Translations under genes and position numbers: made by a program
Sequence record: PZ445554.1
Reading direction: 5' to 3' (one strand)
Length of the DNA stretch: 64,000 nucleotides
Source of the DNA: a phage
The notes under the pieces: generated by a model
The model's database searches: none
Told to the model about the DNA's origin: nothing
Seen by the model: only the letters and a program-made list of their open reading frames with translations
In this document: positions 1 through 64,000 of the stretch, piece by piece
How positions within the stretch are numbered: position 1 is the stretch's first letter
Layout of the letters: each line of letters starts with the position of its first letter

Positions 1-1237
1 ACAGAGACGTCAAGTCAAAACTCATAATATATCGACGAGCAATTGGTTTAGGTTCAAACACAAATGCACCCGGAAAACTCTGTTTAACGTGCGAACCTTG
101 TTGAGGAATAACCTTGTGTTCACCTTTCAATGAGTTAAAAATAATAGCATCCCAAGTTTTAATAGGACTCATTACACCAGAAAAAGGCATTTTAGCGTAA
201 TAAGACATACTTAAAACTAGATCGATAAACCCGCGAATTTTATCAATTGCTTGAACTGATTCTACGTCAATGATGTTATAACTAATGTATCGTTGATGAT
301 TAGTCTCACGAAGTTTATTAATAGGACCGTCGTACGGTAATTTACCTTTTTTGGTTTCATGCTGAGCAACTGATTCCAAAGAGAATGACGGCAAATTAGT
401 AAATGCGAATTTCTTATACAAATCTAAATAATCAAGAATAGATACGCCATCAATAGAATAAATTTCTTTGCTACCGTACATATTTTGAATTAGTTTAGAT
501 TTTACTCGACCGATTGGAGAGAAGCGTTTCATACTGCGTTCACCTAGAATCATTTTAACACGATTCATGATATATGGAACGTCAAATCCCTCAATATTCC
601 AACCAGTAAAAATAGCAGGTCGTTTCTGTTCCCAGAGATTGATATATTCCATGAGCATATCACGCTCATTATCAAATGGCATATAAATTACTCGGTCAAG
701 AATTTCTTGAGGAACTTCATCACCACCTTCACAGTCAAGCTTAGCAGCTAACTTTGCATCCCATTTTGATACTGAACCGTACATTGAATTCAAAAGGTCG
801 AAAACATAAAAACGATCGTCAATTGAATCGTAATGAGTGATAGCATCAATTTCATATTCTGCTTTCATTGGGTCAGGAAATTTATCACCAGTAACCTCAA
901 TGTCACAGTTAGCTACACGAACAAATTTTCGGTCATAAACAATTTCTGAACCATACGTATCACTGATATAAGCGAGTTTAAAATCGTTCATACCGAGAGC
1001 TTCGAGACCGATGTCTTCCATTCGCTTCATCCAATCTCGAGCATCTTTCATTGATGGAAATTTTTGAGGAGCGCAGTTTTTACCATAGATGTCTTTGTAT
1101 TTTGACTCTTCCTTACAATGCCTAAACATAGTTGGAAGATATTCTACTTCACGAGTACGTTCCTTTCCGTTTTCATCAATATAACGTTCAACAATGTTAT
1201 TTCCGACTGTTTCGATAGAGATATAAAATTCTTTCAT
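1..1237 (-). CDS. 43: DNA polymerase (T4 gp43-like), N-terminal part; gene continues past window start
   Basis: Minus-strand frame open to position 1; ATG near 1235-1237 gives MKEFYISIETVGN, which I recall as the T4 gp43 N-terminus; purine-rich RBS upstream. Confidence 0.9.
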   Translation of the reverse strand, partial: MKEFYISIETVGNNIVERYIDENGKERTREVEYLPTMFRHCKEESKYKDIYGKNCAPQKFPSMKDARDWMKRMEDIGLEALGMNDFKLAYISDTYGSEIVYDRKFVRVANCDIEVTGDKFPDPMKAEYEIDAITHYDSIDDRFYVFDLLNSMYGSVSKWDAKLAAKLDCEGGDEVPQEILDRVIYMPFDNERDMLMEYINLWEQKRPAIFTGWNIEGFDVPYIMNRVKMILGERSMKRFSPIGRVKSKLIQNMYGSKEIYSIDGVSILDYLDLYKKFAFTNLPSFSLESVAQHETKKGKLPYDGPINKLRETNHQRYISYNIIDVESVQAIDKIRGFIDLVLSMSYYAKMPFSGVMSPIKTWDAIIFNSLKGEHKVIPQQGSHVKQSFPGAFVFEPKPIARRYIMSFDLTSL

Positions 1238-1295
1238 AGATATTCCTTAGTTTATAGCCCGAGTTATTAGGCTCTTGATATATTATACTCCAATT

Positions 1296-1314
1296 AAGGG
1301 GGCCGAAGCCCCTT
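1296..1314 (-). terminator. Stem-loop (UUCG tetraloop on mRNA) between regA and 43
   Basis: GGGGC-UUCG-GCCCC on the minus strand; terminator or RNA stability element, or part of the gene 43 leader. Confidence 0.45.
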
Positions 1315-1316
1315 GC

Positions 1317-1685
1317 TTAATTACCAATCGTATATTTAGGAACGAGTTTCCATTCATGTTTTTGTTTAAAAGAAATAACTCGGAAGTTATTAGTTAAATC
1401 TTTCATAAAAGTTCTTTGACCGGGAACGATTTCAATCAGTCCCCAATCTTCTAATAGCCATGCAATCGAATCACGACGAACTTCATCTTCTTCTGTCATT
1501 TCAACTTGGCGACCATCCATACGAAGCATTTCTTTAAAATGAACGATATAGTATAGTCCTTTTTTCTGAAGAATATGACAGGACTGATACAGAACTTTAT
1601 CTTTATTATTAGCAATTCCCATACGAGTCAAAGTTTCTTTTACTTTCAGAAAATCTTCAGGTTTTTTAAGAGTAATTTCAATCAT
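1317..1685 (-). CDS. regA: Translational repressor RegA
   Basis: 122 aa ORF-track protein matches T4 RegA as I recall it; sits between 62 and 43 as in T4. Confidence 0.9.
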   Translation of the reverse strand: MIEITLKKPEDFLKVKETLTRMGIANNKDKVLYQSCHILQKKGLYYIVHFKEMLRMDGRQVEMTEEDEVRRDSIAWLLEDWGLIEIVPGQRTFMKDLTNNFRVISFKQKHEWKLVPKYTIGN

Positions 1686-1686
1686 T

Positions 1687-2250
1687 TTACCATTCCAATG
1701 CTAGTTTTTTGAGTTGTTTCTGTTCTTTTACGTTCTTAGTCACTTCTTTCAAAAAATCATCCGTGACTAAACCTTTTAGTTCTTTTAATACTAAAGGAAG
1801 TTTTCCATTTTTAGTAAGAATTGATTTATAGTTAATTGCATCATTTGTATTAACTTGATACCGCTTAGCAAGTAACTTAATAATCAATACTTCGGTGGAA
1901 TCTTCAACCAGTTTTGCCCATTTACCATATCTTTTACCACGAGGAACTGCAGCCATTAGATAATTAAAATGAGCTTCATCACTTAATCCAGAACCAATTA
2001 AATTCATAGCATATACAGCTGGCATGCACTCTGGAAATTGTGATAATGCATTTTCAACCATGAATTTTGAATAATCTTTTTGAGCAATAGAGCATTTAGT
2101 TTTATTATTAATAGCTCCAATTATTTCAAAAAATTCATTTTCAGCTTTTTCTTTAAAAGAATCAGCAGCGGATTGGACAGCTGTCCAATCTTTTGAATAC
2201 CAAGCAATCTGATGCTCGTTTAATTGAATATCATCTTCAAATAAGCTCAT
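1687..2250 (-). CDS. 62: Clamp loader small subunit gp62
   Basis: 187 aa, same length and position as T4 gp62; immediately downstream of 44. Confidence 0.88.
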
Positions 2251-2251
2251 A

Positions 2252-3211
2252 TCACTTCCACTGCATTTCGCACGCTAATTGAATGAAAAGATATGCTAAA
2301 TGTAATTCCGTATTAGCCGCAATTCCATGATACTGATTATTTTCACCAACAATTTCATACATACGAATAATACTTTGCGGAGTTACACGTGAATAGATTT
2401 CTTCGGCAAGTTTACCCACGAACCACGAATAATCAGCTGCATATTTTGGTGCTAAAGCTCTGAGTTGTTTAACATCTTTATTTTTGAGAGACTCAAGAAC
2501 ATCATCAATAGCACCACGATCGTTAGTAACCAGTGATAAAATACCAGCATCCAAAACACCTTTAGATGAATAACTATCGAGCTCGCCAATAGTTTTACGA
2601 AAATCAGGAAAATTCTTTTTAACCAAAGCTGCTACAACTTTCATATCAGTTATAGCAATTCCTTCATGCTTACAGATTTCAGTCAATCGACGAATCATCT
2701 GCTTCATCATTTCAATTTTATCTTCATCGGTCGGTTGACCGAATGTAATAACTCGACAGCGTGACTGAAGTGGTTTAATAATACCATCAATATTGTTAGC
2801 AGTAATAATAATACTACAGTTTGAACTATAAGCTTCCATAAAGGAACGAAGATGTCGCTGAGACTCTGCTAACCCTGAGCGGTCAAATTCATCAATAACG
2901 ATTACTTTTTGACGACCATCAAATGAAGCGGCGCTGGCAAAATTAGTCAAAGGACCACGAACGAAATCAATTTTACAATCTGACCCATTCACAAACATCA
3001 TATCAGCATTTACATCATGACACAATGCTTTTGCTACAGTTGTTTTACCTGTTCCTGGAGAAGGAGAATGAAGAATAATATGTGGAATCTTACCTTTACT
3101 TGTAATAGATTTAAAGGTTTCTTTATCAAAGGCGGGAAGAATACACTCATCGATAGTAGATGGACGATATTTCTGTTCAAGAATGTGTTCTTTTTCATTT
3201 ACGGTAATCAT
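2252..3211 (-). CDS. 44: Clamp loader large subunit gp44 (AAA+ ATPase)
   Basis: Walker A GTGKTT, Walker B IVIDEFD, SRC motif; 319 aa from internal Met MITVNEK (track ORF carries a 5-codon N-terminal extension). Confidence 0.9.
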
Positions 3212-3243
3212 AATTTCCTCATTCAAGTTTTAGTGTAAATTAT

Positions 3244-3261
3244 AAAGGGCCGAAGCCCTCT
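3244..3261 (-). terminator. Stem-loop (UUCG tetraloop) between 45 and 44
   Basis: GGGC-UUCG-GCCC flanked by A/U runs. Confidence 0.5.
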
Positions 3262-3262
3262 A

Positions 3263-3949
3263 TTAAAAATCGTGGGTAGAATCAGCTTCAAGAGCTACTA
3301 CATAATTCGCATGTTCACCTTCAAATTTAGCAGCACCTTGTTTACCTTTTGCCCAAAGCAGAAGTTTATAATTTCCTGGTTGCATTTTCATATTTGCCAT
3401 ATTGATAATGAAATTAAATGTATTTTCACCATCATAATCACCAAGAGTCAAAGAATATTTAACACGAGTCAGAGCAGAATCTTCTACTTTATTAAAACCG
3501 TTAATTACGATTTTACCTTCTTTTACCGTGATAGCAATTGTATCAATTTGCAGACCACGAGATACACGCAACAGTTGTTGAAGGTCTTCAGCTTTAATTT
3601 CAGTAACAACAGATGCTACCGGGAATGGAATTGGTTTATTAGGAGCAACTACTGTACTCGGATCGGCTGCTGGCCAAAAAATTGTTGAGCGGGCATCAGC
3701 AATTTTAATATTTCCATCTTCTGACTGGGAAATTTCTGCATCATCATTAACTAGAGACAGAATACCGAGAAAACCATTCAAATCGTAAATTGCTACATCA
3801 AAGTCAATAACGTCAGAAATATTTGCTTCCGCATAAGTTGTACCATTAACTGCACGAGTCATAATAAATTGACCTGATTTAAGCATAATACCAGAGTTAA
3901 TAGTAGCGAAATTTTTAAGCAGAGCAGTAGTATCTTTAGACAGTTTCAT
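3263..3949 (-). CDS. 45: Sliding clamp gp45
   Basis: 228 aa; sequence recognised as T4 gp45; conserved 45-44-62-regA-43 order. Confidence 0.9.
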   Translation of the reverse strand: MKLSKDTTALLKNFATINSGIMLKSGQFIMTRAVNGTTYAEANISDVIDFDVAIYDLNGFLGILSLVNDDAEISQSEDGNIKIADARSTIFWPAADPSTVVAPNKPIPFPVASVVTEIKAEDLQQLLRVSRGLQIDTIAITVKEGKIVINGFNKVEDSALTRVKYSLTLGDYDGENTFNFIINMANMKMQPGNYKLLLWAKGKQGAAKFEGEHANYVVALEADSTHDF

Positions 3950-3978
3950 GTAATTTCCTTCAATTCAAATGAGATTTA

Positions 3979-4003
3979 ATTTTATAACTAATTTAATAAA
4001 GCA
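3979..4003 (-). promoter_or_regulatory. Middle (MotA-dependent) promoter upstream of gene 45
   Basis: Minus strand MotA box TTGCTTTA, 12-nt spacer, -10 TAAAAT. Confidence 0.5.
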
Positions 4004-4004
4004 A

Positions 4005-4394
4005 TTAACGATTAAAATCAGCCGCAATTGTTTCCGCAACAATTTGTGCAGCAACAATTAGACGTTCATCTGCATTACCGCAATAATCATCTTCAAGGCG
4101 TTCACCACATGAAGTCATAATAAATTTAGCACCAGCGTTTAGGGATTCTATAGTATGTTTGCGCATTAGTTCAATCCATTTATTACTTACTTCACGATCG
4201 ATAGCTTCATAATACGCATGACGAGCAGGTGCAGATTTAATTTTGTTCTGAATAACTTCCATTGCGTTATCAGAAAGAGACAAAACCCATGCTCGACGAA
4301 TTTTATTTTGGTTTTGTGGATTTGATTCAGAACGCACGTGTTTTGGCTGAATATCTTTTACATCAACAGTATAATTCACAGTAATTTTAGTCAT
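4005..4394 (-). CDS. rpbA: RNA polymerase binding protein RpbA
   Basis: 129 aa ORF between 45 and 46, same size and position as T4 rpbA. Confidence 0.8.
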
Positions 4395-4403
4395 AATACA
4401 CCT

Positions 4404-4592
4404 TTAGTCATAATAATCAGTAACAGTCCAAGCTTCATTTCTATTGGACATTATTTTTGTATATTCTGCTTTAAATGCATTCTTAAGCATAGATTCAGTA
4501 ACTATATGCTCTTCATTAGAAAAATTATTTCTCAGAATATATCGTTTTATTTCAGGAATAGTTAATAGATGCTGTCCAGTTGAATATTCCAT
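4404..4592 (-). CDS. Hypothetical protein (position of T4 45.2)
   Basis: 62 aa ORF, ATG start, GGAGG RBS, tightly packed between rpbA and 46. Confidence 0.6.
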   Translation of the reverse strand: MEYSTGQHLLTIPEIKRYILRNNFSNEEHIVTESMLKNAFKAEYTKIMSNRNEAWTVTDYYD

Positions 4593-4609
4593 GTTTTTCC
4601 TCCATAGAG

Positions 4610-4633
4610 ATTATACTCTAATAAATTAAAGCA
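4610..4633 (-). promoter_or_regulatory. Middle (MotA-dependent) promoter
   Basis: Minus strand TGCTTTA, 11-nt spacer, TATAAT; leader to the next ATG is short. Confidence 0.4.
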
Positions 4634-4647
4634 TAATCTCTTATAAA

Positions 4648-6330
4648 TTAAACCATTACAGTAAATCGACCAACTTTCTTCATTTGAAGATGCTGACCGT
4701 ATTCTTGCGGGTCATGGTCTTTATGCGAAATTATAAAAACATTAGTGTTTTTCATTGAATTTATAATATTAGCTACACCTTTAATACCTTCGGCATCAAA
4801 TGACCCATCAAACACTTCATCGAGTATTAATGTACTAATACTAACACCAGATACAATAGAAGCAATATCACGCCAAGTAAATAAAAGAGCAATATCAATT
4901 CGCGCTTTTTCACCTTCACTAAATGAAGCATAACTAAAATCTTCGCGACCACGGGATTTAATTGTCTCATTAAATTCTTCATCTAATGTAAACACATAAT
5001 CCGCTTCCATTATTTTAAGATAATGGTTAATCTGCTTATTAAATAATGGAATGTACTTTTTAATAATAGCACCTTTAATACCAGAATCTTTGAGCATATC
5101 AGTCAAAATTCCTCGGTGGTATTTTTCCATTACTAAATTAGTTTTTGTCTTAACAATTTTATCAAGTTCTTCTTGAAGCAGTGCTATTTCATCAGCATGG
5201 TCAATAAACTCAGAAGATGCTTTTTCTATAGCCGCTTTAACCTTTTTAGCTTTATCTACTGCTGCGATCAGAGATTGCTTTTTATTGCGAATATCATTTG
5301 CCAACGACTGCTGGGTTTTAATATTATCTCGGTATTCATCAACAAGAACTTTTAAATTATCACGGTGTGTTGAAAGCTGTTCAAACGAATGCGTACATTC
5401 AGAAACTTTATCTTTAATTTTAGAAACAACTTTATCACCGGAACTTAATTGTGACAAACAGGTTGGACATAATCCACCTTCGTGATACATATTAATGACT
5501 TTATTATACGAGTCAATTTTTGATTTAATTAAAACTGCTTCTTGACCGATTTTATTAAATGCATCAGTCGGGTCTTCATCTAAAACAATATTAACTAATC
5601 TTTCATTAGCTTCTTCTATTTCAGATTTTAGCGTTCTAGCTTCTTTTGCCAAATCATCATACATATTTTGTAGACGCGTAAGGTTGTCACCCGTTAATTT
5701 TTTCTGGCGTTCAACGTTATCATTATATATTTTAATTTGTTGGATAATACTATCTTTTTTAACATCAAGCACTTGGTTTTGTGAATTTAATTCGCGTATT
5801 AGTGCTTTATTAAGCTTATCCATTTCAGCTAATGTTCCTACCTCGAGCAGGTCTTCCACAAGCTTTCTTCGCGCAGGGGTCGACAAACCCATGAAAGGGG
5901 TATACCCTGCTGTACCAAGGACAACAATCTGCTTGAAACTGGCATATGACATTCCGATAAGCTGTTCAAATTCTGCTTGGAAATCTTTACTACTGGCAGA
6001 TTCATTAAGACGTGTACCGTTAACGGTGATTTCGAAAACGTTTGGTTTTTGTCCTCTTTTGATATAGTACTTTTTCTCATCATATTCCATCCACAGTTCA
6101 ACTAAAAGTTCTTTCTTATTTGTGCTGTTTATTAATTGGCCTTTCTTTACATCACGAAATGGCTTGCCAAAAAGCCCAAATGTGATGGCTTCTAGCATAG
6201 TAGACTTACCACCGCCATTTCGTCCAGTAATAAGAGTTTTTTGAACCTTATCTAATTGAATGTCAATAGGATTTCCACCTACTGACATTATATTTTGATA
6301 CCTAACTCGGTTTAGTTTAAAATTCTTCAC
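4648..6330 (-). CDS. 46: Recombination endonuclease subunit gp46 (SbcC/Rad50-like ATPase)
   Basis: 560 aa; Walker A GRNGGGKST, long coiled-coil, zinc hook CPTC, C-terminal signature region; start codon appears to be GTG overlapping the upstream stop. Confidence 0.9.
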   Translation of the reverse strand: MKNFKLNRVRYQNIMSVGGNPIDIQLDKVQKTLITGRNGGGKSTMLEAITFGLFGKPFRDVKKGQLINSTNKKELLVELWMEYDEKKYYIKRGQKPNVFEITVNGTRLNESASSKDFQAEFEQLIGMSYASFKQIVVLGTAGYTPFMGLSTPARRKLVEDLLEVGTLAEMDKLNKALIRELNSQNQVLDVKKDSIIQQIKIYNDNVERQKKLTGDNLTRLQNMYDDLAKEARTLKSEIEEANERLVNIVLDEDPTDAFNKIGQEAVLIKSKIDSYNKVINMYHEGGLCPTCLSQLSSGDKVVSKIKDKVSECTHSFEQLSTHRDNLKVLVDEYRDNIKTQQSLANDIRNKKQSLIAAVDKAKKVKAAIEKASSEFIDHADEIALLQEELDKIVKTKTNLVMEKYHRGILTDMLKDSGIKGAIIKKYIPLFNKQINHYLKIMEADYVFTLDEEFNETIKSRGREDFSYASFSEGEKARIDIALLFTWRDIASIVSGVSISTLILDEVFDGSFDAEGIKGVANIINSMKNTNVFIISHKDHDPQEYGQHLQMKKVGRFTVMV

Positions 6331-6590
6331 AAAAGATTCCTTTTAATGTATCTTTTAGACCATTCTATCATATCATCATAATCTAAAAAGTATTCATCAA
6401 ATTCAGCCATGCAAACAACACCTTGTGCTGCTTTTGATGTGATATAAATTATTCCAACATATCTAGAATCTTCTTCGGTATAATCAATATTTGCTATGAA
6501 TTCATCATTAATGTCAAATGTCGAAAACTTCACAGTATGCATCCTTAATACAAGATACAGCCATATCTCGTAATGATTTAGGGGTGTCAT
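6327..6590 (-). CDS. Hypothetical protein (position of T4 46.1)
   Basis: 87 aa ORF; overlaps next ORF in a different frame. Confidence 0.5.
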   Translation of the reverse strand: MTPLNHYEIWLYLVLRMHTVKFSTFDINDEFIANIDYTEEDSRYVGIIYITSKAAQGVVCMAEFDEYFLDYDDMIEWSKRYIKRNLL

Positions 6591-6777
6591 TATCTAAAAT
6601 GTTGAAGTTAAAAGATACAGCCCAGTCAGTGCAGACCGTAACCTTTTTAATACAATTATCTTCAACTTCTAGTGGTTCAAACCAGTATTCAATAATTTCT
6701 TTATGACCAATATCATCTTTTACTTCGCATTCAAAATGCTGACTCATCATAACATTTTTAAATTCATCAAAAGTCAT
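6514..6777 (-). CDS. Hypothetical protein (position of T4 46.2)
   Basis: 87 aa ORF between 47 and 46.1-like ORF. Confidence 0.5.
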   Translation of the reverse strand: MTFDEFKNVMMSQHFECEVKDDIGHKEIIEYWFEPLEVEDNCIKKVTVCTDWAVSFNFNILDNDTPKSLRDMAVSCIKDAYCEVFDI

Positions 6778-7793
6778 TGTGTTGCCTCTACATATAGCTG
6801 ATTTGCATATTGAATAAGTGCTTCACGATCAGAATCAGTGATGTCTGGAATTGCATTAATATACTCTTCCATTAATGTCTGAAGCGATTGAACTTCAACT
6901 TCTTCACTGTCATCTGACTCGACAGAGTTATCAATCTTTGACACAACTCGTAATGAATGCACAACTTTTTCTAGTTCAGATTCGAATTTCGTCAGATTTT
7001 TGTCTACTTCAGTTACTATAACACGTACTGATAGATTTGTAAAATCTTTATAGTCAATTTTTCCTTTAAATGGATAATGAATTCTACGATGCCAGGTAGT
7101 ATTGTTTGGAATAAATTCCATTCGTTCTGTTTCTGTATCAAACATCCAGAACCCACGAGGGTCATTCTCGTCACCTGCTGTTAGTGTCCATGGTGTCCCA
7201 ATATATCTGACGTTTGCAGCCTCAGAAATAGTATGGAAGTGACCAGACCACACTTCTTTATAAGTCTTAAGGAAATCAGGTTCAAGACCGTGAGATTTCA
7301 TTCCTTTATAAAAATAAAATCCATTCAGTTCCCAGTGACCAACACAAAAAGAAGCAGATGAAGTTTTGATGTGTTCAAGAATTTCACCAGTATTTTCTTC
7401 GCACATCCAAGGAATTAAATCAATCAAACACCCGTCAAAATCTACTGTAGTAGGCTTATCATATACTTTAACATTAGGATATTTAGCCAAAAGCTCAGTA
7501 GAGGCATTTGGATGCATTACATTTTTGTAGTGGAGATCGTGATTTCCTACAATAGTATGTAATGTGATTCCAGCGTCATCAAGCATTTGAACTATTTCAC
7601 GGGCAAACTCCATAGTTTTATGTGTGATTGCTTTTCGCACATCAAAAATATCACCATATTGAATCCATACAGTAATTCCATTTTTCTTAGAATATTCTAT
7701 CGCTTGCTTAATTCCATCAATTTGAATACCGCGAATCCACTCATCATCAGCTTTAACGCCTAAATGCCAATCACCCAAGTTTAGTATTTTCAT
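6774..7793 (-). CDS. 47: Recombination endonuclease subunit gp47 (Mre11/SbcD-like phosphoesterase)
   Basis: 339 aa; calcineurin-like phosphoesterase motifs (GDWH, GDIFD, GNHD, GHWE, GHFH). Confidence 0.9.
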   Translation of the reverse strand: MKILNLGDWHLGVKADDEWIRGIQIDGIKQAIEYSKKNGITVWIQYGDIFDVRKAITHKTMEFAREIVQMLDDAGITLHTIVGNHDLHYKNVMHPNASTELLAKYPNVKVYDKPTTVDFDGCLIDLIPWMCEENTGEILEHIKTSSASFCVGHWELNGFYFYKGMKSHGLEPDFLKTYKEVWSGHFHTISEAANVRYIGTPWTLTAGDENDPRGFWMFDTETERMEFIPNNTTWHRRIHYPFKGKIDYKDFTNLSVRVIVTEVDKNLTKFESELEKVVHSLRVVSKIDNSVESDDSEEVEVQSLQTLMEEYINAIPDITDSDREALIQYANQLYVEATQ

Positions 7794-8394
7794 GGTGTCT
7801 TTTCCATCCTAATTTAGCTGCTTTTGAAACCAGTTCTTTAATTTTTCCTTTTGTCCATTCAGGACCAGGAGGTTCATGACATAACATTTGCTTAACTCCG
7901 TTATTATACCATTTTTTACCTTTATTATGTGATGAAGCTTTAAATTTATTTGACCTTCCTTTTGCATAACCTTCTGGAATATAAGGCAAAAAGGCAGATT
8001 TTCCTGTTAATGGATCATGTGAATGTATATTTCCTTTACAATTATGAGAACCATATAATGGATGATTTTGTCCTTTATTATCTCTTCCAAATGAACCTTT
8101 TGGAGCAGCATATGACATATTAAAGAATAATGGATTTTTAACTGCATCATGCAATCGTTGATAATATAACTCGCATTTAATAGCTTCTTCACGCGTATCA
8201 AATTCAGCTAAAATGCATGAATCAAATAAGTGAGGATTATCTGAAAGCTCTTTATTATAAATTTTCTTATACTTTTTAGATAAAACTGAACCATGATATC
8301 CAGCTAAATGCCTATCTAAAGACGTAGATCCAATATAAAAAGGAGGAAGTTTATCTCCACTATATATTGTTAAATAAGTTATATATTTTTTCAT
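7771..8394 (-). CDS. GIY-YIG family endonuclease-like protein (seg-like)
   Basis: 207 aa; N-terminal TIYSG...FYIGST...R..H followed by FDSCILAEF...E..YYQRL, which aligns with the I-TevI/Seg catalytic domain as I recall it; its 3' end overlaps the gene 47 start by 23 nt. Confidence 0.65.
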   Translation of the reverse strand: MKKYITYLTIYSGDKLPPFYIGSTSLDRHLAGYHGSVLSKKYKKIYNKELSDNPHLFDSCILAEFDTREEAIKCELYYQRLHDAVKNPLFFNMSYAAPKGSFGRDNKGQNHPLYGSHNCKGNIHSHDPLTGKSAFLPYIPEGYAKGRSNKFKASSHNKGKKWYNNGVKQMLCHEPPGPEWTKGKIKELVSKAAKLGWKRHHENTKLG

Positions 8395-8531
8395 ATATCA
8401 AGAACCGTCATTGAAATGCAAAATAAAATTATTGAAATAAATCCATCTGGAGTGCTAAAGAACCCAATCCAACATGCTCTAGTGAATAGATAAAATGCAA
8501 GAAAAAGTATCACATATCCAAGAAATATCAT
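8391..8531 (-). CDS. Small hydrophobic peptide (46 aa, predicted membrane)
   Basis: Below ORF-track cut-off; ATG with GGAG RBS 9 nt upstream; MIFLGYVILFLAFYLFTRACWIGFF...; stop overlaps the ATG of the downstream ORF (ATGA). Confidence 0.4.
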   Translation of the reverse strand: MIFLGYVILFLAFYLFTRACWIGFFSTPDGFISIILFCISMTVLDI

Positions 8532-8554
8532 TATATCAAACTCCGTATAAAGCT

Positions 8555-8572
8555 AAAGGGCCGAAGCCCTTT
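8555..8572 (-). terminator. Stem-loop (UUCG tetraloop) after a-gt
   Basis: AAAGGGC-UUCG-GCCCUUU on the minus strand. Confidence 0.5.
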
Positions 8573-9773
8573 ATTTTGTAATAATGTCAAACTGTTCTTT
8601 AAAGCAGAAGCTTGAATCTTGATGCTGATACAAAAATTCATATGCTTTTTCTCGCTCACGGTCATAAAGAGCTCGGTCAGATGACAGTTCTTTAATACGT
8701 TCAAATGTTGATTCCATGTCATTTTCATCAAACCAAATGATACCGCTATCATGCGAGGTCAAAGGAGTATTATCAACACGGAATTTTAAATTTTCGCCAG
8801 TAGATTTCCAAAATACCGGAATTGTTCCACATGCACCAAGCTCGAGATGAGTATATTCTAAAGAACGTTGTAGATATTTTTTATCCAACTTACTCAACTG
8901 ATAACCAAAACCGGATTTACTCATGCGTTCAAGCATTTCGCTATTTACATAACGGTCAAGAATTTGCGTTGGCAAATTAGGAGCAATTTTAATTTGGTCT
9001 ACTTGATGAAGACGATAATACTCGTATGGAATTCCTTTTTCTTTAATAGGAATGAACGCTGGAGAACGTTCCAGACCTTCCATAATAGTACTTAGTCCTG
9101 CAGGTTTAAGATGTTTTTCGTGAAAATCAAACATCTGATAAAAACCTTTCCATGTAGTCGTACGACCAATCCAACGATTGATATTCATGTTAATTTCAGA
9201 AACATCTTTCCAGTAGGTTGACCGAACCTTCGCAATATCCATAGGAGGCTGAAAGTTATATACTGTCGGCGCTTCTTCAATATCATCAAATAAAGAAACT
9301 GTTTCAGGATACCACTCTTTCATCAGAACTTTATTAAAATCACCATTATCAGAATGACTAAAAATAACATCAGCTCGACGAACAGTTTCTTCTAATCCCA
9401 AATTTCGGCGCAAAGAAAGAGAAGAGTGGTCATGTTGATAAACTACAACACGAACCGAAGGTTTAATGTTATCAATAATTTTTTTATAGTTATTAATAGT
9501 GTCTTCTTCAACTGAAGTAGCAGGAACTGAATTGATAATTAGAATATCACAATCATTTACCAGCTTAAGTGTTTTATCGTATTCTTTTGCCAATAAAACC
9601 GGAATTGAAAATGATTTATAATCATGTGCACAGTTACGAGTAAATGATTTATCTTTAGCATAAACCAAAGTTACTTCATGACCATTTTTAATAAACCAAT
9701 CACGTTGCTCAAGAGAAAATTTAGTTACACCACAACCTTCAAGACCCCGAGCCATAAAAATACATACTTTCAT
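8571..9773 (-). CDS. a-gt: DNA alpha-glucosyltransferase
   Basis: 400 aa; sequence recognised as T4 alpha-glucosyltransferase with several substitutions. Confidence 0.85.
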   Translation of the reverse strand: MKVCIFMARGLEGCGVTKFSLEQRDWFIKNGHEVTLVYAKDKSFTRNCAHDYKSFSIPVLLAKEYDKTLKLVNDCDILIINSVPATSVEEDTINNYKKIIDNIKPSVRVVVYQHDHSSLSLRRNLGLEETVRRADVIFSHSDNGDFNKVLMKEWYPETVSLFDDIEEAPTVYNFQPPMDIAKVRSTYWKDVSEINMNINRWIGRTTTWKGFYQMFDFHEKHLKPAGLSTIMEGLERSPAFIPIKEKGIPYEYYRLHQVDQIKIAPNLPTQILDRYVNSEMLERMSKSGFGYQLSKLDKKYLQRSLEYTHLELGACGTIPVFWKSTGENLKFRVDNTPLTSHDSGIIWFDENDMESTFERIKELSSDRALYDREREKAYEFLYQHQDSSFCFKEQFDIITK

Positions 9774-9824
9774 TTAATATCCTCTTTGTTTTGGTTTATT
9801 TTACCAAAAATTTATAAAGCAATA

Positions 9825-9840
9825 TAGGAGCCGAAGCTCC
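9825..9840 (-). terminator. Stem-loop (UUCG tetraloop)
   Basis: GGAGC-UUCG-GCUCC. Confidence 0.45.
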
Positions 9841-10013
9841 TATCCACATAATACGCCATACAGAGGCTCGTTAGAACTTTTAAATTTTATGCGCTTATAT
9901 GTTATAGTTCCTTCTGCTTTAGCTTTATCATGAGACTCTTTAAAGCGTCTCATCATTTCCTCTTTAGAGGAACGAATTTTATTATAATCTATTTCAGAAG
10001 TCTGGGTGTTCAT
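9840..10013 (-). CDS. Small hypothetical protein (57 aa)
   Basis: Below track cut-off; ATG start; stop lies at the edge of a tetraloop hairpin. Confidence 0.35.
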   Translation of the reverse strand: MNTQTSEIDYNKIRSSKEEMMRRFKESHDKAKAEGTITYKRIKFKSSNEPLYGVLCG

Positions 10014-10016
10014 CTT

Positions 10017-10223
10017 TCATAACTGCCACCATTTTTTAACTTGATAAGAATCAACCCACACTTTCATATTAGGGTCTGCTCTTACAATAGGAGGATTAAC
10101 TTCTTTAATTGAACTATCATGGTATTCTTTTTCAGAAATTTTCACACAAAGATGACCATTCAAAGATTCAGTAAATCCTGCATTAATTTTAAGACGCTTG
10201 AATTTTACGTGTGTAAGCATCAA
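10017..10223 (-). CDS. Hypothetical protein
   Basis: 68 aa ORF in the a-gt to 55 interval. Confidence 0.45.
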   Translation of the reverse strand: MMLTHVKFKRLKINAGFTESLNGHLCVKISEKEYHDSSIKEVNPPIVRADPNMKVWVDSYQVKKWWQL

Positions 10224-10506
10224 TCATATCCTCAATCTGCGATCTAGTAGTCTTCCAAAGAATACTAATGAGTTCATCGTTATATGGCTGTTTTAGAATA
10301 TCCCGACTTTTCTTGATAGCATATTCGTATTGAGCAAAATTATTATTTTCAGCTGCAATCTGAGCGTGCTTATAAAGACGATTCAGTTCGCGTTTGTTTT
10401 TATGCAATAACTTATTTGCTTTTCTTTCTGCTTCAAGACGGTTCTTTTCTTCAATAGAAGAAATAAGCTTTTCCACTTCATCATTAATTTCGGGTTTATC
10501 AGTCAT
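10189..10506 (-). CDS. Hypothetical protein (predicted helical)
   Basis: 105 aa ORF in the a-gt to 55 interval. Confidence 0.5.
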   Translation of the reverse strand: MTDKPEINDEVEKLISSIEEKNRLEAERKANKLLHKNKRELNRLYKHAQIAAENNNFAQYEYAIKKSRDILKQPYNDELISILWKTTRSQIEDMIDAYTRKIQAS

Positions 10507-10507
10507 A

Positions 10508-10753
10508 TTATTTCTCTAATATAAAATAAAAATCATCATCTGTTAAATGATACCGATAGTTTAATTCTACACCATTAGATTTAAAAGCGGTATCATACGG
10601 ATTTTCTGGATCAATATCAATGTCAAGAGCTAAAACCTCCCTGAGATACATTTTAAGTAAATAGGGAATAGCTTCAACTTCAGGTATTTCTTCCAAGAAT
10701 CCGGAGAGGTTAATCGTTAGCCTCATATAAAAAATCCAAACTAGGAGAATCAT
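10508..10753 (-). CDS. Hypothetical protein
   Basis: 81 aa ORF; N-terminus overlaps the 3' end of gene 55, so the true start is uncertain. Confidence 0.4.
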
Positions 10754-11267
10754 CTACAACACTTTTCTTTTCAGCCCCCGGTGTTCTATAGGTTGATTCT
10801 TCGTAATGCGTCATTTTATCGTAGATGTCTTGAATAAAAGTTTCATCTACTAACGCAACCATATCGTCGTCACGGCTGTCATAGACATTGTGAACGAAGT
10901 AACTATATTTCTTTGCAACTTCCTTACGTTCCTTTTTAATACGTTGGACGAATGCATTAAAACAAGCTTGAGTTATATATGCATGTGGGTTTTTATATTT
11001 CGTTTCATCAAAATTATGAAGCCCCTTAATAGAAGCTTCTATACCATCTGCAATCATTTCTTGTTTCCAAGATTGGGTGTATCCTGAAAAGTTGAAACGT
11101 TTAGATAAGCCTTCTGCAATAAGCATAATGGCTAATCCGATAGTATCATTCTGACGAACTACTTTATTTGGGTCTTTATTATTTGCTAATTCTGTTTTCC
11201 AATCAATAATAGCTTGTAAAAGCTCTTTATTGTTTACGTAATTATATTTAGGCTTAGTTTCTGACAT
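10710..11267 (-). CDS. 55: Late-transcription sigma factor gp55
   Basis: 185 aa from Met [17 protein letters not shown], recognised as T4 gp55; track ORF carries a 2-codon extension. Confidence 0.88.
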
Positions 11268-11345
11268 TTTCACCTCTTAGCTCAATTCATAGATCTATTA
11301 TATCATAATATTTGAAGATCTATCTTAAAGCATAGAGAATATCAG

Positions 11346-11615
11346 TTATCTAAGTAAGCAGTATGCTTGGAACACTTTCTCCATCATCTTTTTAAATTCA
11401 TGAATATCTATATAATGACTAGTTAGATCAGCATGATATAAAAAGTCTAAAAACTTTTCATGTGTACTAACATATTCACTTTCATTTAATTCAGAAACAT
11501 GACTTTCCCAATATCCAACACCAGTCTTATTTGGGAAAAATGAAATTTTCATGTATTGGTCAACATAGAAAATGCCATAATTTTCAATAGTAATAGAAAT
11601 ATTAATAAATTTCAT
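11346..11615 (-). CDS. Hypothetical protein (55.x region)
   Basis: 89 aa ORF. Confidence 0.5.
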   Translation of the reverse strand: MKFINISITIENYGIFYVDQYMKISFFPNKTGVGYWESHVSELNESEYVSTHEKFLDFLYHADLTSHYIDIHEFKKMMEKVFQAYCLLR

Positions 11616-11833
11616 ACATTCATCAACTTAGCCGCTTCAAGAGCTGCATCTAGTGAATCAAATTGATCAACATATTCAATCAATTCGCCGTAATTGGCAT
11701 ATAACCACCATTGGCTAAATTCATACTCAAGGATGAATCCGTTTCCTTCAATTTGAGTTAAACCAATGCCATTTGTATTTACTTCATATCCGGCAAGACG
11801 CAAATCGTTAATAAGAGCTTCGTTCATATTCAT
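11612..11833 (-). CDS. Hypothetical protein (55.x region)
   Basis: 73 aa ORF, 4-nt overlap with neighbours. Confidence 0.5.
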   Translation of the reverse strand: MNMNEALINDLRLAGYEVNTNGIGLTQIEGNGFILEYEFSQWWLYANYGELIEYVDQFDSLDAALEAAKLMNV

Positions 11834-12156
11834 ACCTTAGCAATTTTCAGGTCTGCAAATTTTTTCTTGCGTTGATTTTTCATGCGACGAATAGTTTTAT
11901 CGGAAATTTCATGCTTTTGATAAGCTTTAGATTCTACGCCAAAAGCTTTAACATCAAATTCCGACAAGATATATTGAACCAGCAATTCACGGACAGTATT
12001 ACGTCCAATCTTCTGATCATTCTGTTTCATCGTCTGATGAAGCTCTTTTTCCCATTTATCCAAAATTTGAGGAGTTACAATATCGCCTTTTTCTAGCAAA
12101 GAAACTACTTTATCATATGCGTAAGAATTAATGACGTTTTTAATTTGAATAGTCAT
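11830..12156 (-). CDS. Hypothetical protein (55.x region)
   Basis: 108 aa ORF, basic C-terminus. Confidence 0.5.
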   Translation of the reverse strand: MTIQIKNVINSYAYDKVVSLLEKGDIVTPQILDKWEKELHQTMKQNDQKIGRNTVRELLVQYILSEFDVKAFGVESKAYQKHEISDKTIRRMKNQRKKKFADLKIAKV

Positions 12157-12194
12157 ACATTATCCTCAATTACGTTAAAATTTTATTATCCAAA

Positions 12195-12210
12195 AAGGGC
12201 CGAAGCCCTT
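12195..12210 (-). terminator. Stem-loop (UUCG tetraloop)
   Basis: GGGC-UUCG-GCCC followed by U-rich tract. Confidence 0.5.
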
Positions 12211-12409
12211 AGCTAAACTTTTTGGCACCCTTCCAGCCTTCGTACATCATTGCGACTGACAATGACAAAGCTCCTTCACATGCTGCATACTTATTATTCC
12301 AGAACCAATTTAGAAAAACTTCATCCTCAATACCATTGTGTTTCATGTTCTGGAAAAATTTGGCGCGTTCTTCAGCAATTCGCTGCGATAATTTAGATTC
12401 AGGATTCAT
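12209..12409 (-). CDS. Hypothetical protein
   Basis: 66 aa ORF; tetraloop hairpin immediately downstream. Confidence 0.45.
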   Translation of the reverse strand: MNPESKLSQRIAEERAKFFQNMKHNGIEDEVFLNWFWNNKYAACEGALSLSVAMMYEGWKGAKKFS

Positions 12410-12625
12410 TTAAATTTCCCAATTACCATTTTCATCAATAAATTTAATCCAGTCATTTACTGACCACTTAGTTGTATCGCCTTTTGGAGTAGCATTTAAA
12501 GTATATAGCCCTTGCTTAAAAAGCATTCGTTTGATATTCATATTTTCCTCAGCTGTAACGATAACACTCGTTTGATTTACGTTTAGCAACTCGTTGAGAA
12601 GTATTATAATCAAAATCATCGTCAA
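12410..12625 (-). CDS. Hypothetical protein
   Basis: 71 aa ORF with hydrophobic N-terminus. Confidence 0.4.
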   Translation of the reverse strand: MTMILIIILLNELLNVNQTSVIVTAEENMNIKRMLFKQGLYTLNATPKGDTTKWSVNDWIKFIDENGNWEI

Positions 12626-12842
12626 TGTAAACTGATTTTTTCAACTTTCTTACTTCACCGCGTAATTGACGATTTAACTCATCTTTAACTTCTGAATCAA
12701 TACCTTTCATTCTACGCCATTTATCTGAGCGAAAAATGTTTTCAACCATATCTTTATGACTTACACCATCAGGAGCTTTACGCTTTCCGAAATAGTCATA
12801 ATCACGAACTTTCAAGTCTTTACGACGATACGTTTTACCCAT
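12549..12842 (-). CDS. Hypothetical basic protein
   Basis: Internal Met MGKTYRRKDLK with AAGGAAA RBS; Arg/Lys-rich. Confidence 0.4.
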   Translation of the reverse strand: MGKTYRRKDLKVRDYDYFGKRKAPDGVSHKDMVENIFRSDKWRRMKGIDSEVKDELNRQLRGEVRKLKKSVYIDDDFDYNTSQRVAKRKSNECYRYS

Positions 12843-13017
12843 GGAGTTTAATTTCCTTAGCAACTGAACTAAATGCAGCACGATCGCAAATCATGCGTTT
12901 ATGTAACTTGAGTATAATATAGCAAACTTCAAAACTATTTACATGAGTAACACGAACAGCATTACCATTAATGAGATAATACTGTCCCTTTTTAATTTCT
13001 TTATCAACTACAACCAT
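12835..13017 (-). CDS. Hypothetical protein
   Basis: 60 aa ORF directly downstream of an early-promoter cassette. Confidence 0.35.
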   Translation of the reverse strand: MVVVDKEIKKGQYYLINGNAVRVTHVNSFEVCYIILKLHKRMICDRAAFSSVAKEIKLHG

Positions 13018-13047
13018 ATCAATTCCTCAAAGGTAATTCATATGTTA

Positions 13048-13077
13048 ATAATACCATGGTTTGAACTTGTTGTAAAC
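13048..13077 (-). promoter_or_regulatory. Early promoter (GTTTAC -35, 18-nt spacer, TATTAT -10)
   Basis: Minus strand GTTTAC-N18-TATTAT upstream of ORF 12835-13017. Confidence 0.55.
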
Positions 13078-13156
13078 AACTTTGTGAAAAATATTTTAGG
13101 GAATGATAAGAAAGGAACGATAGCTTAGAATGGTAATATACAGAATGTGAGAAAGA

Positions 13157-13173
13157 AAGGCCCAGAGGGCCCG
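13157..13173 (-). terminator. Stem-loop after nrdH
   Basis: GGGCC-UCU-GGGCC followed by CUUUCUUUCU. Confidence 0.5.
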
Positions 13174-13175
13174 TC

Positions 13176-13499
13176 TTAATCTTCTATGATATCTCTATCA
13201 TATCCAAGTGAAATGAGAGTTTCTTTGAAGTGTTTAATGTTCTTTTGTCTAGAATCATTAATGAAAATGACTGGATAACGAATGTTAAGAGATGTGAATC
13301 CAGCGCGTTTAGCAAGAGATACAATCAGTGGACGATCATACTCAATCTTACCATTATTTGTAAGAACTTTATAGAAAGTAAAAGGAGCATTGAGCTCCTT
13401 TAGAAGTTTTGTAACTGATTGACATCCAGGACAACGACCTACTTCATCTGGAATTCCATAGACTTCAATCTTATTCTTTAAGTTCGAGTTTTGTTCCAC
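13176..13499 (-). CDS. nrdH: Glutaredoxin-like protein (NrdH-like)
   Basis: CPGC redox motif in a glutaredoxin-like context (KIEVYGIPDEVGRCPGCQ); no in-frame ATG near the domain start, so a GTG start with AAGGA RBS is proposed. Confidence 0.55.
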   Translation of the reverse strand: MEQNSNLKNKIEVYGIPDEVGRCPGCQSVTKLLKELNAPFTFYKVLTNNGKIEYDRPLIVSLAKRAGFTSLNIRYPVIFINDSRQKNIKHFKETLISLGYDRDIIED

Positions 13500-13761
13500 G
13501 AGAAATAATTCCTTGGTAAGCCCAATAAGGAGGATTAACAGAATCCTCGTCAGAGTTTTCTTCAGGAAAATAAACCTGGATAACAAATCCAGATGCATCA
13601 AAGGTAAAATAAACCGTAGGCAGTTCACCTAACAATTCGGCACGAGCATTAATTTCTTCGAGATCTCGTTCACGTCCAGCCCAAAAACTAGGATTTAGAC
13701 TACATTCGTAAAAATAATAGTCATTACCGAACATGTCAAAACCCTTCCAACTCTCTACCAC
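13471..13761 (-). CDS. Hypothetical acidic protein
   Basis: 96 aa ORF; stop overlaps the proposed nrdH start. Confidence 0.45.
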   Translation of the reverse strand: MVESWKGFDMFGNDYYFYECSLNPSFWAGRERDLEEINARAELLGELPTVYFTFDASGFVIQVYFPEENSDEDSVNPPYWAYQGIISRGTKLELKE

Positions 13762-13784
13762 ATACCGCTCAAAACTAATTATAA

Positions 13785-14000
13785 TTAAGCCTTTTTATCA
13801 AGAACAGAATTCAGCTTGTTAGTAATTTTATCCAGACGCTCATTGAACTCACTAGAAGATAAGCCCTTTTCTGGAGAAATCAAACTAATCACGAAAAATA
13901 TAGCAATAAAAGGAATAAGGAAAATAGCTCCAACTGCCATAAACAGAAAGAATGTTACAGTTGTAAGAAAATCAGCTAAACCTTTACGAAATTTATACAT
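13785..14000 (-). CDS. Small membrane protein
   Basis: 71 aa, one long hydrophobic segment. Confidence 0.45.
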   Translation of the reverse strand: MYKFRKGLADFLTTVTFFLFMAVGAIFLIPFIAIFFVISLISPEKGLSSSEFNERLDKITNKLNSVLDKKA

Positions 14001-14115
14001 ATTTTACCCTTAATTAATTAACCAAGCATTGATAAGCACTAAACTATATTGGGAATAAAATTCTGGACCAAAATGAAAAATCATATCATTTATAGTATCC
14101 ATAATATAATTCAAT

Positions 14116-14586
14116 TTAATCATGTTTCCACACCCCATCGGTATTTGACCAAAGCCGCTGATTATCTGATCCTCGCCACAGCTTTTTAGTCGGAAGATTT
14201 TTCTCATACTTCCCATCAATAATAACATCAACATATTTAAGCATTTCTAGTTGTTTAATATCTTCAAACTTATATCCTGTCCACAACCAAATGCTTTTAT
14301 TGGGATAAAGATTTTTTACTGTTTGAACGATGCAATGAATAACATCTCGGTTATCAGGATAGAGAGGGTCTCCTCCAGTTATAGTTAATCCTTCTATATA
14401 ATCATTATTCAAACATTCAATTAATTGTTCTAGTGTTTCACCAGTGAATGGAATACCATTTCTAGCATTCCATGTTGATTTATTATAACACCCTTCACAT
14501 TTATGCAAACAACCTGTAACGAAAAGAACGACCCTGCAACCAGGGCCATTCACAAAATCACAAGGATAAAATCTATCATAATTCAT
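14116..14586 (-). CDS. nrdG: Anaerobic ribonucleotide reductase activating protein (radical SAM)
   Basis: 156 aa; Cys-rich N-terminus (CRVVLFVTGCLHKCEGC); adjacent to nrdD. Confidence 0.85.
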   Translation of the reverse strand: MNYDRFYPCDFVNGPGCRVVLFVTGCLHKCEGCYNKSTWNARNGIPFTGETLEQLIECLNNDYIEGLTITGGDPLYPDNRDVIHCIVQTVKNLYPNKSIWLWTGYKFEDIKQLEMLKYVDVIIDGKYEKNLPTKKLWRGSDNQRLWSNTDGVWKHD

Positions 14587-16400
14587 TGATGCTTAACCCT
14601 ATGCATGATTTCTTTATTTTTACCGAGATTAAATCCGCGTTCGTTAGGATTTCCCAAATAACCACATGTTCTTCTTATTGTGTTCATCTTTTTAGGATCA
14701 GTTTCTCCACAAATAGAACAAACAAATCCGTTTTCAGTAGGAGTCATTTCATGGGTACTTCCGCATGTAAAACATTTATCTACCGGCATGTTAACACCAA
14801 AATAATCTAAATGTTGTGCAGCATAATCCCATACGGCCTCAAGACCCTTTAAGTTATTTTTCATATCAGGAAGTTCAACATAAGAAATGTGACCACCTGT
14901 CGCAATGAAATGATATGGCGCTTCACGAGAAATCTTTTCAAACGGAGTAATATTTTCTTCTACTGAGACATGGAAACTGTTAGTGTACCAGCCTTTATCG
15001 GTAACATCTTTTACGCTTCCATATTTTTCTGTATCGAGTTTACAGAAGCGATAACAAAGGTTTTCAGCAGGAGTCGAATATAAACTAAAAGCAAATCCGG
15101 TTCTTTCAGTCCACTGTTTAAGATGAGCATTCATTTTAGTTAAAATTTCTCGTCCAATATCACGACCGACAAGAATATTCAATTCGTGAATACCAATGTA
15201 TCCTAAAGACACTGAACTTCTACCGTTTTTAAATAACTCAATTATGTCGTCATCAGGTTTAAGACGAACCCCAAATGCACCTTCTTGGTAAAGAATAGGA
15301 GCAACAGTAGCTTTAACTCCTTTTAAGGAACTAATTCTACACATCAAAGCTTCAAAACATAAATCCATTCGTTCATTGAATAATTCAACAAATTTCTGTT
15401 CATTGAACTGTGTTCCAATATAAGAATCTAACGCGATGCGAGGAAGATTCAATGTTACAACACCAAGATTATTACGTCCATCAAGAATTTCATTGCCAGT
15501 CGAATCTTTCCATACGCTCAAGAAACTACGGCAACCCATTGGAGAAACAGGAACAGATGAACCAGTGATAGCTTTATTATTCTTAGCTGAAATAATATCA
15601 GGATACATTCTTTTGCTTGCACACTCTAGAGCAAGCTGCTTAATATCATAGTTCGGATCGTCTTTATAAAGATTAACACCTTCTTCAACGAACATAACAA
15701 GCTTAGGGAAAATAGGAGTTATCCCATCACGACCAAGACCTTTAATACGATTTTTCAGAATTGCTTTCTGAATCATTCGTTCAGTCCAGTCAGTTCCCGT
15801 ACCAAATGTAATTGTTACAAAAGGAGTCTGTCCGTTTGAACTAAAGAGAGTATTTACTTCATATTCATAAGCTTGGAATGCATCGTATACGTCTTTTTCT
15901 GTTTTAGATTGAGCATAATTCAACGCATCAGCGATTTGCCATTTTTCTGCATCCTCAATATGTTTTGCATAGGTGCGTTTAACATAAGGAGAAAGTACTT
16001 TATCTACATTCGCAAAAGTCGTTCCGCCGTATTGGTGAGAAGCAACCTGTGCAGTAATTTGTGCCATAATTGCAGTAGCAACGCCAATTGATTTAGGAGT
16101 TTCAATCTGTGCATTACCAAGCTTAAATCCGTTCTCAAGCATTCCTTTTAAATCTACTAAACAGCAATTAGTAAATGGAAGAGCAGGGGAATAATCAATA
16201 TCATGGAAATGAATAATTCCGCTTTCATGCGCTTTCATAATAAAAGACGGGACCATATTTTTGGCAATGTGTTTAGACACAATACCAGCCATAAGGTCCC
16301 GTTGAGTTGGAAAAACACGAGAATCTTTATTAGCATTCTCGTTTAAAAGGTCTTTATTAGTTTTATGAATCAATCCTTCAATTTCTTTTTCAATTGTCAT
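14583..16400 (-). CDS. nrdD: Anaerobic ribonucleoside-triphosphate reductase (glycyl radical enzyme), uninterrupted
   Basis: 605 aa continuous ORF; C-terminal zinc ribbon CFTCGS...CSICG and glycyl-radical motif RRTCGYLG. Confidence 0.9.
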   Translation of the reverse strand: MTIEKEIEGLIHKTNKDLLNENANKDSRVFPTQRDLMAGIVSKHIAKNMVPSFIMKAHESGIIHFHDIDYSPALPFTNCCLVDLKGMLENGFKLGNAQIETPKSIGVATAIMAQITAQVASHQYGGTTFANVDKVLSPYVKRTYAKHIEDAEKWQIADALNYAQSKTEKDVYDAFQAYEYEVNTLFSSNGQTPFVTITFGTGTDWTERMIQKAILKNRIKGLGRDGITPIFPKLVMFVEEGVNLYKDDPNYDIKQLALECASKRMYPDIISAKNNKAITGSSVPVSPMGCRSFLSVWKDSTGNEILDGRNNLGVVTLNLPRIALDSYIGTQFNEQKFVELFNERMDLCFEALMCRISSLKGVKATVAPILYQEGAFGVRLKPDDDIIELFKNGRSSVSLGYIGIHELNILVGRDIGREILTKMNAHLKQWTERTGFAFSLYSTPAENLCYRFCKLDTEKYGSVKDVTDKGWYTNSFHVSVEENITPFEKISREAPYHFIATGGHISYVELPDMKNNLKGLEAVWDYAAQHLDYFGVNMPVDKCFTCGSTHEMTPTENGFVCSICGETDPKKMNTIRRTCGYLGNPNERGFNLGKNKEIMHRVKHQ

Positions 16401-16870
16401 TTTAAACTCTTTCTAAGCTGCTTCTTAAATGAAGCTATTAACTGTGTTTTGGTGTCAGATTCATTATATTCAAATCCTCTTTGAAGCATCTCGGCCATCA
16501 TTTCCTCTTTTCCTAAACGAGAAAATTCCTTTGATTTATCTCCAACAAAGTTAGGGTGAATATTATTTTGGGTGTAATCGGATTTTAAATAAGTAAGTAA
16601 ATTTTCTAACCATTCAAGATAATCAACACCTTGTCCCTTTAAGCCAGAACGATTAAATTTGTGCTTCATTTGACCTTCTGCGGCATTGCAGAGATTACAA
16701 AGCAATCCACGTACCTTTCCTGCTTTTGGTCCATTTAATTCATGGTCATGATCAAGATGATTAGCTTGAACATCAGGATTTAGTTCTCGTTGGCAAATTA
16801 AGCATTTACCGTTTTGTGCATTATAAAATTTCTGTTTTTCTTCTTTGTATAATTTGCCAGTCAATAACAT
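16397..16870 (-). CDS. 49: Endonuclease VII (Holliday junction resolvase)
   Basis: 157 aa; recognised as T4 gp49, including the zinc-binding CLICQ...CNLCN region. Confidence 0.9.
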   Translation of the reverse strand: MLLTGKLYKEEKQKFYNAQNGKCLICQRELNPDVQANHLDHDHELNGPKAGKVRGLLCNLCNAAEGQMKHKFNRSGLKGQGVDYLEWLENLLTYLKSDYTQNNIHPNFVGDKSKEFSRLGKEEMMAEMLQRGFEYNESDTKTQLIASFKKQLRKSLK

Positions 16871-16912
16871 AATAAAACCCTTACCTTAAATAGATAAGGG
16901 TATTTATTATTT

Positions 16913-16960
16913 TTAAGTATTGTAAAACATTCGATGCAATCGTTTATACTGTCGAATCAT
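16913..16960. repeat. Direct repeat R1, copy a (48 bp)
   Basis: About 42/48 identical to 17130-17177; encodes the C-terminal 16 aa of the 58-aa ORF. Confidence 0.8.
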
Positions 16961-17089
16961 CTTTTTAGTAGGACGAGAATAGGTTCCTACGCAAGTGGTC
17001 ATATGAGGGTCCGTAGAATGTCCTTTAATAAAAAGTTTCCAAACCTTACCGCCATTTAACTTTTCAGTATAAACCAATTCGGTTTTCAT
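16913..17089 (-). CDS. Small chimeric ORF (58 aa) sharing its C-terminal 16 aa with the next gene
   Basis: Below track cut-off; ends MIRQYKRLHRMFYNT, matching the C-terminus of ORF 17130-17615 (MIRQYKRLHQMFYNT) through a 48-bp direct repeat. Confidence 0.35.
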   Translation of the reverse strand: MKTELVYTEKLNGGKVWKLFIKGHSTDPHMTTCVGTYSRPTKKMIRQYKRLHRMFYNT

Positions 17090-17100
17090 TAAAATGCCTT

Positions 17101-17123
17101 GTCAGAAAAAGAATTTTGAGTTT
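17101..17123. repeat. Direct repeat R2, copy a (23 bp), followed by a T7 run
   Basis: Exact copy of 17181-17203; lies in the leader of the 58-aa ORF. Confidence 0.8.
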
Positions 17124-17129
17124 TTTTTT

Positions 17130-17177
17130 TCAAGTATTATAAAACATTTGATGCAATCGCTTATATTGCCGAATCAT
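17130..17177. repeat. Direct repeat R1, copy b (48 bp)
   Basis: Encodes the C-terminus of ORF 17130-17615. Confidence 0.8.
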
Positions 17178-17615
17178 TTGGTCAGAAAAAGAATTTTGAG
17201 TTTCAAGCCATTCAATATATTCTGCCGCAGCTTGCATCAGGTTACCTTCATAATCATCAATATCTTTTTTCAATGCCACTTTAGCTAATGCATATGAAAT
17301 ACGTTCACCTTGAAAAGCGGCTTTAGGCTTCTGAACATCTTGGCTAGTTCTCTCTACAACTTCCTCGATTTCACCATTTTCAACGGATTCAGTATTCCAC
17401 AAACACCAATACGTAATTGGCTTATCATAGATGTTAATAATCTTTCCGTCGGAAAGTTCAATTTCAATAATTCCAGTGTCAGGCTCTATATCATCTTCAC
17501 ATTCTTTTGCAAGTTCACGAACTTTAAAGACAGTACCTGCACTAAGTTCCGGCCAGTAATTACATAGCCCTGTATCAACACGATTAATTCTAAACCACTT
17601 ATCTACTGTAATCAT
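17130..17615 (-). CDS. Hypothetical protein, 161 aa (position of T4 pin, Lon protease inhibitor)
   Basis: ATG MITVDKW with GGAG RBS; early-promoter cassette upstream; size and position fit pin but I cannot verify the sequence. Confidence 0.5.
   Translation of the reverse strand: MITVDKWFRINRVDTGLCNYWPELSAGTVFKVRELAKECEDDIEPDTGIIEIELSDGKIINIYDKPITYWCLWNTESVENGEIEEVVERTSQDVQKPKAAFQGERISYALAKVALKKDIDDYEGNLMQAAAEYIEWLETQNSFSDQMIRQYKRLHQMFYNT
17181..17203. repeat. Direct repeat R2, copy b (23 bp)
   Basis: Inside the coding region of ORF 17130-17615. Confidence 0.8.
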
Positions 17616-17655
17616 GTCCCATCTCCATATCAATTAAGTCATTTATCGTTGGTTC

Positions 17656-17685
17656 ATTATATACTGTTTCTTCATCAGTGTAAAC
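17656..17685 (-). promoter_or_regulatory. Early promoter (GTTTAC / TATAAT)
   Basis: Minus strand GTTTAC-N18-TATAAT about 40 nt upstream of ORF 17130-17615. Confidence 0.6.
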
Positions 17686-17738
17686 CGGTTCTTCCGGCTC
17701 TGGCTCTACAGTTTCCCATCTAGCCGCCCACCAAGGTT

Positions 17739-18059
17739 TTATAGCGTAATCCATTCTCGTACTGTCTGAGTTACTACACGTTCTCGAAGCTCAACCAGTT
17801 CAACGGTAGGAACTGCATAATACCAGTCAGAATGGTAAGAACCTGAGCGAGATTCATTTACAGCCACATGTACATTATGTTTTGGACTAAAATAAACACA
17901 CTGACGATATTGGCATTTACCATCTTGCACCCAGTCTTCTATTTCGATAGGTTTAAGATAGTCGGAAAAATCGAAATCATAGTTTTCCGAAAATGCATCA
18001 TGGTCTTCGATGATTTCACTCAGAACTGCATCAACATCTAATTTATTTTCAATAGTCAT
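17739..18059 (-). CDS. Hypothetical protein
   Basis: 106 aa ORF. Confidence 0.5.
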   Translation of the reverse strand: MTIENKLDVDAVLSEIIEDHDAFSENYDFDFSDYLKPIEIEDWVQDGKCQYRQCVYFSPKHNVHVAVNESRSGSYHSDWYYAVPTVELVELRERVVTQTVREWITL

Positions 18060-18070
18060 TTTTTCACCAA

Positions 18071-18280
18071 TTAATTTCGCAATTTATTAAGTTCTTCATA
18101 ATCAATCCAGGATTCTAATCCTGATGGCAAATCAGATTCAATTTCCCACAGAAGTTCTTCAATTTTATGAAGACGATCTAATTCTTCAGCTGGAATAGTA
18201 ACCATTGATGGAGCTCTTGATACACTAATATCGTAAATCATATTTACCCCAGTTTGACCATACAATCGCCGTATTTCCAC
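18071..18280 (-). CDS. Hypothetical protein
   Basis: 69 aa ORF. Confidence 0.45.
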   Translation of the reverse strand: MEIRRLYGQTGVNMIYDISVSRAPSMVTIPAEELDRLHKIEELLWEIESDLPSGLESWIDYEELNKLRN

Positions 18281-18459
18281 TTAGAAATAGACTTTTCGCC
18301 GTTAGAATAATAAACTTCGAGTTTAGCACGATTATTTTTAATTTGAATAACCTTGGCTGTCATTAAAGTTCCATACCCATAGTAAACTGCAACTTCATCA
18401 CCTACATATACCGCGCTTCCGCGGTAATCATGGATATAATCAGTTCCTTCGAGCATCAT
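18244..18459 (-). CDS. Hypothetical protein
   Basis: 71 aa ORF. Confidence 0.45.
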   Translation of the reverse strand: MMLEGTDYIHDYRGSAVYVGDEVAVYYGYGTLMTAKVIQIKNNRAKLEVYYSNGEKSISKWKYGDCMVKLG

Positions 18460-18719
18460 TTAAAGTATTCCCGCAATTGGTCAAATCCACCAATATGACT
18501 TCCATCAGGAGCAAATACCTGAGGCATTGTCAAGCCAATTTGAGTATCACGACCTAGTTTAGTCAGAAGCTCAGCAATTTTCTCATCGTCAAAAACACCT
18601 TTTTCCGGCATAATGTTGATAAACTCAAACGGCTGTTTCTTCACGGTCAAAAGACGTTTTGCATTATCGCAATACACACATTTATGGATGTTGCTATCAT
18701 AACCATATACTTTAAACAT
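18456..18719 (-). CDS. nrdC: Thioredoxin (glutaredoxin-like)
   Basis: 87 aa with CVYC redox motif; recognised as T4 thioredoxin. Confidence 0.85.
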   Translation of the reverse strand: MFKVYGYDSNIHKCVYCDNAKRLLTVKKQPFEFINIMPEKGVFDDEKIAELLTKLGRDTQIGLTMPQVFAPDGSHIGGFDQLREYFK

Positions 18720-18720
18720 A

Positions 18721-18963
18721 TTATTCCTTAATTCCTAGTACTTGTTTAAAAGTCTCGTCGTAATCAAGACTTTGACCCGTTTGTTCTTTATGTTTGTATA
18801 TAATATCACTTACTTCTGATAGCATATTTTTATATGAACGAGTTAAAGCAGATTTAAGCACGCTGTATCTATCAGGAAATTTACCGTGTTCATTATAATA
18901 AGCTATTGCTAATTCACGGACTGCCTTTTCGGCAGTCTCCATATATTCTTTACGCTTGGTCAT
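18721..18963 (-). CDS. Hypothetical protein
   Basis: First ATG in ORF ([14 protein letters not shown]); track start is a non-ATG codon. Confidence 0.45.
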
Positions 18964-19264
18964 TTTCTTCTCGGTCAAATCGGTGTTTACAATGGCGACA
19001 TTTATAACGAAGATTATTAGTCTGCCAATGGACTAATTGCACCTGTTCAGTTCCACATTCAGGGCAATTAGGAACGTTTTTAGAAGCACGTTCGCGGCGT
19101 TCAACCATGACCATTACAGAATCCCAATTAATAGGGCTGCTATAATCATCACAACCATGAATCTTTCCACGCATTTCCAGATCGTCTTCTTCACCAGCCA
19201 TAATAATTTTAATTAGACTAGAATTACTTGAAGCTGCAATGTCTTCTAATAGACGCTTTTTCAT
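18950..19264 (-). CDS. Hypothetical protein with C-terminal zinc ribbon
   Basis: 104 aa; CPECG...CRHCKH four-Cys motif. Confidence 0.5.
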
Positions 19265-20190
19265 TTCAATACCTCAATAGCATTACGTAAACCATTTGCT
19301 TTTGCATTAAGAGCTTTTAACAATTTGGTGTGTTCTTCAATTTGGGCTTCAACTTCAATCAAACGAGCATTGAGATATTCACGTTCTTCGCTCAAGTTAT
19401 CAACCTTTTCTACTTTAGGTTCTTTTACAACTGGCTTATACGTATTAGGGTTCTTCAGTTTAATTAGAATGCGTGAACTGTATAACATTGAACCATTATC
19501 TTCGGTTTCATCATGCATTTCTACTACGTCCATGATTTTTAACATCATGCGAAGTTTATAAGACAACGAACGAATAGTTTTGTTGTGCTTATTAATTTCT
19601 CTAGCTGTCATGGTGCCGAGATTACGTGAGTAATAATAAGGAACCTGGATATTAATTAATACTGATGAACCACCTGGCTTGTGTGTTACTTCATCAGCAA
19701 TAACCCAGTCCTTAACATGAACTGTATTTGTACGGTCATCGCCCATGGTAAACAGTTTGCGAGCATGCTTAAAAAGCATATTCACTTGAGTATTGAATTG
19801 ACAAGCAAATTTATCAGCAAATTTAGTTTCAGGAATGGTAGATAACCAATCAGCCAAATGGGTCTTTTTAACATCGTTAATAATAGTAAATTCAACCAAA
19901 TCGGTTATAGATGTCGCAGATTTAATGAAGCTCGGCTTCATAAAGTTTTTAATGTTATCGCGAGCTACAGTAGAAGATAACATACGAGAACGTTTAAACC
20001 ATTCAAGCAAATTGCCTAACGAATGAGAATAAGCGTTTTGAGTATCTTTACAGATATGATTTTCCTGGCCAACATATTGAAGGAAATCACGAAGAATATT
20101 ATTGATTACTGCTCTGTGCCCGATCTGATAATTACGGTGTTTAGTAATAAGACTGTCAAAATAATCAATATAATGTTTACGAGTTTTCAT
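19261..20190 (-). CDS. Hypothetical protein, member 1 of a tandem paralog family with C-terminal coiled coil
   Basis: 309 aa; shares a KIMDVVEMH-type block and a heptad-rich C-terminal helix with the next two ORFs. Confidence 0.55.
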   Translation of the reverse strand: MKTRKHYIDYFDSLITKHRNYQIGHRAVINNILRDFLQYVGQENHICKDTQNAYSHSLGNLLEWFKRSRMLSSTVARDNIKNFMKPSFIKSATSITDLVEFTIINDVKKTHLADWLSTIPETKFADKFACQFNTQVNMLFKHARKLFTMGDDRTNTVHVKDWVIADEVTHKPGGSSVLINIQVPYYYSRNLGTMTAREINKHNKTIRSLSYKLRMMLKIMDVVEMHDETEDNGSMLYSSRILIKLKNPNTYKPVVKEPKVEKVDNLSEEREYLNARLIEVEAQIEEHTKLLKALNAKANGLRNAIEVLK

Positions 20191-20242
20191 GTTCTTCTCA
20201 CTTGGTTAATGGTTTATACTCCGAGCCATCCTTGGCTTTAAA

Positions 20243-21244
20243 TTACTTAATTAACTGTAAAGCTTGTTCAAGACGATCCAGGCGATTAACAGATTCTTCC
20301 CAAATCCTTTTAGCCTGCTCATATTCTTTCTGTGCTTTATTAGAAATTTCTAGAACTTCTTTATAAGCTTTTTCTAGTGCAATAACTTCTGGACGAATTT
20401 CTATCGGTTCAGGTGAATCGTCAAGACATTCCATTAGTTCCTCAAGGGTAGTTTCTTCTTTAGGAGTATTCACAATTTCATCACATTTTTGTTGGTAAAT
20501 TTCTTTATCAGTCGGTGAGTACGCACACTTTACTTCACGAAGACTAACTACAATTTTATATCCTTCCCAACCGCATATATTCTTAAAAGGATAAGTATGA
20601 ATATTTTCTACTGTTTCCATACAAAGTAATGCAGTCTCTAACTGACGAGTTATATCACTAGCAATTGAGAAAAATTTATTAATGTTCTTTTGATTAGCTT
20701 CTGGTGTAAAAAATTCATAATTCACAAAAATAGCTACTTTATTTTTATCAAGTTCATATTCTTTTATGATAATCATATCAGAAGCCAAAGGATGAATTTG
20801 ACGATAATCGCCATAGCATAATTTAGAAGCTGATTTCAAAATTTGCTTCTTGAAAAGTCTAAAATTACTAACCCAACGACGAGTAAAAATATTCTCAGGG
20901 TCTTCTTTAATATTAAGATGATAAGAATTAACATCACCGAACCAATTGTATCCTACTACATCTTTAGTTCGTTTAATTTCTTTCCCAAATTTACTAAGAA
21001 TATCTTGATTAACTAAATATGAAAGAAGACGAGACCCTTTAAAGGTTTCCTTAATATCATCTTTATCTGCACGACTAGAAATTTTATGAACTTCATGAAT
21101 AAATTTGCTGGAAGAAACAATACTTGCATCAGTATTATTGAGCCATTGATTGATAATGGAAATAACGCTATTCTGACTAGACATAGGTTTAACTTTATCA
21201 TCAATAACGCTATTGAATGATTTGATATATTCGTTACGAGTCAT
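20243..21244 (-). CDS. Hypothetical protein, paralog family member 2
   Basis: Start at Met MTRNEYIKSF with GAGGAG RBS and an early promoter immediately upstream; C-terminal coiled coil. Confidence 0.55.
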   Translation of the reverse strand: MTRNEYIKSFNSVIDDKVKPMSSQNSVISIINQWLNNTDASIVSSSKFIHEVHKISSRADKDDIKETFKGSRLLSYLVNQDILSKFGKEIKRTKDVVGYNWFGDVNSYHLNIKEDPENIFTRRWVSNFRLFKKQILKSASKLCYGDYRQIHPLASDMIIIKEYELDKNKVAIFVNYEFFTPEANQKNINKFFSIASDITRQLETALLCMETVENIHTYPFKNICGWEGYKIVVSLREVKCAYSPTDKEIYQQKCDEIVNTPKEETTLEELMECLDDSPEPIEIRPEVIALEKAYKEVLEISNKAQKEYEQAKRIWEESVNRLDRLEQALQLIK

Positions 21245-21272
21245 ATTAATCTCCTCAGTAGAAAGTAAGAAC

Positions 21273-21302
21273 ATTATACCACATCCTTGTGGCAAAGTAA
21301 AC
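21273..21302 (-). promoter_or_regulatory. Early promoter (GTTTAC / TGGTATAAT)
   Basis: Minus strand GTTTAC-N18-TATAAT with TG extension, upstream of ORF 20243-21244. Confidence 0.6.
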
Positions 21303-22321
21303 TAGTTCAGTGCATTTAGTGCATTATTCAGTTTAGAACGTTGCTTTGCCAGATTTTGAACCCTTGACTGAGCTTGTTCTAACACCTTTTCAGCTTCTAG
21401 CACTTCATTGGTCGCTTTAACGAGTTCATCATCTACTGCCTTGATAGACTTCTCAATCGCATCCGCGTGCCATTTTTCAACGGGTTTAAGACTCGGATTT
21501 TCAACAGGAAGAAAATTCACTTTATTGAATTTCCATGCATCTTTATTACCTGAACTATACATCCAAAATTTAGGATCGTTTGATGAGTAATTAGATAAAT
21601 TTAAGTTATCTTGCACTTCTTGCTTTTTCTCTTGCGGGACTTCGTCCTTTCTCAAAAAATCGTATTTAAATGAAACGACCATATCAAGTTCATATGTTGT
21701 TGTATGTTCCCAATTTCGCTCAAAACGAGGTAAAATCTTAGAATGAACAGCGGCAACAACATCCATATACTTAAATGCTTCTGTCAACTGCGATTTAAGG
21801 CATTCACAAATTGAAAGAGAATTTTTTGTATTAGGTTTAAAGCTAATTCGCGCAGTTCTATTATTTTCTTTTAATGGTCTTACTTCCATCTGAAGAGTAT
21901 AACCATCAAATTTCAGGTTCTTTAAGTTAATGTCAGAACCTTTTAATCGACTAGCCGTCGACAAAATTTGCTTTAATTGTTTACGGAATAGAGCAATAAA
22001 TCTCCATTCAATACGATAATGATTTGGATTGAAAAATCCAGATGATAAATCGACCTTACTCTGACCAACACCTTGAACAAATAGAGGATTTTTATAATCA
22101 ATAGTTTTACAGAAATCGGTGAGCTGCTCACGAGCAGTCATTTGTGTAATATACCCCGCTTTACTAAAATGACGTAATAATTCACTGCTATTTAGATATT
22201 TAAAGTGAATAGCACGATTAACTTTATCAGGGTCTAAATTATTTTCACACAAAAATGTCATAACATTACGAGTATCGCTGCCAGTACGAACCATATCTTC
22301 AATTTGAGAACGAGTTTTCAT
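21302..22321 (-). CDS. Hypothetical protein, paralog family member 3
   Basis: 339 aa; KYMDVVAAVH block; C-terminal coiled coil. Confidence 0.55.
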   Translation of the reverse strand: MKTRSQIEDMVRTGSDTRNVMTFLCENNLDPDKVNRAIHFKYLNSSELLRHFSKAGYITQMTAREQLTDFCKTIDYKNPLFVQGVGQSKVDLSSGFFNPNHYRIEWRFIALFRKQLKQILSTASRLKGSDINLKNLKFDGYTLQMEVRPLKENNRTARISFKPNTKNSLSICECLKSQLTEAFKYMDVVAAVHSKILPRFERNWEHTTTYELDMVVSFKYDFLRKDEVPQEKKQEVQDNLNLSNYSSNDPKFWMYSSGNKDAWKFNKVNFLPVENPSLKPVEKWHADAIEKSIKAVDDELVKATNEVLEAEKVLEQAQSRVQNLAKQRSKLNNALNALN

Positions 22322-22329
22322 GGTGTTCC

Positions 22330-23217
22330 TTAAGATTTAAGTAAATCAACAATTTTAATTAACTTTTCACGCTCAGATTTAGCTTTACTACTCAGTCCAG
22401 ATAGTCTGAAAATTTCATCATCATATTGTTGAATAGAAATATTCAGCTCTTCAATCTGTTTATTAAAATAATCAATTTGTTCAGAATGTTTTTCGTTACT
22501 ACGAAATGGTACAGGTTTTGTAGGCAATTTAGTTGAATTGGATTCATCCGGGCGATAAATTAAAATACAACTTGAACCAATCGGACATTTAGCACCAGAT
22601 GAATATTCTAACGTTCCAGCTTCTTTTAAAACTTCAAAAGCTAAACAGAGATGATGCCCCATATTGACATAATCTGTAGAGCGAGCTCTGATATAATAAT
22701 CATCGCCGCGAATACTAAATTTAAAGCATTTAAGGTCTTCTGTATTATTGGTCTTAAAAATCATTTGTTTATCTAGACCTTTAGCTAATCGAGCGCCTAA
22801 TGCTAATAATCGTCGTTGATTTTCCCACAAATCCGCAATCATTTGATCGAATGATAATTTCGGCATTAGTCGACCATAAAGGTCATATCCTTTATTATAA
22901 TTGCGAAGGATTTCACTCGCATTAATACGAGACAACGCTCCAATTTTATTAAGGGCTTTCATGATGCGATTAGATAAACCCATTCCAGACCCGTTTGTTC
23001 GTTGTAAATGTTTATCTAATCCAAACCCAATATCAACTTTAAATTTATCTAAAATTTCAGCATGAACATCTCTGTCAATAACATTCAAATCCAAAGTTGG
23101 GTTAAATCTATGAAAAAATTTATCTGGCTCTCCACGACGAAGTACAGTCCATTCATTTAATTTTTTATTAACTAAAGATTTAATTACTGCGTTGACATTA
23201 TTAATTACTACTGACAT
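22330..23217 (-). CDS. Hypothetical protein with C-terminal coiled coil (possible 4th family member)
   Basis: Start at ATG MSVVINN (track start is TTG); similar size and C-terminal helix, family membership less clear. Confidence 0.5.
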   Translation of the reverse strand: MSVVINNVNAVIKSLVNKKLNEWTVLRRGEPDKFFHRFNPTLDLNVIDRDVHAEILDKFKVDIGFGLDKHLQRTNGSGMGLSNRIMKALNKIGALSRINASEILRNYNKGYDLYGRLMPKLSFDQMIADLWENQRRLLALGARLAKGLDKQMIFKTNNTEDLKCFKFSIRGDDYYIRARSTDYVNMGHHLCLAFEVLKEAGTLEYSSGAKCPIGSSCILIYRPDESNSTKLPTKPVPFRSNEKHSEQIDYFNKQIEELNISIQQYDDEIFRLSGLSSKAKSEREKLIKIVDLLKS

Positions 23218-23228
23218 ATTTTCCTCAC

Positions 23229-23633
23229 TCAATTTTCAATTTTACTAAATACACAGAATATGATGGAAAAGACTATATAAGCACCGCATACAGATTGAAC
23301 TAATACCATTCCAAAGAACCAAACAATATTATCAAACAGTGTCTGTTTTACGTCGAAAGGACGTAAACTTACAGTAATATTATCACCTTTTTCTATTGAA
23401 GAATACATCTCTGGTGAAATATATTCGCTAAATCTATAACCGTCTTTGAGTTCATATACGGCAATAAACGATAAACTAGACCCCTTTCCTTGAGTTCCTG
23501 TAAGGGTATTAACTACAGTAACATCATAATCTTTATAATGCATATAATCATTAATTGCGTAATAACCATATGCAACTACTACACATAAACAGCATATCAA
23601 TAAATTCAATCTTTTAATTATCAACTGTTTCAT
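23229..23633 (-). CDS. Membrane protein (N- and C-terminal hydrophobic segments)
   Basis: 134 aa, two predicted transmembrane helices. Confidence 0.5.
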   Translation of the reverse strand: MKQLIIKRLNLLICCLCVVVAYGYYAINDYMHYKDYDVTVVNTLTGTQGKGSSLSFIAVYELKDGYRFSEYISPEMYSSIEKGDNITVSLRPFDVKQTLFDNIVWFFGMVLVQSVCGAYIVFSIIFCVFSKIEN

Positions 23634-23691
23634 AATAATAATCTCAATTAAAAGGGCTTAGAACCATTATACCATCCTTGGTATAAAGCGG

Positions 23692-24219
23692 TTATGCGAG
23701 TACCGTCTTTAACCGTTCTTCAAACTTCCGAAGAGTATTTTGGCGTTCAGCTCTTTGCTTTTTGTAAGTTTCAATACGCTCTGAAATGAGATTGTATCGT
23801 TCATTTACTGATTCTTTCATAAAATCAGGAATTTCACGAGAAGCTTTAATCTCGTCAAATTTATCAATAACAGCTTGCTCTTCAGCAATTAAGTTATCAT
23901 ACATCAAAATATCTTTCTTGATGAACTCAATATCTTCTTGAGTTACACGAGATAATTTAGATGCTTTATCCTTTTTGTACTGTTCGTTAGTATCACGAGA
24001 CCAGTGTAATGTACGATTTTTATTCGTATTCTTGTAAATTTCTACAATACCAATCTCATCGATAATAACGATCCAATTCCAACGGGATTTGTAAATTTGT
24101 CCTCCATCAACCGTGATTTCACCTCCGATTGAGATGTCATTAAAGAACTTGCTTTGTGCTTCAGATTTAAATTTACCATCGTTGTAATTTACCAGGTTGA
24201 AAATATCTTTAGCGTTCAT
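23692..24219 (-). CDS. Hypothetical protein with C-terminal coiled coil
   Basis: 175 aa; early-promoter cassette directly upstream. Confidence 0.5.
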   Translation of the reverse strand: MNAKDIFNLVNYNDGKFKSEAQSKFFNDISIGGEITVDGGQIYKSRWNWIVIIDEIGIVEIYKNTNKNRTLHWSRDTNEQYKKDKASKLSRVTQEDIEFIKKDILMYDNLIAEEQAVIDKFDEIKASREIPDFMKESVNERYNLISERIETYKKQRAERQNTLRKFEERLKTVLA

Positions 24220-24247
24220 TTTGTGTTCCTCCGTAGTTGATAGTTGT

Positions 24248-24277
24248 ATAGTACCACAGAGGAACAGTCTTGTAAAC
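24248..24277 (-). promoter_or_regulatory. Early promoter cassette
   Basis: GTTTAC-N18-TACTAT plus conserved initial transcribed block ACAACTATCAAC. Confidence 0.6.
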
Positions 24278-24279
24278 CA

Positions 24280-24582
24280 CTAAAAGAAACTTCTTTCACA
24301 ATTTTTTCCACTGAACCACGCGCTCACTGCTTTCTTAGTCTCAGGAGCAGTGTTATCCATAAACCATTCAAAGGCAGCCTTTTTATGATTCTGGAGGGCT
24401 TCTCGGGCTTTAATCTGCTCACGGTCTATTAACACTAACATATGAGCCTTTCTTGTCACCAAGGGCTTCTTATGATTCTTGGAGTATTCCCAGTCATTTG
24501 TCCAACGCATTGTCGTTGCGAACTGATGAACCGCGTCTTTAATTTTAGTTTCGTAAATTTCACGAGCCTTTGAGTATAACAT
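24280..24582 (-). CDS. Hypothetical protein
   Basis: Start at second ATG, which has a GGAGG RBS. Confidence 0.45.
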   Translation of the reverse strand: MLYSKAREIYETKIKDAVHQFATTMRWTNDWEYSKNHKKPLVTRKAHMLVLIDREQIKAREALQNHKKAAFEWFMDNTAPETKKAVSAWFSGKNCERSFF

Positions 24583-24683
24583 CACTACCTCCATTTACCA
24601 GTTTAATTCTAATCATCTTTTTGATGGCAGTCCATATAATCTATTTCTGAACTGCCTTTTTGTCATAGAAGGCCTCTTATGAA

Positions 24684-25652
24684 TTATTTCAGAAGAGTAA
24701 CCTCAGCAATTTCTTCCCAACCGTTTTTGTCGGTCATAATAAAGTCAGCAAGATAAAGTGCAGTACGCAGTGAAACATTGCGTAAACGATTAACATTGAC
24801 TTTCATCCATGATAATGCTTTATAAGTTTCTTCATCAGAAAGACCGCGCTTTTGCATCATGTCAGTTGAAAGAATAACATCTTCAACCCTGACCATAATT
24901 TCTTCATTAGTGTGAACACCCAAATCCAAATAAACTGAGCGGGACACTAATGCTTGTAAATGTGGAGCAAGTTTAGTACCACGGTCTAATTCGCGGTCAA
25001 TATCAACGTTTGTGATAAAAACAATTGTTCCTTTAAATTCAAACTCACGGTCAATGCCTTTTTCTTCTAAGTAAGAAGATGCAGTACTCCAGCAGACTTT
25101 ACGGGTCTCTCCAGTGTCCAGAGCAGCTTTCAGAAGATTAAGAATGTCCATATCAGAGAAAACATCCACATCATCAATCAAAAGGACAGAATTCTCTTCA
25201 CGATTATTCCAAAGCTGCTCATAAAGACCGATACCAGAGATTTTACCATTAATGCTTTTATACTCAATGTATCCAATATCATTTGCTTTATTTAAAGCTT
25301 TATCTAAAGAATACGTTTTACCAATACCCGCCGCACCAGAGATAATTAATGAACGAATGTTTCCGTTAATAATACCATTCGTCATCATTCCCATAACATT
25401 AAATCTTTTATTAATGCGGGTTTTCATATCTTCATATGATTCTTTAACTTCTTCAACTTTTACGCCATCATATGAAATGTCTGATTTGTAAACCCAAACA
25501 CCGCGACGTTTACCGTCAATTTCAACAAAAACTTTACCATCTCCTTGTGCATCTACCGGAGCATTATCTGGGAACCATTCGCCTAAGAGCTCAAAAGTTC
25601 CAGAGATTTCTTTACCGAAGTAGATACCCTTATTGATAGTTACAGTTTTCAT
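24684..25652 (-). CDS. P-loop ATPase (AAA-like) with N-terminal extra domain
   Basis: Walker A GAAGIGKT and Walker B LLIDDVD; start at first ATG with GGAGA RBS; early promoter upstream. Confidence 0.6.
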   Translation of the reverse strand: MKTVTINKGIYFGKEISGTFELLGEWFPDNAPVDAQGDGKVFVEIDGKRRGVWVYKSDISYDGVKVEEVKESYEDMKTRINKRFNVMGMMTNGIINGNIRSLIISGAAGIGKTYSLDKALNKANDIGYIEYKSINGKISGIGLYEQLWNNREENSVLLIDDVDVFSDMDILNLLKAALDTGETRKVCWSTASSYLEEKGIDREFEFKGTIVFITNVDIDRELDRGTKLAPHLQALVSRSVYLDLGVHTNEEIMVRVEDVILSTDMMQKRGLSDEETYKALSWMKVNVNRLRNVSLRTALYLADFIMTDKNGWEEIAEVTLLK

Positions 25653-25686
25653 TTTATTCTCCAAATCCGTATCAGTTGATAGTTGT

Positions 25687-25716
25687 ATAGTACCATAAAG
25701 CTTTATGCTTGTAAAC
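25687..25716 (-). promoter_or_regulatory. Early promoter cassette
   Basis: Same 45-bp cassette; between nucleotidyltransferase and ATPase ORFs. Confidence 0.6.
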
Positions 25717-25746
25717 CGTTTTGTGAAAAATTTTTGAAATAAAAAA

Positions 25747-25764
25747 GGGAGCCCGAAGGCTCCC
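25747..25764 (-). terminator. Stem-loop (UUCG tetraloop) upstream of the nucleotidyltransferase ORF end
   Basis: GGGAGCC-UUCG-GGCUCCC followed by a U-run on the minus strand. Confidence 0.6.
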
Positions 25765-25766
25765 TA

Positions 25767-26780
25767 TCATTTATAATAACTTCGGTGGTTTTCAAGATAG
25801 ACCTTCTCAAGGAAGTCATCCCAGAAACCCATGTCTACTTTTTGCTGCATACCGTTCTTAGAAGCTTCAGTAGATGCTGCTTCTACTTGATCGACCACAT
25901 CTTCCAAAAACTCTTGAACTGTTTTAAATGGATGCTTACCCAACTTCACGTCGAGAATAAATGGAGCATCTTGGAGTGGATAAACCAAGTCACCGGTTTT
26001 GTAAATTTCCAATAGTTGAAGTCCACCACGACAAGCATGGCTCAGAGCTTTCCAGTCAATACCTTCATTGGCTTCGGCCTTACGAGCACGTTCACCATAT
26101 TCAGCATCTAATTTGTTCAGTGACTGCTTAAGCTCAATAAGAGAAAGAGTTGTCTGATATTTACGACCCAACACAGTGTAGAACGTTTGTGGGCCTGTTT
26201 TCTCATGATTATAGAACACCCATTCACAGAATTCGTTTTCTGGAAGACGATGCTTAATATCTTCAACTTTAGTACGACGCTGCTTAATGGAACCGTCTTC
26301 TTGGTAATCAACCCATTGCTCAGGGATTTGATTAACTACTTTCAATACATCACGTAATGCAGCCAAACGAGAACCCTTGACACCGTATTTAGAAGCTTGC
26401 TTACGGACATATCCTAAATAGGATTTCATGTTAGTCGTATAAAAACGAGAACGGTTGTCTTGAATAAACTTCCACACGTCAGGCAAATCAGATTTAACCA
26501 CTAGCTCAGGTGGAGTGTGAAGCATATCCAATGCTACAGTTTCACCATCTGCTGCTAATTTAAAGAAATATTTAAGACTGTATAGTTCATGGTCAATATC
26601 ATCTTTAGTGTTTTTAGATGATGTGTTGTTAGTGTTTTTACTCATGTGCTCTTTGACATTTCCGATAAGAATATCGCGAGCAGGAGGAACAAAGATTTCT
26701 TTAAAATCTATATCAGATTCTGGGGTAGAAGTTCCATAAAGATGACTACCAAAATAGCTTTTCATTACTGTTTTCATCAT
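25767..26780 (-). CDS. Predicted nucleotidyltransferase (Pol-beta superfamily fold)
   Basis: N-terminal FGSHLYGTSTPESDIDF, i.e. G-S, ten residues, D-x-D, the signature of minimal nucleotidyltransferases; 337 aa. Confidence 0.55.
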   Translation of the reverse strand: MMKTVMKSYFGSHLYGTSTPESDIDFKEIFVPPARDILIGNVKEHMSKNTNNTSSKNTKDDIDHELYSLKYFFKLAADGETVALDMLHTPPELVVKSDLPDVWKFIQDNRSRFYTTNMKSYLGYVRKQASKYGVKGSRLAALRDVLKVVNQIPEQWVDYQEDGSIKQRRTKVEDIKHRLPENEFCEWVFYNHEKTGPQTFYTVLGRKYQTTLSLIELKQSLNKLDAEYGERARKAEANEGIDWKALSHACRGGLQLLEIYKTGDLVYPLQDAPFILDVKLGKHPFKTVQEFLEDVVDQVEAASTEASKNGMQQKVDMGFWDDFLEKVYLENHRSYYK

Positions 26781-27238
26781 TCAGCCTTATATTCAATAAC
26801 AGGACATACTTTAGCTTTACGAGCTTTTAAAAATTCAACGATAACCGATTTCTTGGGTTGAATAGGAGGTAAACCTTTATACGCCCTATCAATATTTTCT
26901 ACGTGTAAAGCATAATCCTTTTTCCATTTATAATCTTTATATTTTTCACGCAAATGTGCAGGAATAACAAATGAACCAATAATAAGTAAAACAACCAAAA
27001 GCGCAAGTATAAATGCCGATGGAAGAAGAGTCCATAAACTACCAAAAATAAGCCAGCGCTGTAAACTTTCTGCACAAATAATTGTTAGCCCTACGAGTAT
27101 AGCACACCCAAAAATAGAAACGAAAAATGTAGGGATAACAATAGACCAAAAATATGCGCATAGTGTCTTAGGTCGTTGCCATTCATCGTTAAACAATTTG
27201 AATAATTTATAATGCCAAGAGTTTTCATTAATAATCAT
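26777..27238 (-). CDS. Integral membrane protein
   Basis: 153 aa with about three hydrophobic helices. Confidence 0.5.
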   Translation of the reverse strand: MIINENSWHYKLFKLFNDEWQRPKTLCAYFWSIVIPTFFVSIFGCAILVGLTIICAESLQRWLIFGSLWTLLPSAFILALLVVLLIIGSFVIPAHLREKYKDYKWKKDYALHVENIDRAYKGLPPIQPKKSVIVEFLKARKAKVCPVIEYKAE

Positions 27239-27240
27239 AA

Positions 27241-27762
27241 TTATCCTTTCATTGAAGGTGTAACAGTTGTTAAATACTTAATCATAGCTTCAGCTTCTGA
27301 TTTTGATAATGAAATTTCTCCATTGTTTTGACGAATAGAAATAAAATCCGGATGACGGTCACCACCAGCTTTTAAAACACACATATAAGTATCAACTTCG
27401 CCTTCAATATTTGAAATGATTGAAGCAGTTCCACATGAATGCGGTTTTTGATAAATCAATACAGCTTTTCTTCCGCCATTTGACTGCTCATAGGCTTTTA
27501 ATACATCAAGCAAATCAGTTCTTTTATCAATAGCTAAAATGTTATTTTCATCTTCAATGTTAAATCCTTCAGATACTTCATAAAGCGTTACCCATAAATC
27601 ACCAATGTCAATAACAGCATTTACTTTTCCACGGCTTTCAAGAGTATGACAAATTTTCTTGATTTCGTCATAACTCATTTTAATAATATCATCTCCTTGA
27701 CTAAGGAAGATGTCATTTTTAAATTCAACACGAATTAAACCACTTCCACTTGAAATAAACAT
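27241..27762 (-). CDS. Hypothetical protein (paralog of next ORF)
   Basis: 173 aa; C-terminus EAEAMIKYLTTVTPSMKG resembles that of the 181-aa neighbour. Confidence 0.5.
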   Translation of the reverse strand: MFISSGSGLIRVEFKNDIFLSQGDDIIKMSYDEIKKICHTLESRGKVNAVIDIGDLWVTLYEVSEGFNIEDENNILAIDKRTDLLDVLKAYEQSNGGRKAVLIYQKPHSCGTASIISNIEGEVDTYMCVLKAGGDRHPDFISIRQNNGEISLSKSEAEAMIKYLTTVTPSMKG

Positions 27763-27768
27763 ATTTCC

Positions 27769-28314
27769 TCACTTTGAAATCATAGTTGGAATAACAGAAT
27801 CAAGATAAGTCTTTAACGCAATAGCTTCATCTTTGTTTAATGTAATGATATGTGATCGAAAATCGTCAATTTGACGAATAGATACTACATCTCCCTCTTC
27901 ATAGCATTTTGACACATTTAAAATAGTTTCATCATTCTGATTATAGGAGTTAGTAATAATAGCATTGCAATTTTTGAGCCATTTTAAACTATGTTTTCTT
28001 TCATTAGAATAATAAAAATATTTAATCTTAGCTATAAAACTATCCCAATGGATAACTGATAAACACATTGACTCACTTTTAATATTAAATCCTGGGCATG
28101 AAGAATAAAAATGAATTTTGTGCTCATCATTGATGCTTACTATTTTATCAGTATAAGGATATTCAATTTGGGTTAAATGAATAATTTCACTAGGTGTAAA
28201 ATACAGCATATCGTCTTCTTGCGTCAAACGATACATATTATTTACTTTTTCTATAGCCAATTCACCAAAAAGTGGACTAACTTCTAATACTAATCGTTTC
28301 GCCTCGCTCATCAT
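27769..28314 (-). CDS. Hypothetical protein (paralog of previous ORF)
   Basis: 181 aa; C-terminus EAIALKTYLDSVIPTMISK. Confidence 0.5.
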   Translation of the reverse strand: MMSEAKRLVLEVSPLFGELAIEKVNNMYRLTQEDDMLYFTPSEIIHLTQIEYPYTDKIVSINDEHKIHFYSSCPGFNIKSESMCLSVIHWDSFIAKIKYFYYSNERKHSLKWLKNCNAIITNSYNQNDETILNVSKCYEEGDVVSIRQIDDFRSHIITLNKDEAIALKTYLDSVIPTMISK

Positions 28315-28446
28315 TACATACTCCTTTGAATCATATCAATAATATTGTTCACCAGATTATAGGTAAACAAAGGATAATTATATTGAATCATCACATACAC
28401 AACAAACAAAATTTTCATTCTCTTCTCCTCAGCAGTTGACAAGATT

Positions 28447-28476
28447 ACTATACCATAACCTTGCCAACTTGTAAAC
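28447..28476 (-). promoter_or_regulatory. Early promoter cassette
   Basis: GTTTAC-N18-TATAGT with TG extension. Confidence 0.55.
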
Positions 28477-28478
28477 CA

Positions 28479-28652
28479 TTAAATGACGTTTTCGATAAAA
28501 TTCTGAAGCTTTGTATGAGCATCAACCATGATTTTCATTTCTTCTTTGGCGAAAGCTATACCTCTTTCCCGAGAAGAACATTCATAGTCAGAAACTGCAT
28601 TAGCGTATTCTTCAATTAGCTTCATTAAAAACATCTGCTTTTCAGTTTTCAT
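28479..28652 (-). CDS. Small helical protein (57 aa), family member
   Basis: Below track cut-off; MKTEKQMFLMKLIEEY, same pattern as neighbouring 60-aa ORFs. Confidence 0.4.
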   Translation of the reverse strand: MKTEKQMFLMKLIEEYANAVSDYECSSRERGIAFAKEEMKIMVDAHTKLQNFIENVI

Positions 28653-28836
28653 TATTCCACCTAATCATTTCAAGATATTGAACTAACTTAGCTTTAGATT
28701 TATCCAAATCCTTTTTAGCTGCTTCTATACCGTCGTATGAATATCCTTCACAATGCTCAACTGCTAATTGATATGAATCTATTTCAATATCACGTGCTAA
28801 TTTAATGATTTTTTCAAACTGTTCGCGTGTTAGCAT
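28642..28836 (-). CDS. Small helical protein, family member
   Basis: 64 aa; MLTREQFEKIIKL. Confidence 0.5.
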   Translation of the reverse strand: MLTREQFEKIIKLARDIEIDSYQLAVEHCEGYSYDGIEAAKKDLDKSKAKLVQYLEMIRWNNEN

Positions 28837-28838
28837 AC

Positions 28839-29042
28839 TTAAACTCTCGTATTATGATCGATAATTTCATCAAGAAACATATCTAACGCTTCTACAGCAT
28901 TATTAACTTTATCTTCAAGTTCTTCAATACCTTTATTTGCAATGCCTGACGAAAACCAAGCAAAGTCACTAAGTTCCTCATCTGCTTTACGAATTAAAGC
29001 TACCAATTCCTTAATTTTATCCGCTTGTTCGATACTAATCAT
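28839..29042 (-). CDS. Small helical protein, family member
   Basis: Start at internal Met [13 protein letters not shown]; track start is GTG. Confidence 0.45.
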   Translation of the reverse strand: MISIEQADKIKELVALIRKADEELSDFAWFSSGIANKGIEELEDKVNNAVEALDMFLDEIIDHNTRV

Positions 29043-29230
29043 TATTCTACCACATATGAAAGAGAGAATATTGCACACGCCATGTGAGTTGCAACTTCAT
29101 CACACATATTATAACGTTTCTTAAGAAGTTCTACAAGTTCTTCACTAGTAACTTCATCCATGTCGACGAAAAAATCACCATTAATGATGACGTAGATATT
29201 TCCTTCTTGATTGAGTGCTTCAATTTTCAT
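29042..29230 (-). CDS. Small hypothetical protein
   Basis: Start at Met [10 protein letters not shown] with GAGGAG RBS; the longer track ORF would run through the promoter cassette. Confidence 0.45.
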
Positions 29231-29258
29231 GATGTTCTCCTCTTTATCTGATAGTTGT

Positions 29259-29288
29259 ATAGTACCACAACTCAAACGGAAAGTAAAC
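29259..29288 (-). promoter_or_regulatory. Early promoter cassette
   Basis: GTTTAC-N18-TACTAT; tetraloop hairpin just upstream. Confidence 0.6.
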
Positions 29289-29304
29289 CGGTAAAATGAA
29301 AAAA

Positions 29305-29320
29305 GTCTCCCGAAGGAGAC
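29305..29320 (-). terminator. Stem-loop (UUCG tetraloop)
   Basis: GUCUCC-UUCG-GGAGAC then UUUUUU. Confidence 0.6.
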
Positions 29321-29325
29321 TAATG

Positions 29326-29712
29326 TTATTCGAGGGAAAGAAGATACTTACTCTGGTAAAACATTCCAGTAATATCATCTATCGTGCTTTGAATGGCTGG
29401 AGGCATTTCTTTATAAATGCTGTTAGATTGGTCTAGTATACGATCAATCATTTTAATTGTGTCGGTAGGAAGTTTACTGGCATTTGGAATTGAAGGTGTG
29501 TATTTTCTACCAGAATACCCCAAATATTGCTCACCAAATTTATCAATCAAATCTGGCAACTCGGAGAAAATAAAATCGTATGCTTTGTGTCTAGCATAAC
29601 TTTTAGTTTCAAAATGCGCAGAATGAAAATAAGCTTGTGCAGCCATTAATAAACCTAAGTATTCATCTGCCTTTGAAGGTTTTCCACTTTGTGAAAAGTC
29701 GCTGAATTTCAT
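29326..29712 (-). CDS. Hypothetical protein (position of T4 rI.-1)
   Basis: 128 aa ORF immediately downstream of rI. Confidence 0.55.
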
Positions 29713-30002
29713 TCAGTCTCCAATTTAATATTCATAATTCTAGCGTATGATTGTGCCATCTCCGCGCCTCGTTCTATACATTCAAAATCAGAAGAGCACG
29801 GGTCATTTTTATAGGTCGTTCTCATAAAACTATAGAATTGTTCAGACGATTCTACGCTTTTATTTTCAAAAAGCATATAAACGTGTCTAATACCAGATTC
29901 CATAAATTTATCAAAATGAGGATCGACATTCGCTTCAATCGGTGGAGATAAAGCAAACGCTAATCCTAGCATGGCAAATAGTGCCGTTGCTTTTAAGGCC
30001 AT
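29709..30002 (-). CDS. rI: Lysis inhibition regulator RI
   Basis: 97 aa with N-terminal signal-anchor MALKATALFAMLGLAFALSPP; recognised as T4 RI. Confidence 0.85.
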   Translation of the reverse strand: MALKATALFAMLGLAFALSPPIEANVDPHFDKFMESGIRHVYMLFENKSVESSEQFYSFMRTTYKNDPCSSDFECIERGAEMAQSYARIMNIKLETE

Positions 30003-30014
30003 AAAGGCCTCCTA

Positions 30015-30227
30015 TCATTTTTGTCCTGTATTTACTTTATGCCGATGCACGGCCTTAACTTTATCAAGGTATTTTTCAAAATTTCGCAATCTAGTATAGT
30101 CTGCCGGAGATTGATTGAGTGATACTTCTCGACGCAAAGCTGAAATAACATTTCCAACTTCCCTACGAATTTCATCTAATTGAAGCACAGTAAGATTGCG
30201 AAGTTGCTTTTCAGTTAATTGTAGCAT
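30015..30227 (-). CDS. Hypothetical protein (position of T4 rI.1)
   Basis: 70 aa ORF. Confidence 0.5.
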
Positions 30228-30269
30228 ATATACCCCTTTAGTTAGATAAACCTATTTATAACTTTTGCA

Positions 30270-30851
30270 CTAACCGAGCTTTTTAGTTAATTCATTCCAA
30301 TGTTTTCTACACAAGGAAACATAAATTTCATCGCCAATACAGATTTGATTACCCTCTTTAACTGGTGTTCCATCTTCCATTAATCGAGCTGTCATAATCG
30401 CTTTTTTACCACAATGACAAACTGCTTTTAGTTCAATAAGTTTATCTGCAATCGCCAAAAGTTCTTTAGAACCTTCAAACAATTTTCCAGCGAAATCAGT
30501 CCTTAGCCCATAAGCCATAACAGGAACATTATATGTATCAACAATTCGACTTAATTGATGCACTTGTTCAGTTTTTAAAAACTGAGCTTCATCTACAAAT
30601 ACGCAATGAATATCTTTTTGTGCTTCAGCCCATTTATAGAACTCAAAAATATCCATATCATCTGTAATAATATTCGCTTCCTGCTTAATTCCAATGCGAG
30701 AAACGACTTCACAGACAGAATCGCGAGTATCAATAGCAGGCTTAAGAACTAATACACTCATTCCACGTTCTTTATAATTATGTGCAGCAGTCAAAAGAGA
30801 AGCAGATTTTCCAGCATTCATTGCTGCATAAGTAAAAATTAAACTCGCCAT
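30270..30851 (-). CDS. tk: Thymidine kinase
   Basis: 193 aa; P-loop AAMNAGKS and C-terminal Cys cluster typical of thymidine kinases. Confidence 0.88.
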   Translation of the reverse strand: MASLIFTYAAMNAGKSASLLTAAHNYKERGMSVLVLKPAIDTRDSVCEVVSRIGIKQEANIITDDMDIFEFYKWAEAQKDIHCVFVDEAQFLKTEQVHQLSRIVDTYNVPVMAYGLRTDFAGKLFEGSKELLAIADKLIELKAVCHCGKKAIMTARLMEDGTPVKEGNQICIGDEIYVSLCRKHWNELTKKLG

Positions 30852-30852
30852 C

Positions 30853-31041
30853 TTAGTCCTTAGTTAAATTTTCTAAATATGTTTCTAAATCATTTTCAGC
30901 TTTATCGATAGATTTTACTAATTCGTAATATGTTTCGGCATCTCCATATTCAGAAGATATTTCAAAAGACAAATCCTTTTCTAAACTAATAATTTCACCA
31001 ACTAAAAATAATATTTCGTTCTTTTGTTCGCGAGTAATCAT
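30853..31041 (-). CDS. Small helical protein, family member
   Basis: 62 aa; MITREQKNEILFL. Confidence 0.5.
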   Translation of the reverse strand: MITREQKNEILFLVGEIISLEKDLSFEISSEYGDAETYYELVKSIDKAENDLETYLENLTKD

Positions 31042-31223
31042 AAGGAATTTATATAATTAATAAGTTCTTGTTCTTTATTATCGAATTCTTTAGAAAGTTC
31101 TTCGTACTCGTTTGCACTAAAAGGACCGCATTCATTACAAACTTTTTCCAATTCGCTATTTTTATCCATAACTTCGTGGATAAGAGAAAAGAGTTTGTCT
31201 TTTTGTTCTTTGCTTAGGCTCAT
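31038..31223 (-). CDS. Small helical protein, family member
   Basis: 61 aa; MSLSKEQKDKLFSL. Confidence 0.5.
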   Translation of the reverse strand: MSLSKEQKDKLFSLIHEVMDKNSELEKVCNECGPFSANEYEELSKEFDNKEQELINYINSL

Positions 31224-31393
31224 ATATTAATTTCCAGAAGTTTTAAAATAATTCGCTTTTGCTTAAATATTTCCATAGTTAAATGATCAGTATCTTTTTG
31301 ACCAATTCCAATGGCAAAACCTTTATTAGCAGCGAGTTCAATTAAATTATCAAGTTCACGTAACACTTCGTACTGTAACTCAGAACTATTCAT
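31220..31393 (-). CDS. Small hypothetical protein (57 aa)
   Basis: Below track cut-off; ATGA start/stop overlaps with both neighbours. Confidence 0.4.
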   Translation of the reverse strand: MNSSELQYEVLRELDNLIELAANKGFAIGIGQKDTDHLTMEIFKQKRIILKLLEINI

Positions 31394-31602
31394 TTCGGTT
31401 TACCTTCTTTAACGAAATCTGGATAAGGATAAAATCCCGAATAAAATCCTTCACCTTTATGATTGATGCATCCTTTATTAGAACAATAGCACCAATAATC
31501 GAAATCACAAGCCATTTCATCGTTGCATAAAGCAAAAACAACCGGCCACTTACACTTTTCACAATGGGCATTTTTAAGAATACTAGTTTGGCTCATAACC
31601 AT
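31390..31602 (-). CDS. Small Cys-rich protein
   Basis: 70 aa with nine Cys (CEKC...C...C.C...C). Confidence 0.5.
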   Translation of the reverse strand: MVMSQTSILKNAHCEKCKWPVVFALCNDEMACDFDYWCYCSNKGCINHKGEGFYSGFYPYPDFVKEGKPK

Positions 31603-31805
31603 GTCACCTTTAAGCAGTATTCTTCTACATGCTGTTTACGACCTTTCTTATCAATAAAGGTATATTCAACGAATGTTCCAATGTAGTCTTTATCTACATC
31701 ATGTGGACTATTAATTGGACATTTAGTACGGCAAATGCGTTCCCATTGACGAATAATTACTGCCTTATTCTTTGGGTCATACGGATGTGGATAATGTATA
31801 TTCAT
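31593..31805 (-). CDS. Small Cys/His-containing protein
   Basis: Start at first ATG MNIHYPHPYD. Confidence 0.45.
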   Translation of the reverse strand: MNIHYPHPYDPKNKAVIIRQWERICRTKCPINSPHDVDKDYIGTFVEYTFIDKKGRKQHVEEYCLKVTWL

Positions 31806-32269
31806 AATAACGGTTCCCAATCAACAATCACAATTTCTAATTTAGAGGAATATGTATCTAAAATCCCCTCAATAATATCCCAGTTCCCTTTACCTATGCC
31901 TGCACCAATCCTAGGCATATAGATTGTAGGTTTAATCAGTTTATTTTCACCAAACTCATTTAATTCTAACATACAATTCATTAAAGCGGAATACTCAAAA
32001 TTTGGCCCCGGTTGAAATTGAGTATAAAGATTGAAGCAGTAAGCTTTATGAGTCCTAAAGTATTTTTCATAGACTGAGTAAGAACCGAGTTTAGTTACAT
32101 CGCCCCATTCTGTCTGTAATTTATCAGCTTCCAAAATTTTAGGGAAAGCTTTGGTTAATTGACCCGCTACGCCTGAACCCATAGTATGAAAACAATTGCA
32201 TCCATGCGCAATATTTTTACCTTCAGCGAAAAGGGCGACAATATCGCCCTTGATATATTTTACAATCAT
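31802..32269 (-). CDS. Macro-domain-like protein (possible ADP-ribose binding or processing)
   Basis: 155 aa; GDIVALFAEGKNIAHGCN...MGSGVAG and IYMPRIGAGIGKG resemble macro-domain N- and C-terminal motifs; assignment by eye only. Confidence 0.45.
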   Translation of the reverse strand: MIVKYIKGDIVALFAEGKNIAHGCNCFHTMGSGVAGQLTKAFPKILEADKLQTEWGDVTKLGSYSVYEKYFRTHKAYCFNLYTQFQPGPNFEYSALMNCMLELNEFGENKLIKPTIYMPRIGAGIGKGNWDIIEGILDTYSSKLEIVIVDWEPLL

Positions 32270-32613
32270 CTAGTACTCAATCCTCGATTATAAGAATCTA
32301 CCAAACGGTCAACCATTGAATGACAAGCGGCTTTATCTTTCTCCTCCGCAACTGAGCATTCTAAGGTATTCCACTTTTTAGCATATCGTTTTAATAATGT
32401 ATCGTTTTTGTATCTGCTTGATTTATCTCTTTCTCCGTCTTTATATGCATATATTAATTTCTGTGCAAATTCAGCTTGGCATGCTTTATTTTTCCCACAA
32501 TAATCTGCCGCAGTGCGGTTTACATATTCTCTAATTTCAGTATATGATGTATCTGCTGATGCAGAAGCAGAAAATGAAATTAATCCTATACATAAAACCA
32601 AAATTTTAGTCAT
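32266..32613 (-). CDS. Secreted Cys-containing protein
   Basis: 115 aa with signal peptide MTKILVLCIGLISFSASASA. Confidence 0.5.
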   Translation of the reverse strand: MTKILVLCIGLISFSASASADTSYTEIREYVNRTAADYCGKNKACQAEFAQKLIYAYKDGERDKSSRYKNDTLLKRYAKKWNTLECSVAEEKDKAACHSMVDRLVDSYNRGLSTR

Positions 32614-33151
32614 TTACTATTTCCAAAAGTTTATTATTTTTAAGGTAATTAGCCTTTTCTAGGACTTCAGAAGCATATTTAGAACCTGCTTTAACATTCC
32701 ATCCCGAATTATAAGAGGATATTGCTTTTCTTATATCGCCCTTATGTATATTTAACCAATAAGAAAGTTCAATGTACGCCCAGGAAGCTGAATTGGATCG
32801 TTTATTCAACATTCTTTTTATTTCAGCATCAGTCATATTATAACCAAGTTCCTTAACTCTCGCTCGCATAGTAGGCAAATAATTTTGGAACATTCCATAA
32901 GCGTGATGCTTTGGTTTAGATTTTAAATTAACTCCGCCAGAGCTTTCTTGCCATAAAATGGCTGCCATTATATGACCTAATCCGCTCTTGTGGATATTTT
33001 TATGTGTTTTATATTTTCCATCCTTAGAAAATTGTTCCCCGAATTGATACGCGTAACGCATGTTATCGAGTTGGACATTACTGAAAGTATGCTCGGAGCT
33101 ATGTGCCATCATTGAAATGGCCAATAGACCAGCGAGTAGTGCTTTTCTCAT
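32606..33151 (-). CDS. Secreted lytic-transglycosylase-like (lysozyme-fold) protein
   Basis: Signal peptide MRKALLAGLLAISMMAHS; WQESSGG...AYGMFQ and YNSG motifs resemble SLT-domain catalytic motifs. Confidence 0.5.
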   Translation of the reverse strand: MRKALLAGLLAISMMAHSSEHTFSNVQLDNMRYAYQFGEQFSKDGKYKTHKNIHKSGLGHIMAAILWQESSGGVNLKSKPKHHAYGMFQNYLPTMRARVKELGYNMTDAEIKRMLNKRSNSASWAYIELSYWLNIHKGDIRKAISSYNSGWNVKAGSKYASEVLEKANYLKNNKLLEIVND

Positions 33152-33158
33152 GCTTACC

Positions 33159-33620
33159 TCATTGAGTTTTAATTACTGCTTTAGAAGCCTTTCCTGGTAA
33201 ACGACGACTGTTAATAATTGCCATCCTACATTGAAGTGACGGGTCTTTGAACTTCTCGTTAGGTTTACAAACTGTAAATCCAAGCCAAAGATTTCCATCT
33301 GTGATTTCTAAACGTCCAGGACGATATTCAACCCCATCAATAAAATCCTCGTCAATGTCAGGACGCGGAGGCATACTCAGGAATTCATTAACTTCTAAAA
33401 CATGGTCTTTTATTTTATGGAATAATTCAAAAACATATGTCTCATCAATCTCCCGCTGAATTGCGCGATCAAGAAGATGCTGAGAATATTTTAGATGAAA
33501 CGATGAGACCCTTGCTGCTTTTGATGCCTCACGAATCTCATTGTTAATTTGACGAAACTCCGACTCAAAGTGACGACGAAGCTTATTTCGACGGATAAAA
33601 ACTTCTGTATTGATAGTCAT
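33159..33620 (-). CDS. regB: Endoribonuclease RegB
   Basis: 153 aa; recognised as T4 RegB; early promoter directly upstream. Confidence 0.85.
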   Translation of the reverse strand: MTINTEVFIRRNKLRRHFESEFRQINNEIREASKAARVSSFHLKYSQHLLDRAIQREIDETYVFELFHKIKDHVLEVNEFLSMPPRPDIDEDFIDGVEYRPGRLEITDGNLWLGFTVCKPNEKFKDPSLQCRMAIINSRRLPGKASKAVIKTQ

Positions 33621-33647
33621 GTTGTTCTCCTCTTAACTGATAGAAAA

Positions 33648-33677
33648 ATTATACCACAGTCAAGAGGAAAAGTAAAC
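33648..33677 (-). promoter_or_regulatory. Early promoter upstream of regB
   Basis: GTTTAC-N18-TATAAT with TG extension. Confidence 0.65.
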
Positions 33678-33679
33678 AG

Positions 33680-33958
33680 TTATTCTTTAAATCTAATCAA
33701 TTTATTCATAGACTTTGAAACTTCTGCACGAACCTCATGTAGATTTTTGAGCTGTTCAAGACGCTGCGTATAGTAAGCAATTTCATCTTCTTCGAGACAG
33801 TCCTGCGAATCTTCTTTAAGATAACGTGCATAGTCCTGAAAAGCGTTACGGATTACTTCCTGGAAGTCATCAAGACTTTGAATTTTCTTAGGAGCAGCAG
33901 ATACACGACGAGGGGCAGTATAATACTCATAACCAAACCCTGCGCTTAATTGAGCCAT
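33680..33958 (-). CDS. Hypothetical protein (vs.3 position)
   Basis: Start at first [16 protein letters not shown]; track start is GTG. Confidence 0.45.
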
Positions 33959-34224
33959 TAGTATTTTTCCTCTGGTTGGAACACTGCACGACAAGCCCAC
34001 ATACTGGCTTCTTTGAGTTTCGTTTTAGCAATAGTTAACTGATCGAGGCTTTCGGCGTAATTCTTCGCGAGTTCATCATCTTCACAGCTATCAAATGCTT
34101 CCCAAAATTCATCGTATAAAGCATCAAAGATAAGTCCTAAACGAACTTCAGCGTCTTTAATAGCATTTACTTTACCGATTTTTTCGTCGGTATGTGGCTT
34201 ATAACCTTTAATATCTTCAATCAT
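33958..34224 (-). CDS. Hypothetical protein (vs.4 position; possible Acb2-like cyclic-dinucleotide sponge)
   Basis: 88 aa from [12 protein letters not shown] with GAGG RBS; assignment by position only. Confidence 0.35.
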
Positions 34225-34438
34225 ATTTGACTTCCTCACCAGTACATAAATCGTATTCAACTAAACGAATAGGTTCATGAATGCCATATCCCTGAACAGA
34301 AATTTCTGTAGTAGGATAAATTCCATTAATATCACCCATGTTCCATGCTTCGTTAAATTGCTGTTCGCCTGAATTACTAAACCATTCAGCGAAAGCATTT
34401 AGCACATCTTCAGAACCTTCAATAATTATCTTTGCCAT
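34217..34438 (-). CDS. Hypothetical protein
   Basis: 73 aa acidic ORF. Confidence 0.45.
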   Translation of the reverse strand: MAKIIIEGSEDVLNAFAEWFSNSGEQQFNEAWNMGDINGIYPTTEISVQGYGIHEPIRLVEYDLCTGEEVKYD

Positions 34439-34800
34439 TACAAACTCTCGGTAAAGGTACGAGCGATAACATCGCGCTGCTGTTCCGGAGTCAGAGAGTT
34501 AAAGCGAACTGCATAACCGGATACACGGATGGTCAGCTGCGGATATTTTTCCGGATGCTTAACTGCATCTTCCAGAGTTTCGCGACGCAGAACGTTAACG
34601 TTCAGGTGTTGACCACCTTCAATTTTAACTGTAGGCTGTTGCTCAATTTCAATTTCACGGGCATGCAAACCGTAGAAAATTTCTGGGTCTACAAAAGAGT
34701 CCTCTTTAAAGGTTTTGGAGACAATAATTCGTGCTTGAATACCATCTTCAAAATAAATAGTACCTTTATGTGTGCCTTCAAGAATTTGATATGCTTTCAT
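34438..34800 (-). CDS. Autonomous glycyl radical cofactor (GrcA/YfiD-like)
   Basis: C-terminal [25 protein letters not shown] matches the glycyl-radical motif of GrcA/PflB C-terminus. Confidence 0.8.
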
Positions 34801-34807
34801 ATAAACC

Positions 34808-35188
34808 TCAATTAGAAAATAAATTTATCCAAGATTGTTCTTTAATTAAAAATGGCTCAGAATCATATGCCATTAAACTTTGCGTAATTAATCCTTTAAA
34901 AGGTCCATCAATAAATTCCATGGTAAAATATGGAATTTTATTCATTAGCCGTGCATTAGGAGCAGTGCACAAAACTCTGCATCCTTTGAATACGCCTTTT
35001 TGTAATTTGTATTGCTTAGGATAAAATTCACTTAAAATGTTATTTTTTGCCAAAATTTCAAAATGATTCACCAATTTATTTTTAATAGTTTTTGGCGAAA
35101 AATAAAGATATTCGAAAAGCTGAGTGTCTGTCATCATTGCATTCCAATCACAAAAAATTGAGGACGAGTAATACCACCAATGCAACAT
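34808..35188 (-). CDS. Hypothetical protein
   Basis: 126 aa ORF; start uncertain. Confidence 0.4.
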
Positions 35189-35673
35189 TTACTATTACAG
35201 CAGTAGTGTACAGTGTCAATATGGACACTATAAATCTTATCCATATCAGGAGATTTGACAGGCTCATCAATTATATACAAAATTCGCGAAAGCGATAAAC
35301 CTCTGAACTTGCTTCCTTTATTACCAATAAAACTGCGCACAGAATCAGTAAATAAACGAAAACGTATATCATCATTAGAATAACGCGAAAATTCCTTTTT
35401 AATGTTATTTGCAGAAATTTTAGCGTAAGCTGAAGTATTAGAAAGAACAATAACTGTTCCGCCATCATACAGCCAATTAGCAGCAAAGTTAGTCACAGCA
35501 ATTGATTTACCAGATTGACGTCCACCGTCTAGTCGAAGTGTGCAGTACTGTTTAAGTAATTCTTCAAATGGCGGGATATATTCGTTTTTACAAATTTCTT
35601 CTACTCTAGCATCAGAATGGTGTGTAAAAGCATTCATCAGGGATAGATAAGGACCAGTTAAAAATGTTCTCAT
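35134..35673 (-). CDS. Small P-loop NTPase-like protein
   Basis: 179 aa; GGRQSGKS (Walker A-like) and ILYIIDEP (Walker B-like). Confidence 0.5.
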   Translation of the reverse strand: MRTFLTGPYLSLMNAFTHHSDARVEEICKNEYIPPFEELLKQYCTLRLDGGRQSGKSIAVTNFAANWLYDGGTVIVLSNTSAYAKISANNIKKEFSRYSNDDIRFRLFTDSVRSFIGNKGSKFRGLSLSRILYIIDEPVKSPDMDKIYSVHIDTVHYCCNSKCCIGGITRPQFFVIGMQ

Positions 35674-35813
35674 TTCTTCTCTCTAAGTTTGGGCCATTCC
35701 ATGGCGCATGAATTGTCCATTTCTGTATTTACCCATTACCGCGCTTTGGCTCGACCTTATCACAGGTTGGCGGGAATCCCTCATAGAATCATGAGGTCCA
35801 GGTTGTTCCCATA

Positions 35814-36287
35814 TTATTTGAACGATTTAACGTACTGAATAGAACCTTTACTATTCACGAAAGCGATTTTACCATTTTTATTATACATGGTAGCAGTACG
35901 TTGATAGCCATAAGTTTGTTTACCAGATTGATAACCAACTAATGCAAAATTATCTTCACCCATTTTATTCTGTTTAGCGCGAATGCGTTCATGACCATGT
36001 GCCATAAGAACCTTAGCATCACCAGTTGCAATGGATCGACGAGTTTTTTCATCTTCAACTGTATTAACAAAGTCGTCAAATGAATCAAATTTAGCATGAG
36101 ATTTATTATACAATTTTCCATCTACTGCATAATTATATCCCTGTACATCCATCTCAACTTCTGTACCATCATCCAATACAGCAGTGATTTTTTGACCTTT
36201 TTTAAATTTCAAAAGATCAGTAAAAGATTCAGCAATAATTTGAGAATTAATAGCTGCTTCAGTAATAAATTCTTGATATGTTTTCAT
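35814..36287 (-). CDS. Internal protein (IP-like) with capsid targeting sequence
   Basis: N-terminus MKTYQEFITEA is the T4 internal-protein targeting leader cleaved by the prohead protease; AAGGAAA RBS. Confidence 0.65.
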   Translation of the reverse strand: MKTYQEFITEAAINSQIIAESFTDLLKFKKGQKITAVLDDGTEVEMDVQGYNYAVDGKLYNKSHAKFDSFDDFVNTVEDEKTRRSIATGDAKVLMAHGHERIRAKQNKMGEDNFALVGYQSGKQTYGYQRTATMYNKNGKIAFVNSKGSIQYVKSFK

Positions 36288-36296
36288 ATGTTTCCT

Positions 36297-36713
36297 TTAA
36301 ATGTAAATATTTTTGCCGTAATACTTGTACCAGTGTGGCTTCATTAAAATTTTTTCATCAAGTCGTTGTTGACTCAATTTAATAGCTGATTTGCATGGAT
36401 TATAATCATTTTTCCATTCTGCTGGAATATCGCTGATGTCAGGAACTTCAGTATCTTTTATACTGAACCCGCGTTTTAAGCATTCCGTTATAATGTCTAA
36501 TTGACGCTTTCGCAAAAATTCTAACTTATCGTAAAAGAAAGTAACATGACCAGAACCTAAAATAAATTTAGAAGATATTTTAAAATCTTTAACGCGCTTA
36601 CCGTTTGCCACATGCTTACGAACTATACCAAAAACACGTGGCAATTCACGGTATTCTGCTATTAAATGTTGATCAGCAAGTTCAGATACTAAAGTCAAAT
36701 TAATACGAGTCAT
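36297..36713 (-). CDS. denV: Endonuclease V (pyrimidine dimer DNA glycosylase)
   Basis: 138 aa; [17 protein letters not shown] recognised as T4 DenV with substitutions. Confidence 0.88.
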
Positions 36714-36738
36714 TTTATCCCTCCAAGTAACTGTGAAT

Positions 36739-36768
36739 ATACTATCACAATTCTAGGAGAAAGTAAAC
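36739..36768 (-). promoter_or_regulatory. Early promoter upstream of denV
   Basis: GTTTAC-N18-TAGTAT. Confidence 0.55.
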
Positions 36769-36772
36769 AACT

Positions 36773-37303
<531 letters not shown>

Positions 37304-37759
37304 TTAAAAGAGGTTGTTCATTATTCGGTAAAGTGAAGGACCCATCACATATTGCCACTGAGTACGAGGAATAAGAGCAAAAGCATCCATCTCTGGAATC
37401 ATAACGCCATCTTTATTTTCAAAATAAGACTCACAATAGCAATTTCTGAACATCTCATGCTCTACTGGAATCGTATAATAAAATAACTGTAAGTCTTTAT
37501 TACTAGAATATTTAAATACACCTAGGTCTTCTAGAAGGTCTGGATTATAATTGCTAAAACCAGTCTCTTCTAAGCATTCTCTTCGTGCTGCATCTAGTGC
37601 GCTTAAATCAGAATTTTCTACGCGGCCCTTTGGAATATCCCAACGATGTGCCATCATTCCAGGCTTACGAGAACCAGTAACCCGACCCATAAATAAATCT
37701 TTATCTTCTGTCATAAAGATAATACCAGCTGATAATGTTTTCATTTTAATTTCCTGCAT
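37304..37759 (-). CDS. nudE: Nudix hydrolase
   Basis: 151 aa; Nudix box GRVENSDLSALDAARRECLEETGF. Confidence 0.8.
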   Translation of the reverse strand: MQEIKMKTLSAGIIFMTEDKDLFMGRVTGSRKPGMMAHRWDIPKGRVENSDLSALDAARRECLEETGFSNYNPDLLEDLGVFKYSSNKDLQLFYYTIPVEHEMFRNCYCESYFENKDGVMIPEMDAFALIPRTQWQYVMGPSLYRIMNNLF

Positions 37760-38229
37760 TCAGTGATAAAGTTATTTAAATTTTGAGCATATTTCTTTTC
37801 ATCAAAAATCTTTTGTTGTCTGCGTAACCGCCATGGCATTTCAATGAACACACACCATATTCCGGATAATATTGCTGCAGTAAAAATATTAACAAATATA
37901 GTACAAAGAGCCCAATCTCCTATTCTGTCCATTGGATTTTTTCCAAAGAAGTAAAATACGAATGATGACGCAGGAAGACTAATGATATACCACAGAAGCA
38001 TATTCTTATCCGTAAACCATTCAGCGTTCGTTAACTTAGCACGACCGTTTTGAATACAAACGAATTTATCGTCTGTTACAGTAGATGGCTTAACTGCTTG
38101 ATATCCCATTCTAAACTCCCTAATCAACAAATTTTTCATATCTTCGGAACAGCCATTCCAATCAACTCTATCAACTGGAATGCCATCATCTCCATCATCT
38201 AAATCATACCAGCGAGTTTTTAAAATCAT
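37741..38229 (-). CDS. Membrane protein, tandem paralog array member
   Basis: 162 aa; hydrophobic helices; C-terminus NNFITECRKLK. Confidence 0.5.
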   Translation of the reverse strand: MILKTRWYDLDDGDDGIPVDRVDWNGCSEDMKNLLIREFRMGYQAVKPSTVTDDKFVCIQNGRAKLTNAEWFTDKNMLLWYIISLPASSFVFYFFGKNPMDRIGDWALCTIFVNIFTAAILSGIWCVFIEMPWRLRRQQKIFDEKKYAQNLNNFITECRKLK

Positions 38230-38600
38230 TTAATTTTCCTGCAATCACTCACAAACTCTTCCATTGATTCTTTTTCAATATAAGACATGTAGTTATTATA
38301 TTCTTTTAATTGTATTTTGTAATCTTTTTTTCTTTGCCAATTTATTTTAAAATTATCATAATGAAAATATAACATGGTACCAAAGAATGAAAATAATGAA
38401 ATCGCTATAGTATAATGAAGTTCACTCCAAACTTCTATTATATCTATTATACCGCTGACGTTACTACGGATGTTTAAAATAAAACAGTCAATTAACAATC
38501 CAATAAGACTACCTGCAAGAGCTGCAAATGCTGATACGGCAAGAATTAATAGTGCCTCTGGAAACGAATATTTAACTTTATTTAGTTTTGGCTTTTGCAT
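38226..38600 (-). CDS. Membrane protein, tandem paralog array member
   Basis: 124 aa; C-terminus EEFVSDCRKIK. Confidence 0.5.
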   Translation of the reverse strand: MQKPKLNKVKYSFPEALLILAVSAFAALAGSLIGLLIDCFILNIRSNVSGIIDIIEVWSELHYTIAISLFSFFGTMLYFHYDNFKINWQRKKDYKIQLKEYNNYMSYIEKESMEEFVSDCRKIK

Positions 38601-38995
38601 CGTGATTCCTTAACAAATTTCATAATTTCATCAAATTCATACGCAGCAAGTTTAAGCTGATGTTCCTTTTTAATCTTTTTACACTGAGCTTTCCATTCGC
38701 GTACGCGTTTACGATAATGTCTTCCTTGATACCAGTATCCTACCCAATTTACAGGTACTAATAAAAATGGAACTACTAATGGAAGAATTAATACTAACAG
38801 AAATACTGCGTCTGATTCAATATCAGTAGTAACATCTATAACTATTCCAATAATCATTAGGATTATAAATGATACAGCTGTCACAGGACCTACTAATACA
38901 TCAGTAGGAATTAGCTGGCGCTTTAATTCATACTTCAACGGTTTACTTGGAAGGTATAGTGATGGTTTTGACATATTCTCTACATTCCTTAACAA
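38582..38995 (-). CDS. Membrane protein, tandem paralog array member
   Basis: 137 aa; C-terminus MKFVKESRCKSQN. Confidence 0.5.
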   Translation of the reverse strand: MLRNVENMSKPSLYLPSKPLKYELKRQLIPTDVLVGPVTAVSFIILMIIGIVIDVTTDIESDAVFLLVLILPLVVPFLLVPVNWVGYWYQGRHYRKRVREWKAQCKKIKKEHQLKLAAYEFDEIMKFVKESRCKSQN

Positions 38996-39551
38996 ATTTT
39001 TCTAATAATAAATCGCTTTCAAAATTGGGATTTTCTACGAATTTATCAAAAAGATCATCAACAATAGTTAAGATATTCTTTTTACTAAGAATACGTTTAT
39101 TTTCATGCTTCGTTTCAGAATCAACTATAAGAGTAAAGAAATATTTCTTTCCCTGAAATTTTACCGTAGTATCAATATAAAATAAATTTGACTTTTGTAA
39201 ATTACGTTTAAACCATGCGTCGCTTAAACTATAAACACCGAGATAATCAAAATCGTCGTTTAAATAACATACGGTCCATTCAGGAGAAATGAAATCAGTA
39301 AATTCAACATCAAAATCGCATGTCAATGAATAAATTGATTCAATACTGTTAATAAGTATTCCAGGACGTATTAAAGACTTTTTACCTCTGGAAAATCTTC
39401 CAGAAAGACTTTCATCAGTTTCATATGAAGAACCCCAATAATAATTACGTCCTTCTGCCATACGTTTAAGAGCATTTAGCAATTGGTCTGGAACATCAAC
39501 CTGTCTTTGGAACTCTTCAAACATTGAATTGAAATCACTTTGCATTTTCAT
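38943..39551 (-). CDS. Hypothetical soluble protein sharing the C-terminal motif of the array
   Basis: 202 aa; C-terminal EKFVKECREYVK. Confidence 0.5.
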   Translation of the reverse strand: MKMQSDFNSMFEEFQRQVDVPDQLLNALKRMAEGRNYYWGSSYETDESLSGRFSRGKKSLIRPGILINSIESIYSLTCDFDVEFTDFISPEWTVCYLNDDFDYLGVYSLSDAWFKRNLQKSNLFYIDTTVKFQGKKYFFTLIVDSETKHENKRILSKKNILTIVDDLFDKFVENPNFESDLLLEKFVKECREYVKTITIPSK

Positions 39552-39571
39552 TCCTATTTACTCCAAGTAAT

Positions 39572-39587
39572 AGGGGCCGAAGCCCCT
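39572..39587 (-). terminator. Stem-loop (UUCG tetraloop)
   Basis: AGGGGC-UUCG-GCCCCU. Confidence 0.5.
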
Positions 39588-39592
39588 TATCA

Positions 39593-40186
39593 TTATTTCA
39601 GAGAATTAATATATTCCTGAACATCGGCAGAGGTAGTTTCAACCCCAGAAATATTACCATTAAAGGTTTCAACTCGAGCAAGAGTATCTTCAATATCAAC
39701 CTTAGTCAGTGCTGCAATTTCAACTACATCATCAGCAGTACTAATTCCAAGTGCATTCGCTGCACGAGTTTCACGGATATATTCCAATTTAACTGCAAGT
39801 TCTTGGCGAGCATCATCTAACTCAACTACTTTCTTGGCGATTTCAATTCGCATTTCAGCATACCCATCAGCTTTAGTAGTCAACTGCTCAGCTGTTCGAC
39901 GATATAGCAAGCCGAGTTTAGCATGCATTGTTACATCTTGACCTTCGGAAAGAAGCTTGCGAATTTCACGCTCTTTTGATTCAGCCTGTTTATTCTTTTC
40001 AACAATAAGTTCACGAATACGCTTTTCTTCATTAATAGATTTAACAGAAGCAGTTTTTAGATCTTTAATCTTATCAAGTAGTTTTGCTGCTGCAGCAGTA
40101 TACTGTTCTTCAACAGATAGATTTTTAGCCATAGCAGAACCAAGTTTAGTGCGAATAAACTCAACAATTTTCTTCAGTGTGTTCAT
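39593..40186 (-). CDS. Coiled-coil protein (PspA/IM30-like appearance)
   Basis: 197 aa, almost entirely heptad-repeat helix. Confidence 0.45.
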
Positions 40187-40229
40187 AGTATTTCCTTAGG
40201 TTAATTAAGATTTAAAATCCATGAGAGTA

Positions 40230-40406
40230 TTATACTCCGGATAGTTTGTAAACTATTTCAACATCGCCTTTTGCTGCTTTATAACCTTCAGCCCAAGATA
40301 CAACCGAGTTTTTATCTGAAGATTCAAATTCTGGCATTGGGCTTTCGCCAATGTTCACGCAGTATGTTTCTTCATTTTCGTCAAACCAAATAATTAAAGT
40401 AGTCAT
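40230..40406 (-). CDS. Small hypothetical protein (58 aa)
   Basis: Below track cut-off; ATG with GGAGA RBS. Confidence 0.4.
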   Translation of the reverse strand: MTTLIIWFDENEETYCVNIGESPMPEFESSDKNSVVSWAEGYKAAKGDVEIVYKLSGV

Positions 40407-40475
40407 TTATTTCTCCGTTTTCTGTATTTGTTTTGATAAGTCTATAATAACACCGTCCTTGGCGTTTGTACACAA

Positions 40476-40751
40476 TTATTTCATATTATTGAAATATTCT
40501 TCTGCAATTTCGTCGTTATCATGGTAAACTTTAGAAGACAGTTTAACATAACCTTCAGCAGTGAACATGTTAATCACAACCTTTACAGTATACCACTGAC
40601 CGTCTTCATTACCCATTACTGCATAAGTTTCAAACATCGGATGGTCAGGACCGATAACTTTAATATCATTCACCGTACGACCAAAATCTTCTGAAACACA
40701 TTTCATAAAGAAGTTGAACAGTTCACCGTAATTATCCATTTCATTCTCCAA
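40476..40751 (-). CDS. Hypothetical protein
   Basis: 91 aa ORF directly downstream of an early-promoter cassette. Confidence 0.55.
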   Translation of the reverse strand: MENEMDNYGELFNFFMKCVSEDFGRTVNDIKVIGPDHPMFETYAVMGNEDGQWYTVKVVINMFTAEGYVKLSSKVYHDNDEIAEEYFNNMK

Positions 40752-40782
40752 GTTGTTTTCTGTATCAGCAGTTGATAGTTGT

Positions 40783-40812
40783 ATAGTACCATGGAAGAAC
40801 AGGGATGTAAAC
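40783..40812 (-). promoter_or_regulatory. Early promoter cassette
   Basis: GTTTAC-N18-TACTAT with conserved downstream block. Confidence 0.6.
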
Positions 40813-40922
40813 AGTTTTGTGAAAAAATTTTTAAAAAGTTTTAGGGAATTCTAGGGTCAGGAGGGGCAATTAAAAGGTAGGATAATATATTATAAAGGGT
40901 ATAAACTAAATGATGCCTAGAG

Positions 40923-40938
40923 AGGCCCGAAAAGGCCT
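40923..40938 (-). terminator. Stem-loop, second of twin terminators
   Basis: AGGCC loop GGCCU. Confidence 0.45.
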
Positions 40939-40950
40939 AGATACCAAAAA

Positions 40951-40972
40951 GCCCCAACCTTTCGGTCGGGGC
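40951..40972 (-). terminator. Rho-independent terminator (GAAA tetraloop plus U-run)
   Basis: Minus strand GCCCCGACC-GAAA-GGUUGGGGC followed by UUUUUGG. Confidence 0.65.
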
Positions 40973-40979
40973 TAAGCCT

Positions 40980-41255
40980 TGCGGCAACCTTGTCGGGGTT
41001 CCACCTGCTAAGGCAAGTGTTTGTACGAAACGCCGGGACTTGAACCCGGTTATTAAGTAGTTGACGCTACTCAATATTTTTAAAAGGCCATATCTCGACC
41101 ATATCCGAACGTTCCGTCAAAAACGCTACTCGGCTTACGGCAAAGATATTTCCTCGAATCGATAATTCGGTGCGCCGTTTCTGCTGTGATGTAAGAGGGC
41201 ATCAATAAACGCAAAGATTATTAACGCAATTCCTTACTCAGGGAACATCAGTCCG
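40980..41255 (-). ncRNA. Putative small stable RNA region (tRNA-like T-arm motif), ending at twin terminators
   Basis: No convincing ORF; GGTTCAAGTCCCGG T-arm-like element on the minus strand; two consecutive hairpins follow; position next to the tRNA cluster. Confidence 0.3.
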
Positions 41256-41260
41256 ACGAC

Positions 41261-41815
41261 TTACCGGTAGCGACCCGGTTTCTCATTTGGTATTTCAAAT
41301 TGTGTAGATTTAGTATCTAATTTTTTAACTATGGAACTTATGTCATGAAAGAAAAACCATTCACCATTTATATGGTCCTGATTATAAATGCTGTGCATAT
41401 ATTTTTCAAGTTCTACTGCATCCTGGGAATATCTAAATGATACTATTTTAAAACTTTTAAACGGTGAAAATGTATTTGCTGTTATAACTCTAACATCAGG
41501 TTCTATACTTCTTCCTATTTTATAATAATTAGGATTTGTAGTATCTACCATTATGTATACGAAAGCCTGTCGATAGCTTTTTTCTATATCAAATTCATCT
41601 TTAAATTTCAAAAGATTTAGGGCGGCAGTCCTACAAAATACTTTCCATTTTGACAAGCGTTTGGCTTTAGTCATAGAAAAGAATTTTTTCTTATCTGTTA
41701 TTTTAAGAAAAGCAACATTTTCAATTAGTTCTTGTGTTATTTCAAAATTACCATGGTATATTAATCCAGCTTTTATAGCCAAATTAATTTGGTCCCAGTC
41801 TACATCACTTCTCAT
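41261..41815 (-). CDS. T5orf172-type (GIY-YIG-like fold) domain protein inside the tRNA cluster
   Basis: 184 aa; FVYIMVDTTNPNYYKIGRS...R...ELEKYMHSIYNQDHINGEWFFF matches the T5orf172/MUG113 domain pattern as I recall it. Confidence 0.55.
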   Translation of the reverse strand: MRSDVDWDQINLAIKAGLIYHGNFEITQELIENVAFLKITDKKKFFSMTKAKRLSKWKVFCRTAALNLLKFKDEFDIEKSYRQAFVYIMVDTTNPNYYKIGRSIEPDVRVITANTFSPFKSFKIVSFRYSQDAVELEKYMHSIYNQDHINGEWFFFHDISSIVKKLDTKSTQFEIPNEKPGRYR

Positions 41816-41836
41816 AATATTATTCTCTCAATAATT

Positions 41837-41913
41837 TGGCCAGGGTGAAAGGATTCTAACCTTTAACCTGCGGTTTAGAGGACCGCTACTCTATACAATT
41901 GAGTTACACCCCG
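41837..41913 (-). tRNA. tRNA-Arg (anticodon UCU)
   Basis: Clean cloverleaf on minus strand, anticodon loop CCUCUAA, encoded CCA. Confidence 0.8.
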
Positions 41914-42039
41914 TAATTAGTTCACAGCAATACCTACTCCAACAATCAAGATGTCTTCACACGAAATTAAGAGAAGAGTGATCAGTTCAACCCCTATAAT
42001 CGCGTCAAGTAGATATTAATGTGACAACTGTCACAAGTT

Positions 42040-42114
42040 TGGCGGACGTGATAGGATTCGAACCTATAACCAATCGCTTAACAGGCGATCGCTCTGCCAT
42101 TGAGCTACACATCC
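42040..42114 (-). tRNA. tRNA-Asn (anticodon GUU)
   Basis: Cloverleaf GGAUGUG...GUCCGCCA, anticodon loop CUGUUAA, T-loop UUCGAAU. Confidence 0.75.
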
Positions 42115-42118
42115 AAAT

Positions 42119-42205
42119 TGGTGGGGAGTGGTGGAGTCGAACCACCCGAGTCGCAATGACAATGAATTTACAGTCCACACCGCTACCTCTACGGGATAAC
42201 TCCCC
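42119..42205 (-). tRNA. tRNA-Tyr (anticodon GUA), long variable arm
   Basis: Type II tRNA, anticodon loop CUGUAAA, overall layout like bacterial tRNA-Tyr. Confidence 0.7.
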
Positions 42206-42218
42206 CTAATTCGTAATT

Positions 42219-42293
42219 TGGTGACCCTGGGTGGAATTGAACCACCATCTGGCGATTATGAGTCGCTTGCTTGAACCTTCCAGCTACAGGGCC
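42219..42293 (-). tRNA. tRNA with anticodon CAU (Ile2 or Met)
   Basis: Acceptor GGCCCUG/CAGGGUC, anticodon loop CUCAUAA, encoded CCA. Confidence 0.6.
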
Positions 42294-42294
42294 T

Positions 42295-42370
42295 TGGTGC
42301 TGATTGACGGAATCGAACCGCCGACGTCCTCATTACAAGTGAGGTGCTCTACCTACTGAGCTAAATCAGC
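42295..42370 (-). tRNA. tRNA-Thr (anticodon UGU)
   Basis: Acceptor GCUGAUU/AAUCAGC, anticodon loop CUUGUAA. Confidence 0.8.
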
Positions 42371-42375
42371 AAAAC

Positions 42376-42465
42376 TGGCGGAGGCGATAGGATTTGAACC
42401 TATGAGTCGCCGGAGCGACTGCCGGTTTTCAAGACCGGTGCATTAAACCACTCTGCCACGCCTCC
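42376..42465 (-). tRNA. tRNA-Ser (anticodon UGA), long variable arm
   Basis: Acceptor GGAGGCG/CGCCUCC, anticodon loop CUUGAAA, 17-nt variable arm. Confidence 0.8.
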
Positions 42466-42467
42466 AG

Positions 42468-42541
42468 TCTCCGTGGCAGGATTTGAACCTACGACATTCT
42501 GCTCCCAAAGCAGACGCTCTACCAAACTGAGCTACACGGAG
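42468..42541 (-). tRNA. tRNA-Pro (anticodon UGG), CCA not encoded
   Basis: Acceptor CUCCGUG/CACGGAG, anticodon loop UUUGGGA. Confidence 0.75.
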
Positions 42542-42551
42542 TAAATTAAAT

Positions 42552-42625
<74 letters not shown>

Positions 42626-42630
42626 AAATT

Positions 42631-42717
42631 TGGTGCGAGAAGTGGGACTCGAACCCACAAGGAAATCATTCCGCAGCATTTTAAGTGCTGTGCCTTTACC
42701 AATTTGACCATTCTCGC
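42631..42717 (-). tRNA. tRNA-Leu (anticodon UAA), long variable arm
   Basis: Acceptor GCGAGAA/UUCUCGC, anticodon loop CUUAAAA. Confidence 0.8.
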
Positions 42718-42718
42718 G

Positions 42719-42791
42719 CTGGGAATAAAGGACTCGAACCTTTGCATCCTGGAATCAAAATCCAGTGCCTTACCAACTTGGCTAATTCCCA
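42719..42791 (-). tRNA. tRNA-Gln (anticodon UUG), CCA not encoded
   Basis: Acceptor UGGGAAU/AUUCCCA, anticodon loop UUUUGAU; abuts tRNA-Leu. Confidence 0.75.
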
Positions 42792-42860
42792 ATTATTAAC
42801 AAAGGCTCTCTAACAAGAACCCTTGATGATAGAGGGTATTAATCAGTGCGGTATGAGTTA

Positions 42861-42885
42861 ATAATAACAAATAATTCTTAAAGCA
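42861..42885 (-). promoter_or_regulatory. Middle promoter upstream of the tRNA cluster
   Basis: Minus strand TATGCTTTA, 12-nt spacer, TATTAT; about 60 nt upstream of tRNA-Gln. Confidence 0.45.
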
Positions 42886-42888
42886 TAT

Positions 42889-43176
42889 TTACCATTTATG
42901 CTGATACATATTTACGATGCATTCAAGACCCAAAGGATTCTTGAAAATATCATATTCAAGAGGACCTTTTTCTGTTTCAATAAAGAAATCAAAATTTACT
43001 GTGTTAAATTTACGGTCTTCCTTCACTAATTTAACTTGAGAAGATGAACGGTCAACATAAACCTTTTCAACTTCAAAACATGTTAAAATGCCATAATCAT
43101 CAATCAAGGCTTTAGCTGCTTCTTGATCATATTTATATCCATTTTCAATGGATGATACTTTAGCATAAAGAATCAT
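42889..43176 (-). CDS. Hypothetical protein
   Basis: 95 aa ORF upstream of the tRNA cluster. Confidence 0.5.
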   Translation of the reverse strand: MILYAKVSSIENGYKYDQEAAKALIDDYGILTCFEVEKVYVDRSSSQVKLVKEDRKFNTVNFDFFIETEKGPLEYDIFKNPLGLECIVNMYQHKW

Positions 43177-43213
43177 TATCAGCCTCTATCAACGATAGTA
43201 TGAGTATGGGCAT

Positions 43214-43588
43214 TTACGATTTGCCACCAATCAAAGCGATTGGAACCATAATCCGGTTTATTTCATTTTCTTTAATGATATCACGTAGTTTATCTTCTGT
43301 TTCAGCATACGCAATTAAATCATCATATCCACCACAAGGATAATAATTATCACCTGCAAATAAAAGAAAATTTACCTTAGATGGATTTACGTAATAATGG
43401 TCTTTAGGATATTTAGTTCCTCTCCAATCAGTTACTTCAACATAACGGTAAGAAAATCCATTTTTACTTTCAATCCAACTCCACGCTTCAAAAGGAGTAT
43501 TAAAAACTTTATCAGGTATTAAATTACCTTCAAAATGAGAAGGATTTGCATAATCCCCAGCATAAACATAATATTCGTTAATACTCAT
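43214..43588 (-). CDS. Hypothetical protein
   Basis: 124 aa ORF. Confidence 0.5.
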   Translation of the reverse strand: MSINEYYVYAGDYANPSHFEGNLIPDKVFNTPFEAWSWIESKNGFSYRYVEVTDWRGTKYPKDHYYVNPSKVNFLLFAGDNYYPCGGYDDLIAYAETEDKLRDIIKENEINRIMVPIALIGGKS

Positions 43589-43774
43589 TTATTCACCTTT
43601 AGAAATTTTATCCATAACAATAGCAATTAAACCAATTAAAAATGCTACTACAAGTGAAAACACATTTTCTGCTGTAGTCAATAATCCACATATAAATCCA
43701 ACAAACATTGAAAAACTAAAAGCGGAAGCAGAAATTGCAATAGCAACATTTCGAATTAATTCACAACGTTTCAT
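43589..43774 (-). CDS. Small membrane protein
   Basis: 61 aa, two hydrophobic helices; early promoter upstream. Confidence 0.5.
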   Translation of the reverse strand: MKRCELIRNVAIAISASAFSFSMFVGFICGLLTTAENVFSLVVAFLIGLIAIVMDKISKGE

Positions 43775-43802
43775 TTTATTCTCCTCAGTAGTAGATAGGG
43801 TA

Positions 43803-43832
43803 ATAGTATCACTACCCTATCTAAAAGTAAAC
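43803..43832 (-). promoter_or_regulatory. Early promoter cassette
   Basis: GTTTAC-N18-TACTAT (TGATACTAT). Confidence 0.55.
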
Positions 43833-44066
43833 TTATTTTTTACGAAAAATTGATTTATTTTCTGCTGCCCATTTTTCAATAACTGCAGCAGGACCAGTAA
43901 CAACAATTTTATCACCGTAATCTTCTGCGGCGAGTTGACCGAAATTATCTAATGCATCACGAAGAACTCCATGAGGCATTTCACCCATTTTATCTTTCTT
44001 GCCAGTGTAAATAAACTCAACTTTTACATCAGCAGTTTCAGCAATAAATTCTTGGTAAGTTTTCAT
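43833..44066 (-). CDS. Internal protein I-like (capsid targeting sequence)
   Basis: Met MKTYQEFIAE leader; position matches T4 ipI. Confidence 0.6.
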   Translation of the reverse strand: MKTYQEFIAETADVKVEFIYTGKKDKMGEMPHGVLRDALDNFGQLAAEDYGDKIVVTGPAAVIEKWAAENKSIFRKK

Positions 44067-44100
44067 TTTGATTTCCATTTGGTTTTGTTTTGATAGGGTA

Positions 44101-44130
44101 ATAGTATCACAACTAAAACCCTATGTAAAC
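44101..44130 (-). promoter_or_regulatory. Early promoter upstream of IPI-like gene
   Basis: GTTTAC-N18-TACTAT. Confidence 0.55.
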
Positions 44131-44142
44131 AACTTTGTGAAA

Positions 44143-44400
44143 TTATTTTAAATCTTCTAATCGTTTCTTCATCTTAGAACCGTTCTTAGCGATTTCGCCT
44201 GCATCAGAGCATAATGCTAAAAGCGCTTTAACTTTAGTTTGATCTCCTTTAAAAGATGAAGGATCAACAGCAGCAGCAAGTTCTTTAATACGAGAGAAAA
44301 GGCGCTCAGCTTCAGCTAAAGCCATTCCAAGCTTTACTTCCATACCGTGGGAAGATTCAGTAATAGTAGTTTTTGTAGCAAACTCTTTGAAAGTTTTCAT
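44143..44400 (-). CDS. Internal-protein-like small protein (CTS-like leader)
   Basis: 85 aa; N-terminus MKTFKEFATK resembles the internal-protein targeting leader. Confidence 0.5.
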   Translation of the reverse strand: MKTFKEFATKTTITESSHGMEVKLGMALAEAERLFSRIKELAAAVDPSSFKGDQTKVKALLALCSDAGEIAKNGSKMKKRLEDLK

Positions 44401-44430
44401 TTTATTTTCCTAATTAATTTTGATGAGATA

Positions 44431-44460
44431 ATAGTATCACTACCTCATCAGTATGTAAAC
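44431..44460 (-). promoter_or_regulatory. Early promoter upstream of IP-like gene
   Basis: GTTTAC-N18-TACTAT. Confidence 0.55.
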
Positions 44461-44472
44461 AACTTTGTGAAA

Positions 44473-45157
<685 letters not shown>

Positions 45158-45158
<1 letters not shown>

Positions 45159-45883
45159 TATAGTACCTTTAGTGTATTTTTAATTTTAGAAAAAAGTTCT
45201 TCAAGAGAACCATCGTTTGTAATTACTAAATCGCCATCACGAATTGGCAATCCAGCTTCTGTAATATGTGTATCATTGGATTTTTGACCAGGACGAACTA
45301 CATGAATTACTGTAGCACCCATCGCCCTAGCCGCATCCATTTCATGATCTTGACGGGTATCAGGAACGATATAATAATCATAACCTGAGTTAAATTTATC
45401 AAGATAATCTAAAGCAAATAATTTTACCCAGTACATGCGGTCGAAGTTATTAACAATCAAATCCGTACCTAGGGCTTGCATCAGACGACGGACTGACCAT
45501 TGATCTTCAATATTATTTATAACGTCAATAATCTTGTTAAATGCTACGGAATTAACTGATTCTTGTCCTTCGTCATCAAAAACAAACACACCTTTAATTG
45601 GGCTTTTACCATTAAGATAGCAAAATGCTTGTTCCATAATCGTGATTACTTCTAATTTAGTCAGATTTAAATTAGTCTCACGATCATAGTCAATTCCTTC
45701 AAACTCTTTACGAGTTAAGCAAGGATAGTCAGTGTTTGCTGCAAATACTCCCCATGCATAAGCCAATGCATCCTTAATAGGACCGGCAAGTTGGTATTTA
45801 ACTGCAGAATAATTGCTCATGATAAAATCAGCAGTAGTATCTTTTCCACTACGCTTTACACCGCTTAAAAAGATTAGTTTCAT
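45158..45883 (-). CDS. 1: Deoxynucleoside monophosphate kinase
   Basis: 241 aa from Met MKLIFLSGVKRSGKDT (P-loop); track ORF has a 13-codon extension. Confidence 0.88.
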
Positions 45884-45932
45884 GTGTTTCTCCTCAAATT
45901 TAATTAAGATTATAACACACAAAACTGAAGCA

Positions 45933-46463
45933 TTAAACTTCTGCTATAATTTTACCATCTTTTTCTACTTGAAAATACGTATAAGGAATCGTAGCTGTAC
46001 ATACTAAAGCCGGGTCTGAATCTTCTGTGTAGCTAAATTCTACTTCAGATAGGTCAGAAACCCAAGGCTTATAAAAATTTATTGACATCACGATTTCAGT
46101 TTTGCTATTATCTAAGATGTAAAGCGTAATGTACTCAGGACCTGTTTTTTGAGCAGTATTTTCACCTGTAAGATAGTTGCTAGTTCCTAGCATCCATTCA
46201 TACATTCCTATCCATGACTTAAGTTCTTCATCAACTATAAATCTCACAATGAGTGGATCATACTCAAATGTAACACCTGGACGTTGTGCTCGACCCAGGC
46301 CAAATGGCCCAGTCACGGTATCAGTAACAGGTATTCTAATTCCTGGAATAGGAACTGACTGAGCATTTAAAGTAAAAGCAGATGTAGTATTACTATGTGG
46401 TATTGATACTACAAAGTTAGTTGTATTTGCTTGGTTAAAAATTTGTTGCAGAGCTTGCGACAT
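45933..46463 (-). CDS. 3: Tail completion / sheath stabiliser gp3
   Basis: 176 aa from Met MSQALQQIFNQ; track ORF starts at an upstream non-ATG codon. Confidence 0.8.
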   Translation of the reverse strand: MSQALQQIFNQANTTNFVVSIPHSNTTSAFTLNAQSVPIPGIRIPVTDTVTGPFGLGRAQRPGVTFEYDPLIVRFIVDEELKSWIGMYEWMLGTSNYLTGENTAQKTGPEYITLYILDNSKTEIVMSINFYKPWVSDLSEVEFSYTEDSDPALVCTATIPYTYFQVEKDGKIIAEV

Positions 46464-46569
46464 ATATTCCTCATAATGCTTTATAACTGTTGGTGGTATA
46501 ATGGGTCTAAGTCCCTTCCATTCAATTCCATTTAGAACAAACAACAGAAAAGAATGGAAGATAATAGAA

Positions 46570-47394
46570 TTAGATATTTGACCAGACTTTGTTTGCAGAG
46601 AAACGTTTTCCTTTTGAAACGAACTGCTGAAGTGGCATTAACACAACGTTCGCCCAGTCTTTCGGGGCGATTTCAACAAGGCTACCCATAACATTACCAG
46701 GTATATATGCCTTAATCATTTGGTCTGCACCCCTAAATCCTTTCACTTGACTCCAATCAATTTTTAATTTCGTTTTATTAGTAATAGTCGGTGTATTTGC
46801 ATATTGCTTTAAAAGCTCTTCTAGGAATTGCTGGCGAGCTTTAGGTGGAATATAGTGCAAGTTCAATCCGTACATTAAATTATGCTTACCTAAACCAAGG
46901 TAAATTATTAAAGGAAATTTATCCCAGTAAGGAAGAGTTTCCTTGTGTTTAGCATCATAAGCAAAAGCATATATTCGTCCCGGCTGCGGGCGAACAACTT
47001 TATGTCCTTTTACTTGCTTAATAGTTTCAGCAAACCACTTTCTGGTTTTATTATTAATTGCTGCACCTTCATTACGAATTTTATCACGCAATGTTTGTCT
47101 GAATGAATTTATCATAAGCAGTTGTCTTTCTTGCTTATTGAGTTTATTCATTGGTTTTGATTCAAGCTTTTGAATCTTTTCAGCCGTTTTAATTCCTGAA
47201 GCATATTTTGACATTGCCGAAGTAAACGTAGAGTATTTGATTCCTCTTTCTTCAGCAAATTGCTTTCCTGTCATTCCTTTTGCTTTGGCCTTTTTATATT
47301 CAAGACCTATCTGAATCCATTTCTTTTCGTTTAATGATTGCTTAACCTTTGGAACTTGGGGAGTGCTTTCATTAATTATTTGAAAAATAGCCAT
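46570..47394 (-). CDS. 2: DNA end protector protein gp2
   Basis: 274 aa, basic; same size and position as T4 gp2. Confidence 0.8.
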
Positions 47395-47846
47395 TATGCC
47401 CCCTTAAAGCCAAGAGCTCGTAATCCATCTTCTGTTAGAATTCTAAATTTTATTCCACGCTTTTCAGCTAAAGATTGTGCTGCTTTCCATTTGTCGGTAT
47501 TAACAGACCAGGTATAAATTTCATTCATAAATCTTTTCTTCGCTGCGGTTGTTAGATGTGCTGGTTTAACCGGTGGTTGTGTTTCTTTTTTAGGTTTTAT
47601 TTCAATAAAAAATTCTTGTCCAGAAGAATCTTTCATCCAAATATCCATGAAGTATCTACGTTTTTTTCCTTCTGCATTACAAAAATAAGGAATTACTGCT
47701 GTTTCACTACCCCATGCAATAATTTCTGGATTTTTATCTAACCATTCAAAAAAGAATTTTTCCCAATTTGATCTATACGTAATTTTTTTAGGGTCACCTC
47801 TATACTTTGATATATTTTTAGGAACCCATTTTCCAGAATATGCCAT
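47394..47846 (-). CDS. 4: Head completion protein gp4
   Basis: 150 aa; late promoter and AAGGAG RBS upstream. Confidence 0.8.
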
Positions 47847-47857
47847 TGGATTCTCCT

Positions 47858-47865
47858 TATAAATA
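47858..47865 (+). promoter_or_regulatory. Late promoter (TATAAATA) for gene 53
   Basis: Plus strand TATAAATA about 29 nt upstream of the gene 53 ATG. Confidence 0.6.
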
Positions 47866-47872
47866 GATAATA

Positions 47873-47880
47873 TATTTATA
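47873..47880 (-). promoter_or_regulatory. Late promoter (TATAAATA) for gene 4
   Basis: Minus strand TATAAATA about 27 nt upstream of the gene 4 ATG; divergent from the gene 53 promoter. Confidence 0.55.
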
Positions 47881-47893
47881 AACAGGAGGGCCC

Positions 47894-48484
47894 ATGCTCT
47901 TTACATTTTTTGATCCGATTGAATATGCGGCCAAAACGGTGAATAAAAACGCGCCGACTATTCCTATGACAGATATTTTTAGAAACTATAAAGACTATTT
48001 TAAACGCGCTCTTGCGGGATACCGCTTACGTACTTATTATATCAAAGGTTCACCACGCCCGGAAGAATTAGCAAATACTATATATGGAAATCCACAGCTG
48101 TATTGGGTTTTATTGATGTGTAATGATAATTATGATCCGTATTATGGATGGATTACTTCACAAGAAGCAGCTTATCAAGCATCTATACAAAAATACAAAA
48201 ATGTAGGTGGAGACCAAATAGTATATCATGTGAATGAGAACGGTGAAAAATTTTATAATTTAATATCATACGATGATAATCCATATGTTTGGTATGATAA
48301 AGGTGATAAAGCTAGAAAATATCCTCAATATGAAGGAGCACTTGCTGCTGTTAATACGTATGAAGATGCTGTTCTTGAAAATGAAAAACTTCGTCAAATA
48401 AAAATAATAGCAAAATCAGACATTAATTCATTTATGAACGACCTTATACGTATAATGGAGAAATCTTATGGAAATGATAAGTAA
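47894..48484 (+). CDS. 53: Baseplate wedge protein gp53
   Basis: 196 aa; AGGAGG RBS; late promoter TATAAATA upstream. Confidence 0.85.
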   Translation: MLFTFFDPIEYAAKTVNKNAPTIPMTDIFRNYKDYFKRALAGYRLRTYYIKGSPRPEELANTIYGNPQLYWVLLMCNDNYDPYYGWITSQEAAYQASIQKYKNVGGDQIVYHVNENGEKFYNLISYDDNPYVWYDKGDKARKYPQYEGALAAVNTYEDAVLENEKLRQIKIIAKSDINSFMNDLIRIMEKSYGNDK

Positions 48485-50195
48485 TAACCTTAATTGGTTT
48501 GTTGGTGTTGTTGAAGATAGAATGGACCCATTAAAATTAGGTCGTGTTCGTGTTCGTGTGGTTGGTCTGCATCCACCTCAAAGAGCACAAGGTGATGTAA
48601 TGGGTATTCCAACTGAAAAATTACCATGGATGTCAGTTATTCAACCTATAACTTCTGCAGCAATGTCTGGAATTGGAGGTTCCGTTACTGGACCGGTAGA
48701 AGGAACTAGAGTTTATGGTCATTTTTTAGACAAATGGAAAACTAACGGAATTGTCCTTGGCACGTATGGTGGAATAGTTCGCGAAAAACCGAATAGACTT
48801 GAAGGATTTTCTGACCCAACTGGTCAATATCCTAGACGTTTAGGAAATGATACTAACGTATTAAACCAAGGCGGAGAAGTAGGATATGATTCGTCTTCTA
48901 ACATTATCCAAGATAGTAACTTAGACACCGCAATAAATCCCGATGATAGACCGCTATCAGAAATTCCAACTGATGATAATCCAAATATGTCAATGGCTGA
49001 AATGCTTCGCCGTGATGAAGGATTAAGACTAAAAGTTTATTGGGATACAGAAGGATATCCAACAATTGGTATTGGTCATCTTATCATGAAGCAGCCAGTT
49101 CGTGATATGGCTCAAATTAATAAAGTTTTATCAAAACAAGTTGGTCGTGAAATTACTGGAAACCCAGGTTCTATTACAATGGAAGAAGCGACGACTTTAT
49201 TTGAACGTGATTTGGCTGATATGCAACGGGACATTAAATCACATTCTAAAGTAGGACCAGTCTGGCAAGCTGTCAACCGTTCTCGTCAAATGGCGTTAGA
49301 AAATATGGCATTTCAAATGGGTGTTGGCGGTGTAGCTAAATTTAACACAATGTTAACTGCTATGTTAGCCGGAGATTGGGAAAAAGCATATAAAGCCGGT
49401 CGTGATTCATTGTGGTATCAACAAACAAAAGGCCGTGCATCCCGTGTTACCATGATTATTCTTACGGGGAATTTGGAATCATATGGTGTTGAAGTGAAAA
49501 CCCCGGCTAGGTCTCTATCAGCAATGGCTGCTACTGTAGCTAAATCTTCTGACCCTGCTGACCCTCCTATTCCAAATGACTCGAGAATTTTATTCAAAGA
49601 ACCAGTTTCTTCATATAAAGGCGAATATCCTTATGTGCATACAATGGAAACTGAAAGCGGACATATTCAGGAATTTGATGATACTCCTGGGCAAGAACGA
49701 TACAGATTAGTTCATCCGACTGGAACTTATGAAGAAGTATCACCGTCAGGAAGAAGAACAAGAAAAACTGTCGATAATTTGTATGATATAACCAACGCTG
49801 ATGGTAATTTTTTGGTAGCCGGTGATAAAAAGACTAACGTCGGTGGATCAGAAATTTATTACAACATGGATAATCGTTTACATCAAATCGATGGAAGCAA
49901 TACAATATTTGTACGTGGCGATGAAACTAAGACAGTTGAAGGTAATGGAACTATCCTAGTTAAAGGTAATGTTACTATTGTAGTTGAAGGTAATGCTGAC
50001 ATCACAGTTAAAGGAGATGCTACCACTTTAGTTGAAGGTAATCAAACTAATACAGTAAATGGAAATCTTTCTTGGAAAGTTGCTGGGACAGTTGATTGGG
50101 ACGTTGGTGGTGATTGGACAGAAAAAATGGCATCTATGAGTTCTATTTCATCCGGTCAATACACAATTGATGGATCGAGGATTGACATTGGCTAA
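48468..50195 (+). CDS. 5: Baseplate hub and tail lysozyme gp5
   Basis: 575 aa; central T4-lysozyme-like domain (MAEMLRRDEGLRLKVYWDTEGYPTIGIGHL) and C-terminal VxGxxxxx beta-helix repeats. Confidence 0.92.
   Translation: MEMISNNLNWFVGVVEDRMDPLKLGRVRVRVVGLHPPQRAQGDVMGIPTEKLPWMSVIQPITSAAMSGIGGSVTGPVEGTRVYGHFLDKWKTNGIVLGTYGGIVREKPNRLEGFSDPTGQYPRRLGNDTNVLNQGGEVGYDSSSNIIQDSNLDTAINPDDRPLSEIPTDDNPNMSMAEMLRRDEGLRLKVYWDTEGYPTIGIGHLIMKQPVRDMAQINKVLSKQVGREITGNPGSITMEEATTLFERDLADMQRDIKSHSKVGPVWQAVNRSRQMALENMAFQMGVGGVAKFNTMLTAMLAGDWEKAYKAGRDSLWYQQTKGRASRVTMIILTGNLESYGVEVKTPARSLSAMAATVAKSSDPADPPIPNDSRILFKEPVSSYKGEYPYVHTMETESGHIQEFDDTPGQERYRLVHPTGTYEEVSPSGRRTRKTVDNLYDITNADGNFLVAGDKKTNVGGSEIYYNMDNRLHQIDGSNTIFVRGDETKTVEGNGTILVKGNVTIVVEGNADITVKGDATTLVEGNQTNTVNGNLSWKVAGTVDWDVGGDWTEKMASMSSISSGQYTIDGSRIDIG
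49930..50060 (+). repeat. 24-bp periodic coding repeats (gp5 beta-helix)
   Basis: Recurring GTTGAAGGTAAT / GTTAAAGG units encoding VxGxxxxx octapeptide repeats. Confidence 0.7.
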
Positions 50196-50229
50196 TATAC
50201 TTCCAATGAGCGCTGATTTAGGAGAATCC

Positions 50230-50724
50230 ATGGAAGGTTCTTCTATCGACGTCACCTTTACCGCTCAATTAGAAACAGGTGAAACGTTAGTATCTATAAA
50301 TATAACTAGTTACGAAGAAACTCCTGGGGTTTTAGTAGAAGAAAATCGCTTATATGGAACATATGAATCTGTGTTTGGATTTGGAAATGACGCGTTGAAA
50401 TATCGTTTAGTTGATGAATTTAAAACTGCTGCTTCATGGGAAGACCTTCCAACTGATTCTAATACTCAGTTATATTTATGGAAAGCTCCTCAAAACCTCC
50501 AGAAGACATTCACTTACGAAGTAACATTAATATATGACTACCAAGAACAAAGTGAATCTGGAGGTTCTGGCAGTAATTCTAGATCATCTTCTGATACTAC
50601 TGAACCGACAGATCCTCCTGCTCTAGTAAGAAAAACTCTCGTTAAAAATTATACTAAAACTATAGTTGGAAATTGGAGTCGTTGGGCTAATAAATTAAGA
50701 AGCTATGTGTATGAGAGGTCATAG
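50230..50724 (+). CDS. Hypothetical protein (position of T4 5.1)
   Basis: Start at Met [10 protein letters not shown] with GGAG RBS; the longer track ORF overlaps the gene 5 end. Confidence 0.5.
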
Positions 50725-51018
50725 ATGTCAGGATTAAGTTATGATAAATGTGTTACTGCTGGTCATGAAGCATGGCCTCCAACAGTTGTGAATGCTACAC
50801 AAAGTAAAGTATTCACTGGAGGAATTGCTGTTCTCGTAGCAGGTGATCCAATTACAGAACATACAGAAATTAAAAAGCCATATGAAACACATGGCGGAGT
50901 GACACAACCCAGAACTTCTAAGGTATATGTCACTGGAAAGAAAGCTGTTCAAATGGCTGATCCAATATCATGCGGTGATACTGTGGCTCAGGCATCATCT
51001 AAAGTATTCATTAAATAG
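50725..51018 (+). CDS. 5.4: PAAR-repeat spike tip protein gp5.4
   Basis: 97 aa; recognised as T4 gp5.4-like. Confidence 0.8.
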
Positions 51019-51026
51019 GATTTAAA

Positions 51027-53009
51027 ATGGCAAATACCCCTGTAAATTATCAATTAACAAGAACAGCAAATGCTATTCCCGAGATATTCGTCGGGGGTAC
51101 GTTTGCTGAAATAAAACAAAACCTCATTGAATGGCTTAATGGCCAAAATGAATTTTTGGATTATGATTTTGAAGGCTCAAGATTAAACGTTCTGTGTGAC
51201 CTTTTGGCTTATAATACATTGTACATTCAGCAGTTTGGTAATGCTGCTGTGTATGAAAGCTTTATGCGTACTGCTAACTTACGAAGTTCAGTTGTTCAAG
51301 CTGCACAAGATAACGGATATTTACCTACTTCAAAATCCGCTGCGCAGACCGAAATTATGTTAACATGCACCGACGCATTGAATAGGAATTACATTACTAT
51401 TCCTCGCGGAACTCGCTTTTTAGCATATGCAAAAGATACTTCTGTTAATCCATATAACTTTGTATCTACCGAAGATGTTATTGCTATTCGTGATAAAAAT
51501 AACCAATATTTTCCACGATTAAAATTGGCCCAAGGACGTATAGTAAGAACTGAAATCATTTATGATAAATTGACACCTATTATCATTTATGATAAAAATA
51601 TTGATAGAAACCAGGTTAAATTATACGTTGATGGAGCGGAATGGATTAACTGGACAAGAAAGTCAATGGTTCATGCTGGTTCTACATCAACAATTTACTA
51701 CATGCGTGAAACTATTGATGGAAACACTGAATTCTATTTTGGCGAAGGTGAAATTTCCGTTAATGCTTCTGAAGGAGCTCTAACTGCTAACTATATTGGA
51801 GGTCTTAAACCTACCCAGAACTCTACTATTGTTATTGAGTACATCAGTACTAACGGTGCAGATGCGAACGGCGCAGTCGGATTTTCATATGCAGATACAT
51901 TGACAAATATAACTGTCATCAACATTAATGAAAACCCAAATGATGACCCAGATTTTGTTGGGGCTGATGGCGGTGGCGATCCAGAAGATATTGAGCGTAT
52001 TCGCGAATTAGGTACTATTAAACGCGAAACCCAGCAACGCTGCGTAACCGCAACTGACTATGATACATTTGTCTCAGAAAGATTTGGTTCTATTATTCAA
52101 GCTGTTCAGACTTTCACTGATTCTACTAAACCCGGGTATGCATTTATTGCTGCTAAACCTAAATCAGGATTGTATTTAACTACTGTGCAACGTGAAGATA
52201 TTAAAAATTATCTCAAAGACTATAATTTAGCTCCTATTACGCCATCAATTATTTCTCCTAATTATCTTTTTATTAAGACTAATTTAAAAGTCACATATGC
52301 TTTAAATAAACTACAAGAATCCGAACAGTGGCTTGAAGGTCAAATAATTGATAAAATTGATCGCTATTATACCGAAGATGTAGAAATTTTTAACTCGTCT
52401 TTTGCCAAGTCTAAAATGTTAACTTACGTAGATGATGCAGATCATTCTATCATTGGTTCATCAGCTACTATTCAAATTGTTCGTGAAGTACAAAACTTCT
52501 ATAAAACGCCTGAAGCAGGTATTAAATACAATAATCAAATAAAAGATCGTTCTATGGAATCTAATACGTTTTCATTTAATTCTGGACGAAAGGTTGTAAA
52601 TCCTGATACTGGTTTAGAAGAAGATGTATTATATGACGTTCGTATAGTATCAACAGACCGAGATTCTAAAGGAATTGGTAAAGTTATTATTGGTCCATTT
52701 GCTTCTGGCGATGTTACAGAAAATGAAAACATTCAGCCGTATACGGGCAACGATTTTAACAAATTAGCAAATTCTGATGGACGCGACAAATACTATGTTA
52801 TCGGTGAAATAAATTATCCAGCTGACATGATTTATTGGAATATCGCTAAAATTAATTTAACATCTGAAAAATTTGAAGTTCAGACTATTGAATTATATTC
52901 TGACCCAACCGATGATGTTATCTTTACTCGCGATGGTTCACTGATTGTATTTGAAAATGACTTACGTCCACAATACTTAACTATCGATTTGGAGCCTATA
53001 TCACAATGA
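51027..53009 (+). CDS. 6: Baseplate wedge protein gp6
   Basis: 660 aa, size and order as in T4. Confidence 0.88.
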   Translation: MANTPVNYQLTRTANAIPEIFVGGTFAEIKQNLIEWLNGQNEFLDYDFEGSRLNVLCDLLAYNTLYIQQFGNAAVYESFMRTANLRSSVVQAAQDNGYLPTSKSAAQTEIMLTCTDALNRNYITIPRGTRFLAYAKDTSVNPYNFVSTEDVIAIRDKNNQYFPRLKLAQGRIVRTEIIYDKLTPIIIYDKNIDRNQVKLYVDGAEWINWTRKSMVHAGSTSTIYYMRETIDGNTEFYFGEGEISVNASEGALTANYIGGLKPTQNSTIVIEYISTNGADANGAVGFSYADTLTNITVININENPNDDPDFVGADGGGDPEDIERIRELGTIKRETQQRCVTATDYDTFVSERFGSIIQAVQTFTDSTKPGYAFIAAKPKSGLYLTTVQREDIKNYLKDYNLAPITPSIISPNYLFIKTNLKVTYALNKLQESEQWLEGQIIDKIDRYYTEDVEIFNSSFAKSKMLTYVDDADHSIIGSSATIQIVREVQNFYKTPEAGIKYNNQIKDRSMESNTFSFNSGRKVVNPDTGLEEDVLYDVRIVSTDRDSKGIGKVIIGPFASGDVTENENIQPYTGNDFNKLANSDGRDKYYVIGEINYPADMIYWNIAKINLTSEKFEVQTIELYSDPTDDVIFTRDGSLIVFENDLRPQYLTIDLEPISQ

Positions 53010-56000
53010 CAGTAAAAGCACCTTCAGTCACTAGTCTCAGAATTTCCAAGTTATCCGCAAATCAGGTGCAAGTACGCTGGGATGACGTTGGTGCTAATTT
53101 CTACTATTTTGTAGAAATCGCTGAGACAAAAACAAACTCGGGGGAAAATCTCCCGAGTAATCAATACAGATGGATTAACTTAGGATATACTGCAAATAAC
53201 AGCTTCTTTTTTGATAATGCTAATCCATTGACATCGTACATTATCAGAGTAGCTACAGCTGCGCAAGATTTTGAGCAGTCTGATTGGATTTATACCGAAG
53301 AGTTTGAAACTTTTGCTACAAATGCTTATACATTTCAAAACATGATTGAAATGCAATTAGCCAATAAATTCATTCAGGAAAAATTTACTCTTAATAATTC
53401 TGATTATGTTAATTTTAATAATGACACTATAATGGCTGCATTGATGAATGAATCATTTCAATTCAGCCCATCGTATGTTGATGTTTCATCAATAAGTAAT
53501 TTTATTATTGGTGAAAATGAGTATCATGAAATACAAGGTTCTATTCAGCAAGTGTGTAAGGATATTAACCGAGTTTATTTGATGGAATCAGAAGGAATTC
53601 TATATCTTTTTGAGCGCTATCAACCTGTAGTTAAAGTATCCAATGATAAAGGACAAACCTGGAAAGCCGTAAAGCTCTTCAATGACCGTGTAGGATATCC
53701 TTTATCTAAGACAGTATATTACCAATCTGCGAACACAACATACGTTCTAGGATACGACAAGATTTTCTATGGCGGCCGTAAATCGACTGACGTTAGATGG
53801 TCAGCAGATGATGTCAGATTCAGTTCGCAGGATATAACATTTGCTAAACTTGGTGACCAGTTACATTTAGGATTTGATGTAGAAATTTTTGCCACTTACG
53901 CGACTTTACCAGCGAATGTATACCGCATTGCAGAAGCTATTACTTGTACAGATGATTACATTTACGTTGTTGCCAGAGATAAAGTTAGATATATAAAAAC
54001 GAGTAATGCACCTATAGATTCTGACCCGTTATCACCAACATACTCGGAAAGACTTTTTGAACCTGATACAATGACTATAACTGGAAATCCTAAAGCAGTA
54101 TGCTATAAAATGGATTCTATCGGTGATAAAGTTTTTGCTCTTATTATTGGTGAAGTTGAAACATTAAATGCCAATCCGAGAACTTCAAAAATAATTGATT
54201 CTGCTGATAAAGGAATATATGTTTTAAATCATGACGAAAAAACATGGAAAAGAGTTTTCGGTAATACCGAAGAAGAAAGAAGACGTATTCAACCTGGATA
54301 CGCAAACATGTCAACTGACGGTAAATTAGTTTCTCTGTCTTCGAGTAATTTTAAATTTTTAAGTGATAATGTTGTTAATGACCCTGAAACTGTGGTGAAA
54401 TATCAGTTAATCGGTGCTGTTAAATATGAATTTCCCCGTGAATGGTTAGCTGATAAGCATTATCATATGATGGCATTTATAGCGGATGAAAAATCTGATT
54501 GGGAGACTTTTACTCCTCAACCAATGAAATACTACGCAGAACCGTTCTTTAATTGGTCTAAAAAATCTAACACACGCTGTTGGATAAACAACTCTAATAG
54601 AGCTGTAGTAGTTTATGCTGATTTAAAATACACTAAAGTTATAGAAAATATTCCGGAAACATCACCAGATAGATTAGTTCATGAATACTGGGATGATGGT
54701 GATTGTACGATAGTAATGCCAAATGTTAAATTCACGGGATTTAAAAAATATGCGTCTGGGATGCTTTTTTATAAATCTTCTGGTGAAATAATTTCTTATT
54801 ATGATTTTAACTATCGTGTGAGAGATACAGTAGAAATTATTTGGAAGCCGACTGGAGTATTTTTAAAAGCATTTTTACAAAACCAAGAGCATGAGACTCC
54901 TTGGTCGCCAGAAGAAGAGCATGGATTAGCTGACCCTGATTTAAGACCATTAATTGGCACAATGATGCCTGATTCTTATTTGTTGCAGGATTCGAATTTT
55001 GAGGCATTTTGTGAAGCATATATTCAATATCTTTCTGACGGATACGGAACTCAGTATAATAATTTACGAAATTTAATTCGTAATCAGTATCCACGAGAAG
55101 AGCATGCGTGGGAATATTTGTGGTCAGAGATATATAAAAGAAACATTTATTTAAATGCTGACAAACGTGATGCTGTTGCAAGATTTTTTGAATCACGTAG
55201 TTATGATTTTTATTCTACTAAAGGAATTGAAGCATCATACAAATTTCTTTTTAAAGTTCTTTATAATGAAGAAGTTGAAATTGAAATTGAATCTGGAGCT
55301 GGTACTGAATATGATATAATCGTTCAATCTGATTCTTTGACTGAGGATTTAGTAGGACAAACGATTTATACAGCTACAGGAAGATGTAATGTTACTTATA
55401 TAGAAAGAAGCTATTCTAATGGTAAATTGCAATGGACCGTAACTATTCATAATCTTTTGGGACGATTAATTGCTGGTCAAGAAGTTAAAGCAGAAAGACT
55501 CCCTAGTTTCGAAGGCGAAATTATTCGCGGGGTTAAAGGAAAGGATTTGCTTCAAAACAATATAGACTATATTAATAGAAGTAGATCATACTATGTAATG
55601 AAAATTAAATCCAATTTACCTTCTTCCCGCTGGAAATCTGACGTTATTCGTTTTGTTCATCCAGTAGGATTTGGATTTATAGCAATCACGCTTTTAACTA
55701 TGTTTATTAATGTCGGTTTAACTCTTAAACACACAGAGACAATAATTAATAAATATAAAAACTACAAATGGGATTCTGGATTACCTACTGAATACGCAGA
55801 TCGTGTAGCTAAATTGACTCCAACTGGTGAAATTGAGCATGATTCGGTAACAGGCGAAGCAATTTATGAGCCTGGCCCAATGGCTGGTGTAGAATATCCT
55901 CTTCCTGATGACTATAATGCTGAAAATAACAATTCAATATTTCAAGGTCAATTGCCGTCTGAACGACGTAAATTAATGAGTCCTTTATTTGATGCATCTG

Positions 56001-56107
56001 GAACAACATTTGCGCAATTTAGAGATTTAGTTAATAAACGTCTAAAAGACAATATAGGAAATCCGAGAGACCCTAAAAATCCAACACAGGTTAAAATAGA
56101 TGAATGA
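53006..56107 (+). CDS. 7: Baseplate wedge initiator gp7
   Basis: 1033 aa, size and order as in T4. Confidence 0.88.
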   Translation: MTVKAPSVTSLRISKLSANQVQVRWDDVGANFYYFVEIAETKTNSGENLPSNQYRWINLGYTANNSFFFDNANPLTSYIIRVATAAQDFEQSDWIYTEEFETFATNAYTFQNMIEMQLANKFIQEKFTLNNSDYVNFNNDTIMAALMNESFQFSPSYVDVSSISNFIIGENEYHEIQGSIQQVCKDINRVYLMESEGILYLFERYQPVVKVSNDKGQTWKAVKLFNDRVGYPLSKTVYYQSANTTYVLGYDKIFYGGRKSTDVRWSADDVRFSSQDITFAKLGDQLHLGFDVEIFATYATLPANVYRIAEAITCTDDYIYVVARDKVRYIKTSNAPIDSDPLSPTYSERLFEPDTMTITGNPKAVCYKMDSIGDKVFALIIGEVETLNANPRTSKIIDSADKGIYVLNHDEKTWKRVFGNTEEERRRIQPGYANMSTDGKLVSLSSSNFKFLSDNVVNDPETVVKYQLIGAVKYEFPREWLADKHYHMMAFIADEKSDWETFTPQPMKYYAEPFFNWSKKSNTRCWINNSNRAVVVYADLKYTKVIENIPETSPDRLVHEYWDDGDCTIVMPNVKFTGFKKYASGMLFYKSSGEIISYYDFNYRVRDTVEIIWKPTGVFLKAFLQNQEHETPWSPEEEHGLADPDLRPLIGTMMPDSYLLQDSNFEAFCEAYIQYLSDGYGTQYNNLRNLIRNQYPREEHAWEYLWSEIYKRNIYLNADKRDAVARFFESRSYDFYSTKGIEASYKFLFKVLYNEEVEIEIESGAGTEYDIIVQSDSLTEDLVGQTIYTATGRCNVTYIERSYSNGKLQWTVTIHNLLGRLIAGQEVKAERLPSFEGEIIRGVKGKDLLQNNIDYINRSRSYYVMKIKSNLPSSRWKSDVIRFVHPVGFGFIAITLLTMFINVGLTLKHTETIINKYKNYKWDSGLPTEYADRVAKLTPTGEIEHDSVTGEAIYEPGPMAGVEYPLPDDYNAENNNSIFQGQLPSERRKLMSPLFDASGTTFAQFRDLVNKRLKDNIGNPRDPKNPTQVKIDE

Positions 56108-57104
56108 TTCAAGTGTTATCTATCGTGCGATAGTTACTTCAAAATTTAGAACAGAAAAAATGTTGAATTTTTATAATTCAATTGGAAGTGGTCCGGATAA
56201 AAACACTATCTTTATCACATTTGGAAGATCAGAACCGTGGTCATCAAATGAAAATGAGGTGGGCTTTGCCCCACCTTATCCAACCGATTCTGTATTAGGC
56301 GTAACTGACATGTGGACGCATATGATGGGAACAGTAAAGGTTCTTCCATCAATGCTTGACGCAGTTATTCCTCGTCGAGATTGGGGAGATACTAGATATC
56401 CGGATCCATACACATTTAGAATTAACGATATTGTAGTGTGTAACTCAGCTCCTTACAACGCTACTGAATCAGGCGCAGGGTGGTTAGTATATCGTTGTTT
56501 AGATGTTCCTGATACTGGAATGTGTTCAATCGCATCTTTAACTGATAAGGATGAATGCCTTAAATTAGGCGGAAAATGGACACCTTCTGTTAGGTCAATG
56601 ACTCCTCCTGAAGGTCGAGGAGATGCTGAAGGAACAATTGAACCTGGGGACGGGTATGTATGGGAATATCTTTTTGAGATTCCGCCTGATGTATCTATAA
56701 ATAGATGCACGAATGAATATATCGTGGTTCCTTGGCCTGAGGAATTAAAAGAAGACCCGACTAGATGGGGATATGAAGATAATCTCACTTGGCAACAAGA
56801 TGATTTTGGATTAATTTACCGGGTTAAGGCAAATACTATCCGTTTTAAAGCATATTTAGATTCAGTTTATTTTCCTGATGCTGCATTGCCAGGAAATAAA
56901 GGATTTAGACAAATATCAATAATCACGAATCCTCTTGAAGCTAAAGCTCATCCAAATGACCCAAACGTTAAAGCTGAAAAGGATTATTATGATCCAGAAG
57001 ATTTAATGAGGCATTCGGGCGAAATGATTTATATGGAAAATAGGCCACCTATTATCATGGCAATGGATCAAACAGAAGAAATCAATATTCTGTTTACATT
57101 TTAA
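56100..57104 (+). CDS. 8: Baseplate wedge protein gp8
   Basis: 334 aa; followed by a terminator hairpin with U-run. Confidence 0.88.
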   Translation: MNDSSVIYRAIVTSKFRTEKMLNFYNSIGSGPDKNTIFITFGRSEPWSSNENEVGFAPPYPTDSVLGVTDMWTHMMGTVKVLPSMLDAVIPRRDWGDTRYPDPYTFRINDIVVCNSAPYNATESGAGWLVYRCLDVPDTGMCSIASLTDKDECLKLGGKWTPSVRSMTPPEGRGDAEGTIEPGDGYVWEYLFEIPPDVSINRCTNEYIVVPWPEELKEDPTRWGYEDNLTWQQDDFGLIYRVKANTIRFKAYLDSVYFPDAALPGNKGFRQISIITNPLEAKAHPNDPNVKAEKDYYDPEDLMRHSGEMIYMENRPPIIMAMDQTEEINILFTF

Positions 57105-57109
57105 ATTAA

Positions 57110-57133
57110 GGGAGCCCATGGGCTCCCTTTTTT
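57110..57133 (+). terminator. Rho-independent terminator after gene 8
   Basis: GGGAGCC-CAUG-GGCUCCC followed by UUUUUU. Confidence 0.7.
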
Positions 57134-57136
57134 CTT

Positions 57137-57144
57137 TATAAATA
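57137..57144 (+). promoter_or_regulatory. Late promoter (TATAAATA) for gene 9
   Basis: Plus strand TATAAATA about 25 nt upstream of the gene 9 ATG. Confidence 0.6.
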
Positions 57145-57168
57145 TTATAAACTCATAAGGAAACCGCT

Positions 57169-58035
57169 ATGTTCATTCAAGAACCAAAGAAATTGATTGA
57201 TACCGGCGAAATTGGTAACGCTTCTACTGGTGATATCTTATTCGACGGTGGTAATAAAATTAATAGTGATTTTAATGCAATTTATAACGCGTTTGGCGAT
57301 CAGCGTAAAATGGCAGTAGCAAATGGCACTGGCGCTGACGGGCAAATTATCCATGCTACTGGGTATTATCAAAAACACTCTATTACAGAGTACGCAACTC
57401 CAGTGAAAGTTGGCACTAGACATGATATTGATACCTCTACTGTAGGTGTTAAAGTTATTATTGAAAGAGGCGAACTCGGCGATTGTGTTGAATTCATTAA
57501 CTCTAATGGATCAATATCAGTTACTAATCCTTTAACAATTCAAGCTATTGATTCAATTAAAGGTGTTTCAGGTAATTTAGTAGTAACTAGCCCATATAGT
57601 AAAGTAACTTTACGCTGTATTTCATCTGATAATTCTACATCGGTTTGGAATTATTCTATTGAAAGTATGTTTGGACAAAAGGAATCACCAGCTGAAGGTA
57701 CATGGAATATTTCTACATCCGGATCAGTTGATATTCCACTATTTCATCGCACTGAATACAATATGGCTAAATTGTTAGTTACGTGCCAATCGGTAGATGG
57801 AAGAAAAATTAAAACGGCAGAAATAAATATTCTTGTAGATACTGTTAATTCAGAAGTCATTTCTTCTGAATATGCTGTCATGCGGGTTGGAAATGAAACA
57901 GAAGAAGACGAAATCGCTAATATTGCATTTAGTATTAAAGAAAATTATGTAACGGCAACTATAAGTTCTTCAACTGTCGGTATGAGATCAGCAGTTAAAG
58001 TTATCGCTACGCAGAAAATCGGGGTGGCTCAATAA
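57169..58035 (+). CDS. 9: Baseplate wedge / long tail fiber connector gp9
   Basis: 288 aa; late promoter TATAAATA about 25 nt upstream. Confidence 0.88.
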   Translation: MFIQEPKKLIDTGEIGNASTGDILFDGGNKINSDFNAIYNAFGDQRKMAVANGTGADGQIIHATGYYQKHSITEYATPVKVGTRHDIDTSTVGVKVIIERGELGDCVEFINSNGSISVTNPLTIQAIDSIKGVSGNLVVTSPYSKVTLRCISSDNSTSVWNYSIESMFGQKESPAEGTWNISTSGSVDIPLFHRTEYNMAKLLVTCQSVDGRKIKTAEINILVDTVNSEVISSEYAVMRVGNETEEDEIANIAFSIKENYVTATISSSTVGMRSAVKVIATQKIGVAQ

Positions 58036-59840
58036 TGAAACAAAATATTAATATCGGTAATGTTGTAGATGATGGTACCGGTGACTACCTGCGTAAAGGT
58101 GGTATAAAAATAAATGAAAACTTTGATGAGCTTTATTACGAGCTTGGTGATGGAGATGTTCCATATTCAGCCGGTGCCTGGAAAACTTATAATGCTTCAT
58201 CAGGACAAACATTAACAGCAGAATGGGGAAAATCATATGCTATTAACACTTCATCTGGAAGAGTAACTCTACAACTTCCTAAAGGAACCGTTAATGATTA
58301 TAATAAAGTAATTAAAGCTAGGGATGTATTTGCAACATGGAATGTTAATCCAGTTACTCTAGTAGCCGCTTCTGGTGATACTATTAAAGGATCATCGTCA
58401 TCAGTTGAAATTAATGTTCAATTTAGCGATTTAGAGTTAGTTTATTGTGCTCCAGGACGTTGGGAATATGTCAAAAACAAACAAATTGACAAAATTATTA
58501 GTTCAGATATTAGTAATGTAGCACGTAAAGAATTTTTAGTCGAAGTTCAAGGACAAACAGACTTTTTAGATGTTTTCCGCGGAACTAGCTATAATGTTAA
58601 TAACATCCGAGTAAAACACCGTGGTAATGAATTATATTACGGCGATGTATTTAGTGAAAACAGTGACTTTGGCTCTCCTGGGGAAAATGAAGGAGAATTG
58701 ATTCCTCTTGATGGATTTAATATTAGGTTAAGACAGCCTTGTAATATTGGTGACACTGTTCAAATTGAAACATTTATGGATGGTATATCACAATGGAGAA
58801 GTTCATATACAAGACGCCAAATAAAAGTATTAGATTCAAAATTAACGTCAAAAACTTCTTTAGAAGGAAGTATTTACGTTACTGATTTATCAACAATGAA
58901 ATCAATTCCATTCTCTGCATTTGGATTAATTCCTGGAGAACCTATTAATCCTAATTCTCTTGAAGTTCGTTTTAATGGAATTTTACAACAACAAGCTGGA
59001 ACAGCAGGATATCCTCTGTTTTTGTGTGAAGGTGCTAACTCAGATACGCAAGCAGGATGTATATCTCTTGGTGGTGAATGGAAAGAATCGAACACAGATT
59101 ATTCTATAGAATATGAAGATGGAAAACCTGTCAGTCTTTTATTTGATAGAAAATTTGAATCAGGTGATATAATCGTTATAACATGGTTTAATAATGATTT
59201 AGGAACTCTTTTAGAAAAAGATGACATTATTGAATTAACTGATGACCGTTATGTTAGTAAAGGATCATCTACTGAAGTTACTGGGGATGTAGCCTTAACA
59301 GATTTTGATAAAATCGGTTGGCCAAATGTTGAAAAAGTTGATTCTTATACTAGAACGTATAATTCAATATCATCTATTTTCGACAGCATTTATCCTGTTG
59401 GTTCAATTTATGAAAATGCTATAAACCCAAATAATCCGGTGACTTATATGGGATTTGGTTCATGGAAATTATTTGGTAAAGGACAAGTTTTAGTAGGATG
59501 GAATGATGATGTTACGGATCCAAACTTTGCTTTAAACAATAATGATTTAGATTCTAGCGGAAATCCTTCACATACTGCCGGTGGAACAGTTGGTACAACA
59601 TCAGTAACGCTTGAAAACGCAAATCTTCCTGCGACTAAAACTGATGAAAGAGTTTTAATTGAAGACGAAAATGGATCAGTTATTATTGGAGGATGTCAAT
59701 ATGACCCAGACGAAACTGGTCCTATATATACAAAATATCGTGAAGACTACGCAACAACAAACTCTTCACATACTCCTCCTACTAATATTAGTAATATTCA
59801 ACCGTCTATTACTGTATACCGTTGGATAAGGATTGCATAA
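58035..59840 (+). CDS. 10: Baseplate wedge / short tail fiber attachment gp10
   Basis: 601 aa, size and order as in T4. Confidence 0.88.
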
Positions 59841-60499
59841 TGAGTTTACTTAATAATAAAGCGGGAGTTATTTCCCGCTTAGCAGATTTTCTTGGTTTTA
59901 GAACTAAGAAAAATGATATTTCGGTTATGAATAATCAGCCGGTAGGCGCTGTAACAATTTCACAAATAGCAAAAGGTTTTTATGACTCAAATGTAGAATC
60001 TGCTATCAATGATGTTAGAAATATGGCAGAGCAACAGGTTGGAGCTGTATTAATTAATATAAGCGGCGTATCTCCTACTGGCGTGCAACAAACCGACTAT
60101 TGGTCATTTGAAGGAACTGTTACTGATACTTCAGCCAAACCAGGTGACCCAGTTATTGTTAACATGTTTGGTATTCCGGTTAAAGCTACTAATGGAATGA
60201 CTTCAATTGAATTTACTAGTGCTGTTAGAACAGCTCTACAGGAAATGGTTGTAAAATTTATTGCAATTGATTCATTTGAAGACCATCCTACTATAGGGAA
60301 TAAAATACAAGTTAAGTATTTAGATAACCAAGAACATATCTTAGAGCAATACTCTGATAAAGGAATTACTTTCAAACAAGAAATAATTTCTCCTTCTAAA
60401 CCCGGGTATGGAACTTGGCAATTATTAGGTGCGCAAACTGTTACGCTAGATAGTCATACACAACCTACAGTATTTTATTATTTTGAGAGAATAGCATGA
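59840..60499 (+). CDS. 11: Baseplate wedge protein gp11
   Basis: 219 aa from Met [14 protein letters not shown]; start overlaps the gene 10 stop. Confidence 0.85.
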
Positions 60500-62046
60500 G
60501 TAACAATACATATCAGCACGTATCAAATGAATCAAAATATGTTAAATTCGATCCCACTGGATCGAATTTTCCTGGCACTGTTACGACAGTACAGTCTGCA
60601 TTATCAAAAATAAGTAATATCGGCGTAAATGGTATTCCTGATGCAACTATGGAAGTTAAAGGAATAGCAATGATTGCATCAGAGCAAGAGGTTTTAGATG
60701 GAACAAATAATTCTAAAATCGTTACACCAGCTACATTAGCAACAAGATTATTGTATCCAAATGCTACTGAAACTAAATATGGTTTAACGCGCTATTCAAC
60801 AAATGAAGAAACATTAGAAGGCTCAGATAATAATTCATCAATAACGCCGCAAAAACTGAAATACCATACTGATGATGTGTTCCGAAATAGATATTCATCT
60901 GAGTCATCAAACGGGGTTATTAAAATATCATCTACGCCTGCAGCTTTGGCTGGTGTCGATGATACTACGGCGATGACTCCGTTGAAAACCCAAAAACTTG
61001 CAATAAAATTAATTTCACAAATAGCTCCTTCAGAAGACACTGCAACAGAATCGGTGAGAGGAGTAGTTCAATTATCTACTGTTGCACAAACTCGTCAAGG
61101 AACTCTCCGCGAAGGATATGCAATTTCCCCATATACCTTTATGAATTCTGTTGCAACACAAGAATATAAGGGTGTTATACGTCTAGGAACACAAGCAGAA
61201 ATTAATAATAATTTGGGGGATGTTGCAGTAACAGGTGAAACACTAAATGGTCGAGGAGCTACCGGTTCTATGCGTGGGGTAGTAAAATTAACGACGCAGG
61301 CCGGTATTGCTCCTGAAGGCGATAGCTCTGGGGCATTAGCCTGGAACGCAGACGTAATTAATACTCGTGGTGGACAAACTATTAATGGTTCTTTAAATTT
61401 AGATCATCTCACAGCAAATGGAATTTGGTCGCGCGGCGGAATGTGGAAAAATGGCGATCAACCTGTTGCCACTGAAAGATACGCGTCCGAAAGAGTTCCA
61501 GTTGGAACTATTATGATGTTTGCGGGTGATTCAGCACCTCCAGGTTGGATTATGTGTCATGGTGGAACCGTGTCAGGTGACCAATTTCCTGATTATAGAA
61601 ACGTAGTTGGAACAAGATTTGGTGGCGATTGGAATAATCCTGGCATTCCTGATATGCGGGGTCTTTTCGTCAGAGGAGCTGGCACAGGCGGTCATATTTT
61701 AAATCAACGAGGACAAGATGGTTATGGAAAGGATAGACTTGGCGTAGGATGTGACGGAATGCATGTTGGCGGTGTTCAAGCACAACAAATGTCATACCAT
61801 AAACACGCTGGTGGTTGGGGAGAATATAACAGAAGTGAAGGTCCATTTGGCGCGTCTGTTTATCAAGGATATCTTGGAACTAGAAAATATTCCGACTGGG
61901 ATAACGCTTCATACTTCACCAATGATGGATTTGAATTAGGTGGACCGAGAGATGCCCTTGGTACACTTAATCGCGAAGGATTAATTGGTTATGAAACTAG
62001 ACCATGGAATATATCATTAAACTATATTATTAAAGTTCATTACTAA
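60496..62046 (+). CDS. 12: Short tail fiber protein gp12
   Basis: 516 aa; Gly-rich C-terminal receptor-binding region. Confidence 0.85.
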
Positions 62047-63513
<1,467 letters not shown>

Positions 63514-63516
63514 CAT

Positions 63517-63532
63517 GGGGCCGCAAGGCCCC
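63517..63532 (+). terminator. Stem-loop (GCAA tetraloop) after wac
   Basis: GGGGCC-GCAA-GGCCCC; no strong U-run. Confidence 0.5.
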
Positions 63533-63544
63533 AAAGGATTTTAA

Positions 63545-64000
<456 letters not shown>

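Follow-up and report, generated by a model that had tools for sequence, protein, structure and literature searches.

The 64-kb stretch of DNA analyzed here, which we call the window, comes from a Tequatrovirus with 98.8% identity to T4. Two small open reading frames picked out in an earlier note on this sequence do lie where they were placed, both on the minus strand. That note overlooked that they are named T4 genes: the upstream product is 100% identical to T4 ORF 61.4 (vs.1), and the downstream product is 100% identical to T4 ORF 60.9 (vs). The features of the locus are as follows.

32606..33151, minus strand: vs.1 CDS, 181 aa, a predicted Sec-exported GH23 / family-1-like lytic transglycosylase
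33098..33151, minus strand: predicted signal peptide of Vs.1, MRKALLAGLLAISMMAHS, codons 1-18
32690..32971, minus strand: SLT catalytic region of vs.1, residues 61-154, the span of the Pfam match
32945..32947, minus strand: Glu69 codon of vs.1, within the SLT catalytic region
32606..32613, minus strand: 8-nt overlap of vs.1 and vs, ATGACTAA, the vs start codon lying inside the last vs.1 codons plus stop
32266..32613, minus strand: vs CDS, 115 aa, a small four-helix protein, predicted to be exported, with four cysteines
32554..32613, minus strand: predicted signal peptide of Vs, MTKILVLCIGLISFSASASA, codons 1-20
33648..33676, minus strand: candidate early-type promoter (GTTTAC, 17 nt, TG-n-TATAAT) upstream of regB, a consensus match only

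The vs.1 gene is present in 2046 phage records and is conserved across three groups of large virulent phages, the Straboviridae, the Ackermannviridae, and Felixounavirus. The vs gene is annotated as encoding a valyl-tRNA synthetase (ValRS) modifier, and the same label is universal in phage records. Its product matches phrog_1256 (E 1.7e-39), and the Vs matches all carry PF26829, placing Vs in that family. NCBIfam returned nothing for either protein.

The earlier note had likened the vs.1 product to soluble lytic transglycosylases, and this likeness was upheld by a Pfam match, a predicted fold, and conserved motifs. Vs.1 matches PF01464 (SLT) over residues 61-154 with an E value of 1.4e-5 and a score of 25.1 bits, above the gathering cutoff of 21.3, and several of its homologs have precomputed PF01464 matches. 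The motifs that had caught the eye (ES..G, AYGMFQ, and YNSG) are present as WQES(69-70)SGG, AYGMFQ (84-89, with GMFQ at 86-89), and SYNSG (146-150), and their key residues are invariant. E69, G86, Q89, N90, S146, Y147, N148, G150, Y159, and V163 are identical in 48 of 48 sequences, a set that takes in Ackermannviridae and Felixounavirus homologs, and at least 90% of 44 T4-like homologs have S70. The AF2 model of Vs.1 (pLDDT 89) has a lysozyme-like GH23 fold in which E69 sits at the end of helix 59-70, and its best Foldseek matches were MltD, a GH23 chitinase, and Slt.

Aligning the Vs.1 alignment with E. coli Slt in hhalign set E69 on the catalytic Glu, E505 of the Slt precursor, and paired GMFQ with GLMQ; this match is statistically weak (E 0.37, probability 0.2) and was used solely for placing Glu69. 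Given a signal of 27 residues, we take precursor E505 to be E478 of mature Slt. No invariant Asp follows Glu69 across the Vs.1 homologs, as expected of lytic transglycosylases and not of g-type lysozymes. Sequence searches of the PDB with Vs.1, whether by single sequence or by profile, returned nothing significant, the best hit being cod g-type lysozyme (E 0.48). The predicted enzymatic activity of Vs.1 thus draws on Pfam, fold, and motifs, the hhalign and PDB sequence statistics being weak.

A domain prediction for vs.1 is said to have been printed by Miller et al. in 2003. The SLT similarity of vs.1 was reported by Nolan et al. (2006), who cite Miller et al. (2003); since it was in print in 2003 and 2006, the core of this finding was already known, which the earlier note had also overlooked. 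Literature searches for functional work on vs.1 gave Nolan et al. (2006) only. We found no biochemical test of the SLT similarity in the literature, and the searchable literature held no measurements of activity, localization, or interaction for Vs.1 or Vs.

Of known systems, the family-1 lytic transglycosylases (E. coli Slt70, MltC, MltD, and MltE; P. aeruginosa Slt and MltF; PF01464, GH23) are closest to Vs.1, at a sequence identity of only 13 to 19%. Unlike them, mature Vs.1 amounts to one small domain (163 residues) that carries at its N terminus a helix-hairpin specific to its family (residues ~20-58) and lacks superhelical, LysM, and lipid-anchor modules; Vs.1 is also encoded by a phage and made early in infection, and it is a transglycosylase by prediction. 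With Vs.1, T4 would have a third predicted muralytic enzyme beyond E and gp5. The genes for those two lie in the same window and are distinct from vs.1, in agreement with the separateness asserted in the earlier note.

36776..37267, minus strand: endolysin gene e, apart from vs.1
48987..49484, plus strand: gp5 lysozyme domain, in a gene apart from vs.1

Both proteins begin with what looks like a Sec (SPI) signal. We judged this by a heuristic of our own, not by SignalP, that looks for a basic n-region, a hydrophobic h-region of 7 to 15 residues, and small side chains at positions −3 and −1. In both N termini, the n-region is basic, the hydrophobic core runs for ~13 residues without a charge, and positions −3 and −1 hold small residues. 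Cleavage of Vs.1 is predicted after AHS, between MRKALLAGLLAISMMAHS and SEH, so that the mature protein would begin with the peptide SEHTFSNVQLDNMR (residues 19-32). Cleavage of Vs is predicted before D21, between MTKILVLCIGLISFSASASA and DTS, and its mature N-terminal peptide would be DTSYTEIR (residues 21-28). The window has 140 ORFs of 60 aa or more, and a crude signal filter let through four of them: vs.1, vs, one 61-aa ORF, and the control.

29709..30002: rI, a known exported antiholin, the positive control for the signal filter

Signal-like N termini are therefore rare in the window, and two of them are adjacent. Every homolog that we examined keeps such an N terminus, conserved in kind and not in sequence: mean identity to the query was 47% in the signal versus 63% in the mature part for Vs.1, and 34% versus 42% for Vs. 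The Vs.1-type signal was found in 49 of 51 IMG/VR homolog ORF calls, the remaining two (L061 and L071) having been made from a different start codon, and it is also carried by Det7 gp70, finno_46, and the Vs.1 of Aeromonas phage 31. An export signal is kept in all Vs homologs, down to the limit of detection, and in one clade (L065, L066, L068, L069, L081, and P0096) a lipobox, (F/V)ALSGC, takes its place. Such constancy, together with the switch to a lipobox in one clade, would be expected only under selection for export itself. The signal peptides reported for both ORFs in the earlier note are thus borne out by their n/h/c anatomy, by the window-wide filter, and by the homologs, and both proteins would be exported and cleaved. 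Transglycosylases specialized for secretion and flagellar machines (EtgA of the T3SS, VirB1/P19 of the T4SS) or carried in phage virions (T7 gp16, phiKZ gp144) find their target through a machine that they bind or through membership in the virion. Vs.1, by contrast, bears a Sec signal; it is not known in the virion and has no known machine.

Two other kinds of N-terminal signal were considered. In T4 Vs, LVLC (residues 5-8) was rejected as a lipoprotein signal: the Cys comes too early, Leu occupies position −1, and homologs do not conserve Cys8. For Vs.1, a SAR anchor is unlikely, its hydrophobic core of ~13 residues being followed by an AXS site.

The signal peptide of Vs is the more puzzling of the two, because the gene is annotated as a valyl-tRNA synthetase modifier. 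The precursor is 13.1 kDa, and the predicted mature protein has 95 aa and is 11.0 kDa. Its AF2 model (pLDDT 84.6) consists of helices 22-39, 43-63, 70-86, and 91-112. A Foldseek search of the PDB with this model gave no structural relative, and PDB searches by sequence gave only noise. The four cysteines of mature Vs are kept in all homologs, with loops of x5-6 and x8-10; they probably form two disulfides and could instead be metal ligands. The family is tiny. A profile search with the Vs alignment found eight representatives among 1.84 billion proteins, and none of the eight points to a function.

The factor called tau in the literature, described as modifying host valyl-tRNA synthetase, is the same annotated ORF as Vs. 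ValRS is cytoplasmic, whereas the Vs family bears SPI or SPII signals and conserved cysteines. One reading that follows the annotation is that Vs is a cytoplasmic ValRS-binding factor of 10 to 13 kDa whose N terminus is unused or exports part of the pool; Vs.1 would then be independent of it, and the adjacency of the two genes would be inherited synteny. Besides the universal label, in vivo vs phenotypes on valS(ts) hosts argue for such a cytoplasmic role. Papers also credit the 115-aa Vs with ValRS binding, citing Mueller and Marchin (1975 and 1977). We nevertheless regard this reading as rather unlikely. Every Vs homolog has an export signal or, in one clade, a lipobox; the four cysteines are kept despite variable loop lengths; and no in-frame Met before residue 100 would give a signal-less Vs. 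When full-length, N-terminally His-tagged Vs was expressed in the E. coli cytoplasm, it was insoluble and formed inclusion bodies (PMC8076793). Other ORFs of ~10 kDa also lie close by.

vs.3, 92 aa: ~10-kDa ORF near vs
vs.4, 88 aa: ~10-kDa ORF near vs

The purified ValRS-modifying factor was reportedly ~10 kDa, to which mature Vs (11.0 kDa) is nearer than its precursor (13.1 kDa); if so, the factor was processed and hence exported. Taken by themselves, the signal or lipobox and the four cysteines suggest a place for Vs outside the cytoplasm.

We then considered whether Vs belongs with Vs.1. The 8-nt overlap of the two genes suggests translational coupling. In each of 51 metagenomic T4-like IMG/VR loci that carry vs.1, the start of a Vs-family ORF falls −7 to +4 nt relative to the vs.1 stop. 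Even the most distantly related loci, in which neither regB nor tk.4 can be detected close by, retain the pair. Conversely, vs.1 is on the contig in 26 of 27 viral loci centered on Vs, and in the exception (L013) it went undetected only because the contig ends ~1.4 kb upstream. The block of regB, vs.1, vs, and tk.4 is syntenic in most T4-like phages, so the adjacency of vs.1 and vs is by itself weak evidence of partnership, and this broad synteny also suits a cytoplasmic Vs. So do the several lineages that have Vs.1 without Vs: homologs of Vs.1 stand without it in Aeromonas phage 31, Det7, and Felix-O1-like phages, and Vs is thus not obligatory for Vs.1. A physical or functional partnership between the two may nonetheless exist where both occur. 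Our literature searches did not find the export signal or lipobox throughout the Vs homologs, the four cysteines in every one of them, or the fixed vs.1-vs spacing in 51 of 51 loci. Apparently exported and always beside vs.1 in those loci, Vs looks to sit badly with the ValRS-modifier label.

The best promoter-like site, upstream of regB, matches at 10 of 12 positions and has an extended −10 element, in a scan that found 12 sites against a shuffle mean of 11.8, that is, no excess. It probably drives a transcript of regB, vs.1, vs, and tk.4. By eye, we saw no convincing MotA-type middle promoter directly upstream of vs.1. In time-resolved omics data (PMC9697503 supplement), Vs.1 and Vs were both detected and fall in the early RNA / middle protein class. 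The early-region location given in the earlier note accordingly stands, with an early transcription unit and the early RNA class behind it.

This timing bears on the idea that Vs.1 assists host lysis as a secreted or SAR-type endolysin, acting late alongside endolysin E. A predicted exported muralytic domain would suit such a role; the Felix-O1-like homologs, labeled putative lysin, are encoded a few genes away from spanins, and the PHROG cross-matches of Vs.1 are to endolysin and lytic tail protein families. The idea is improbable, however, for a gene with early RNA and an early-type promoter that lies outside the lysis cassette, and for a protein whose ~13-residue core, ending at an AXS site, is short for a SAR membrane anchor. 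Published transposon data point the same way. In HIDEN-SEQ, a genome-wide T4 transposon screen, e, t, and the spanin genes pseT.2 and pseT.3 were almost insertion-free in LB (mean reads of 0 to 2.5), whereas vs.1 took many insertions (46 of 52 TA sites hit), and both vs.1 and vs were nonessential.

The reading that we favor, with a probability of roughly 0.6, is that vs.1 and vs encode a coexported, early-expressed periplasmic pair that remodels peptidoglycan, Vs partnering Vs.1. The promoter upstream of regB would drive early transcription, and translation of vs.1 and vs would probably be coupled. Vs.1, with its cleavable Sec signal, would enter the periplasm as a soluble protein of ~18.8 kDa with a GH23 (goose-lysozyme / Slt) fold. 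There it would most likely cut the MurNAc-GlcNAc bond of peptidoglycan as lytic transglycosylases do, Glu69 serving as the only acid/base, and leave 1,6-anhydro-MurNAc as the product. Vs would be exported too, its mature 11-kDa four-helix form probably holding two disulfides, and in the periplasm it may act on Vs.1 as a regulator, a stabilizer, or a targeting subunit. The pair would be dispensable in rich medium and aid phage fitness, most clearly in minimal medium. Physiologically, it would be an accessory peptidoglycan-remodeling module that acts ahead of the late holin/endolysin system and does not depend on it. If cooperation between Vs and Vs.1 were settled, a peptidoglycan enzyme that is widespread among phages would gain an assigned function.

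Pairs of a muralytic enzyme and a small exported or lipoprotein partner are known from Tse3-Tsi3 and Tge-Tgi (T6SS), the gp5 lysozyme and Spackle of T4, and the host inhibitors Ivy, PliG, and MliC, and vs.1-vs resembles them in this respect. As a difference, Vs.1 and Vs are made in the same cell. By analogy, Vs might be a periplasmic inhibitor, an immunity-like brake that holds Vs.1 latent until some trigger, its loss being harmful when Vs.1 runs free. We consider this unlikely. We detected no likeness of Vs, in sequence or in fold, to Tsi3, Tgi, Spackle, Ivy, PliG, or MliC, the Vs model being unlike the lysozyme and transglycosylase inhibitors in the PDB, and the Vs.1 homologs of Det7, Felix-O1-like phages, and Aeromonas phage 31 manage without Vs. 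In the HIDEN-SEQ data from LB, moreover, insertions in vs.1 were as scarce as those in vs: each gene had ~10-fold fewer insertion reads than its neighbors (mean reads of 22.6 for vs.1 and 26.6 for vs, against 180 to 650), whereas a pure toxin and brake predict that loss of vs.1 is neutral. The low vs.1 counts could reflect polarity on vs or an insertion bias. As a whole, the transposon data on vs.1 and vs fit no simple toxin/immunity pattern, though M9 hits vs harder.

Early expression and a periplasmic target are shared with Imm and Sp, and Vs.1 might for that reason act alongside Imm and Spackle in superinfection control, for example, by altering peptidoglycan so that later phages are barred. 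Superinfection control and cell-wall remodeling were both put forward, in hedged form, in the earlier note. Timing and location are the sole support for the former, which we consider highly improbable: cutting of glycan strands is expected to aid penetration, and the cost of vs and vs.1 insertions was seen in competition within a single library and depended on the medium.

Returning to the exported pair, we offer tentatively, as a possibility, a narrower version of it: Vs would be a Sec-exported, disulfide-bonded partner dedicated to Vs.1, in a hitherto unrecognized, early-expressed module of T4-like phages that matters in nutrient-poor hosts, and the ValRS link would come from a misassigned ORF, a postlysis artifact, or a second function. 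Once placed, Vs would either prompt the correction of a textbook annotation or turn out to be an unusual protein with two locations. The minimal-medium phenotype of vs is now read through a ValRS label that is at odds with the Vs sequence. The vs knockout does poorly specifically in minimal medium, which also suits a link to translation or amino acids, as a cytoplasmic ValRS-binding Vs would have it. In the HIDEN-SEQ data from M9-glucose, insertions in vs were strongly depleted, with a log2FC of −2.19 (padj 0), and those in vs.1 had a log2FC of −0.87 (p 0.0055, padj 0.155); regB, tk.4, and vs.3 were not depleted.

The two early-region reading frames lie end to end, sharing an 8-nt overlap, ATGACTAA.

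32606..33151, minus strand, vs.1, 181-aa ORF
32266..32613, minus strand, vs, 115-aa ORF

Sequence identity over the region is 98.8% with phage T4 and 99.8% with Escherichia phage TadeuszReichstein, and the Vs.1 and Vs proteins are identical to their T4 counterparts, which the T4 record names ORF 61.4, "hypothetical protein," and ORF 60.9, "valyl-tRNA synthetase modifier." In T4, regB lies upstream of the pair, and tk.4, tk.3 to tk.1 and tk lie downstream. In the window, tk.4 (31802..32269, minus strand) directly follows vs, and its product has a macro domain (Pfam Macro, 27.7 bits); T4 tk.4 is AdfM, an anti-DarTG2 factor, according to the HIDEN-SEQ preprint (10.1101/2025.11.20.689424). The similarity of vs.1 to SLT enzymes was reported by Nolan et al. 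in 2006 and is said there to corroborate PSI-BLAST matches of the 2003 T4 genome review. Homologues in UniRef and several GenBank records carry the name "Transglycosylase SLT domain-containing protein." The observation redescribes named T4 genes and a published domain prediction. The searchable literature yielded no paper testing the activity, location or role of Vs.1.

The earlier note had proposed that both proteins begin with signal peptides, and this was borne out. The N termini, MRKALLAGLLAISMMAHS followed by SEH in Vs.1 and MTKILVLCIGLISFSASASA followed by DTS in Vs, each open with a basic segment, continue into an uncharged hydrophobic stretch about 13 residues long and carry small residues at −3 and −1. 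When we applied a crude signal-peptide filter of our own design to the 140 window ORFs of at least 60 aa, only four passed: vs, vs.1, a 61-aa ORF and rI. The last served as the positive control, since rI is known to be exported and its signal to be cleavable (PMC8385771). The 61-aa ORF (43589..43774, minus strand), which begins MKRCELIRNVAIAISASAFSFSMFVGFICGLL, more likely encodes a small membrane protein. Cleavage would leave mature proteins of about 18.8 kDa (Vs.1) and 11.0 kDa (Vs).

Vs.1 is predicted to be a GH23/SLT-type enzyme. Pfam SLT (PF01464) matched it with 25.1 bits, above the gathering cutoff of 21.3. An AlphaFold model built from a 44-homologue alignment had a mean pLDDT of 89.1, and Foldseek searches with this model supported the same type with modest E values. 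The motifs quoted in the earlier note are present, and its structural interpretation is right; the observation is real. In an alignment of 48 Vs.1 sequences, including Salmonella phage Det7 gp70 (Ackermannviridae), Felix-O1-like finno_46 and Aeromonas phage 31 Vs.1, residues E69, G86, Q89, N90, S146, Y147, N148, G150, Y159 and V163 were shared by all. In hhalign, E69 paired with Glu505 in the precursor of E. coli Slt, and GMFQ paired with GLMQ; the statistics were weak, and we took this alignment for register only. Glu505 is the catalytic Glu478 of mature Slt70. No invariant Asp follows Glu69 in the Vs.1 alignment, a pattern that lytic transglycosylases show and goose-type lysozymes do not, the chemistry itself being beyond what sequence can decide. 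As the earlier note had stated, Vs.1 is distinct from the endolysin and the gp5 lysozyme, which are encoded by separate genes, and we found no vs.1 paralogue within the window.

36776..37267, e, GH24
48987..49484, gp5 lysozyme domain, GH24

Vs also looks exported, judging from its family. The signal-like N terminus and the cysteines C39, C45, C86 and C97 were retained in 12 of 12 database homologues. Among 1.84 billion representative proteins, a search with a profile found only 8 family members, and two distant ones keep both signal and cysteines; a tblastn search with T4 Vs matched 796 records, which is an undercount of the family. One distant homologue (P0096) has a lipoprotein lipobox, FALSGC, and its lipobox clade is also present in five IMG/VR loci (L065, L066, L068, L069 and L081, the ORF in each beginning at the vs.1 stop); in this clade MKKLFVLL(V/I)V(F/V)ALSGC replaces the type I signal peptide. 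Such a switch to a type II signal is hard to account for unless selection acts on export itself. Three Tequatrovirus-type loci (L036, L038 and L039) encode a 113-aa Vs with a two-residue deletion in the signal c-region (SFSALA rather than SFSASASA before DTS); the mature protein is unchanged, as expected of a cleaved leader. The AlphaFold model of Vs (pLDDT, 84.6) is a four-helix bundle (residues 22-39, 43-63, 70-86 and 91-112) with an unstructured signal region, and we found no solved structure resembling it. The cysteines lie at the turns that join helix 1 to helix 2 and helix 3 to helix 4. From one homologue to another the loops differ in length (x5-6 and x8-10), as would be expected more of loops closed by disulfides than of a fixed metal site. 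When made in the cytoplasm of E. coli, full-length, N-terminally His-tagged Vs formed inclusion bodies (Zhang et al. 2021, PMC8076793), consistent with, though not proof of, an uncleaved signal and unformed disulfides.

We then looked across 51 IMG/VR loci that encode a Vs.1 relative (39 to 100% identity). In all 51, the next ORF starts −7 to +4 nt from the vs.1 stop and encodes four or five cysteines as well as a signal peptide or lipobox; its length is 105 to 122 aa, save for truncated versions of 85 and 65 aa (L050 and L068). Our Vs profile matched 49 of these ORFs (E values of 4e-59 to 3e-4), and the remaining two matched phrog_1256 (8e-20 and 1e-29). Adjacency alone proves little, because most of these phages keep the regB, vs.1, vs, tk.4 block in synteny. 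Yet vs.1 and vs still adjoin each other in the seven loci that are most distant (L079 to L085), with regB and tk.4 undetectable nearby.

Export of Vs would conflict with its annotation. Host valyl-tRNA synthetase (ValRS) is cytoplasmic. The purified ValRS-modifying factor is about 10 kDa, and there are in vivo phenotypes on valS(ts) hosts. Mature Vs (11.0 kDa) is closer to that size than the 13.1-kDa precursor, so that the factor, if it was Vs, would have been processed. Classical work, in the passages of PMC8076793 that cite it, has the vs product binding ValRS. This binding possibly occurred only after cell breakage, or Vs may have two locations. It is also possible that the factor was assigned to the wrong ORF, since vs.3 and vs.4, encoding about 10 kDa each, lie close by, or that the export signature is misleading. 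That Vs is a periplasmic partner, and not primarily a ValRS modifier, is a tentative reading to which we give roughly one chance in three.

Published data bear on expression and function. Both genes were classed as "early-RNA_middle-Protein" by time-resolved omics (PMC9697503 supplement), and both proteins are therefore made. We found no terminator-like site on the coding strand from regB to tk.4. The promoter-like site upstream of regB is a consensus match only, since our scan found no more such sites than in shuffled sequence.

33676..33648, early-type promoter match (GTTTAC, 17 nt, TG-n-TATAAT), upstream of regB

In HIDEN-SEQ, vs and vs.1 were nonessential on LB, with insertions at 30 of 32 and 46 of 52 TA sites, respectively. 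Mean insertion counts were about 10-fold below those of every neighboring nonessential gene in three data sheets, even on LB; one LB control gave mean reads of 26.6 (vs) and 22.6 (vs.1), against 178.6 (regB), 289.6 (tk.4) and 652 (vs.3). The preprint text does not comment on these low counts. They fit a shared function or a mild shared fitness cost, and could also reflect insertion bias or polarity of vs.1 insertions on vs. On M9-glucose relative to LB, no gene was depleted more than vs (log2FC, −2.19; adjusted p, 0), and vs.1 moved in the same direction (−0.87; p, 0.0055; adjusted p, 0.155). Neither tk.4 nor vs.3 moved, and regB, if anything, rose. A clean vs knockout plated poorly on M9-glucose. 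If Vs were a brake on Vs.1, one would predict that vs has the larger effect in M9, but not that the two genes have an equal effect in LB.

The mechanism that we consider likeliest is a coupled, exported Vs.1-Vs remodeling module. Early transcription would be followed by coupled translation of the pair, and Sec would export both proteins for cleavage. In the periplasm, Vs.1 would cut glycan strands as a lytic transglycosylase, using Glu69, and Vs would join it as a regulator, stabilizer or targeting factor. The module would remodel the sacculus during infection, independently of late lysis by t, e and the spanins, and might help most in slow-growing, nutrient-poor hosts. The analysis shows the identity of the genes, the fold, the motifs, the signals, the pairing, expression and the mutant counts, whereas export, activity, the disulfides, the partnership and the role in the cell are inferred. 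Vs.1 would give T4 a third muralytic enzyme, one that is widely conserved; its neighbor carries a label that its own sequence contradicts.

Relatives of Vs.1 were found by tblastn in 2046 phage records, spanning Straboviridae of many hosts, Ackermannviridae and Felixounavirus, and all translated representatives have signal peptides. Some lack Vs. Det7 gp70 (L006, 1953..2570) and finno_46 (L007, 2001..2549), from phages that do not belong to the T4 group, are Vs.1-like SLT proteins with signal peptides, the same invariant motifs and no Vs neighbor; the Felix-O1-like gene adjoins rIIA and rIIB, with spanins a few genes off. Aeromonas phage 31 (L005) has regB, vs.1 and tk.4 and no Vs; vs.1 is followed (2105..2796) by two ORFs, the first of 75 aa and lacking a signal, the second of 146 aa and starting with a lipoprotein-like N terminus, MKKSIATLIAIGMYGC. 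In Klebsiella phage Roth66 (L004), the Vs.1 homologue is labeled "C-type lysozyme/alpha-lactalbumin family protein," a mismatch with GH23, and the annotation splits regB (1036..1493) into two ORFs (103 and 51 aa), which may be a frameshift or sequencing error.

Many T4-like phages outside Tequatrovirus have a third exported ORF immediately after vs, between vs and tk.4, matching phrog_4957 (E values of 1e-43 to 8e-53) and absent from T4 and the window. It encodes 130 to 147 aa, with a signal ending in A before WE, two cysteines and no Pfam match. In these phages, the locus is predicted to be a cluster of three secreted proteins. Examples of the ORF are as follows.

L004, 2363..2755
L079, 3842..4267
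L085, 3770..4189
L062, 3869..4303
L067, 3809..4225

Follow-up and report, generated by a model that had tools for sequence, protein, structure and literature searches.

A conserved structured RNA in the internal-protein/vs.8 locus of T4-like phages, with counterparts in other phage groups

The stretch of phage DNA analyzed here (sequence record PZ445554.1; hereafter the window, 64,000 nt) carries on its minus strand, in the spacer between an internal-protein (IP) gene and the homolog of T4 vs.8, a conserved RNA element of about 120 nt whose ends (35691-35810 in its T4-like form) were set in alignments by the limits of conservation. At the 5′ end of the RNA, a nested hairpin (P1/P2) stacks on a compact three-way junction (PJ, H1 and H2), whose unpaired nucleotides are almost invariant. 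A preliminary description of this DNA regarded the spacer as a local peculiarity of a variable locus. That reading does not hold, since the RNA is the most conserved element of the locus; it missed both the homology of the spacer to the 5′ 120 nt of the annotated 219-aa vs.8 ORF of T4 (the element lies at about 64,790-64,915 in T4 coordinates) and the existence of an RNA family across unrelated phage groups. We call the family new in the sense that no description of it was found; the label does not stand for a demonstrated mechanism. On balance, the minus-strand RNA is probably a stable, trans-acting structured non-coding RNA that binds a conserved partner.

All genes of the locus lie on the minus strand, in the transcriptional order nudE (37304-37759), e (36773-37267), denV for endonuclease V (36297-36713), an IP gene of the Ip4 type encoding 157 aa (35814-36287), the spacer (35674-35813), a vs.8 homolog of 179 aa (35134-35673) and a vs.7 homolog (34808-35137; PHROG 2049, E = 4e-54). 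The vs.7 start codon overlaps the vs.8 stop codon (ATGA), with the same coordinates in T4 and phiD1. The T4 order is e-ipIII-ipII-denV-vs.8, and in the window the gap between e and denV is only 59 nt; the earlier statement that the IP gene does not lie between denV and e is therefore correct, while its placement upstream of denV is true in plus-strand coordinates only, as the IP gene follows denV in the direction of transcription. The locus was also said to be hypervariable, and the locus comparison bears this out: the fetched T4-like loci have 0-3 IP genes around denV, each of 87-198 codons, with denV as the conserved upstream flank of the variable cassette. In four of these loci (L017, L044, L048 and L051) an IP gene follows the RNA element. 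Both genes that flank the spacer in the window, one for an Ip4-type injected protein and one for the orphan, predicted Vs.8 ATPase, are ordinary for the locus.

Gaps of 3 nt and 17 nt separate the element from the IP stop codon and from the vs.8 start codon, respectively; the 17-nt gap (35674-35690) is the purine-rich vs.8 ribosome-binding region (AAACUUAGAGAGAAGAA before the AUG). At its 5′ end, the nested hairpin (35772-35810) consists of the outer stem P1 (GGGAA at 35806-35810 with UUCCC at 35772-35776), which encloses the P2 hairpin CCUCAU-GAUUCU-AUGAGG (35779-35796). The three-way-junction core (47 nt, 35728-35774), defined by covariation and a covariance model, is closed by PJ, in which GCCA (35768-35771) pairs with U[G]GGU (35731-35735) around a bulged G. 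It contains the helices H1, ACCU[GUGAUA]AGGU (35754-35767), and H2, C[GA]GC[CAAAGC]GCG (35740-35753), and the junction strand GUAA (35736-35739). A 3′ arm (35691-35730) with near-invariant alignment columns and two conserved GGA motifs is present in T4-likes only. The second GGA forms the loop of a candidate hairpin, GCCAU-GGA-AUGGC; RNAalifold predicts a GCC/GGC hairpin in the arm, the pairs of which never vary, so that it is neither supported nor refuted. T4-like copies of the element are separated by indels of 1, 4-5, 12 and 18 nt.

The evidence for this structure comes from comparison among genomes. Between T4-like genera with Vs.8 proteins only 37-44% identical, the junction is ~90% identical (43/47 positions). 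In a test set of 46 distinct junction sequences from all phage groups with the element, each of the three inner PJ pairs is formed in 46/46 sequences and occurs as 3-5 pair types. The three-way-junction model pairs 95.5% of cells, compared with 83.1% in shuffles, and has a covariation score of 0.313, compared with 0.083 in shuffles (0/500 shuffles reach the observed value in either case) and ≤0.063 for slid partners. Unguided, RNAalifold returned the J:post-GGUAA pair as AU13, UA7, UG5 and CG4 with zero broken pairs. Double changes occur in H1 (A-U to G-C) and H2 (C-G to U-A); these two helices are nearly invariant and rest on few compensatory changes, whereas PJ is strongly supported. The G-U wobbles observed (UG6, GU11) would be A-C mismatches on the opposite strand, which points to the minus-strand RNA. 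In P1, all five pairs vary on both sides (GGGAA/UUCCC, GGGAG/CUCCC, AAAGG/CCUUU, AAAGC/GCUUU and AAAGA/UCUUU) and 94% of cells are paired, in an alignment with a hand-chosen trimming point. P2 changes to CCUUAU/AUAAGG in L032 and has a G-U wobble in phiD1. Thus, both the junction and P1 have compensatory pairs beyond shuffled and slid controls, the generic mark of a structured RNA.

Single sequences carry little of this signal. The folding energy of the spacer is no better than that of shuffles (z = -0.15 for the minus strand, -0.03 for the plus strand), and single-sequence shuffles of P1 are not significant (median p = 0.17), so the support for P1 comes from cross-lineage covariation only. 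The nested hairpins proposed in the preliminary description are thus real, as GGGAA...[CCUCAU-loop-AUGAGG]...UUCCC, on the grounds of genome comparison and not of thermodynamics. The spacer was also described as GC-rich. It is richer than the neighboring windows (45.7% over 35680-35819 compared with ~25-39%), but GC content alone is not distinctive, as vs.6 reaches 46.4%. The window gives a single match to a covariance model of the junction (35728-35774, minus strand; 65.2 bits, rough E 1e-18), and the next-best score is 9.4 bits. Family members score 46-72 bits. Seventeen pattern matches were dropped as chance, those scored with the model all at ≤25 bits and most of the seventeen without the architecture or a tRNA context (L040, L042, L045-L047, L053, L055, L056, L059, L061, L064, L066, L067, L069, L070, L073 and L077). 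Every copy was retrieved with patterns or BLAST queries based on the conserved core, which inflates the apparent invariance of the core, and recent horizontal transfer, instead of constraint, could account in part for its near-identity in unrelated phages.

Several other pairings were considered and set aside. A "P3" helix closing the 3′ arm (UGGGU/GCCCA) is in competition with PJ, and in the commonest non-Tequatrovirus type it has a broken A.C pair. A 5-bp register of H2 with an A.G mismatch (alt1) pairs 74.6% of cells and fails in divergent copies. The long-range ACC:GGU pairing with a mini-hairpin predicted by RNAalifold fits most sequences equally, but no compensatory changes back it, and in its PJ register, which has no bulge, pairing is broken in 6-12 sequences. 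The mean best complementarity of the H1 loop (UGUAA) to UUACA/UACAG past PJ is 4.43, compared with 4.07 in shuffles, so that a pseudoknot there is not supported. One suggestive pseudoknot change is present in L079.

The homology to the 5′ end of T4 vs.8 raises the question of whether the element encodes protein. It could be a decayed or alternative N-terminal coding sequence of Vs.8, or a separate ORF of 33 codons (35683-35784); the T4 frame is open for 219 codons, and in the window the frame reads MRDSRQ...MAQT, a stop codon and REEMRTF. We regard this as highly improbable and as largely refuted already. Relative to the T4 vs.8 5′ region, 9 bp are deleted in the window, which also has a TAG in frame, the phiD1 element has one extra T, and the teqhal element has 6-nt and 1-nt deletions and an ATG-to-ATA change. 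An ATG-initiated frame runs across the element in only two of the 39 T4-like copies, those of T4 and L003, and in L003 the real vs.8 start codon is lost. With the frame closed in 37/39 copies and indels that are not multiples of three, the 39 copies lack the open frame and the indels in threes that are expected of protein-coding relatives. Moreover, other genera have lost or replaced the hairpin loop that contains the ATG, the element is conserved far more than the adjoining true coding sequence, and the family profiles lack the extension: PHROG 1488 (177 positions) and 16 aligned homologs all begin at the short 179-aa form. Judged from these comparisons, the 219-aa vs.8 of T4 most likely results from misannotation of a frame that runs through the RNA.

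The element matches 1,038 phage records, nearly all T4-like. The junction is also present in rV5-like, Phapecoctavirus-like and N4-like (Pylas) phages and in uncultured contigs. Searches for it in 185,579 bacterial and archaeal genomes and in a set of 5,426 E. coli genomes gave 0 matches each, and a host origin of the element was rejected on these counts. In rV5-likes, PsgM04F-like phages, Pylas and uncultured contigs, the element lies in or beside tRNA clusters, on the same strand. The PsgM04F copy is an insertion of ~170 nt relative to SKA64, flanked by ACATAAC/ACACAAC and located ~7 nt after tRNA-Thr, and the next same-strand feature is tRNA-Gly. In rV5-likes, promoter-like TTGACA-N17-GATAAAAT stands between the RNA and the next ORF, and other copies sit between tRNA genes. 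The element is tandemly duplicated in PEi20 and L058.

This distribution bears on whether the DNA rather than the RNA is under selection, the element being a recombination anchor or a small mobile cassette that shuffles IP genes, with an incidental RNA structure. The flanked insertion in PsgM04F, the two tandem duplications, the near-identical cores in unrelated phages and the position of the element as a constant landmark at the edge of variable IP cassettes fit this explanation. We nevertheless give it little credence, as compensatory changes and strand-specific G-U pairs indicate selection on RNA and as the element has no promoter cassette. T4-type mobile cassettes consist of a stem-loop followed by an early sigma-70-type promoter. 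No promoter-like site was found in or beside the spacer by a simple consensus scan, and such a cassette was discarded as an explanation. Mobility and RNA function are compatible with each other.

The same scan, which reaches neither T4 middle nor T4 late promoters, gave 10 promoter-like sites over 34700-37400 compared with 12.5 expected from shuffles, none of them within the spacer (35674-35813); the earlier statement that the spacer has no promoter cassette agrees with this. Over the same interval there is one terminator-like site compared with 1.2 expected, none on the minus strand, where no GC-rich hairpin is followed by a U run as in an intrinsic terminator. Since neither a promoter nor a terminator is predicted in or beside the spacer, the RNA is probably part of an e-denV-IP-vs.8 transcript.

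The lack of an intrinsic terminator is also consistent with a role at the 3′ end of the upstream message, where the element would protect the IP/denV mRNA from 3′ exonucleases or act as an RNase or anti-termination signal between cistrons; its role in tRNA clusters would be that of a processing spacer. In every T4-like arrangement the element starts 0-4 nt after the preceding stop codon, and the tRNA-cluster copies have a long outer stem (GUUGUGAC/GUCACAAC) around the whole element, like an RNase III-type substrate. This reading appears improbable, for a protective hairpin needs no ~30 invariant unpaired nucleotides across four unrelated phage groups, and the upstream gene varies (denV, various IPs, tRNAs or nothing).

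A different possibility is that the RNA acts in cis on the gene that follows it, as a protein- or ligand-binding, riboswitch-like 5′-UTR operator that controls translation or stability of the vs.8-vs.7 message. In T4-likes the element is almost always directly upstream of vs.8, with 14-22 nt from its 3′ end to the vs.8 ATG in 38 of the 39 copies (the exception is L003), and the records that match the RNA (1,038) and Vs.8 (1,010, nearly all T4-like; 30/30 sampled were T4-like) are nearly equal in number. A compact junction with invariant unpaired nucleotides also resembles an aptamer. On the other hand, an IP gene stands between RNA and vs.8 in the four loci named above, no Vs.8 homolog is found near the non-T4 copies, and those copies are followed by tRNA-Gly in PsgM04F, by promoter-like sequence before the next ORF in rV5-likes, or by tRNA genes. 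These contexts, read from sequence, suggest that the RNA is independent of vs.8. The fixed spacing to vs.8 and the ~1:1 co-occurrence in ~1,000 T4-like genomes are explained at least equally well by a cis role. Taken together, we consider cis control possible though unlikely.

Comparison with known RNA families returned no relative. Rfam 15 (4,227 families, among them tRNA, tmRNA, riboswitches, ribozymes, ROOL and GOLLD) has no match to the element at E ≤ 10 in the window or in the tRNA-cluster copies, and none at E ≤ 1 in rV5-like, PsgM04F and distant T4-like copies. The element is not a tRNA: of the 10 tRNAs that ARAGORN detects in the window, none lies at 35.7 kb, and none overlaps the element in the other loci. 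In the literature on vs.8, T4 small RNAs and phage RNA motifs, no description of the element was found. A 2023 survey covers 8,495 structured-RNA candidates from IMG/VR (PMC10690425), and the element may already be listed there as an anonymous candidate.

Outside the T4-likes, the setting of the element resembles that of the T4 stable RNAs C and D (species 1 and 2). These RNAs are encoded in the T4 tRNA cluster; like the element, they are small structured phage RNAs that are co-located and presumably co-processed with tRNAs. In contrast, the T4-like element lies ~6 kb from the tRNA cluster, in the IP/vs.8 locus, and the junction covariance model has no match near the tRNA cluster of the window (41.8-42.8 kb). 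ROOL and GOLLD RNAs are often found near tRNA genes. They too are structured RNAs of phages and prophages conserved by covariation (PMC12286853), but they are several times larger and homo-oligomeric, whereas the element is 120-170 nt, occurs in virulent enterobacterial phages and has no Rfam match. HDV-like theta ribozymes are also small structured RNAs adjoining phage tRNA genes (PMC10879173); they form a nested double pseudoknot, unlike the three-way junction and hairpin of the element, and the T4-like copies lie away from tRNAs. The element has no match to HDV-like or other ribozyme models. In three-way-junction riboswitch aptamers of the purine class, the junction is compact and its unpaired junction and loop nucleotides are the most conserved. 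The same nucleotides are the most conserved in the element, but it has no Rfam riboswitch match, many copies have no downstream ORF and no expression platform was identified. The 3′-arm GGA motifs resemble the CsrA SELEX consensus; a CsrA sponge is at most a tentative idea, because the rV5-like and tRNA-cluster copies do not have the arm. The core of the second PEi20 copy resembles the nexus of Cas9 tracrRNA (AAUAAGGCNAGUCCG), which was judged coincidental. To our knowledge, the hosts of these phages do not have type II CRISPR.

We therefore return to a trans-acting RNA, which we favor on balance. In T4-likes, it would be made within the e-denV-IP-vs.8 transcript; in the other phages, it would be co-transcribed with the tRNA cluster and cut out with the tRNAs. 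The RNA may then persist as a small stable RNA, with its invariant junction surface binding a partner common to all these Enterobacteriaceae-infecting phages. The most plausible partner would be a host protein or RNA of the tRNA or translation machinery, or a host defense sensor, and the RNA would thereby act as a decoy, sponge or cofactor. In T4-likes, the 3′ arm with its two GGA motifs, 14-22 nt from the vs.8 start codon, may tie the RNA to vs.8 translation.

The proteins on either side were recognized correctly in the preliminary description. The small P-loop protein is confirmed by GGRQSGKS (Walker A) and ILYIIDEP (Walker B-like), invariant in 16 homologs, among which DGGRQSGK[ST], IIDEP, R113 and R124 are the invariant motifs. 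The window protein is 98.9% identical to T4 Vs.8 (179 aa compared) and matches PHROG 1488 with E = 3.9e-79 (residues 3-179 on profile positions 2-177 of 177). Its AlphaFold model (pLDDT 82, pTM 0.83) has five strands alternating with helices, and a fold search gave weak matches to helicase, packaging-ATPase/terminase and F1 ATPase cores (TM-scores 0.37-0.53). By its Walker motifs and predicted alpha/beta fold, Vs.8 is a small stand-alone P-loop NTPase domain (ASCE/RecA-like). It is similar to phage large terminases and SF1/SF2 helicases in Walker B and in the RecA-like alpha/beta fold (predicted for Vs.8), and shares Walker A RQSGK[ST] with T4-type terminases, but it has only 179 aa and neither a nuclease nor a second RecA domain. 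A large terminase was rejected on a Terminase_6N score of 12.7 bits (cut-off 22) and the size of this single-domain protein. A PDB sequence search and a PADLOC scan gave no significant match for Vs.8.

The targeting leader MKTYQEFITEA reported for the IP is present. The protein thus has the N-terminal capsid-targeting leader of T-even Ips, MKTYQEFI(A/T)E, which ends at the Glu of the known prohead protease cleavage site; M1-F7 and E10 are invariant in the six IPs aligned. It matches Pfam PF24183 (DUF7412; E = 6e-96) and PHROG 3155, "internal virion protein" (E = 6e-102), both over its full length, and the matching protein of phage JK1 is annotated "Ip4". It belongs to the Ip4/DUF7412 family, unlike T4 IPII and IPIII, with which it has only the leader in common, the mature parts being unrelated. 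With T4 Ip1-Ip3 it shares the type of capsid-targeting leader and the hotspot. A 2025 study, which terms the IP locus "this phage genomic hotspot", found that Ip1-3 each inhibit a distinct GmrSD type IV restriction enzyme; Ip4 is absent from that study, in which inhibition concerns Ip1-3 only (PMC12373910). By analogy with these, the window IP is probably an anti-restriction factor.

In a narrower and rather doubtful interpretation, the RNA itself is a counter-defense or host-takeover factor that numerous unrelated virulent phages of Enterobacteriaceae have in common, with the junction serving as a free-standing aptamer or decoy to tie up some part of host immunity. Candidate targets would be a nuclease or sensor that acts on tRNA or other RNA, or else a nucleotide second messenger, and the T4-like RNA would be placed inside the anti-restriction IP hotspot. 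If this is true, an annotated T4 ORF would have concealed a new class of phage non-coding RNA for decades.

Annotation of this region in T4, the reference phage, dates back to 1986. The RNA was probably overlooked because the T4 annotation places it inside a protein gene; if our reading is true, the T4 vs.8 gene model and the annotations derived from it need correction. The element also provides a fixed landmark for analyzing the exchange of anti-restriction IP cassettes. An RNA of 120 nt that is conserved above any neighboring protein and common to several phage groups would be a new player in phage-host RNA biology.

The window is a segment of a Tequatrovirus (T4-like) genome, and the genes of the locus are arranged on the minus strand in the order nudE, e, denV, IP gene, gap, a 179-aa ORF, vs.7, vs.6 (GrcA-like) and regB. 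This order, the MKTYQEFITEA leader of the internal protein (IP) and the P-loop motif of the small ORF were all correctly recorded in the preliminary description. T4 has the order e-ipIII-ipII-denV-vs.8, and where it carries ipIII and ipII the window has an e-denV interval of only 59 nt (36714-36772). In the window phage the IP cassette (gene at 35814-36287, minus strand) has been relocated to the opposite side of denV relative to T4. Over its full length the IP matches Pfam DUF7412 and PHROG 3155 ("internal virion protein"); it shares the leader alone with T4 IPII and IPIII and is of the type annotated "Ip4" in phage JK1. T4 Ip1, Ip2 and Ip3 are inhibitors of GmrSD type IV restriction enzymes, each acting on a different one, according to a 2025 paper (PMC12373910) that counts about ten Ip families, speaks of "this phage genomic hotspot" and makes no mention of Ip4. 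The variability claimed for the locus is evident among the fetched T4-like loci, where zero to three IP genes of 87-198 codons surround denV in many combinations. Judged by its sequence, the IP is an ordinary protein for this locus.

The 179-aa ORF (35134-35673, minus strand) belongs to the T4 Vs.8 family, PHROG 1488, and is 98.9% identical to T4 over 179 aa. The motifs DGGRQSGK[ST] and IIDEP and two arginines are kept in 16 homologs with identity down to 40%. Searches of PDB, Pfam and PADLOC with the sequence returned nothing above threshold. The AlphaFold model is a single alpha/beta RecA-like domain (pLDDT 82, pTM 0.83) whose nearest solved folds, at a weak TM of 0.37-0.53, are helicase cores and phage packaging ATPase domains. 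The small P-loop protein of the preliminary description is thus predicted to be a genuine small ATPase, ordinary for the locus. Vs.8 was found in T4-likes only (1,010 records; 30 of 30 sampled were T4-like). Its stop codon overlaps the vs.7 start as ATGA (35134-35137), which suggests translational coupling, and the longer 126-aa vs.7 frame in the mechanical ORF list (34808-35188) is probably not used. The real regB lies at 33159-33620; in phage JK1, teqhal and slur04 the label "Endoribonuclease RegB" has spread onto several unrelated adjoining ORFs among the vs.1, vs.3, vs.7 and vs.8 homologs, those of Vs.8 and Vs.7 included.

The 140-nt gap (35674-35813, within the minus-strand gene array) had been described as GC-richer than its surroundings, and its GC content is indeed 45.7% against roughly 25-39% in the neighbours, although vs.6 is equally high. 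It aligns as a homolog of the opening 120 nt of the 219-aa vs.8 ORF annotated in T4. That it is coding sequence we consider hardly credible, since the frame fails in relatives: an ATG-initiated frame through the element is open in only 2 of 39 T4-like copies, T4 itself and one artefactual case. Relative to T4, the window copy lacks 9 bp and carries a TAG in frame, the phiD1 copy has one extra T and the teqhal copy 6-nt and 1-nt deletions. The homolog alignment and the 177-position PHROG profile both start with the 179-aa form, at M[RK]xFLT; the 1986 T4 entry X04567 had already given this start as "alternative ORF 64.0(4)". The T4 RefSeq model of vs.8 (NC_000866; 3254-3913 of the fetched T4 locus) probably starts 40 codons too early, and these codons overlap the RNA.

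Run without guidance on 29 T4-like copies, RNAalifold joined the final linker nucleotide to the one just after GGUAA (A-U 13, U-A 7, U-G 5, C-G 4, none broken), and this pair led to a model of a 5′ hairpin and a three-way junction. P1, a hairpin enclosing P2, directly adjoins the junction on its 5′ side. The junction consists of PJ (linker NCCN with N[G]GGN, the G bulged), H1 (ACCU[GUAAUA]AGGU), H2 (C[GA]GC[CNAAGY]GCG) and the junction strand GUAA. The preliminary description had proposed a check of the spacer for conserved structure. When 46 distinct junction sequences drawn from every phage group were aligned with MAFFT, the junction pairs beat 500 of 500 shuffles: 95.5% of cells were paired versus 83.1% in shuffles (0/500), and the covariation score was 0.313 versus 0.083 shuffled (0/500) and at most 0.063 with partners slid. 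Each of the three inner PJ pairs forms in 46/46 sequences and shows 3-5 pair types. H1 and H2 hardly vary; what supports them is confined to double changes seen in divergent copies, namely A-U to G-C in H1 of the second copy of Edwardsiella phage PEi20 and C-G to U-A in three sequences (loci L041, L057 and L065). In an alignment whose trimming point was picked by the analyst, all five P1 pairs change on both sides across T4-like types, and other groups have GGGG/CCCC, GGAAC/GUUCC, GAAUGU/ACAUUC, UGAGUG/CACUCA or GUGUAU/AUACAC; per-sequence shuffles of P1 were not significant (median p = 0.17). Two rival pairing registers were worse than the junction model. Because G-U pairs are frequent and would become A-C mismatches on the opposite strand, the structure belongs to the RNA of the minus (gene) strand. 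A junction covariance model has one match in the window (35728-35774, 65.2 bits; runner-up 9.4) and separates family members (46-72 bits) from chance pattern-bearing matches (≤25 bits).

The spacer is thus structured, as had been proposed, but it is not merely a local feature of a variable locus, since the RNA occurs in several unrelated phage groups. Conservation at the nucleotide level is extreme: BLAST with a 171-nt query matched 1,038 phage records, and the central ~45 nt also matched rV5-like Vequintavirus and "Pseudomonas phage PsgM04F" at 86-95% identity, in most of these cases at sites where nothing is annotated. The 47-nt core is ~91% identical (43/47) in T4-like genera whose Vs.8 is 37-44% identical to that of the window, and outside T4-likes the element is independent of Vs.8. 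Pattern scans of IMG/VR and metagenomes added copies in 46-47 kb contigs, phage Pylas (70 kb), a 360-kb contig and several short contigs, all in or adjoining a tRNA array on the same strand. BLAST of variants identified cultured carriers, the Klebsiella phages Pylas (an N4-like Schitoviridae phage) and KpCHEMY26 and the ~150-kb phages SF1-1, DE16 and phiWec188/190. No match was found in 185,579 representative bacterial and archaeal genomes or in 5,426 complete E. coli genomes. The element is a non-coding, phage-only structured RNA under strong selection.

The rV5-like copies lie ~450-600 nt upstream of the tRNA cluster. In these phages the RNA is preceded by two small hairpins that form the motif CCCUUAGAGGGCUUGAUAGUGC, and a similar motif also lies 3′ of it in a second rV5-like group (sites: L005 ~1445-1490; L068 ~40-85 and ~255-300). 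"Campylobacter phage A141" (MG065672, UNVERIFIED; L007) and similar records are assigned to Vequintavirus and, in the region of the RNA, are nearly identical to rV5-like phages of E. coli; their host label looks doubtful. ARAGORN found no tRNA at the element; it reported a 99-nt tRNA whose anticodon has four bases (atcc) in rV5-likes (L005 2709-2807, L007 2582-2680, L060 1714-1812) and a "tRNA-Pyl" with the amber-reading anticodon cta in Pylas (L080 9535-9610, L087 520-595).

In PsgM04F the copy is inside the tRNA cluster, on the same strand as the tRNAs and with tRNA-Thr and tRNA-Gly on either side. Relative to the related Phapecoctavirus SKA64 (L038 ~1203) it forms a ~170-nt insertion (L006 ~1379-1550) directly after tRNA-Thr, flanked by ACATAAC/ACACAAC. 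The surrounding region is composed of repeated long hairpin units. Presence of the RNA in some and absence from other related Phapecoctavirus genomes hints at mobility, and the element might be a DNA-level recombination anchor or mobile cassette, a reading we find quite improbable. Two tandem copies lie upstream of vs.8 in PEi20 (L039, ~1142-1395) and in a second locus (L058, ~8960-9260); in the second copy the H2 hairpin is remodelled and H1 closes with a G-C pair, changes that suggest a duplicate which has since diverged. A T4-like copy on an IMG/VR contig of ~172.7 kb (L050) has a ~35-nt insertion in the 3′ arm with the junction and the terminal GGAAUGGCCC kept, suggesting that this arm tolerates expansion.

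The element behaves like other enigmatic RNAs, small or large, found alongside phage tRNA genes (theta ribozymes, ROOL and GOLLD, and RNAs C and D of T4), and it looks similar to three-way-junction aptamers. It fails every family model tested, and no Rfam family matches any version of it. Our literature search found no description of it, though it might figure, unnamed, among the 8,495 IMG/VR candidates of PMC10690425. We regard it, from sequence and predicted structure, as a new kind of RNA family, a claim on the family and not on mechanism. An unannotated 126-nt gap between tRNA-Asn and tRNA-Arg (41914-42039, minus strand) in the 10-tRNA cluster of the window (41837-42791) may be the counterpart of a stable RNA of T4; the junction model finds nothing there.

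A simple scan agreed with the earlier remark that the spacer has no promoter cassette: no promoter-like or terminator-like site lies inside the gap, and across the 2.7 kb around it such sites are no more frequent than expected by chance. The RNA is therefore probably made in the window phage as part of a transcript running from e to vs.8, and in other phages it would be transcribed together with the tRNAs. That it is an mRNA 3′-end or processing element is improbable. A cis role on vs.8 is unlikely overall and could coexist with a role in trans; it is nevertheless a serious rival because the 3′ arm peculiar to T4-likes, which carries two conserved GGA motifs, stops 14-22 nt short of the vs.8 ATG. 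In tRNA-cluster forms a long outer stem encloses the element, which suggests that the RNA is excised from the transcript. The unpaired junction nucleotides are invariant across four unrelated phage groups that share only a host family, which suggests that they bind a partner common to the carriers. While the IP hotspot and the P-loop protein are as first described but ordinary, the spacer RNA is the interesting part of the locus, and we lean modestly towards a stable RNA that would act in trans on a host factor, one of tRNA/translation biology or of defence, whether as its decoy, sponge or cofactor.

Follow-up and report, generated by a model that had tools for sequence, protein, structure and literature searches.

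A conserved C-terminal peptide on the e.2 to e.5 proteins of T4-like phages and its link to e.6

Why should four consecutive phage genes, three encoding membrane proteins and one a soluble protein, end in almost the same peptide, and is it the peptide or the DNA encoding it that has been kept? The question arises in a Tequatrovirus sequence of 64,000 nt (PZ445554.1; the whole stretch analyzed is called the window), whose positions 37300-40200 are 97.5% identical to C2-3 and ~94% identical to T4. The initial annotation of this DNA described similar tails at the ends of four consecutive genes, and all four are indeed there, on the minus strand. It also listed three membrane-protein genes and a 'following' soluble protein. 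The protein types are correct but the order is not, as the soluble protein is encoded by e.5, the first of the tail-bearing genes after e.6 in transcription order. The primary explanation offered at that stage, serial duplication or a junction element, is not the main one. What chiefly marks this locus, we find, is a protein tail that is conserved and linked to e.6.

The locus keeps the gene order of the T4 annotation, e.6 - e.5 - e.4 - e.3 - e.2 - nudE, and all features given here lie on the minus strand. The e.6 orthologue (39593-40186) encodes an all-helical protein of 197 amino acids. The e.5 orthologue (38943-39551; 202 amino acids, soluble; PHROG 2607) ends EKFVKECREYVKTITIPSK / LLEKFVKECREYVKTITIPSK, and the e.4 orthologue (38582-38974; 130 amino acids; PHROG 2604) ends MKFVKESRCKSQN / EIMKFVKESRCKSQN. 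These are followed by the orthologues of e.3 (38226-38600; 124 amino acids; PHROG 2330), ending EEFVSDCRKIK / SMEEFVSDCRKIK, and of e.2 (37741-38229; 162 amino acids; PHROG 2203), ending NNFITECRKLK / NLNNFITECRKLK. The last gene in this overlapping string is nudE (37304-37759), encoding a Nudix hydrolase (Pfam NUDIX, E = 1.5e-13); e (lysozyme, 36773-37267) and denV (36297-36713) lie beyond it. The PHROG matches for e.2-e.5 have E-values of 1e-61 to 1e-109, and the four proteins are 80-99% identical in amino acids to T4 proteins by tblastn (95-99% for e.5 alone). By sequence and by position between e.6 and nudE, the four tail genes are the orthologues of T4 e.5, e.4, e.3, and e.2. The e.2 protein has an N-terminal soluble domain of ~75 amino acids and two hydrophobic segments; e.3 and e.4 have two hydrophobic segments each. 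The start of e.4 is probably the ATG at 38974, the longer TTG open reading frame of the program-made list being doubtful as a start. For nudE, an alternative ATG at 37744 overlaps the e.2 stop, and the shorter start is the one annotated in SV76 and Ozark.

Existing annotation says little about these genes. In the records examined, e.2-e.5 carry no description beyond hypothetical protein or predicted membrane protein. An old GenBank record of T4, L13089, uses the names msp8 to msp3 (with e.2-e.5 as msp7 to msp4) and annotates early-type promoters before e.8, e.7, and e.6, together with a putative stem-loop after e.6. This corresponds to a GC-rich hairpin with a UUCG loop at 39572-39587, between e.6 and e.5, with no T-run after it on the coding strand. 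Newer Pfam entries, PF26873 (e.4) and PF26876 (e.5), appear to exist, as precomputed database labels indicate, and searches of e.2-e.6 against Pfam, NCBIfam, and PDB sequences returned nothing useful. The name 'sulfurtransferase' on some database entries was set aside, as it is backed by no model.

The C-termini of e.2-e.5 have in common the motif phi-x-x-F-[IV]-x-x-C-[RK], beyond which lies a short, mostly basic end. The motif codons lie at 37753-37770 in e.2 (FITECR), 38238-38255 in e.3 (FVSDCR), 38600-38617 in e.4 (FVKESR), and 38979-38996 in e.5 (FVKECR). The e.4 tail is a shifted variant, FVKESRC, whose Cys codon, TGC, takes in the ATG of e.3. The consensus of 31 tails reads [LI]-[END]-x-F-[IV]-[K]-[E]-C-R, then 0-25 residues, mostly a few basic ones. 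E184, F186, C190, and K195 are invariant in the e.5 family alignment. A strict requirement for the Cys is contradicted by e.4 orthologues, which have S, I, V, or M in its place. The end of gp59, FIETVKSCKY, is a loose match to the motif, probably by chance.

The recurrence of the tail is far beyond chance. Six-frame matches to F[IVL]x[DE][CS]R number seven in the 64 kb against ~0.6 in shuffles, and four of the seven are the C-termini of e.2-e.5. We also searched ~1,000 six-frame open reading frames of at least 25 amino acids, from the window and the rest of T4, for the strict motif [FW][IV]xxC[RK]. Only three matches were obtained, all of them the tails of e.2, e.3, and e.5, and this search found no further tail-bearing genes elsewhere in the window or the rest of T4. 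Across eight loci of eight genera, all 21 strict matches lie no more than 25 residues from a C-terminus, with none internal, although only 21% of the positions in those loci are within 25 residues of an end.

Tails of this kind are found in Tequatro-, Mosig-, Dhaka-, Kanagawa-, Jiaoda-, Moon-, Tulane-, Pseudoteven-, Ishiguro-, and Biquartavirus, and also in Pectobacterium phage POP12 and one metagenomic contig. The carriers in RB69 are e.3, e.4, e.5, and a further two-pass protein, ORF133c; those in JS98 and MX01 are e.2, an e.3-like protein, and a soluble protein at the e.5 position. The e.3 orthologues of RB69 and JS98/MX01 have the ends FIKECRK and FIKECKS, Dhakavirus e.2 orthologues end FIEECRK, and e.4 orthologues were found in Mosigvirus and Jiaodavirus. 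Kanagawavirus, Jiaodavirus, and Moonvirus encode four or five tail proteins each, and Tulanevirus encodes one. Among Aeromonas phages, an Ishigurovirus carries the tail on three consecutive genes, and a Biquartavirus also has tail-bearing proteins. Out of 1.84 billion representative proteins, the e.5 family profile matched only 13 clusters, whose full-length members all keep [ED]-x-F-[IV]-x-x-C-[RK]. Furthermore, an e.5-family gene with the motif comes right after e.6 in 13 of the 13 lineages sampled, including the metagenomic contig; one small open reading frame stands between the two genes in RB43. Conservation of the tail extends well beyond this window, to all 13 T4-like lineages sampled.

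One explanation, already raised by the initial annotation, is plain tandem duplication. The genes e.2-e.5 would then be paralogues, and the tail would be the best-kept remnant of their ancestor, functionless in itself. This holds in part for e.3 and e.4, which have the N-terminus MxKPxL and a two-pass architecture in common. Their profiles score 93.7% in hhalign with tails and 67.7% over 64 columns without them, in a comparison that is prone to composition bias for small transmembrane proteins. RB69 ORF133c also resembles e.3 when the tails are included. Given the profile similarity and the shared MxKPxL, one duplication (e.3/e.4) is plausible, and we consider these two genes possible paralogues. 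The same cannot be said of e.2 and e.5, which, once their tails are removed, are similar neither to e.3/e.4 nor to each other. Alignment of the four proteins outside the tail recovered the e.3/e.4 link, but all other pairs scored below 4% in hhalign. Tail-less BLAST linked only orthologues across genera, and a homologue search with a mixed membrane-protein alignment had only e.3 and e.4 orthologues among the matches listed. The e.5 protein is soluble, and its family, of 200-300 amino acids, is an old one of its own; compared with the proteins at the e.5 position in Kanagawavirus and Jiaodavirus, it scores 94% in hhalign with tails. Moreover, a remnant would not stay near-invariant where the bodies have diverged beyond detection. 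Duplication is thus an unlikely origin for the tails as a set. These comparisons indicate that the tail is a module, borne by unrelated or only distantly related bodies, soluble (e.5) and membrane alike.

A second explanation places selection on the DNA. Nucleotide sequence had been noted to recur at the gene junctions, and self-comparison bears this out. A 30-nt repeat, 80% identical, joins the ends of e.2 and e.3 (37741-37770 versus 38226-38255), and an exact 16-nt repeat, ATTCCTTAACAAATTT, is found at the ends of e.4 and e.5 (38605-38620 and 38984-38999). The selected object could be a nucleic-acid junction cassette, acting in translational coupling or in recombinational shuffling, with the peptide as a passenger.

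Evidence for coupling is present at the junctions. Each gene of the string e.5-nudE overlaps the next by 4-32 nt, with ATGA at e.3/e.2 and e.2/nudE, 19 nt at e.4/e.3, and 32 nt at e.5/e.4. At three junctions, AGGA lies 6-7 nt ahead of the ATG (of nudE, e.2, and e.3), inside the tail codons of the upstream gene. The AGG AAA next to the motif codons of e.2 and of e.3 is the Shine-Dalgarno sequence of nudE and of e.2, respectively, and AAG GAA in the e.4 motif is that of e.3; at the end of e.5, the ATG of e.4 comes 11 nt past AAGGA. Two rare codons, AGG (5% of Arg) and AAG (20% of Lys), occur exactly where they create the Shine-Dalgarno sequence. Judged by sequence criteria, the tail codons hold the Shine-Dalgarno sequence of the next gene, and e.5-nudE would be a translationally coupled string.

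The repeats also serve in gene loss. Ozark and SV76 are without e.2, and in both e.3 ends GATTGCAGGAAATTAAAATGAAAACA. Their e.3 follows the e.3 tail through TGCAGGAAA, which is common to the e.3 and e.2 tails, and then continues as the e.2/nudE junction, so that the end-points of the e.2 deletion lie inside the repeat. Since Dhakavirus has e.2 orthologues at the same place as T4, the state of Ozark and SV76 is a deletion by crossover inside the repeat. On occasion, then, the repeats provide the microhomology by which an entire gene, e.2, is lost.

A precedent for shuffling at gene boundaries exists in PeSL cassettes (promoter-early plus stem-loop), for which modular shuffling in T4-type genomes is documented (PMC2839356, PMC4122927). 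Like a PeSL, the tail repeat is short and recurs at the gene boundaries of a variable region, and e.2 was lost by recombination between two of its copies. Unlike a PeSL, which is a non-coding promoter and stem-loop/terminator conserved as DNA, the tail repeat is coding and is conserved as a peptide. Promoter-like sites at the e.5/e.4, e.4/e.3, e.3/e.2, and e.2/nudE junctions are at chance level, and no hairpin was found there. With no junction promoter or hairpin, a coding repeat, and synonymous variation, we rejected a mobile regulatory cassette of the PeSL type.

The codons themselves argue that the peptide is the selected object. Among 28 tails from seven genera, Phe is encoded by TTT in 20 and TTC in 6; Cys by TGC in 13 and TGT in 9; and Arg by AGA in 9, CGT in 5, AGG in 4, CGA in 4, and CGC in 2. 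Synonymous codons thus vary freely across genera at F, C, and R, which indicates that selection on the tail acts at the level of amino acids and not of DNA. A purine-rich ribosome-binding site does not account for the F, I/V, and C of the motif. In Pseudotevenvirus the motif is 25 residues upstream of the stop and hence off the gene junction, and in RB43, a Cronobacter phage, and POP12 at least 25 residues separate it from the stop. Note that, with the codon usage of this genome, two KFVKE peptides would be encoded identically in ~9% of cases, so the exact 16-mer alone is not strong evidence. The nucleotide repeats follow from the shared peptide together with codon bias, and are mostly a by-product of shared amino acids, with the two side roles described above. 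The proposed junction element therefore survives in its Shine-Dalgarno/coupling function and in the crossover that removed e.2, but it is the peptide, not the DNA, that is conserved. We consider a junction cassette a very unlikely object of selection here.

Two smaller ideas about the repeated DNA were also set aside. The 16-nt repeat presumably resembles the RegA SELEX consensus; an RNA operator of this kind was dropped, as the nucleotides are not conserved between genera. On reading the sequence, neither a MotA box nor a late promoter is present within the repeat.

If the peptide is what matters, it might be read by the host. The tail would then be a signal recognized by a host machine, such as a degron for ClpXP or FtsH or a targeting signal, and would govern how long these early proteins last or where they go. 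A signal of this kind would suit a motif found at the very end of otherwise unrelated proteins, most of which finish in basic residues, and in phages of Enterobacteria and Aeromonas, hosts that have such machines in common. Nevertheless, the tail has no tie to a known degron, some members have 11-25 more residues past the motif, and the linkage to e.6 is strict in every lineage examined. Recognition by a host machine is, in our estimation, highly improbable. Processing or packaging by the phage was rejected: the site of the T4 prohead protease gp21, [LI]-x-E followed by cleavage, would need a Glu that only three genera conserve, other tails having different residues there (FVDQCR, FIKYCR, FINLCR, FIKGCR), and the capsid-targeting sequence is N-terminal, while the motif is C-terminal and its carriers are mostly membrane proteins.

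Our preferred reading, to which we assign a probability of about 60%, is that the tail is a C-terminal docking peptide for a common partner, possibly e.6, on a coupled e.5-e.2 string. The e.2-e.4 proteins are small two-pass proteins of the inner membrane, and their tails would lie on the cytoplasmic side. Basic stretches lie ahead of the first and past the second hydrophobic segment in e.2, e.3, and e.4, and by the positive-inside rule the tails of these membrane proteins should face the cytoplasm; hydropathy likewise suggests a cytoplasmic location for the basic C-terminal stretch of e.4. Within the genus, conservation of these presumably cytoplasmic C-terminal stretches is 0.95-1.0 for e.3 and e.4, and the transmembrane and loop parts vary more. 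The tail may be where an amphipathic helix ends, with phi, F, and C lined up along one side, and the spacing phi(-3), F(0), C(+4) does fit one face of a helix. Residues 180-196 are helical in the AF2 model of e.5, at low confidence (pLDDT 56, a poor model).

Through their tails, all carriers would dock onto one common partner, or the carriers would be bundled with each other. The best candidate for the partner would be e.6, which is encoded immediately upstream; it is gene order, which is invariant, that nominates it. The small membrane proteins may then tether or regulate e.6 at the inner membrane. Shared terminal docking peptides are known, for example, as the clamp-binding ends of T4 gp43, gp33, and gp55. 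Like those ends, the tail is a short terminal motif on otherwise unrelated proteins, with a different motif sequence. Terminal docking peptides that unrelated proteins have in common are well known; what appears to be new is this particular motif in its gene context. Our searches of the accessible literature turned up neither the shared tail nor its connection with e.6, and nothing relevant on e.2-e.6 or on phage PspA-like proteins.

What e.6 might be is suggested by its predicted structure. In the model (pLDDT 75.5), an amphipathic helix at the N-terminus is accompanied by a long hairpin made of residues 25-80 and 86-145, and in a Foldseek search against the PDB, Vipp1/PspA took nine of the top 10 places, with a best E of 6.6e-4. 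PspA_IM30 is absent from the Pfam families reported for 24 e.6 homologues, the e.6 profile did not match a hand-entered sequence of E. coli PspA, and against PDB sequences the profile gave only a colinear, non-significant match to Vipp1. We treat a PspA/ESCRT-III-like fold of this candidate partner as a lead, not a result. PspA-family proteins have small membrane anchors, PspB/PspC and LiaI. The tail carriers would resemble these as small inner-membrane proteins encoded beside a long-hairpin helical protein, the likeness of e.6 being one of Foldseek ranking. A wider extension of the docking reading is tentative and, on balance, doubtful: an unrecognized membrane module in which e.6, as a PspA/ESCRT-III-like or other membrane-shaping hairpin, would act with adaptors attached through F-[IV]-x-x-C-R to stabilize or remodel the host inner membrane. 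The adaptors would comprise e.5, as the soluble one, and small two-pass proteins of the inner membrane, whose number varies.

No lytic phage has been studied better than T4, yet its e.2-e.6 are without an assigned function, and the tail gives a testable handle on them. The locus is also a case in which a conserved peptide can mimic a DNA junction element, the repeat then becoming a site of gene loss. The gene concerned, e.2, is intact in this phage and frameshifted in the T4 reference (laboratory T4); as it is also missing in some phages, at least e.2 is dispensable. A different rearrangement is seen in UFV11, which has an in-frame e.4::e.2 chimera with the joint inside the first transmembrane segment, showing that the two-pass bodies are interchangeable in architecture.

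The e.2 gene is an uninterrupted open reading frame of 162 amino acids in the window (37741-38229), whereas in the T4 reference (L001 3153-3461; L008 2927-3414) it is disrupted by a pair of compensating 1-nt indels that lie about 100 nt from each other. As a result of these indels, the T4 annotation gives e.2 only 102 amino acids and designates 160 bp as 'intergenic'. The start (37744-37759, minus strand) of the following gene, nudE, is ambiguous between two candidates. The upstream ATG (37759) falls within the codons for E-C in the tail of e.2, and the second (37744) forms an ATGA overlap with the e.2 stop. In phages that lack e.2, the nudE ATG that is kept is the second one.

The N-terminus M-x-K-P-x-L is common to e.3 and e.4 (MX01 also has MHKPSK), and each is encoded where the gene overlaps the tail of the preceding gene (38582-38600 and 38943-38974, minus strand). 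The repeated unit may therefore cover the tail, the ribosome-binding site and the start together. Phage UFV11 (L007 1804-2124) has a deletion of e.3 and carries a natural in-frame fusion in which residues 1-32 of e.4 are joined to e.2 from its first transmembrane segment to its end. The two parts meet within that segment, where they share a short microhomology. NCBI records give many e.3 and e.4 orthologues (P0001, P0006, P0048, P0050 and others) the name 'sulfurtransferase', which no Pfam or NCBIfam model backs.

Between e.6 and e.5 lies a hairpin, GGGGC-UUCG-GCCCC (39572-39587). There is no T-run on the coding strand, and it looks more like a stabilizing or processing hairpin than a terminator.

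In this variable region, RB69, JS98, IME523 and KM16 carry another serial family, made up of small soluble proteins (relatives' loci L002 3357-4152; L003 647-1889; L009 8710-9776 and 10106-10303; L011 9078-9846). Every member ends in W-[VIQ]-S-S-S-x-x-C followed directly by the stop, and no member of this family occurs in the window. The T4 helicase loader gp59 (gene 59, L018 18044-18697) has a C-terminus, ...NVFIETVKSCKY, that loosely fits the tail pattern of e.2 to e.5, a resemblance that is probably due to chance.

Follow-up and report, generated by a model that had tools for sequence, protein, structure and literature searches.

An apparent counterpart of the phage T4 rnaD-rnaC stable RNA module, with a tRNA-like RNA C, at the distal end of a T4-like tRNA cluster

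What is specified by a stretch of phage DNA that follows a T5orf172-like open reading frame (ORF), seems to encode no protein, and yet holds what looks like part of a tRNA? The question is raised by positions 40923-41260 of sequence record PZ445554.1, the 64,000-nucleotide stretch of phage DNA that was analysed here and that we call the window. An initial annotation, made from the sequence alone, placed a small stable RNA locus with twin terminators in this interval and suggested that it may be the equivalent of the two stable RNAs that T4 encodes next to its tRNA genes. The species 1 and species 2 RNAs of T4 have been known and sequenced since the 1970s and are annotated in T4 reference records. 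In what follows, coordinates are those of the window unless another record is named, and (-) or (+) denotes the strand.

Identity and layout of the locus

The window comes from a T4-like phage (Tequatrovirus) whose tRNA cluster lies on the minus strand. ARAGORN and Rfam together place ten tRNA genes from 42791 down to 41837 (-), and the last tRNA of the cluster is tRNA-Arg(UCU), at 41913-41837 (-). A megablast comparison of 40800-41900 with 50,697 phage records gave matches in 764 of them. Among annotated phage genomes, the match to T4-type records covers window positions 40800-41293 at 97% identity, and the annotations that lie under it in these genomes are rnaC, rnaD, and tRNA-Arg, with both non-coding RNAs directly 3′ of tRNA-Arg. 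In RB55 (KM607002; species Tequatrovirus T4), the coding strand carries, in this order, tRNA-Arg, rnaD ("species II RNA", 118 nt), and rnaC (139 nt); the annotation of AJ880101 reads "rnaC: species I RNA".

The counterparts in the window are readily delimited. rnaD (species 2 RNA) spans 41286-41169 (-) and agrees with the rnaD annotated in RB55/T4 at 118/118 positions. rnaC (species 1 RNA) spans 41162-41024 (-), is likewise 139 nt long, and agrees with T4 rnaC (KM607002) at 136/139. Between the annotated gene ends lies the 6-nt spacer GAAUUA, 41168-41163 (-), which is conserved at 5-6 of 6 bases wherever rnaD is also present and is presumably cut out in processing. The homology to both T4 genes is full-length. 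rnaC shares its strand with the tRNA cluster, whose distal end it occupies, and is followed by the operon terminator; the order tRNA-Arg, rnaD, rnaC is kept despite a 555-bp ORF in between.

By sequence, position, and structure the locus belongs to the T4 rnaC and rnaD families, and to this extent the finding is one that was already known. Since the two genes are nearly identical to their T4 namesakes, the earlier interpretation of the interval as an equivalent of T4's stable RNAs was correct, and the comparison with the T4 species that it had recommended settles on annotated rnaD and rnaC. Its boundary was slightly off: the RNA locus begins at 41286 and not at 41260, 26 nt further upstream, inside the 3′ end of the ORF. 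We hold it to be almost certain that the region is an orthologue of the T4 rnaD-rnaC stable non-coding RNA module, promoter-distal in the tRNA operon and followed by a trailer and a terminator. The level of identity could partly stem from recent gene conversion near homing-endonuclease genes, and not from selection.

Structure of RNA C

RNA C is predicted to fold as a four-arm, tRNA-like cloverleaf, with a minimum free energy of -50.2 kcal/mol (z = -4.54), in agreement with the RNAalifold consensus of 15 distinct homologues. The acceptor-like stem joins 41161-41155 with 41032-41026 (-), that is, CG(A/G)UUCG with CGUU(U/C)CG, through five Watson-Crick pairs and two conserved U·U pairs; one of its pairs is compensatory, an A-U to G-C change, and one further compensatory pair is found in the T arm. 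The place of the D arm is taken by a long arm of about 70 nt, 41154-41086 (-), and that of the anticodon arm by a 10-bp arm, 41076-41051 (-), closed by the 6-nt loop CGUCAA. The T arm, at 41049-41033 (-), is canonical and runs straight into the 3′ strand of the acceptor stem: it consists of 5 bp and a 7-nt UUCRANU loop, stacked on the 7-position acceptor stem. Its motif GGTTCAAGTCCCGG, at 41046-41033 (-), is the tRNA-like T-arm noted in the initial annotation. The RNA ends in an invariant tail, GUACAA, which starts at 41026 and extends 3 nt beyond the annotated 3′ end.

In the alignments of RNA C, 98.4% of cells form standard pairs and 20/47 pairs are compensatory (20-25 pairs overall). None of the 500 shuffles reaches the observed values (0/500), and partners slid along the alignment pair at about 40%.

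RNA C is tRNA-like, yet it is not a tRNA. ARAGORN reports no tRNA at 41024-41286, and the Rfam tRNA model (RF00005) has no match there at E <= 10; the full cloverleaf that this model describes, with a D arm, a 7-nt anticodon loop, and a score above threshold, is not what RNA C presents. On part of two rnaC homologues ARAGORN does call an over-long "tRNA" of 95-96 nt, at 8491-8585 (-) of L017 and at 7816-7911 (+) of L007; these "tRNA-Met" or "tRNA-Phe" calls are artefacts. One GenBank record labels rnaC "tRNA-OTHER".

A candidate loop-loop contact

The apical loop of the long arm carries UUGACG, 41120-41115 (-), a hexamer exactly complementary to the CGUCAA loop, 41066-41061 (-), in the anticodon-like arm. 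Both hexamers are kept even in PEi20, NM4.3, Ursula, Kosakonia 305, and Melville, whose long arm is otherwise unrelated. Only in the clade of Marfa (Klebsiella) and the metagenomic locus L102 do they differ, and there they read UUGGCG and CGCCAA, an exchange of A-U for G-C at the same helix position. Counted as a pseudoknot helix, the two hexamers pair at 6/6 positions in 16/16 sequences, and the chance that two random hexamers of such composition are complementary is about 2.7e-4. This arrangement suggests a kissing-loop contact between the two loops of RNA C. Because the support consists of one evolutionary event plus invariance, we treat the kissing helix as a lead and not as proven. Equally, the contact might form between two molecules, as a dimer, or the two loops might each be bound by protein.

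Structure of RNA D

The single-sequence fold of RNA D is unexceptional (z = -1.43). In an alignment of 15 sequences, 97.4% of cells are paired and 5/23 pairs are compensatory, so that the conservation of structure among relatives, which the initial annotation had named as a check, is seen in both RNAs. The consensus of the 5′ hairpin is (A/G)CCGG-GUCGCUA-CCGG(U/C), and a 7-bp closing helix stops 1 nt short of the annotated 3′ end. The inner stem carries a variable central hairpin, 41239-41189 (-), of which close relatives have at least three unrelated versions (alignment A3). The types are those of T4, of T2/AV112, and of EcWhh-1/L012, and the flanking 47 nt and 20 nt are nearly invariant. The centre of RNA D, exchanged as a whole at least three times among these relatives, behaves like a swappable module.

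A search for base pairing between RNA D and RNA C found no complementary stretch of 7 nt or more. A hammerhead ribozyme in rnaD (CUGAUG ... GAAAC) was also considered; on inspection the order of the stems fits no hammerhead topology, and the Rfam hammerhead models have no match over rnaD at E <= 10.

Conservation and distribution of the module

With a more sensitive BLAST, the 263-nt unit of rnaD, spacer, and rnaC matches 797 phage records. In Tequatrovirus, Mosigvirus, and metagenomic relatives, the parts conserved at 96-100% are the 5′ half and the 3′ end of rnaD, the spacer, rnaC, the trailer, and the terminator. The surroundings behave otherwise: the DNA upstream of rnaD differs in every compared locus except that of teqskov, and the DNA just beyond the U-run of the terminator is unrelated in all compared loci but T4 and T2.

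Each gene also occurs without the other. rnaC stands alone in Kagamiyamavirus EcS1, where its neighbours are tRNA-Phe and tRNA-Trp, and in Karamvirus AS6, Gelderlandvirus Melville, a Proteus phage, and L017, where it lies between tRNA-Trp and tRNA-Gly; its spacers within these tRNA arrays are 3-8 nt long. It is found, too, in Moonvirus, Kanagawavirus, Marfavirus, and Edwardsiella phage PEi20, and altogether it persists in at least nine genera, with compensatory changes in every helix. rnaD alone is carried by a Yersinia phage and by Dhakavirus. Two pattern scans of IMG/VR converged on about 15 loci. The metagenome scan gave 87 loci, made up of about 76 chance tRNA matches, 10 near-identical copies of rnaC, and L102, which is the sole informative diverged rnaC homologue from it.

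These data bear on the possibility that the tRNA operon merely carries a decayed tRNA pseudogene (RNA C) and a junk spacer (RNA D) as passengers. Such an origin would account for an RNA in which a T arm and an acceptor-like stem are present while the D arm, a 7-nt anticodon loop, and the CCA are missing, and which neither ARAGORN nor the Rfam tRNA model scores as a tRNA. It would also agree with the viability of T4 tRNA-region deletions on laboratory hosts. However, rnaC stays 96-99% identical across Tequatrovirus and Mosigvirus while the rnaD centre and both flanks diverge or are replaced, and its persistence in so many genera with compensated helices is not what one expects of a passenger. 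Moreover, the most invariant parts of RNA C, namely the two loops, the U·U pairs, and the GUACAA tail, are all non-tRNA features. Since a pseudogene would not keep them, we regard decay from a tRNA as very improbable.

Coding potential and RNA families

Two minus-strand ORFs can be drawn mechanically through the region, at 41214-41080 and 41074-40937 (-); both start with TTG, and they are 44 and 45 aa long. The first has an in-frame stop in T4 and another in PEi20. In diverged relatives, CAA or AAU stands in place of the TTG of the second, and the length differences among homologues are not multiples of three. By this comparison the region appears non-coding, with no conserved reading frame, which upholds the initial statement that it holds no credible ORF.

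One might still propose that one or two small proteins are made from this region, in line with the two mechanical ORFs and with the automated CDS annotations placed here in T2, teqskov, RB69, and others. Against this stand the TTG starts, the stops, the lost TTG, and the indels just described, as well as the fact that the substitutions are compensatory in RNA helices and that the T4 transcripts have been seen as stable RNAs (PMC9697503). A protein-coding locus is accordingly very improbable, more so than a tRNA pseudogene. A "hypothetical protein" CDS covers rnaC/rnaD in many records, and most records leave both RNAs unannotated.

The covariance-model search that had been suggested for the region returned no Rfam family over it, either at the gathering threshold for the whole window or at E <= 10 for 40700-42100. 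Matches below threshold were confined to mascRNA, on the T arm alone (15 bits against a threshold of 42.5), and anti-hemB (13.6 bits). Because Rfam has no family for rnaC or rnaD, automated pipelines miss the locus. Two other tRNA-related RNAs were considered and set aside. ARAGORN reports no tmRNA, nor does the region answer to the tmRNA model; the sole match to YrlA (Y-RNA-like), of 16.4 bits against a threshold of 69, falls over tRNA-Arg/tRNA-Asn, outside the region.

Trailer, terminator, and the second hairpin

RNA C is separated from the terminator by a 50-nt 3′ trailer, 41023-40974 (-), whose conservation is about equal to that of RNA C itself. In every locus with both rnaD and rnaC (Tequatrovirus, Mosigvirus, and metagenomic relatives were compared), 45-50 of its 50 positions are identical, and in all but one the figure is 48-50/50. 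It contains a 7-bp hairpin and a small hairpin with a GNRA loop (GCAA; GCGA in RB69). Together with the terminator it folds with z = -4.03, and it is missing where rnaC sits inside tRNA arrays. The trailer may provide a processing or terminator context.

The terminator hairpin, AGCCCCGACC-GAAA-GGTTGGGGCT followed by TTTT, lies at 40973-40945 (-). The terminator scan returned it as the sole terminator-like site on the minus strand in 40700-42900, and its 10-bp, G+C-rich stem, GAAA loop, and U-run are those of an intrinsic terminator. Across the rnaD-plus-rnaC loci 23-29 of its 29 bases are kept, and the homology to most of them stops right after the U-run. We take 40973-40945 to be the predicted terminator of the tRNA/stable-RNA operon.

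The second hairpin, AGGCC-UUUUCG-GGCCU at 40938-40923 (-), has a different record. Its z is -0.54, with 55/200 shuffles folding as well; its stem is broken in T4 and T2, and the region is absent from RB69, AV112, and teqskov. It is probably non-functional as a terminator. As this hairpin has no U-run, is not significant, and is not conserved, the locus has only one terminator: of the twin terminators first proposed, the GAAA hairpin with its U-run holds and its neighbour has to be given up.

The nearest relative, teqskov (L002), is 100% identical to the window over rnaD and rnaC and diverges immediately past the terminator U-run, where it has an extra 474-bp CDS (L002 1683-2156) that is missing from the window at 40944 downward. 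Here, too, recombination has left a sharp boundary at the module's edge.

An inserted ORF at the tRNA-Arg/rnaD junction

The ORF upstream of the module, 41815-41261 (-), encodes 184 aa and matches PF13455 (MUG113; E = 2.7e-9) and PF10544 (T5orf172; E = 3.4e-6), both above the Pfam cut-offs. Its last 8 codons and stop are read from the first 26 nt of rnaD (41286-41261). Homology to T4 starts at 41293 with ATACCA, which are the last 6 nt of a T4-type tRNA-Arg and all that is left of it, and by alignment the tRNA-Arg(UCU) of the window is of another sequence type than that of T4. The ORF is flanked by CCAAAT on both sides, with junctions at about 41293 and about 41836. The MUG113/T5orf172 ORF is an insertion between tRNA-Arg and rnaD. 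It has relatives within the tRNA regions of T5-like phages and of T4-like phages of Klebsiella, one of which carries the annotation "putative homing endonuclease".

T2 and RB69 have ORFs at the same junction as well, different from this one, and AV112 and T4 have none; the junction is therefore an insertion hotspot. It repeatedly gains mobile ORFs whose C-termini are borrowed from rnaD. That the region should be a mere 3′ UTR and terminator of the mobile ORF, because it lies directly 3′ of that ORF and ends in a terminator, is hardly conceivable, as the module is present without a junction ORF in T4 and AV112 and behind different ORFs in T2 and RB69, the tail of the ORF is itself borrowed from rnaD, and where the ORF has homologues elsewhere, this sequence does not come after them.

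Within the ORF, at 41409-41381 (-), about 95 nt upstream of rnaD, there is a sigma-70-like promoter (TTGAAA, 17-nt spacer, TATAAT; 11/12 matches). With such a promoter, rnaD and rnaC could have regained transcription of their own once the ORF was inserted, but it is a lead only, since promoter-like sites in the region are no more numerous than in shuffled sequence. The T4 late promoter motif TATAAATA does not occur from rnaD to the start of the tRNA cluster; the nearest minus-strand copy is at 43137-43130, upstream of tRNA-Gln. Further up, the gap between tRNA-Asn and tRNA-Arg is 126 nt in the window (41914-42039 (-)) and 7 nt in T2 and AV112, and right after tRNA-Asn it contains a perfect palindrome, TGTGACA-AC-TGTCACA (about 42021-42036).

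Expression and possible function

RNase P processing of RNA C is described in the T4 literature of the 1970s-80s. As regards the module in the window, we propose that it is co-transcribed with the tRNAs at the distal end of their operon, in a transcript that here also runs through the inserted ORF, with the sigma-70-like promoter in the ORF perhaps adding transcription. RNA C would be released as a tRNA is, by an RNase P cut at the 5′ side of its acceptor-like stem, and the 3′ ends would result from termination at 40945 followed by exonucleolytic trimming as far as the stable closing helices. Since the ORF insertion has altered the upstream context, RNA D cannot be matured at its 5′ end in quite the way it is in T4, although ORFs stand at this junction in T2 and RB69 as well.

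T4 RNAC and RNAD have been seen by Northern blot and RNA-seq, as stable species of about 140 and 120 nt, and are classed as late RNAs (PMC9697503). Their roles were stated to be unknown in 2010 (PMC3014915), in 2022 (PMC9697503), and again in 2025 (PMC12685909). In the last of these studies, a convergent SNP in rnaD was the sole mutation common to all T4-like lines adapting to a semi-permissive E. coli strain (PMC12685909). A mutation shared during adaptation to a host hints at a host-dependent role. A literature search under the older names of the RNAs, the scope of which did not extend to the papers of the 1970s-80s, returned irrelevant papers only; PMC13454534, taken up as a mention of the T4 genes, proved to contain the strings "RNACS" and "RNADarkMatter".

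What, then, might the two RNAs do? The 6-bp contact of the long-arm loop with the loop in the anticodon position would lock the body of RNA C, and the latter loop, being held in contact, would therefore be unavailable for decoding. It is tempting to propose, albeit with low confidence, that RNA C mimics a tRNA without taking part in decoding, and that it binds or titrates a factor, of the host or the phage, by which tRNAs are recognised. RNA D, whose hairpin is lineage-specific and swappable, may have an action that depends on the host. Put together, RNA C would be a tRNA mimic sequestered by its kissing loops, matured by tRNA enzymes, and acting in trans as a decoy, with the RNA D hairpin tuning the system to different hosts; we think this composite picture unlikely, though decidedly less so than any of the alternatives to the T4 module weighed above. 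The decoy role is speculation; the target might be, e.g., a defence nuclease of the host that is directed at tRNAs, or an enzyme of processing or modification. If true, the decoy would provide two RNAs, orphans for 50 years, with a function and would add a new class of phage counter-defence RNA.

Whatever the function, the comparison singles out the RNA C cloverleaf, its complementary loops, the UACAA tail, and the two U·U pairs as targets for mutation. What it adds to the known identity of the locus is the cloverleaf backed by covariation, the candidate kissing loops, the conserved trailer, and the insertion hotspot; the classification is unchanged.

Comparison with known systems

As a rho-independent terminator, the first hairpin has nothing unusual about it, and it is the neighbouring hairpin that is without the defining U-run. 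The relation of RNA C to tRNA is of another kind. It shares with tRNAs the cloverleaf, the T stem set on an acceptor-like stem, and, in several genera, a gene position within tRNA arrays. Unlike a tRNA, it has an arm of about 70 nt in place of the D arm, an "anticodon" arm of 10 bp with a 6-nt loop, and two U·U pairs in the acceptor stem, and its 3′ tail is UACAA where that of a tRNA is NCCA. With the tRNA-like modules of other RNAs (the tmRNA domain, YrlA, and mascRNA), RNA C has a similar layout, and it matches neither the tmRNA nor the YrlA model.

Kissing complexes with fully paired loops of 6-7 nt are formed by TAR-TAR* and by RNA I/RNA II of ColE1. What RNA C has in common with them is two hairpin loops that are perfectly complementary, here over 6 nt. 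It differs from them in that both candidate loops lie in one molecule, a contact that in RNA C is read from sequence.

The closest of all known systems is that of T4 itself. rnaD is identical in the two phages and lies directly upstream of rnaC in both, with a 6-nt spacer of equal length. In T4, rnaD begins one nucleotide after tRNA-Arg, whereas in the window it is preceded by the 184-aa ORF and a different tRNA-Arg. T4 rnaC has the same strand, the same distal position in the tRNA cluster, and the same trailer and terminator as its counterpart in the window, from which it differs at three positions, one of them in the long arm and the other two in the T loop, where UUCGAAU becomes UUCAAGU.
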